Source: an uncultured Chloroflexia bacterium
Lineage (GTDB): Bacteria; Chloroflexota; Dehalococcoidia; DSTF01; JALHUB01
Assembly: GCA_963726245.1 (NCBI GenBank)
Contig: CAVSBT010000002.1
Span: forward strand, 1 to 12,314
Length of the DNA stretch: 12,314 nt
Direction: 5' to 3'
Part shown: positions 1 through 12,314 of the stretch, piece by piece
Numbering within the stretch: the stretch's first letter is position 1
How the letters are laid out: each line of letters begins with the position of its first letter
Made by a program: the position numbers and the translations under genes
The notes under the pieces: generated by a model
Seen by the model: only the letters and a program-made list of their open reading frames with translations
Told to the model about the DNA's origin: nothing
The model's database searches: none

Positions 1-51
1 GTCCCCCAGGGCGAGCAGGGAATCGCGTCCCAGGATTCGGTCCGTCTTCAT
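1..51 (-). CDS. Possible 5' end of a gene running off the left edge (MKTDRILGRDSLLALGD...)
   Basis: Minus-strand ATG at 51 preceded by purine-rich AGAGGGGTACAGG; open to the window edge. Only 17 codons are visible, so no product can be assigned. Confidence 0.3.
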   Translation of the reverse strand, partial: MKTDRILGRDSLLALGD

Positions 52-187
52 CCTGTACCCCTCTATTGCAACATTTCAGCCAGGCCAGCCACCGACCAGT
101 TCCCTCGGCGATGAAGCCCGCCGAAGAAGGGCAAACTCAGGCGGCGACCGGGAGGTCAGGCCGAACGAAGGCTAAGGCCGGCGCCAA

Positions 188-394
188 TCAGACGACGTCA
201 GGCAGCGGCCACTTCAGGTCGCAACTCAGGCAGCGAGCCTGGATCATCCGCTCGCCGCTCCAGTAGCTCAGGGTGAAGCTCTTGCCGCAACGGGGACACT
301 CCTGGTCCCCAATCTTCACCTGGCGCGGCGCCTTCGAGGCGCCTGCTCCTTGCCTGCGGGCTTCGCCAAGTGGCTGCTCAGAAGCGGCCGTCAT
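188..394 (-). CDS. Small zinc-ribbon protein (68 aa, CPRC...CLSC)
   Basis: Part of ORF 188..469. ATG at 394 has GGAGGAAGG just upstream and a TACAAT -10-like box further upstream; two CxxC pairs are spaced like a Zn ribbon. Confidence 0.6.
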   Translation of the reverse strand: MTAASEQPLGEARRQGAGASKAPRQVKIGDQECPRCGKSFTLSYWSGERMIQARCLSCDLKWPLPDVV

Positions 395-560
395 GACGCC
401 TTCCTCCGGCATGATTGTACACCAAACCACGGCTAGAAGCGCCAACCTGCCCCAGACACCTAGGGACACTGATCAACCGTCACCTAACCGACACCGAGCA
501 CCCCGCAATCACCGCCCCGCAGTCTCGTTCATAGATATGAGGCAGGACTACCATAGGGTC

Positions 561-1247
561 ATGACGCAGGCTGAACAGATTCTACAAAGAATCTGGCCCG
601 GCGAGGCGGGTCGACGCGTTTACGCCGTTCTCCGCGAGTGGTGCCGCGACCTGGACCAGCGCGACTCCTACAGCGGCGAGCACTCCACCCTGTCCACCCA
701 GTATGCCGTGATGCTGGCCCACCGACTGCGCCTTGACCCCAACACTGTGGCCGGGCTTTGGGTAGCAGGCCACGTCTACGACCTCGGAAAAATCGCCGTC
801 CCAGAAGAGCTCCTACGCCGTAGTGGCCCCCTTACCCCCGCAGAGATGGTGATGATGCGGACCCATGTCACGAGCGGCTACGGCATGGTGAAGGATTGGC
901 CTGTCCTTCGCTCCTCTCCTCGCTGGCTCTCGCGCCTCGTTTTCGAGGTCATCCTCCACCACCATGAGCGCTGGGACGGGACCGGCTATCCCACAGGCCT
1001 GAGGGGAGAGGATATCCCCCTGGGCGCCCGCGTTACGGCCATCACCGACGCCTTTTCCGCCATGATCCTGGACTCGCCGTACCGACAGGCCCGGGCCATC
1101 GAGGCCGCCCTGCGGGAACTGGAGACCCACGCCGGAAGCCAGTTCGACCCCTACATGATACCTCAGTTCGCAGCCCTGGTGCGCGTCATCGGCCGGGAGG
1201 GCTCCGCTTCGCGCCGCTCGCACAGTCGCAAAGACCTGGCTGCCTAG
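561..1247 (+). CDS. Stand-alone HD-GYP domain protein with a degenerate HD motif (YD)
   Basis: Motifs EHS, DLGK, RTH, HHERWDGTGYP, IPLGARV-AITDAF, PYR and GSQFDP are all typical of HD-GYP. Start at ATG 561 or 537; the 273-536 extension looks non-coding. Confidence 0.9.
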   Translation: MTQAEQILQRIWPGEAGRRVYAVLREWCRDLDQRDSYSGEHSTLSTQYAVMLAHRLRLDPNTVAGLWVAGHVYDLGKIAVPEELLRRSGPLTPAEMVMMRTHVTSGYGMVKDWPVLRSSPRWLSRLVFEVILHHHERWDGTGYPTGLRGEDIPLGARVTAITDAFSAMILDSPYRQARAIEAALRELETHAGSQFDPYMIPQFAALVRVIGREGSASRRSHSRKDLAA

Positions 1248-1289
1248 ACTTCGACCGCTTTCCAGGAGGCCTCACCTGCGAGTGTCGCC

Positions 1290-1313
1290 GGCGCCCGCCT
1301 TCGGGCAGGCGCC
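1290..1313 (+). terminator. GC hairpin with a cUUCGg tetraloop downstream of the HD-GYP gene
   Basis: GGCGCCCGCC-TTCG-GGCAGGCGCC (one mismatch); there is no strong U-tract. Confidence 0.35.
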
Positions 1314-1393
1314 CCTGTATCGACCGGCACGCAGTGAGCGACCGCAGCCGCGATTAGCTGTCCATGGTCTTCAGGGACAGCGAGGCTGCTTCG

Positions 1394-1402
1394 TGGTATA
1401 AT
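1394..1402 (+). promoter_or_regulatory. Extended -10 promoter (TG-G-TATAAT) for the Zn-ribbon gene at 1470
   Basis: Perfect TGnTATAAT, followed by a leader hairpin (GTCCCGGC...GCCGGGAC) and RBS GGAGGTGA before ATG 1470. Confidence 0.7.
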
Positions 1403-1469
1403 ATTATGTCAATAGACGTCCCGGCGTCTGCGCTGCCGTGCCGGGACGATGCGGAGGTGAGGGCTTCCA

Positions 1470-1684
1470 ATGGGGCTCTGGATCAAGGGCTGCCCCAAGT
1501 GCAAAGGCGACCTGTATAGCGACCGCGACATCATGGGCTACTACCGCCAGTGCCTACAGTGCGGCTACACGTTCTACGAACAGCGCCGCCGCCCGGTGCG
1601 AGCGCCGGCCTCCGGCCCCGTCCCCCGGGGGACGAAGGCGAGGGGCCCGGCGGGCCCAACCGCACCCTCTCCGAGGCCGCCTGA
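1470..1684 (+). CDS. Small zinc-ribbon protein (~71 aa, CPKC...CLQCG) with a probable 1-bp frameshift at C5G5 1622-1631
   Basis: MGLWIKGCPKCKGDLYSDRDIMGYYRQCLQCGY with a strong RBS. Adding one G at 1627-1631 gives ...GDEGEGPGGPNRTLSEAA-stop at 1684 and removes the 275-nt overlap of ORF 1470..2111 with DUF3090. Confidence 0.7.
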
Positions 1685-1836
1685 GCGGCCTCGCTCTTTC
1701 CCTGACTTTCTCACGGCACGCTGGCCCCGCCAGCCCGTACAACGGCTCCACGCGAAATCCCCGCCCAGGCCGACGCTGCCGCCCTTTTCGAGTAGAATAG
1801 GGAGCGATCGCGAGTTCCAGGCGCCGTCGGTGAGCT

Positions 1837-2364
1837 ATGGCCACTTACGACTTCGGGCCCGTGGACGCTCTGGACGCCGAGGCCATCGGCGTGCCAGGCA
1901 AGCGCACCTTCCGCATCCGGGCCTGGAAGGATCAGGCGACCGCTTCCCTCTGGTTGGAGAAGCAGCAGTTGCTGGCCCTTTCCCTGGCCCTGCGACAGGT
2001 GATGGCGCAATTGGGCCAGAACCCGCAGCCCAGGCCTCCGCCCAAACGGCCGTTCCCCGATCACCCCACCGTGGATATGAAGCTGGGGCGCCTGGCTTTG
2101 GGTCGCGATGAGGGCAGCGATCACCTCATCCTCTGGGCCCATGAGGCGGGCAGCAGCGAAGACGCGCCGCCGAACTTCAGTTGCCACTTCAACTGGGACC
2201 AAGCCCTGGCTTTCTGTGAGCGAGCAGAGGCTGTCTGCACCGCCGGTCGCCCAATCTGCCCCCTTTGCAGCGAACCCATCGACCCCGACGGCCACGTTTG
2301 CATACGCTCTAACGGCCACTCGCAGCAGGAGATCCCACCCCTCGAATCCGGCGAGAGCCCCTAG
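1837..2364 (+). CDS. DUF3090 family protein
   Basis: Recognisable motifs AIGxPGKRTF, LWLEKQQL and C-terminal AGRPICPLC..PIDPDGHVC.RSNGH; TAGAAT -10-like box near 1793. Confidence 0.88.
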   Translation: MATYDFGPVDALDAEAIGVPGKRTFRIRAWKDQATASLWLEKQQLLALSLALRQVMAQLGQNPQPRPPPKRPFPDHPTVDMKLGRLALGRDEGSDHLILWAHEAGSSEDAPPNFSCHFNWDQALAFCERAEAVCTAGRPICPLCSEPIDPDGHVCIRSNGHSQQEIPPLESGESP

Positions 2365-2367
2365 CCG

Positions 2368-2400
2368 AAGAGGTCCTCGTCGGCGAGCCGGGGCCTCTTT
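2368..2400 (+). terminator. Probable intrinsic terminator after DUF3090
   Basis: AAGAGGTCC (2368-2376) pairs with GGGCCTCTT (2391-2399), and the hairpin ends in a pyrimidine run immediately after the stop codon. Confidence 0.55.
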
Positions 2401-2402
2401 CC

Positions 2403-2432
2403 TTGACAGCCTGCAAAGGCCATCTCTATAAT
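2403..2432 (+). promoter_or_regulatory. Consensus sigma70/sigmaA promoter of tRNA-Ala
   Basis: TTGACA (2403-2408), 18-bp spacer, TATAAT (2427-2432), 10 nt before the tRNA. Confidence 0.9.
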
Positions 2433-2442
2433 CCTTTCACGT

Positions 2443-2518
2443 GGGGATATAGCTCAATTGGGAGAGCGCGGCGTTCGCATCGCCGAGGTCGGGGGTTCGA
2501 ATCCCCCTATCTCCACCA
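2443..2518 (+). tRNA. tRNA-Ala(CGC)
   Basis: Acceptor GGGGATA/TATCTCC with G3:U70, D arm GCTC/GAGC, anticodon stem CGGCG-TTCGCAT-CGCCG, T loop TTCGAAT, encoded ACCA end; 76 nt. Confidence 0.98.
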
Positions 2519-2537
2519 ACTGCAAGTCAGGCGTCAG

Positions 2538-2582
2538 AGGCTGGAGGTTGGACGGGTGACGGTCGCGTCCAGCCTCCAGCCT
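2538..2582 (+). repeat. 17-bp inverted repeat (hairpin) between tRNA-Ala and the first tRNA-Arg half
   Basis: AGGCTGGAGGTTGGACG (2538-2554) / CGTCCAGCCTCCAGCCT (2566-2582), one G:U pair, 11-nt loop, followed by TGCTTCT; either a terminator or a processing stem. Confidence 0.7.
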
Positions 2583-2601
2583 TGCTTCTGATCACCAGGG
2601 C

Positions 2602-2640
2602 GCCCCTGTAGCTCAGTCGGACAGAGCAGCGGTTTCCTAA
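2602..2640 (+). pseudogene. tRNA-Arg(CCT) 5' half, copy 1 (att-like junction)
   Basis: GCCCCTG TA GCTC AGTCGGACA GAGC A GCGGT TTCCTAA matches the intact tRNA at 5244 through the anticodon loop, then diverges; no T arm or 3' acceptor strand follows. Confidence 0.9.
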
Positions 2641-2814
2641 GTCGCCCCCGCTATACGCTGTAGCCCCAGCTTCTACGTCCCCACCTACACGCCCAAAGTT
2701 ATCTTGGCTATCGAACCCGGCCCACGTCTGCCTCTGGCGGTCGGTGGCCATCCTTTGGCCTGGCCACCGACCCGGCAGCGAGTATGGCTGCCACCACCCG
2801 CGCGTCGAGGGTCT
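2641..2814 (+). repeat. Conserved post-anticodon arm, copy 1
   Basis: Aligns with 4037-4206: by hand count 65/80 identical over the first 80 nt (ungapped) and 56/64 over the last 64 nt. Confidence 0.92.
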
Positions 2815-2853
2815 GCGACGGCTGCGAGAAGGTGGTCCCCTCACAGGATAACC

Positions 2854-2882
2854 TTGACCGGGGGAAGGCGTTTCCGTAGGGT
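2854..2882 (+). promoter_or_regulatory. Probable promoter of the DsbA-like cargo gene
   Basis: TTGACC (2854-2859), 17-bp spacer, TAGGGT (2877-2882). Confidence 0.45.
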
Positions 2883-3028
2883 AGAGGCAGTCTAACGTCG
2901 AGAGGGTAGGCAGAGGGAGCCGGTTCTTGTGTCGATGGGGGCATGAAGTGGCAGAACAACCTGATAAGCGAGGATCATCGCGCAGGCAGGCAGACTCAGC
3001 GAAAGGAAGCTCAAGTCAAGCAGCCAAC

Positions 3029-3795
3029 TTGAGGCTGCGCTTCTCGATAAGCCTGATCGTGGCCATCGCGGTCGTGGCGGCAGCAGCCGGCATGGGCTGT
3101 GGCGGCACGTCGGAGGACGTCGCAGCCCACGCCGGGGCACAGCCTACGCCGGGGCGCAGGCTACGCAGGGGACCGGGGGCACTCCCACGGCCGAGCCAAC
3201 CCCGAAGACCATCAACGATTGACCCGGGCGACAACCCCGCTAAGGGGCCGGCGGACGCAAAGGTCACAATCGTCGAGTTCTCCGACTTCCAGGGTCCAAA
3301 CTGTGGGAGCTTCGCTCAGCAGACCCTGCCGCAAATACTGGCGAACTACGGGGATAAGATCCGCTTTGTATTCATGAACGACCCCCTGAAGGGCAATACC
3401 TATGCCCAAAAGGCTGCGGAGGCGGGGGAGTGCGCAAATGCGCAGGGGTCCTTCTGGCAGTACCACGACTTGCTGTTCCAGAACCAGCAGGTCCTTACCA
3501 ACCTGCTTACCCCCGATCCAACGGCGGGGCCCACCAAGGTAGTCGAGAGCCTGAAGGGCTACGCGGCCCAGCTAGGGCTGGACACCGCTAAGTTCAATGA
3601 CTGCCTGGACTCGGGGAAGATGGCGAGCGCAGTGCAGGCGGACCAGCAAGTCGCGCAGAAGGCCATCCAAGATGCAGGGTTGACCAGCTTCCGCGGCATA
3701 CCGGCTTTCTTCATCAACGGCAACTATCTGGGCGGCGCCAGCCGTACGATGTCTTCAAGCAGCTGATCGACGCGGCGCTGGCGGCCGCCGGGTAG
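3029..3795 (+). CDS. DsbA/BdbD-family thioredoxin-fold lipoprotein with a GxxC active site; frameshifted
   Basis: GPADAKVTIVEFSDFQGPNC, AQKAAEAGECANAQGSFWQYHDLLF, GIPAFFING. Signal peptide MRLRFSISLIVAIAVVAAAAGMG-C from TTG 3029 (alternative GTG 2948). One missing C near 3738 restores the canonical end GAQPYDVFKQLIDAALAAAG-stop at 3795; further compensating indels lie in the Pro/Thr linker 3115-3218. Confidence 0.85.
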
Positions 3796-3950
3796 CAGCG
3801 GCGGAAGACCCCAACCGACGTAGAGACACCCGGCAGGTCGTGCTACTCCAGTACGGCCTTGGTGCCTCTGCCGGCTGACTTCTGCACGAGGCGCAGCCGG
3901 TGGGGGTACTAATATCGCATCCGTATCTGCCCGGCTCCCGGACCCCTGCT

Positions 3951-3997
3951 TCGCCTCATTCGCCGGTACCTGGCTGTGTGCTACACTGACTCGAGGC
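3951..3997 (+). promoter_or_regulatory. Conserved promoter arm upstream of tRNA half copy 2
   Basis: TTCGCC (3959-3964), 17 bp, TG-C-TACACT (3982-3987); 39/47 identical to 5197-5243. Confidence 0.75.
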
Positions 3998-4036
3998 GCC
4001 CCTGTAGCTGAGTCGGACAGAGGAGCGGTTTCCTAA
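3998..4036 (+). pseudogene. tRNA-Arg(CCT) 5' half, copy 2 (D stem decayed)
   Basis: 37/39 identical to copy 1; both differences (GCTC>GCTG, GAGC>GAGG) break D-stem pairs; ends at TTCCTAA. Confidence 0.9.
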
Positions 4037-4206
4037 GTCGGCCCCGCTATGCGCTGTAGCCTCAGGTTCCACGCCCCCAGCTAAACCCCAAAAGCTATCG
4101 TGTCTATCCAACGCGGCCCCCCTTTCCCTACGGCCGGTGGCGTCCTTTGGCCTGGCGACCGGACCGGGCGCCAGTATGGCTGCCACGACCCGCGCGTCAA
4201 GGGTCT
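4037..4206 (+). repeat. Conserved post-anticodon arm, copy 2
   Basis: Homologous to 2641-2814; both copies end at CGCGCGTCRAGGGTCT. Confidence 0.92.
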
Positions 4207-4297
4207 AGATACCTCCGGCACACGCCTCCGGCGCGCCCTTGACCCGCGGGTGTACAATACTTCCGTCCTCGCCACCCGTTGGACAGGGAGGTGCAAC

Positions 4298-5139
4298 ATG
4301 AAGCGGCGGCTAGGCACGGCAATAGTGGTTGGCCTGGCAATGGCGCTGCTGGCAGGCAGCGGCTCGTCAGTCTCGGCGCAGCCCGTGGCCAGCATCGCCC
4401 TCCCGGCACCCGGCACACTCAGCAGCTCTACCCCGGCTGCAACAACATCTCCCTCACGTTCCCCGACGGCACCCCCAGTCAGACCGTGGTGCAGGCGGTG
4501 ACGCCTGCCGGGACAGTGGAGACGCTCTGGCGCTTCAACGGGCCTCTGAACAAGTTCGAGGGTTTCTCTCCGGCCTTTCCCCAGGCCAGTGACCTGATGA
4601 GCGTCAACTTCCTGGACGCCGTGTGGTTCTGCATGAGCGCAGCGCCGGGGGCCACCTCGCCGCCGCTGCCCTCTCCCACACCGGCGTGGAGTTGCGTGTC
4701 GGCCCCTACGACATACCACAATGAGCAGTTTGGATTCGAGTTCCAGTACTGCAGCGGTGCACGCTCACGGACCAGTCCGAAGGAGCTCATGGCCCTGGTG
4801 GTGGCGAGGTCTACCTGTGGATCATCGTGGGCAGTCGTTTGGAGGTGTACGTGAGTGATTCGGGTGGACTGAGCCTCACGGACTACGTCAGCCAAGTGAC
4901 GGCACAGTTGGAAGCAGGAGGCGCTTCGATTGACTCCGTAACACCAGGTTGCTCCCGTCGGCGGTGCGGACGCGGTGACCGTACAGTACAGGTTTGGAGG
5001 CCTCGGCCGGTACGGCGAAGCGACCTACTTCCAGCGCAATGGCCTGGTCTACGATGTTGAATTCACTGCGGGAGCCTTCACTTGCAACGAGCCCCAAGTT
5101 TACACGGGGATACTGTCCACGTTCCGGTTTACGGAGTGA
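4298..5139 (+). CDS. Secreted two-domain protein (N-terminal LYPGCNNISL domain, Pro/Thr linker, PsbP/DcrB-like C-terminal domain); three frameshifts
   Basis: RBS GGAGGT, ATG 4298, signal peptide MKRRLGTAIVVGLAMALLAGSGSSVSA. Pieces join across frames near 4390, 4755 and 4955: ...TYHNEQFGFEFQY...RLEVYVSDSGGLSLTDYV...VGGADAVTVQYRF...NGLVYDVEF...ILSTFRFTE-stop at 5139. Confidence 0.72.
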
Positions 5140-5196
5140 TTGGCCTGGGCGCTCTCGCATCAAAGGTCCTCTTGGCAACACTATTCATGCGGCAGA

Positions 5197-5243
5197 TCGC
5201 CCGATTCGCTGCCACCTGGCCGTGTGCTACACTGACTCACGGC
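5197..5243 (+). promoter_or_regulatory. Conserved promoter arm upstream of the intact tRNA-Arg
   Basis: TTCGCT (5205-5210), 17 bp, TG-C-TACACT (5228-5233), 10 nt before the tRNA start. Confidence 0.8.
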
Positions 5244-5318
5244 GCCCCTGTAGCTCTAGGATAGAGCAGCGGTTTCCTAAACCGTTTGTCGCGGGTTCGA
5301 GTCCCGCCAGGGGCCCCA
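5244..5318 (+). tRNA. tRNA-Arg(CCT)
   Basis: Acceptor GCCCCTG/CAGGGGC, D arm GCTC-TAGGATA-GAGC, anticodon stem GCGGT-TTCCTAA-ACCGT, T arm GCGGG-TTCGAGT-CCCGC, then C-CCA; 75 nt. Confidence 0.95.
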
Positions 5319-5634
5319 TCTTTGGAGATCACAGGCCTGTTCCATTCGCCGAGGCCCTAGCCTGCCGACCCCCTTGTGCGGCCCTCGGGGCTCGCATACA
5401 ATGCCCACGAGACAGGAGGCTCGGCCTGCCCATTGTTAGGCGGGGCAAGGCGGGCCACATGCAGGGACGCTAGGGGTCGTGCGCCTCGAAACCACCAGCG
5501 GGGGACACGGCCCCACTTCATCTCCTGTTTGGCGCGGTCCATCCTTTCCGGCGGGCTTTCTGGGTGCAACTCGGGCCGTTCCGTAGGACAGGGAGCAAGC
5601 GTCTGGTCATCCCGCCTGGACACCCGGCTGTAAC

Positions 5635-5663
5635 TTGCTTGCTGACGTTATGTCACGTATAAT
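5635..5663 (+). promoter_or_regulatory. Sigma70-type promoter with a palindrome in the spacer
   Basis: TTGCTT (5635-5640), 17 bp, TATAAT (5658-5663); the spacer contains TGAC-GTTAT-GTCA (5643-5655). Confidence 0.75.
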
Positions 5664-5669
5664 GAGCCC

Positions 5670-5792
5670 GAGCCTTCGGAGTGGCTGAGGCAGGGATGCG
5701 GAAAGGCTCTCTTGAGGGTTCACCAGGCCGCCGGGCCCTCTCCCCGCCACCACAGGGCCTGGCGGCCCTTGTGGTGCCTCCAGCGAACCCTC
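5670..5792 (+). ncRNA. Candidate structured sRNA or 5' leader of unknown family
   Basis: Begins at the predicted TSS. Stems GAGCCTT/AAGGCTC (5670-5709) and GAGGGTTC/GAACCCTC (5714-5792); the latter encloses a 14-bp stem (5726-5739/5754-5767). Confidence 0.4.
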
Positions 5793-5901
5793 CGGCCAGC
5801 CTGCCGCCCCTAGTGACCGCCGCTAGCACAGACCTCTGGTCGGCCCATGACAGCGGGCATACAATCTGGACAGGGCTGTCCGTCTCCACGGGGGTTCGAG
5901 C

Positions 5902-7005
5902 ATGACTAAGGAAGAGGGCTGGGTTTCGAGCAGATACTCTCCGGAGGATGCCCAGGATTCCTTGCAGCTTCTACGCAAGACCTCGGGCGACATCGAGGCC
6001 GCCTCCCCGGCCTATCAAGAATGGCAGTACCAGCGAAACCCTGCGGGCCCGGCTATCGCCACCCTGGCGCGAGAAGCGGAAACGGGCCGGCTCATCGGCC
6101 AGGTGGTAACAACCCCTGTCAGAGTAAGGCTTTCGGGCAAGGTGCGCGTCGCCAGCCTTTCGCTGGACCCGGTGATTGATCCTGCCTACCAGGGCCGCGG
6201 CGTCCTCGCCGGACTGTTGAAGGATGTCTGCGCTCTGTCGGCAGAGGAGGGCATCGCCTTCACCTACGGCTTCCCCAACCAGGCTTCCTATTCGACATTC
6301 GTGAACAAGGCTGGGTTCAGGAACATAGGGTCGGTTCCTCTCCTCGTCAGGCCCTTGAACCCGGAGCGCCTCGCCATGAAGACAACGCACAGTCGCGTTC
6401 TAGCGAAGACGGCCTCCGTCGCCAGGCGCGTGTGGCGCACCCCTCCGCCGATGCCGCCGCAGAAGGCCGTGCCCGGCCTGGAGATAGGGGAGGTCGATTC
6501 CTTCGATAGCTCCTTCGTCCTCTTCTGGGACAGGGTCCAGCACCGATTCCCCGTCATGGTGGTCAGGGACCCCTCCTACCTCAACTGGCGCTTCGCGGGC
6601 GTGCCTACTAGAGAGTACACGACCTTCGTCGCCAGGTCGGAGGATGAGATACGAGGCTTCATCGTCCTTCGCGCCGCGCCGCTGGGTCAGTTCTCCGCGG
6701 GCCTCATCGTGGAGCTGGTAGTGGAGGCCAGCGCCGAGGGGCGCGCGGCGGGCCGCCTCTTGATTGACAAGGCGTACTCCTACTTTGAAGACCAGGACCT
6801 AGACATCCTTGCCAGCCTGGCTCTGCGACATACGGATGAGTTCCGACTCCTCCGGTCGAGGGGCTTCTGGGTAGCTCCCAAGTTTCTGGAGCCCCGGCCC
6901 TTCCGTCTTGTTGTGCGCTGCCACGACGAAGAGCGCAGCCCCAGCCGTCTGGCCTACGACCTCAGGAACTGGTTCGTGACGATGGGGGACTACGAGGCGG
7001 GGTAG
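5902..7005 (+). CDS. GNAT family N-acetyltransferase (tandem GNAT folds)
   Basis: 367-aa ORF with WQYQRNPAG, acetyl-CoA motif IDPAYQGRGV, YGFPN, VVRDPSYLNWRF and C-terminal WFVTMGD. Confidence 0.9.
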   Translation: MTKEEGWVSSRYSPEDAQDSLQLLRKTSGDIEAASPAYQEWQYQRNPAGPAIATLAREAETGRLIGQVVTTPVRVRLSGKVRVASLSLDPVIDPAYQGRGVLAGLLKDVCALSAEEGIAFTYGFPNQASYSTFVNKAGFRNIGSVPLLVRPLNPERLAMKTTHSRVLAKTASVARRVWRTPPPMPPQKAVPGLEIGEVDSFDSSFVLFWDRVQHRFPVMVVRDPSYLNWRFAGVPTREYTTFVARSEDEIRGFIVLRAAPLGQFSAGLIVELVVEASAEGRAAGRLLIDKAYSYFEDQDLDILASLALRHTDEFRLLRSRGFWVAPKFLEPRPFRLVVRCHDEERSPSRLAYDLRNWFVTMGDYEAG

Positions 7006-9043
7006 GCAGGGCTGCTGAGACTCGAGGCTTCGGCGGGCACTGTTACTAGCACACGGGTCCCTGCGCCCGGTTCTGAGTGTACAGCTAGGGTTCCCCCAAG
7101 CAGCCGAACTCGCTCTTGCATTCCTATTATGCCGAGCTTGCCGGACGCAGCCAGGTCGCTTGTGCTCCTCGGTAGCTCAAAACCGTCGCCGTTGTCCGCG
7201 ACTATCATGGTGATCCCGCCGCCTCTGAAGTCCACCGTGACTTCAACTGCGGACGCACCCGAGTGCTTTCTAACGTTGTTCAGCGCCTCCTGAGCAATGC
7301 GGAACAGGGCCAGCTCCGCCTCATCCGGGAGGCGATGCTGCTCACCCAACACCCTGATGTTTGCCGCTACGCTGTGCTGTTCTTCCAGAGCTGTCGCAAG
7401 CCATTTCAGCGCTGGCAGCAAGCCCAGATCATCAAGGACAGGCGGACGTAGGTCCCGGCTGAAGCGGCGTACACCTTCCAGTATCCTGTCGCTCTGCTCA
7501 CGGAGCTCCTCAAGACGCTCCGGGATCTCCTTCGGCAACTGGTTTCCGCTGGAGGCCAGCGTGTCAACGAGCATATCAAGACGACGAGAGAGTCCAGTGA
7601 GGGCCTGCGCGGTGTCATCATGAAGCTCGCGGGCGATGCGCAGCCGCTCACCCTCCTGAGCCTTGAGAACCTGTGAGATGTAGAAACGCAGGTTCTCTTG
7701 CATTCGCCGCTGCTCGGTCACATCTCTCACGATCGCCTGGACGCCTACGGGCTGCTCGCCTCGAATGATCAAGCTGGGCATGAGCTCCACGATGGCCTCG
7801 CGTCCCGTCTCGCTTGGTCAACCCGAGCTCGAAGGGACCCTCGACGGCCTCGCCGTTGAGTTGCCTCCTGACAATCTCCTTCACAGTCTCTCGGCCTTGC
7901 CCCGAGAGGAACCTGCCGATATCCATCCTGGCCATTTCCGCACGACCATAGCCAGTAAGCTTCTCACAGGCGCTGTTGGCCGCGATGATCTTGCCGTCCA
8001 GGTCGTGAACAAAGATTGCTTCCGTAGCGTTCTCAAAAAGGCCTCGATAGTTCTCTTCCGATTGCCGAAGCTGCTCAGCGGTTTCTCGCTCCTTCTGGTA
8101 AAGGCGGGCATTCTCAATGGCGACGCCAATCGCGTTGCCGATGGCGTTCAGCACCTCTATCTCGTCGGCACTGAACTCCCTCAGGCTGCGTGTGGCCGCG
8201 CACAGAGTGCCCATCACCCTGCCTTTCGACTTCAGGGGCACGATGAGCTGCGTCTGGATCTCGCCTAGTCCTCCCACGCCGCTGTACAGTGCCAGCTCGC
8301 CAGAGACGTCTCTGATTGCCAATGGTTCTCCCGTTTGGGCGACGCGCCCATTGAAACCCTCGCCCACCTTGATCGGTTTGATGGCAGCCGCGGACTCGTC
8401 CGCTATGCCGTGATAGGCTTCGAGAGTTAGCTCGCCAGCCTCCTCCTGAAGGAGGAACAGCAAACATATCTCTACGCCCATCACATCGCTGACCTTGTTC
8501 ATGGCAAGGCCCAGGATGTCCCGCAGCTCCAGAGACTCGGTAACAACGCCCAAGACGGCATTGATGGCAGAGAGCCGCCTCTCCTCATTCTCGATAGCCT
8601 GGATGTGTGATTGGAGCTCCCCCTGAGCCCATTCCAGCGATGCAATGGTCTGCTTGTGTCGCGCCTTCTCCTTGTTCTGCACGTCTATCAGCCAGCTTAC
8701 AAAGGCGCCGATGAAGAGGAAGGCGGCAACCTCAATTGCGGCCTCTTCGGCCTCCGAGGATACCAGGAAGACGCGGGGCAACAGGAGCGCAGCAATCACG
8801 GAGGAGGCCAGGAGGCCTCCCGGCAGCCCGAAGACAAAGGCGGCATAGGCTACGGGCAGAATGGAGAGTATCCGGTGCACGGAGTGTCGGGCGAAGTCGA
8901 GTCGAAGGCTTTGTTTCCACCGAGTCTATCAAAGGGATGTGGTCTGCATAATAGAAGACTGTCCCGCAGGTCATGATGGCCAGTATGACCCAGAAGTGCG
9001 GCTCTTTCAGAACTTCAAACGGCTGTCTTCGTGAAGAAGCCAA
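6990..9043 (-). CDS. Membrane sensor histidine kinase (TM-GAF-PAS-HisKA_3-HATPase, NarX/LiaS-like); frameshifts near 8910 and 7800
   Basis: Joins ORFs 8732..9043, 7648..8880 and 6990..7790: TM helices, GAF (GEGFNGRVAQTGEP...AIENARLY), PAS (LFENATEAIFVHD...VRDVTE), H-box ERLRIARELHDDTAQ, EALNNVRKHS, DNGDGF, GIIGMQERV. Confidence 0.9.
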
Positions 9044-9091
9044 TCTTTCGATGCCCCTTCCTCCCCCAATACCCCAGGCTGAGTCAATGCC

Positions 9092-9757
9092 CTAGGGTAT
9101 GTTCTCCAAAGAAAGCCAGCCTTCCTTCAGCGCACGTAGCACGGCCTCAGTGCGTGAGCTAACCCCGAGCTTGTCAAAGATGCGGCCCAGATGAGATTGG
9201 ACGGTACGCACGCTGAGGGCAAGTTGTGCGGCGATCTCCTTGTTGCTCAGGCCTTTGGCCGCTAGCTTGAGCACTTCAAGTTCTCGCTCGCTAAGGTAGT
9301 CACCCGCGCTTTCAACGCGGTGTCCGTGACTCAGGGACGAAAACCACTGCACGACCTTGCGGGCCACGTGCGGGTCAAGCACTACCTCGCCAGCGCACAC
9401 ATCCCGGATGGCATCAACCAGTTGCTGGCCACGCACGTTCTTCAGCAGGTAACCATCGGCGCCCGCTTCCAGGACGGCGTAGATGTACTGATCGTCGTCA
9501 TAGGCGCTGAGTACCAGTACTGCCGTACCCGGCTGCATCTTCTTGATCTGTTTGGCCGCTTCAATGCCGTTGAGGTTCGGCATAGCGATGTCGACTATCG
9601 CCACATTGGGCTTCAACTGGTTAACCAGCCTAACGGCTTCCTCGCCGTCAGCGGCCTCCCCGACGACCTCGAAGTCCTCCTCACGCTCCAGGCGTTCGCG
9701 GGTCCCTTCTCGAACAAGCGTGTGGTCGTCAGCAATAAGGATGCCGATCTTGTCCAT
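9092..9757 (-). CDS. NarL/LuxR-family response regulator
   Basis: REC domain (ADDH, phospho-acceptor D in DIAMP, YLLK) plus LuxR HTH (LSERELEVLKL..GLSNKEIA..L.LSVRTV..H...KLGV.SRTEA); lies directly upstream of the kinase. Confidence 0.97.
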   Translation of the reverse strand: MDKIGILIADDHTLVREGTRERLEREEDFEVVGEAADGEEAVRLVNQLKPNVAIVDIAMPNLNGIEAAKQIKKMQPGTAVLVLSAYDDDQYIYAVLEAGADGYLLKNVRGQQLVDAIRDVCAGEVVLDPHVARKVVQWFSSLSHGHRVESAGDYLSERELEVLKLAAKGLSNKEIAAQLALSVRTVQSHLGRIFDKLGVSSRTEAVLRALKEGWLSLENIP

Positions 9758-9835
9758 GTCATCCTCTTCCTGCGCCGTCTGCGACAGCCGCCTCTACCCC
9801 TCACGGCACCCGATCCGTGGGCCCTTCACCTGTTG

Positions 9836-9844
9836 ATCTTATCA
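9836..9844 (-). promoter_or_regulatory. Extended -10 box for the response regulator/kinase operon
   Basis: Minus strand TG-A-TAAGAT about 80 nt upstream of ATG 9757. Confidence 0.5.
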
Positions 9845-9932
9845 CAAGACGGCGCCTACGCCTGCCGCCCTTCCCCTCAGAGCCGGCCAGTCCCACCCCT
9901 CATGACCAGCCCTAGCCAGCGTCGCAGAGGCG

Positions 9933-9958
9933 AGAACTAGAGAGAAATGCCTAGTTCT
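9933..9958. promoter_or_regulatory. Candidate operator (8-bp perfect inverted repeat)
   Basis: AGAACTAG-N10-CTAGTTCT in the divergent intergenic region. Confidence 0.4.
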
Positions 9959-10190
9959 TCTGACGCAGCGTTGCGACATGTGCGCGAAAAGGGGGCCATA
10001 TGGCTGCATCAACCCTCCGCCCGTTTGTCGAACCTCCGCTCGTTTTCGAGGCGTCAAATGCCTAACAAGGACGGCTTCGGCGGCGGACGACAGCACCGGC
10101 GCGGCACAGTAGGCTTGAGACGCAGGAGCAGAAAGCTCAGCGGATTGTCAAAGCTCCGGCTGGAACCGACAGGGAATGGGGGCGATAGAG

Positions 10191-10793
10191 ATGACAATGA
10201 CAGGCTTCGAAACAAGGCTTCGGACCACAGTGGAGAAGGGAGGGAATGGTAGCTCCGCCTATCTCTATCCGCCGCGAAGGATGAGGGCGGTAGGCTACGT
10301 GAGGCAGGGCTTCGATGAGATGGGCAAGAAGGGGACCAGCCCCGAAGGCCAGAAGGCAAGGGTGGCTGGGTGTGCCGACTCCCACGAATGGCATCTCATC
10401 CACACCTATGAAGACATTGGCTGGTCGGGAGAGGACCTGGACAGGCCGGGCCTGCTGGCGCTGCTCTCCGACCTGGACTTCGAGATCCTGATAGTGGACA
10501 GGACGGACCGCCTGACCTGCAAGAAGAAGGACCTGGACTTCCTCCTGGCTCTCCTTGAGAAGCACGGCGTCACTTGCGTGCCTGCCACCTGGTCGTGGGA
10601 GCCCCTGGCCCAGTACATGAGGTGGTGGTACCGCCTGCGGGCCAGTCCCGTGTACGCAGTGCTCGACTCTCCCCTGCGGAGGGTGAGCCGAGCCCAGCCA
10701 GAGGACGTCCGGTGGCGAGCATGGTGGGAAGCCCGACCTGAGAGGGATCCTACTCAAGGGGGGACAGTCAAGGGACTGCAGGGTGGATTGTAG
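10191..10793 (+). CDS. Serine recombinase (resolvase) N-terminal-domain protein lacking the catalytic Ser
   Basis: RAVGYVRQG...SPEGQ...YEDIGWSG..LDRPGL..LL...ILIVDRTDRL; no HTH or recombinase C-terminal domain. Start uncertain (10176, 10191 or 10281). Confidence 0.85.
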   Translation: MTMTGFETRLRTTVEKGGNGSSAYLYPPRRMRAVGYVRQGFDEMGKKGTSPEGQKARVAGCADSHEWHLIHTYEDIGWSGEDLDRPGLLALLSDLDFEILIVDRTDRLTCKKKDLDFLLALLEKHGVTCVPATWSWEPLAQYMRWWYRLRASPVYAVLDSPLRRVSRAQPEDVRWRAWWEARPERDPTQGGTVKGLQGGL

Positions 10794-10811
10794 GGTGCAA
10801 AGGAGAAGCCA

Positions 10812-12314
10812 ATGGCCTCGAGGGAGATTTTTTGGAACATCCAGCTCGGGGGGATTGTCTATCTCCTGGGGTTCATACTAGCAGCCGTCGTCTGCTACGG
10901 GTTGTACCGTCGCCTTCGGCTCTGGCGGCTCGGCAGCGAGGACGACAGGCTGAGCAACCTGGGGAGTAGAATACGGGCCTTCGTCGTCACCATGGCCGAC
11001 GGCTTATGGCACCGACGTATCGTACGCGATCGCTATGCGGGGCTGATGCACCTCCTGATCTTCGGTGGATTCGGCCTCCTCATGATGGGACCGTTCCTGG
11101 ACTTTGTGAGCGAGCACGTCGTCCACTTCATGAAAGGCAACGTCTATCTAGGGGTCCACCTGGTCCTGAACGTGGGCGGGCTGCTCGTCCTGGCCGGCGT
11201 TGGCATGGCCGCCTACCGCAGGTACGTCATCAGGCCCGCGAAACTGGACAACGTGCTGGACGATGCCGTCACCCTGACGTTGCTTGCCGTGATCATCGTC
11301 ACCGGCTTCGCGGTGCAGGGCCTGCGAATCGCCGCCACGCAACTGGACACCCATCCTGATTGGGCAGCATGGACGCCTGTGAGCTTCGTCCTTGCCGAGG
11401 CGTTCAGCCGCCTGGGAGACAACGTGATCCTGCCGCTGCACAGAGGGCTGTGGTGGGGCCACATGTTGATATCGCTTGGGACCATTGCCTACGTCTTCGT
11501 CGGTTCCTCAAGACTGGACCACATCTTTGCCTCGCCGCTGAACATGTTCTTCAAGTCTCTGGACGGAAAGGGCGTCCTCAAGCCCATCGAGATCACGGAG
11601 ACCGTTGAGACCTTTGGGGCGTCCAGGATCCAGGACCTGACCTGGAAAGACCTGCTCGACCTCGACGCCTGCACCCGGTGCGGGAGATGCCAGGAGGTTT
11701 GCCCCTCCTTTCTCACCGGGAAGCCGCTCTCGCCCAAGAAGCTAATCCAGGAGCTCAAGGCTCACCTGGTCGAGCAGGGGCCCGCGCTGCTCCGAGGCAA
11801 AGGTGACGGAGAGGCAAGTCCAGACGTTGCCTGTCCAGCCCTGGTTGATGGCGTGGTGACCGAAGACGAGCTGTGGGCATGCACCACCTGTGCGGCCTGC
11901 GAGGAAGCATGTCCCGTTTTCGTGGAGCCCATCAGCAAGATCATTGCCATGCGTCGCAACCTGGTGCTGGAACAAGGCAAGATCCCCGGCACCGCCATGT
12001 CCAGCTTGAGATCAGTCCAGGACAGGGGACACCCCTGGAAGGGAGCGCTGGCCTCAAGGATGGATTGGACTTCCGGCCTGCACATGAAGCCGCTCTCCAG
12101 CAATGGCGCTGCTGGTCTCCTCTTCTGGGTGGGCTGCACAGCAGCCGTCCAGGAGCGGGGCATGAACATACCCGTCTCCCTGGTGAAGATCCTGAGCACG
12201 GCAGGTGTGGACGTCGGCTTGCTGGGCCACGAGGAATCGTGTTGCGGCCACTTCGCACGCCGTCTCGGTGACGAGTACCTGTTCCAATGCCAGGCCAAGC
12301 AGAACATCGAGACT
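10812..12314 (+). CDS. Membrane-bound heterodisulfide-reductase-related Fe-S oxidoreductase (FadF/HdrD-like: NarI-type TM domain, 2x 4Fe-4S, CCG); 3' end outside the window
   Basis: RBS AGGAG, ATG 10812, 501 open codons (MASREIFWNI...). TM region with conserved His residues, CTRCGRCQEVCP, CTTCAACEEACP, FWVGC and EESCCG. Missing from the ORF track because it has no stop in the window. Confidence 0.93.
   Translation, partial: MASREIFWNIQLGGIVYLLGFILAAVVCYGLYRRLRLWRLGSEDDRLSNLGSRIRAFVVTMADGLWHRRIVRDRYAGLMHLLIFGGFGLLMMGPFLDFVSEHVVHFMKGNVYLGVHLVLNVGGLLVLAGVGMAAYRRYVIRPAKLDNVLDDAVTLTLLAVIIVTGFAVQGLRIAATQLDTHPDWAAWTPVSFVLAEAFSRLGDNVILPLHRGLWWGHMLISLGTIAYVFVGSSRLDHIFASPLNMFFKSLDGKGVLKPIEITETVETFGASRIQDLTWKDLLDLDACTRCGRCQEVCPSFLTGKPLSPKKLIQELKAHLVEQGPALLRGKGDGEASPDVACPALVDGVVTEDELWACTTCAACEEACPVFVEPISKIIAMRRNLVLEQGKIPGTAMSSLRSVQDRGHPWKGALASRMDWTSGLHMKPLSSNGAAGLLFWVGCTAAVQERGMNIPVSLVKILSTAGVDVGLLGHEESCCGHFARRLGDEYLFQCQAKQNIET

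What the first reader, a model, noticed from the sequence alone, without database searches (positions are those of the whole stretch)
2602..5318. Tandem array of integrase-less single-gene cassettes inserted in the tRNA-Arg(CCT) anticodon loop (integron-like, tRNA-anchored)
Seen: the order is [tRNA 5' half | arm R - gene 1 - arm L+promoter - tRNA 5' half | arm R - gene 2 - arm L+promoter - tRNA 5' half] tRNA 3' half. The arms are conserved (R about 81-88% in aligned blocks, L 39/47) while the two genes are unrelated, so this is not a plain tandem duplication. Units are only 1396 and 1244 bp and encode no recombinase. Established: many tyrosine integrases use the 7-nt anticodon loop as their strand-exchange overlap. 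Inference: each unit is a minimal non-autonomous circle (attP = L arm + tRNA 5' half + R arm) mobilised in trans. Each insertion regenerates the target, so cassettes stack with the newest next to the intact tRNA. This would be a gene-capture array analogous to an integron but built on a tRNA. I know tandem tRNA/ssrA islands, but not ~1.3-kb single-gene units with shared arms of this form.
Basis: partly seen in the sequence, partly recalled or inferred. Interest (0 to 1): 0.92.

Follow-up and report, generated by a model that had tools for sequence, protein, structure and literature searches.

The report
Integrase-less cassettes stacked at tRNA-Arg
Two small gene cassettes without any recombinase gene sit in the anticodon loop of a tRNA-Arg gene, each bringing a spare front half of the tRNA and a promoter. 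Relatives carry other cassettes or none at the same spot, so this looks like a little-known way of swapping genes in Dehalococcoidia.

Summary
tRNA-Ala(CGC) is followed by two units of 1396 and 1246 bp. Each unit is [tRNA-Arg(CCT) 5' half | about 170-nt right arm | unrelated cargo | about 45-nt left arm with a TGCTACACT promoter], and the intact tRNA-Arg follows.

Comparison supports site-specific cassettes:
- A same-genus genome has the clean empty site.
- A relative with about 92% identical flanks has one unit with different cargo.
- Other MAGs and 21 metagenome contigs show one or two-plus units of 1.25-4.8 kb with varied cargo: restriction-modification genes, hydrolase-cyclase, peptidase, secreted DUF11 protein.
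- Every right-arm junction lies exactly after TTTCCTAA.
- The first 80 nt or so of the arm are at least 90% conserved in 27 distinct copies and show no RNA-structure signal.

Not found: any integrase in or beside any unit, any autonomous version, or any circle junction.

One comparison contradicts strict "newest next to the tRNA" stacking. The cargo genes here carry frameshifts, but so does a flanking gene, so these may be assembly errors.

Verdict: a new, miniature, integrase-less variant of tRNA-targeting integrative elements, like cis-mobilizable elements (CIMEs). The recombinase is unknown.

The parts
2403..2432 (+). Consensus sigma-70-type promoter (TTGACA-18-TATAAT) of tRNA-Ala. In empty-site relatives it probably serves the tRNA-Ala/tRNA-Arg pair. 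This is context, not part of a cassette.
   Evidence: 12 of 12 hexamer matches. Co-transcription is an inference.
2443..2518 (+). tRNA-Ala(CGC), the left neighbour of the insertion site.
   Evidence: 69.3 bits.
2525..2592 (+). Long GC-rich hairpin between tRNA-Ala and the tRNA-Arg site. It is host DNA and is present in empty and occupied sites alike.
   Evidence: Sequence. 84-94% conserved in relatives and metagenome contigs. 9 first-position sites carry it.
2602..2640 (+). Displaced 5' half of tRNA-Arg(CCT), copy 1. It is the resident (original) half, now fused to right arm 1, like an attL.
   Evidence: 100% identical to the 5' part of the intact tRNA-Arg at the empty site of same-genus genome G001.
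2641..2814 (+). Right arm of unit 1. It is conserved non-coding DNA that starts directly after ...TTTCCTAA. The first 80 nt or so form the conserved core.
   Evidence: No RNA-structure signal and no Rfam hit.
2943..3795 (+). Cargo 1: a membrane-anchored DsbA/Thioredoxin_4-like gene. It has GPNC instead of CPxC and a 1-nt frameshift at 3739 that changes the last 19 residues or so.
   Evidence: Pfam PF13462 1.9e-19. Frames. Intact paralogue with CPYC on C37. An extra A behind 3739 in 5 contigs of 3 runs.
3951..3997 (+). Left arm of unit 1, with an extended -10 element TGCTACACT (3979-3987) ending 10 nt before the next half.
   Evidence: The generic promoter scan did not flag it.
3998..4036 (+). 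Displaced 5' half of tRNA-Arg(CCT), copy 2, brought in by unit 1 under the integration model.
   Evidence: 37/39 identical to copy 1.
4037..4206 (+). Right arm of unit 2.
   Evidence: 80.5% identical to arm 1. Its nearest relative is the arm of metagenome contig L058 at 85%.
4298..5139 (+). Cargo 2: a signal-peptide protein whose N-terminal 175 residues or so match a DUF11-type secreted family. It has three frameshifts (about 4414, 4756, about 4947) and a different C-terminal part.
   Evidence: (tblastn changes frame at 4414). Indel variants at 4411/4415, 4756 and 4947 in other populations.
5197..5243 (+). Left arm of unit 2, with TGCTACACT (5225-5233) ending 10 nt before the tRNA. It is the presumed promoter of the regenerated tRNA-Arg.
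5244..5318 (+). Intact tRNA-Arg(CCT), the only one in the MAG. 5244-5280 is the cassette-supplied 5' half, with a variant D-loop that is 2 nt shorter. 5281-5318 is the resident 3' half.
   Evidence: (62.8 bits).

Best explanation
The region holds two members of a family of small integrative cassettes that carry no recombinase gene. They enter the tRNA-Arg(CCT) gene by site-specific recombination in its 7-nt anticodon loop (TTCCTAA).

In the donor form the two ends of a cassette are joined. The site then reads left arm (with promoter), tRNA 5' half (39 nt identical to the target), right arm. Recombination with the chromosomal tRNA gene has two products. The resident 5' half is fused to the right arm and the cargo. 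The cassette's own promoter and 5' half are fused to the resident 3' half. The tRNA therefore stays intact and expressed, and the target is regenerated.

Repeated events, together with recombination between the 80-90% identical arms, give arrays whose number and content differ between close relatives. The first cargo gene usually points away from the right arm. It is probably transcribed from the displaced upstream promoter through the truncated tRNA half.

The enzyme is supplied in trans and is not identified. The anticodon-loop position and the long conserved arm suggest a tyrosine integrase.

Shown: the architecture, empty sites, precise junctions, cargo turnover and arm conservation. Inferred: the recombinase, a circular intermediate, present-day mobility and the expression route.
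For: 1. **Clean insertion.** The same-genus contig (G001) aligns to window 2387-2640 at 91% and to 5238-12276 at 90%, using its single tRNA 5' part twice.
2. **Cargo turnover.** Contig L057 shares about 92% identical left and right flanks with the window. It holds one unit with an alpha/beta-hydrolase/adenylate-cyclase gene instead of the window's two units.
3. **Breakpoint at the loop.** Contigs L063 and L069 are 95% identical over 1025 nt up to the last base of ...CCTAA. After that, one continues as the tRNA 3' half and the other as right arm plus a hydrolase cassette.
4. **Range of units.** 12 units bounded by two recognisable halves measure 1.25-4.8 kb, in arrays of one or two-plus.
5. **Constant junction.** All right-arm junctions listed start GTCG directly after TTTCCTAA. 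The arm also sits after TCCTAA in at least 6 non-tRNA left contexts, most of which read GGYT-TCCTAA.
6. **Arm conservation.** The first 80 nt or so are at least 90% conserved in 27 distinct copies. The arm is 86-87% identical between two families, although the neighbouring hairpin DNA does not align between them. There is no RNA fold signal (z 0.01; 4 pairs, no covariation).
7. **Patchy distribution.** The arm occurs in 6 of 93 genomes of the order.
8. **Not a local duplication.** The window's two arms are 80% alike, but each is 85-86% identical to an arm elsewhere.
9. **Promoter motif.** 14 of 43 listed half/tRNA sites carry TGCTA[C/G/A]ACT ending 8-10 nt upstream. These are the sites with a left arm. 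The 9 first-position or empty sites have the host hairpin instead.
10. **Two left contexts for one arm.** A contig of run X4 is identical to window 2599-2741 but is preceded by left-arm letters rather than the hairpin.
11. **Gene orientation.** The first ORF after the arm is co-oriented in 21 of 26 non-duplicate cases. ORF calling was mechanical, and at least one minus-strand call (L069) is spurious.
Against: - No recombinase was linked to the arms. There is no PF00589 hit on the array contigs of 10 genomes. The nearest hits are 13 kb away in G012 and 5 kb from a solo arm in G011, and that one belongs to a tRNA-Gly island.
- No unit of those examined holds a recombinase.
- The arm was not found in 2.9 million viral contigs, in the phage collection or in the plasmid collection.
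- No circular or excised form was seen. The public runs were available only as short contigs holding at most 19% of the sampled words.
- Window unit 2 is 87.9% identical to the tRNA-proximal unit of contig L064/L066, and the flanks are 88.7% identical. That looks like vertical inheritance. The unit that differs is on the tRNA-Ala side, against simple stacking.
- In the window-L057 comparison the outermost arm parts run on from the flanks at similar identity. Homologous recombination would give the same picture.
- The generic promoter scan did not call the left arm, whose -35 matches only 3 of 6.
- The cargo genes here are frameshifted, so these two copies may be inert.
Confidence: 0.6

Rival explanations
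1. The units are fixed relics. Each is the remnant of an ordinary integrase-bearing island or prophage that once integrated at this anticodon loop and then lost its integrase and most of its genes. The arms are alike through common descent, and nothing moves today.
For: - The cargo is frameshifted in the window.
- Unit 2 is shared with contig L064/L066 at flank-like identity.
- No integrase, circle or autonomous element was found.
- In genome G026 the same anticodon-loop core separates a tRNA-Arg 5' half and a 3' half, next to phage-like genes and fragments of tyrosine recombinase genes. Integrase-bearing elements therefore do use this site in the order.
Against: - Not one of the units examined keeps even a fragment of a recombinase gene. 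Random decay should leave some.
- The first 80 nt or so of the arm are at least 90% conserved in 27 distinct copies, whereas the distal arm and the cargo are not. That indicates selection on the arm.
- Relatives at 92-95% identity differ by whole cassettes with breakpoints at the loop.
- A flanking histidine-kinase gene has two frameshifts too, so the frameshifts may be assembly errors and not decay.
Confidence: 0.2
2. No dedicated recombinase is involved. The arms, together with the tRNA-Ala/tRNA-Arg flanks, act as portable homology. Cassettes are gained, lost and swapped by homologous recombination and unequal crossing-over after DNA uptake. The original junction was made once, long ago.
For: - The arms are long (about 210 nt with the half) and 80-90% alike.
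- In the window-L057 and window-L066 comparisons the outer arm parts run on from the flanks while the interior differs.
- There are signs of inter-cassette recombination. L069 has a truncated hydrolase start behind its arm. In G012 C4 the arm is split by an inserted gene. L059 has an arm with an internal deletion.
Against: - The arm is joined at the same nucleotide to at least 6 unrelated non-tRNA left contexts, most of which resemble GGYTTCCTAA. Homology-driven exchange does not predict this.
- At least one other arm family is joined to the same tRNA half a few bases further on, after TTTCCTAAACCG (L031, L038).
- The cassette-borne promoter and tRNA half are a design typical of site-specific integrative elements.
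Confidence: 0.15
3. The repeats are an assembly artefact: a chimera of strains in a mixed MAG.
For: - The MAG mixes two related organisms. It has duplicate tRNA sets, and C2 and C44 share the same locus at 80-82% identity. Contamination is 6.28%.
- Frameshifts suggest a poor consensus.
Against: - The repeat copies differ by 5-20%, so they would not collapse or mis-join.
- The same order of parts is seen in other MAGs and in independent metagenome contigs from several samples.
- Short public contigs cover pieces of both units.
Confidence: 0.03

Closest known systems
Genomic islands integrated in tRNA/tmRNA genes by tyrosine integrases (Islander-type islands, anticodon-loop sublocation), including tandem arrays
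   Same: An intact tRNA gene plus displaced same-orientation fragments mark the unit ends. The crossover is in the anticodon loop, the element restores the gene, and tandem arrays occur. Islander counts 2083 anticodon-centred sites, 125 tandems of two or more, and 159 of 3919 islands with a 5' fragment (PMC4383910, passages read).
   Different: No integrase lies in or beside any unit, and Islander's filter requires one per island. The units are only 1.25-4.8 kb. They use the rare 5'-fragment configuration, so the element must bring a promoter. A sequence-conserved 80-170-nt arm is shared by units with unrelated cargo.
Cis-mobilizable elements (CIMEs) and the integration-module-less ssrA genomic islands of Dehalococcoides
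   Same: Tandem units bounded by att-type repeats of a small RNA gene, with no integration or transfer genes, in the same bacterial class. The Dehalococcoides paper reports 15 ssrA islands without an integration module and proposes that they are CIMEs formed by accretion (PMC3146451, passages read).
   Different: In that system the related autonomous islands, with the DsiB/DsiA serine recombinases, sit in the same arrays. Here no autonomous partner was found anywhere. The target is a tRNA anticodon loop with 5'-half replacement, not the 3' end of ssrA. The units are far smaller.
Tycheposon islands of Prochlorococcus
   Same: Repeated integration at one tRNA gene pushes older elements into the island. 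Partial tRNAs are scattered through islands that hold adaptive or defence cargo (bioRxiv 10.1101/2020.12.28.424599, passages read).
   Different: Tycheposons are defined by their own tyrosine recombinase and replication genes. None is present here. The conserved arm has no described counterpart in the passages I read.
Integron gene cassettes, and Xer-dependent pdif modules (both recalled from general knowledge, not from a call)
   Same: Small units without a recombinase, mostly co-oriented, are stacked at one site and served in trans. Each unit carries a copy of the recombination site.
   Different: No intI-type gene, attI or Pc lies next to the array. The arm is conserved in sequence and is not a structured palindrome like attC. 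The anchor is a functional tRNA gene that each cassette rebuilds. XerC/D-type sites were not tested.

Membership tests
tRNA-integrated genomic island (Islander definition) | An intact tRNA gene plus a displaced fragment of it in the same orientation, with a 5' fragment lying upstream | tested here: met
   The halves at 2602-2640 and 3998-4036 lie upstream of tRNA-Arg 5244-5318 on the same strand.
tRNA-integrated genomic island (Islander definition) | An integrase gene inside each island | tested here: not met
   No recombinase domain in the units or in the related units examined. No PF00589 hit on the array contigs of 10 genomes.
tRNA-integrated genomic island (Islander definition) | Crossover at a canonical sublocation (anticodon loop) | tested here: met
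   Identity to the tRNA ends exactly after TTTCCTAA in all right-arm junctions listed.
Cis-mobilizable element (CIME) | Bounded by att sites, with no integration or transfer genes | tested here: met
Cis-mobilizable element (CIME) | A related autonomous element with the same att sites exists and can mobilise it | tested here: not met
   None found in the own genome, 93 genomes of the order, GTDB species genomes, metagenome contigs, viral contigs, phages or plasmids. All these searches need near-identical or at least 65-70% similar arm sequence.
Integron | An intI tyrosine recombinase gene with attI and Pc beside the array | tested here: not met
   The flanks encode an HD-domain protein, DUF3090, a GNAT, a histidine kinase, a response regulator, a serine-less resolvase-domain protein and an Fe-S protein. 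No PF00589 hit on contig C2.
Integron | attC sites conserved as structured imperfect palindromes rather than in sequence | tested here: not met
   The arm is conserved in sequence. Fold z-score is 0.01, and the consensus fold has 4 pairs without covariation.
Tycheposon | Its own tRNA-specific tyrosine recombinase plus a replication module | tested here: not met
Group I intron in the tRNA-Arg(CCU) anticodon loop (considered because such introns are known; recalled) | An intron RNA fold followed by the tRNA 3' exon | tested here: not met
   No Rfam intron match at E up to 1 in the window. No 3' half follows the arms.
Xer-dependent (pdif-like) module | Flanking XerC/XerD binding-site pairs | not tested
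   No model of the Xer sites of these organisms was available.

The most novel reading that the evidence does not exclude
This is a tRNA-anchored gene-capture platform. A recombinase encoded elsewhere, by the host or by a phage, recognises the conserved 80-nt arm plus the anticodon stem-loop. It inserts and excises minimal cassettes at tRNA-Arg(CCT) and at anticodon-loop look-alike sites. Each cassette rebuilds the tRNA with its own promoter. Its cargo, often restriction-modification or secreted proteins, is expressed from the promoter displaced by the next cassette. This would be an integron-like system built on a tRNA gene.
Probability: 0.25. Interest if true: 0.85.

Novelty: new variant of a known kind. 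Interest (0 to 1): 0.66.

Why it matters
Island finders such as Islander require an integrase in each island (PMC4383910). Arrays like this one are invisible to them. If these cassettes are served in trans, they are an overlooked route of gene turnover in uncultured Dehalococcoidia. Their cargo includes restriction-modification enzymes, secreted proteins and signalling enzymes.

The system also shows how an element that replaces the 5' part of a tRNA gene solves the promoter problem. The short, sequence-conserved arm gives a concrete DNA bait for finding the missing recombinase. Such a recombinase could be useful as a site-specific integration tool.

Tried and rejected
**Ideas tested and rejected**
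- Group I intron or other known RNA in the arms: no Rfam hit.
- Structured RNA in the right arm: no support.
- Coding arm: a minus-strand peptide (TLDARVVAAIL...) recurs, but it is simply the translation of the conserved DNA. It has no Pfam hit.

**Recombinase leads that went nowhere**
- The small resolvase-domain protein at 10176-10793 lacks the catalytic serine (YVRQG). It is conserved in 15 of 17 genomes of family f1 and 2 of 2 of family f3, whether or not arms are present, and it lies far from tRNA-Arg in G009, G011 and G012. I dropped it as the cassette recombinase.
- Tyrosine recombinases in 10 genomes: none is linked to the arrays.
- Large serine recombinases exist in these genomes, for example on G000 contig C11, but none is near an arm.
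- The G026 lead: a prophage-like region abuts the same core, with recombinase gene fragments. Close homologues of the fragment (65%) occur only in G011, far from its tRNA-Arg. Dropped.

**Searches that found nothing**
- Autonomous elements: viral contigs 0 hits with 3 patterns; phages and plasmids 0 hits; GTDB species genomes gave only 3 records, all already known.

**Public runs**
- The best run holds 0.19 of the sampled words, and all runs are kept as short contigs. They cannot show circles, read depth or absence. I draw no habitat or strain conclusion from them.

**Other**
- My first reading, that both cargo genes are decayed pseudogenes, is weakened. The flanking kinase gene has two frameshifts as well. 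Only one frameshift in cargo 1 is firm.
- Supplementary files of the papers were not opened. Supplementary Doc. 1 of the tycheposon preprint, and the lists of islands, might describe integrase-less units that I could not see.
- G045 is an unpublished genome.

Full report
**1. What is in the window**

ARAGORN and Rfam find two tRNA genes, tRNA-Ala(CGC) at 2443-2518 and tRNA-Arg(CCT) at 5244-5318. The first 39 nt of tRNA-Arg, up to and including the anticodon loop (...GCGGT TTCCTAA), recur at 2602-2640 and 3998-4036.

Each partial copy is followed by a "right arm", 2641-2814 and 4037-4206. These are 80.5% identical over 174 nt. Half plus arm together give 83.1% over 213 nt, E 1e-56.

The second partial copy and the intact gene are each preceded by a "left arm", 3951-3992 and 5197-5238, which are 85.7% identical over 42 nt.

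Between the arms the two units share nothing:
- Unit 1 is 1396 bp and carries a membrane-anchored DsbA/Thioredoxin_4-like gene.
- Unit 2 is 1246 bp and carries a signal-peptide protein. Its first 175 residues or so match a secreted family with a DUF11 domain.
- Ten further ORFs or ORF pieces inside the units hit no Pfam family.

**2. Caveats about this copy**

The window is a whole contig, C2, with 62.6% G+C. It belongs to a 46-contig MAG of mostly 66-68% G+C.

The MAG mixes two related organisms. Contig C44 carries the same left flank (HD-domain gene, DUF3090 gene, tRNA-Ala, hairpin) at 80-82% identity. tRNA sets are duplicated. Contamination is given as 6.28%.

The frameshifts are as follows:
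- Cargo 2 changes frame three times, at about 4414, 4756 and about 4947.
- Cargo 1 changes frame once, at 3739, and has GPNC where its paralogue on C37 has CPYC.
- Contigs of other public samples carry an extra base exactly at 3739, at 4411/4415 and at 4756, and one lacks a base at 4947.
- The flanking histidine-kinase gene is also broken, by two frameshifts, relative to the intact 692-residue gene of contig L066.

I therefore cannot tell decay from consensus errors in a low-coverage minor genome.

**3. Relatives: empty sites**

In the same-genus genome G001, tRNA-Ala, the hairpin and an intact tRNA-Arg are adjacent. Its tRNA 5' part is 100% identical to window 2602-2640.

The G001 contig aligns to window 2387-2640 at 91% and to 5238-12276 at 90%, using its one tRNA 5' part twice. 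Relative to it, the window has a clean 2.64-kb insertion bounded by the half repeat.

Three more genomes (G004, G005, G037) have tRNA-Ala directly followed by tRNA-Arg. In genus g2, genomes G009, G011 and G014 have a tRNA-Arg with no upstream half, whereas G012 has two units.

**4. Relatives: other cargo, other numbers**

With the same arms:
- G019, of another family, has one unit of about 2.1 kb with an unknown 464-residue ORF.
- G012 has units of 2393 and 1460 bp, with a peptidase A4 gene, a membrane protein and a DUF362 gene. A variant contig has a 2825-bp unit.
- The other organism of the own MAG (C44) has half, arm, an RDD/SHOCT gene and paralogues of cargo 2, running to the contig end.

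A scan of metagenome contigs with a 31-nt degenerate arm pattern gave 22 stretches from 21 contigs. Many read tRNA-Ala, hairpin, half, arm, cargo, left arm, then either another unit or tRNA-Arg.

Twelve units bounded by two recognisable halves measure 1246, 1396, 1402, 1460, 1730, 1815, 2170, 2393, 2825, 3182, 3292 and 4836 bp.

Cargo includes an alpha/beta-hydrolase fused to an adenylate-cyclase domain, Eco57I-like methylases, a NotI-like nuclease, a SnoaL-like protein, a hexapeptide acetyltransferase-like ORF and several unknowns. No recombinase is among them. Several units hold more than one gene, so "single-gene" is not a rule.

**5. Evidence for recombination at the loop**

- Every right-arm junction listed begins GTCG directly after TTTCCTAA.
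- Contig L057 shares about 92% identical left and right flanks with the window. Between them it holds one hydrolase-cyclase unit instead of the window's two units.
- Contigs L063 and L069 are 95% identical over 1025 nt up to the last base of ...CCTAA. L069 then continues as the tRNA 3' half. L063 continues as arm plus hydrolase cassette.
- A contig of run X4 is identical to window 2599-2741 but is preceded by left-arm letters instead of the hairpin.
- The arm also follows TCCTAA in at least six non-tRNA contexts: upstream of recA in G023, beside a DUF262-like gene in G011, and in L055/L058/L070, L059, L061 and L068. Most of these read GGYT-TCCTAA, like the anticodon stem-loop.
- Another arm family is joined to the same tRNA half four bases further on (L031, L038).

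These features point to a site-specific enzyme. Homology alone would not produce them.

**6. What the arms are**

The first 80 nt or so of the right arm are at least 90% conserved in most columns across 27 distinct copies. The distal part is much less conserved.

The arm is 86-87% identical between families f1 and f3, although the hairpin DNA next to it does not align between them. It occurs in 6 of 93 genomes of the order, in 3 of 40 genera.

It has no Rfam match. Its fold is no better than shuffles (z 0.01). Its consensus fold has only four pairs and no covariation. Conservation of sequence without structure fits a protein-binding recombination arm. This is an inference.

The window's two arms are 80% alike, yet each is 85-86% identical to an arm elsewhere. 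That argues against a recent local duplication.

The left arm carries TGCTA[C/G/A]ACT ending 8-10 nt before the half or tRNA in 14 of 43 listed sites. These are exactly the sites with a BLAST-detected left arm. The nine first-position or empty sites have the host hairpin instead. That script missed one known site, L076 at 1929.

I read this motif as an extended -10 promoter. It replaces the tRNA-Ala operon promoter (TTGACA-18-TATAAT) from which an inserted cassette cuts the tRNA-Arg 3' half off. The generic scan did not call it, and its -35 matches only 3 of 6.

**7. What is missing**

- No integrase lies in or near any array.
- The resolvase-domain protein 4.9 kb to the right lacks the catalytic serine and is a conserved host gene.
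- Large serine recombinases exist in these genomes but are not linked to the arms.
- No autonomous element with these arms was found in viral contigs, phages, plasmids or GTDB species genomes.
- Circles could not be tested.

**8. Against simple stacking**

Window unit 2 (left arm 1, half, arm 2 and the start of cargo 2) is 87.9% identical to the tRNA-proximal unit of contig L064/L066. The flanks are 88.7% identical. The tRNA-Ala-side units have unrelated cargo.

So the variable unit is not the one next to the tRNA. Insertion into the older half-arm junctions, or exchange by recombination between arms, must also occur.

**9. Comparison with what is known**

- Islands in tRNA genes with anticodon-loop crossover and tandem arrays are well known. 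The 5'-fragment layout is rare: 159 of 3919 islands (PMC4383910, passages).
- Integrase-less units in tandem are known as CIMEs. They were proposed for 15 ssrA islands of Dehalococcoides (PMC3146451, passages).
- Tycheposons stack at tRNA genes but carry their own recombinase (bioRxiv 10.1101/2020.12.28.424599, passages).
- Three full-text searches showed me no description of kilobase-sized, integrase-less cassettes with a shared sequence-conserved arm at a tRNA anticodon loop. These searches are narrow, and supplements were closed.

I file the finding as a new variant of a known kind.

**10. Verdict**

My best explanation (0.6) is a family of trans-served site-specific cassettes. The rivals are fixed relics (0.2), homologous recombination only (0.15) and artefact (0.03).

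Noticed in passing
window 10176-10793 (+): A 205-residue protein with a resolvase catalytic domain (PF00239, 3.3e-11). It reads YVRQG where serine recombinases have the catalytic serine, and it has no DNA-binding domain. It is conserved in 15 of 17 genomes of family f1 and 2 of 2 of family f3. In G001 and contig L066 it lies in the same place, 4.9 kb right of tRNA-Arg. It looks like a domesticated, inactive recombinase domain.
   Followed up: partly
window 6990-9043 (-): The sensor histidine-kinase gene (GAF, PAS, HisKA_3, HATPase) is read in three frames here, so it has two frameshifts. The orthologue in contig L066 is one 692-residue ORF. This is either a pseudogene or consensus errors in this low-G+C contig.
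   Followed up: partly
whole MAG; C2 versus C44:87251-90032: The MAG holds two related organisms. The same locus occurs twice at 80-82% identity. tRNA sets are duplicated (two tRNA-SeC, two Gln/Glu/Met clusters). One group of contigs has 62-64% G+C and the rest 66-69%. Only the minor organism's tRNA-Arg(CCT) is assembled.
   Followed up: partly
window 2525-2592: A hairpin of some 20 or more base pairs (GGCTGGAGGTTGGACG...CGTCCAGCCTCCAGCC) lies between tRNA-Ala and the tRNA-Arg site. It is 84-94% conserved in relatives. Rfam mis-scores it weakly as a microRNA precursor. It may be a processing or termination signal of the tRNA operon.
   Followed up: no
window 2645-2670 and 4041-4066 (start of each right arm): The arm contains GCCCC...CTGTAGCCTCAG. 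This resembles the tRNA's own 5' end (GCCCCTGTAGCTCAG) with an 8-nt insert and one extra base. It could be an old nested half or a repeated binding site.
   Followed up: no
window 4173-4200 (-), and the same place in other right arms: A promoter-like site on the minus strand (TTGACG-16-CATACT, 9 of 12) points out of the right arm towards the tRNA half. In unit 1 the -35 reads TCGACG.
   Followed up: no
G026 (L038 6404-6445; L077 about 9379; L079 5040): A tRNA-Arg(CCT)-like 5' half and a matching 3' half lie about 1 Mb apart on opposite strands. Each abuts phage-like genes (P27-type small terminase, SSB). A third TCAGG-TTCCTAA junction lies near fragments of tyrosine recombinase genes. This suggests prophage integration without tRNA repair, followed by an inversion.
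   Followed up: partly
L026 (G012 contig C4) 1830-2854; L059 896-982: Some right arms are themselves rearranged. One is split by an 850-nt insert carrying a hemerythrin-like gene on the opposite strand. Another has lost its positions 47-139.
   Followed up: no
L001 8740-10000 (G000 C44): Tandem paralogues of the cargo-2 family, with a repeated C-terminal coding end and intergenic region. The first copy seems to have a 1-nt slip in its start region.
   Followed up: no

Follow-up and report, generated by a model that had tools for sequence, protein, structure and literature searches.

The window, that is, the whole 12,314-nt stretch of DNA that was analysed, contains two tRNA genes according to ARAGORN and Rfam, tRNA-Ala(CGC) at 2443–2518 and tRNA-Arg(CCT) at 5244–5318. 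The latter is a whole gene that keeps its cloverleaf (Rfam 62.8 bits; fold −36.6 kcal/mol, z −3.9). A repeat finder and a three-way alignment revealed that the stretch of tRNA-Arg(CCT) running from nt 1 through the anticodon loop is present in three copies, whose coordinates (Table 1) run, as read from the sequence, from tRNA nt 1 to the last base shared by all, the final A of the anticodon loop. Repeat D5 (2619–2640, 4015–4036 and 5259–5280) ends with them, every copy closing in ...GGTTTCCTAA. Copies 1 and 2 run on into GTCG... and have ~215 nt in common (2599–2814 versus 3995–4206, 83% identical), and only copy 3 runs into the tRNA 3′ half, ACCGTTTGTC.... Upstream, block D3 is common to copies 2 and 3 (3951–3995 and 5197–5243, 86% identical); copy 1 is without it and is preceded by the hairpin behind tRNA-Ala, whose surroundings (2519–2601) fold at −49 kcal/mol (z −5.4). 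Repeats of 40–215 nt at 83–95% identity within 12 kb are far above chance, and since the three-copy structure was seen again in independent assemblies, misassembly is excluded. The repeats and the alignment bear out the sequence-only reading in that the duplicated part extends from tRNA nt 1 through the anticodon loop and the inserts lie upstream of the intact gene, a reverse polarity in which the 5′ part is duplicated and not the usual 3′ part.

Table 1. Features of the tRNA-Ala/tRNA-Arg locus (window coordinates).
Position	Strand	Feature	Basis
2403..2432	+	Host promoter of the tRNA-Ala/tRNA-Arg pair, TTGACA-18-TATAAT	12/12 consensus match; identical at the G001 empty site
2443..2518	+	tRNA-Ala(CGC), a host gene preceding the insertion site	ARAGORN; Rfam tRNA 69.3 bits
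2538..2582	+	Stable hairpin (host sequence) in the spacer from tRNA-Ala to the tRNA-Arg 5′ half of the host	Inverted repeat I15
2602..2640	+	Copy 1: tRNA-Arg nt 1 to anticodon-loop end, original to the host, orphaned; attL-like left junction	D-loop as in the intact G001 tRNA; D5
2641..2730	+	R5′ of cassette 1, ~90-nt conserved end beginning directly after CCTAA	Alignment of 32 copies
2731..2814	+	Type-A tail of R, cassette 1: hairpin GGTCGGTGGCC..GGCCACCGACC, AGTATGG, GCGCGTCGAGGG	Repeat D2; alignment
2944..3797	+	Cargo 1: gene for a thioredoxin/DsbA-like lipoprotein, spread over more than one frame	Pfam Thioredoxin_4, 2.4e-19
3951..3997	+	L of cassette 1: TTCGCC 3959–3964, TGc-TACACT 3979–3987, extended −10	D3; conserved in other cassettes
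3998..4036	+	Copy 2: 5′ half supplied by cassette 1, now internal, decaying	Alignment; two D-stem pairs broken
4037..4206	+	R of cassette 2 (R5′ 4037–4126, then type-A tail)	
4298..5139	+	Cargo 2: secreted protein with signal peptide, three frames in the window	ORFs; three-frame translation
5197..5243	+	L of cassette 2, putative promoter of the working tRNA-Arg: TTCGCT 5205–5210, TGc-TACACT 5225–5233	D3
5244..5280	+	Copy 3: 5′ half of the working tRNA-Arg(CCT), derived from a cassette	D-loop unlike the G001/copy-1 host type
5281..5318	+	Host-derived 3′ half of tRNA-Arg(CCT)	Downstream flank common to G001

Each cassette is made up, in order, of R5′ (~90 nt), cargo, L (~45–60 nt) and a tRNA 5′ half. 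R5′ has no conserved RNA structure: the RNAalifold consensus of 32 copies (in an alignment whose L072 row is misaligned owing to wrong coordinates) reaches −4.5 kcal/mol with four pairs and no compensated pair, and 198 of 200 shuffles of a single R5′ sequence fold better than the sequence itself (z +2.2). A structured RNA was thereby ruled out, hairpins being confined to the optional type-A tail of R. Kept as sequence and unstructured as RNA, R5′ would fit a protein-binding DNA site. On the minus strand of R in cassette 2, a promoter-like TTGACG-16-CATACT lies at 4200–4173. Internal 5′ halves carry disabling changes, namely in the D-stem of window copy 2, in the anticodon (CAT) of a copy in G012 and as CCCAA in metagenome locus L102.

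Three-frame translation of cargo 1 revealed frame changes and GPNC in place of the family's C/U-x-x-C site, and its match to the NCBIfam Rcas_1661 family (2.9e-24) lies under that family's curated cut-off. Cargo 2 becomes one 280-aa ORF once placeholders fill three indel places seen in public contigs; near-identical public contigs are free of the window's frameshifts. Homologues of cargo 2 occur in L087, L091 and L102, and relatives carry DUF11. Among the cargo of the cassettes are restriction-modification and DndB-like genes as well as genes for secreted proteins and cyclases; by a crude longest-ORF count, the cargo is co-directional with the upstream promoter in 21 of 27 cases.

The empty site and the promoter of tRNA-Arg

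The uninterrupted locus is found in G001, a genome of the same genus whose downstream genes are 91–97% identical in protein. Window positions 2400–2640 and 5238–5420 map contiguously in G001 (G001:C95 7238–6998 and 7042–6862), where tRNA-Ala, the spacer hairpin (also found in metagenome arrays) and an intact tRNA-Arg are contiguous. This empty site identifies window 2641–5280 (2,640 nt) as inserted DNA with exact borders. In the intact G001 gene, the copy-1 D-loop GCTCAGTCGGACAGAGC is joined straight to ACCGCGTGTC..., and the working tRNA-Arg of the window has the D-loop GCTCTAGGATAGAGC. Since G001 has the copy-1 D-loop, copy 1 is the 5′ half originally present in the host and the tRNA-Arg found now is a chimera, the crossover being bounded by this one D-loop comparison only to tRNA positions ~22–38. 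These are the empty site, the original 5′ half of an Ala–Arg pair and the chimeric functional gene that the sequence-only reading had predicted. It had also named the observation that would speak against it, an empty site already carrying the TGTGCTACACT promoter and the copy-3 D-loop; nothing like TGTGCTACACT lies upstream of the G001 gene, the copy-3 D-loop is absent there, and the reading survived. Five further empty Ala–Arg sites were found (G004, G005, G028, G037 and G031).

The promoter that had been proposed for copies 2 and 3 fared less evenly. The shared block is there, with TTCGCC-17 nt-TACACT (3959–3987) upstream of copy 2 and TTCGCT-17 nt-TACACT (5205–5233) upstream of copy 3, each with TG two bases ahead of the hexamer, and it is absent from copy 1. 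A generic sigma-70 scan of the window did not call it, and as the first hexamer matches at only 3/6 positions, L ranks as an extended −10 promoter only. A cassette-supplied promoter for the working tRNA is suggested by comparative evidence, since GTGCTAnACT stands upstream of the intact tRNA-Arg at 9/10 far ends of occupied arrays versus 0/6 empty sites. The related TGCTAnnnT lies before 13 of the 57 tRNA genes of the window's MAG, versus 0.37% of random 60-nt windows, mostly beginning 18–22 nt upstream of the gene as in L, and to judge from these positions it is apparently a native tRNA-promoter type of that MAG. From these patterns we infer promoter activity of L.

A cassette family shuffled piece by piece

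The same architecture recurs in three other Chloroflexota MAGs, with genome loci in G012, G019 and contig C44 of G000, and on 23 metagenome contigs (24 loci, L089 and L091 being one contig). The 13 complete cassettes, i.e. those with two junctions, measure 1.2–4.8 kb; both ends are 80–95% identical around unrelated cargo, and direct repeats of 85–215 nt at 83–95% identity flank every cassette. In the literature searched, which was not exhaustive, we found no description of such a family.

Comparison of three metagenome loci demonstrates that cassettes are exchanged one at a time. Locus L094 reads tRNA-Ala, a hexapeptide-transferase cassette, tRNA-Arg; L088 shares that hexapeptide-transferase cassette (94% over 600 nt) and continues with R and a cyclase cassette. 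The latter matches the cyclase cassette of L081, which ends in L and tRNA-Arg, at 97% identity over 1,393 nt. Among these loci, homology switches exactly after CCTAA. The genome G012 holds two cassettes and, in addition, a strain-variant contig with different ones (C3 versus C4). With one cassette found alone or with varied neighbours at 94–97% identity, and two array versions in a single MAG population, the turnover must be recent.

Lone R5′ copies were found at nine metagenome loci, counted by hand and including three (L080, L083, L095) with one common upstream sequence, and in G011, G023, G012:C2 and G009. They carry ~8–13 nt of tRNA sequence (..GGYYTCCTAA) preceded by unrelated DNA, in at least six upstream contexts, which is the trace that insertion at secondary sites through a crossover in the loop should leave. 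The circle junction or excision joint (2640 to 5281, 4036 to 5281) was not seen in contigs of runs X1, X4, X5 and X6, which comprise contigs only, none from the source sample, and cover small shares of the stretch.

Recombinase search and mechanism

Tyrosine or serine recombinase and transposase domains were absent from all 13 complete cassettes in Pfam and PHROGs scans (ORFs of at least 130 aa in metagenome loci and at least 80 aa in genome loci), which revealed not even an integrase fragment, a lack on which the sequence-only reading had not remarked. The cassettes were likewise free of TnpA/TnpB and DEDD recombinase domains (IS200/IS605-type and IS110-type), although an element of these types elsewhere in the genome may act on them in trans, and no PF00589 match was found in the window. 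The tyrosine recombinases of G000 sit on contigs C25, C26 and C46, and G001 and G023 each have just two, both Xer-like and present in 10/10 genomes searched. Six loci with tyrosine integrases and six with serine-recombinase genes, fetched from G000, G012 and G019 as part of all recombinase matches, lie next to another tRNA or are unlike L, the 5′ half and R and were rejected on that ground; several of these loci adjoin tRNA-Pro, Phe or Lys. A window ORF with a Resolvase domain (10176–10793) was also rejected, as its YVRQG lines up with the YTRVS of TP901-1 integrase, so that the catalytic Ser is missing; it is single-copy, present in 15/17 f1 and 2/2 f3 genomes, and its distance to the array varies. 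A 471-aa large-serine-recombinase homologue (G000:C6, N-terminus YFRDA) does not discriminate, being present in 87/93 genomes of the order, the unpublished G060 included, whether or not they carry cassettes. Both of these clade-conserved serine-recombinase homologues lack the catalytic serine.

A helper element with the same attachment site was found neither in 93 genomes of the order, 401 of the class and the 23 metagenome contigs, material consisting of MAGs and short contigs that often miss mobile DNA, nor in IMG/VR. There, two patterns gave no match and two shorter ones gave 11 loci without a true match, their likeness to the window junction or R being limited to ~17–30 nt around the pattern or scattered in weak matches (11–34 nt, E from 1e-4 to 10).

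Taken together, we consider it probable that 2641–5280 represents two small mobile cassettes inserted in the anticodon loop of the host tRNA-Arg(CCU) and moved by a trans-acting recombinase; site-specific recombination in the loop with the enzyme supplied in trans is the most likely mode. As the cassettes carry no recombinase, the enzyme must act in trans, and it could come from a helper element or from the host. We infer a circular intermediate and a crossover inside the loop. The free cassette would be a circle of R5′ and tail, cargo, L and tRNA nt 1–38, its joined ends (L, 5′ half, R5′; ~190 nt) serving as the attachment site. Crossover with the chromosomal tRNA gene would occur 3′ of the D-loop, most likely within the 7-nt anticodon loop, so that the cassette would land upstream of the tRNA 3′ half and leave the host 5′ half orphaned beside tRNA-Ala. 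The working gene would then combine the cassette 5′ half with the host 3′ half and be severed from the tRNA-Ala promoter, the extended −10 promoter in L taking over. Because each cassette supplies a new front half and promoter, the gene still works, and a second insertion into the restored gene would yield a tandem array with the newest cassette beside the tRNA.

A more far-reaching reading, which we hold to be possible though doubtful, is integron-like gene capture in a clade of Chloroflexota, with the anticodon loop of tRNA-Arg(CCU) as its fixed insertion site. The invariant, unstructured R5′ would be recognised by a recombination system that is not borne by the cassettes and that belongs to none of the recombinase genes linkable to them; a host factor or an enzyme of a new kind could fill this role. 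Here, the cassette would pay its way through its tRNA-type promoter and tRNA 5′ half, and once a further cassette has arrived, the older L promoter could drive the cargo of the next.

The main rival to a site-specific enzyme is homologous recombination between the conserved ends, which we regard as unlikely. RecA-type exchange after DNA uptake would gain, lose or swap cassettes over L plus the 5′ half (~100 nt) or the 5′ half plus R5′ (~130 nt); gene conversion, and not the binding of a protein, would keep R5′ and L alike, and a site-specific event would have occurred a single time in the distant past. Neither the arrays nor their surroundings yielded a recombinase, flanking repeats of 85–215 nt suffice for precise deletion or single-crossover insertion of a circle with the same products, and the strain-level replacement of C3 versus C4 in G012 resembles allelic exchange. 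However, the empty site offers a first insertion only ~39 nt of homology, and the lone R5′ copies with ~10 nt of tRNA in at least six contexts suggest a short-core crossover. All informative breakpoints fall at CCTAA, although identical repeats make a crossover further upstream indistinguishable.

It is improbable that the cassettes are dead CIME-type remnants of integrase-carrying islands that decayed by deletion, with L and R as leftover att arms and nothing mobile. Decay followed by tandem accretion is documented to give rise to units between att repeats that have no integrase, as described in a section of PMC5704250, 15 Dehalococcoides ssrA islands without an integration module are on record in part of PMC3146451, and both window cargo genes lie in several frames with a damaged internal 5′ half between them. 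Yet 13/13 complete cassettes are small and devoid of any integrase fragment, their ends are conserved around unrelated cargo, the frameshifts of cargo 2 are missing from near-identical public contigs, and turnover is recent. That no mobile DNA is involved, the copies stemming from local tandem duplication of the tRNA region or from a split or intron-bearing tRNA gene, is highly implausible: group I introns do occur in bacterial tRNA anticodon loops, tRNA-Arg(CCU) among them, but Rfam at E up to 1 returned two tRNAs only and no intron family or other known RNA, copies 1 and 2 have no 3′ exon behind them, the cargo between copies is unrelated, R5′ lacks conserved structure and an empty site exists in G001.

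Relation to tRNA-targeting elements and integrons

Islands and prophages classically land in tRNA genes, and by the accepted account the incoming element brings an integrase and takes the place of the gene's 3′ end. The present cassettes share with such site-specific elements flanking direct repeats of a tRNA segment, one restored intact gene and an empty site; they lack an internal integrase (0/13) and the 3′ duplication with a downstream element. Elements replacing the 5′ part of a tRNA gene, described by Zhao and Williams in 2002, are reportedly single islands with their own integrase. Like our cassettes, these lie on the upstream side of the intact gene and have to replace the tRNA 5′ part; unlike them, the cassettes are 1.2–4.8 kb, recombinase-free and arrayed, with a conserved promoter in L. 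Recombination at the 5′-distal side is called 'considerably less frequent' than at the 3′-distal side in a passage of PMC6563490.

CIMEs (Pavlovic et al. 2004, via part of PMC5704250) keep attL/attR-like repeats without integration or transfer genes and are traced there to ICEs or IMEs that decayed at the target's 3′ end. The cassettes likewise keep att repeats and have no integration and transfer genes; they differ in having no known parent, a reversed polarity and a small, uniform size with mostly one to few genes, and in keeping both ends across unrelated cargo. The Dehalococcoides ssrA islands, as portrayed in portions of PMC3146451, are tandem, split by direct repeats of a gene fragment and inserted in a loop, with 20 bp of the 3′ end repeated downstream; sixteen have a CcrB-like serine integrase module, and the 15 without are proposed to be cis-mobilizable. 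On that partial account, they resemble the cassettes in phylum, tandem arrangement at a tRNA-like gene and loop insertion, and differ in the 3′ repeat and downstream position, a comparison made by description and by R5′ searches, which were negative. Tycheposons of Prochlorococcus insert at tRNA genes, with partial tRNAs between elements and stacked insertions, and in the parts of that study drawn on here the 937 screened elements are described as carrying an integrase, integrase-less units being mentioned as degenerated remnants only (bioRxiv 10.1101/2020.12.28.424599). To that extent, they too are stacked by repeat insertion and carry cargo at tRNA genes, but they are described with integrases, and a promoter-bearing 5′ half does not come up in those parts.

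Integron cassettes are small and mostly single-gene, with one conserved recombination end, and are inserted at a fixed site with the newest nearest to it. The present cassettes are similarly small, arrayed at a fixed site with the newest beside it, and mostly co-directional with the promoter; in contrast to integrons, the arrays have no intI beside them and no attC-like folded site (by consensus and single-sequence folding), the insertion site lies inside a tRNA gene, and every cassette contains the promoter-like L.

The cassettes are thus a variation on tRNA-targeting elements in which the polarity is reversed and the array resembles that of an integron but has no integrase: a mirror image of the accepted scheme, used by a whole family of minimal, enzyme-free cassettes. 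An element that replaces the tRNA 5′ half must replace the promoter too. Should the cassettes be mobilised in trans, they would represent a second, independently evolved gene-cassette system beside integrons, in an uncultured soil/sediment lineage, and the defined ~190-nt site offers a handle for finding the missing recombinase. Transcription of an AGG-reading tRNA would also have become dependent on mobile DNA. That the element controls AGG decoding, as the sequence-only reading had it, goes further than these findings carry. The search for another tRNA-Arg(CCT), which the sequence-only reading had recommended, revealed none in the window's MAG (83% complete, seemingly mixed). AGG is a moderately used codon (~7 per 1,000), and a tRNA-Arg(TCT) gene on C17 may read it as well.

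The empty site and the chimeric tRNA-Arg(CCT) gene

The window makes up the entire 12,314-nt contig C2 of its MAG. Repeat finding and alignment placed two extra tRNA-Arg 5' parts between the tRNA-Ala(CGC) and tRNA-Arg(CCT) genes of the window. All three copies end with the final A of the anticodon loop (..GGTTTCCTAA), so the duplicated part does run from tRNA nucleotide 1 through the anticodon loop, as the sequence-only reading had it. The tRNA 3' half follows directly after copy 3, while block L is common to copies 2 and 3, again as first read; copy 1 is instead preceded by a very stable hairpin (-49 kcal/mol, z -5.4), which itself follows tRNA-Ala. The internal 5' halves carry disabling changes.

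Features of the window
Feature	Position	Basis or remark
tRNA-Ala(CGC)	2443-2518	ARAGORN + Rfam
tRNA-Arg(CCT)	5244-5318	ARAGORN + Rfam
Copy 1, tRNA-Arg 5' part	2602-2640	read from sequence
Copy 2, tRNA-Arg 5' part	3998-4036	read from sequence
Copy 3, tRNA-Arg 5' part	5244-5280	read from sequence
Block R, after copies 1 and 2 (GTCG.. onward)	2599-2814 + 3995-4206	~215 nt common, 83% identity
Block L, before copies 2 and 3	3951-3997 + 5197-5243	86% identical
Cargo 1, thioredoxin/DsbA-like lipoprotein gene		Pfam Thioredoxin_4; NCBIfam Rcas_1661 family, below its cut-off
Cargo 2, secreted protein gene	4298-5139 (+)	
Frameshift-split genes	6990-8880 (-), 1470-2364 (+), 4298-5139 (+)	

Among 40 relatives, the same-genus genome G001 has window positions 2400-2640 and 5238-5420 contiguous, and its proteins downstream of tRNA-Arg share 91-97% identity with those of the window. 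The order there is tRNA-Ala, hairpin and an intact tRNA-Arg(CCT), which has the D-loop of window copy 1 joined straight to ACCGCGTGTC.. and no L-like motif upstream; the sole promoter-like site at this locus is TTGACA-18-TATAAT before tRNA-Ala, the same as in the window. In five further genomes of the order, the gap between tRNA-Ala and tRNA-Arg is 7-98 nt. By this sequence comparison, the 2,640 nt of window 2641-5280 were inserted, copy 1 represents the original 5' half of the host tRNA-Arg, and the working tRNA-Arg is chimeric, its first 37 nt (which include a different, shorter D-loop) being insert-derived. The host origin of copy 1 and the chimeric gene, both proposed at first reading, thus held up against the empty site. 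The chimera keeps the cloverleaf fold and scores 62.8 bits (Rfam).

Distribution, shuffling and cargo of the cassettes

Block R was present in 7 of the 93 genomes of the order, one match (in G075) being only 26 nt of tRNA sequence and the other six all falling in two families, f1 and f3; these were also the only families represented among the 4 of 401 genomes with R sampled from the class. One pattern scan gave 24 loci on 23 metagenome contigs. The same array grammar (R, cargo, L and a tRNA-Arg 5' half) recurs in G019, in G012 with two cassettes, and on metagenome contigs L081, L082, L090, L091 (two cassettes), L094 and L102; contig C4 of the G012 MAG has a different cassette set. It also recurs on contig C44 of the window's own MAG, where C44:87251-90032 is an 80-82% identical version of window 4-2765 that includes tRNA-Ala, hairpin, 5' half and R. 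In this MAG several tRNA species (SeC, Pro-cgg, Gly-ccc, Gln-ctg, Glu-ctc) are present twice, and the bin is probably a mixture of two related organisms.

Cassettes with two bounding junctions (n=13) measure 1.2-4.8 kb. Only the first ~90 nt of R (R5') are universal; beyond them comes either a hairpin-bearing "type-A" tail or, at once, the cargo's own promoter (TTGGCA-17-TAAGAT + ATG). Metagenome contig L094 reads tRNA-Ala, hexapeptide-transferase cassette, tRNA-Arg; in contig L088 this cassette recurs (94% across the 600 nt to the left of the junction), and after it come R and a hydrolase-cyclase cassette. The latter matches its counterpart in L081 at 97% identity over 1,393 nt, and in L081 it is L and the intact tRNA that come next. 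The left-hand homology extends through ..TTTCCTAA and ends there. Cargo of the cargo-2 type stands second in the window, L091 and L102, behind three different first cassettes, and a relative holds the first array position in L087. As read from these arrays, the cassettes assort independently. Rejected as an instance of this architecture was L054 (G031:C117), a segmental duplication; its two tRNA-Arg(CCT) genes lie 2.3 kb apart, the duplication takes in the whole tRNA and ~50 nt upstream, and the anticodon arm of the second copy is damaged.

The window's two cargo intervals are unrelated to each other, and cargo overall is diverse, with a solute-binding protein, hemerythrin, peptidase A4, DUF362 and RDD beside cyclases, DUF11 surface proteins, DndB, an Eco57I-like methylase and a NotI-like nuclease. 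Cargo 1 reads FQGPNCGSF at 3290-3310, with GPNC replacing the redox motif and Gly at the expected Cys/Sec; it also shows frame changes and may be decaying. The Rcas_1661 family comprises (seleno)lipoproteins, and the window's MAG has tRNA-Sec genes. Near-identical contigs from public DNA runs show single-base indels relative to the window at three places (about 4411-4415, 4756 and 4947), and placeholders there turn cargo 2 into one 280-aa ORF; similarly, the GAF-PAS-histidine kinase gene split at 6990-8880 is one 712-aa ORF in L091. Given these intact ORFs, the window's frameshifts probably reflect indel errors in the assembled contig, or else mutations that are very recent.

The putative promoter in block L and AGG decoding

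The TGc-TACACT of L ends 10-11 nt short of the tRNA 5' end, and a conserved ATTCGC stands 17 nt upstream of this motif. Of the 10 intact tRNA-Arg genes that close an occupied array at its far end, 9 have GTGCTAnACT in front of them, with TAGAAT in its place in G012; at empty sites the count is 0 of 6. TGCTAnnnT lies upstream of 13 of the MAG's 57 tRNA genes, versus 0.37% of random 60-nt windows, and mostly starts 18-22 nt upstream, as does that of L. These comparisons of occupied with empty sites and with native tRNA genes make it likely that L functions as a promoter. The proposed transcription of the chimeric tRNA-Arg from a cassette promoter is thus backed by motif comparison, though not by a generic promoter scan, which did not call the L promoter. 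At the empty site there is no space for a promoter between hairpin and tRNA-Arg, so the host tRNA-Arg is presumably co-transcribed with tRNA-Ala; because insertion severs this co-transcription, a cassette must bring its own promoter.

AGG makes up 7.5% of Arg codons (~7 per 1,000 codons) in ORFs of at least 400 aa. A search for another tRNA-Arg(CCT), a check proposed at first reading, found none beyond the chimeric gene in the MAG (2.68 Mb, 83% complete, 6% contaminated); a tRNA-Arg(TCT) gene is present. The cassette promoter likely now sets the level of tRNA-Arg(CCT), and the control of AGG decoding suggested at first reading is a hypothesis. With the longest ORF as a crude guide, 21 of 27 cargoes run in the direction of the array; Pfam contradicts one of the six "opposite" calls, L094, and the frameshifted ORF another, window cassette 2. 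This pattern fits expression of each cargo from a promoter upstream of it.

In L, the -10 region (TGTGCTACA) forms an inverted repeat with tRNA positions 8-16 (TGTAGCTCA), at window 3979-4004 and at L091:4340-4374, and TGTAGC is found again in R5' (GCTA-TGCGCTG-TAGC); a single protein could use these repeats as half-sites, or they could have arisen by chance. On the minus strand, a promoter-like TTGACG-16-CATACT at window 4200-4173, found at the same place in most type-A tails, overlaps the inverted repeat GCGCGTCAAGGG..CCCTTGACSCGC and is directed across R5' towards the tRNA 5'-half fragment. Transcripts from it, should it be active, would be antisense to nt 1-38 of tRNA-Arg(CCU).

Related elements and cassette movement

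The window's array, with neither intI nor an attC-like fold, failed the tests that define an integron, as it did those for a standard integrase island. The cassettes belong, as a variant, among the tRNA-targeting integrative elements, for which recombination with the 5'-distal part of tRNA genes is known and called "considerably less frequent" (PMC6563490). Integrase-less units between att repeats (CIMEs) and tandem accretion have been described (PMC5704250), as have integrase-less units at ssrA in Chloroflexota (PMC3146451) and tycheposons, whose cargo elements stack at tRNAs (bioRxiv 10.1101/2020.12.28.424599). Against these, what is distinctive is the combination of reversed polarity, a conserved, putative tRNA-type promoter built into the element end, uniformly minimal cassettes (domain searches found a recombinase domain in 0 of 13), a 90-nt invariant, unstructured end, and integron-like shuffling.

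The sequence of R5' is conserved without a conserved or stable RNA fold, which suggests that it is a DNA arm to which a protein binds. Lone R5' copies, which occur in nine metagenome loci, retain a tRNA remnant of only ..GGYYTCCTAA, preceded by unrelated DNA, and look as secondary-site junctions would if strands were exchanged in the anticodon loop. Comparison of D-loops with G001 puts the crossover 3' of tRNA position ~21. Together with the lack of a cassette recombinase, these observations favour conservative site-specific recombination in the anticodon loop, in which the enzyme would act in trans. Homologous recombination between the conserved ends is a serious rival, since identical products would be expected from it. 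No excision joint was seen in contigs of four public DNA runs, which cover only parts of the stretch.

Candidates for such a trans-acting enzyme were sought. G001 and G023 held only two Xer-like recombinases, a pair shared by all ten genomes searched; the further integrase and serine-recombinase loci that were fetched showed no similarity to the junction, and no helper element was found in viral contigs. The Resolvase-domain ORF at window 10176-10793 (+), of ~170-205 aa and with the serine-recombinase catalytic domain only, was rejected, its nucleophile being replaced (YVRQG vs YTRVS of TP901-1 integrase). The gene is conserved as a single copy in families f1 (15 of 17 genomes) and f3 (2 of 2), and the order's other families almost entirely lack it; gene and cassettes thus occur in the same two families, whose members are not independent. 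A full-length 471-aa large-serine-recombinase homologue (Resolvase, Recombinase and Zn ribbon; G000:C6:18911-20323, L125:3912-5327) was likewise rejected, as it has no nucleophilic Ser (N-terminus YFRDA). Preceded by a CT398-like coiled-coil/zinc-ribbon gene and present at 53-92% identity in 87 of 93 order genomes, a count that takes in the unpublished G060, it looks like a domesticated recombinase.

Further lone copies lie in the relatives' genomes. That of G011 (L068, G011:C1:691054-691233) is situated between a GmrSD restriction gene and the formate-tetrahydrofolate ligase (FTHFS) gene, upstream of FTHFS, and that of G023 (L071/L085, G023:C98) adjoins recA, with an IS-type rve transposase gene alongside in L085. 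R5' copies also lie downstream of tRNA-Val in G012 (L070, G012:C2) and G009 (L072). In G009 (C1, about 1258400-1259700), tRNA-Val(TAC) is followed by an integrase-less unit of ~1 kb that holds a secreted-protein gene and whose end repeats the tRNA-Val 3' part from the anticodon loop onward, i.e. with the usual polarity. After this unit come the R5' copy and a reverse-strand hemerythrin gene; a hemerythrin gene also interrupts R in G012:C4.
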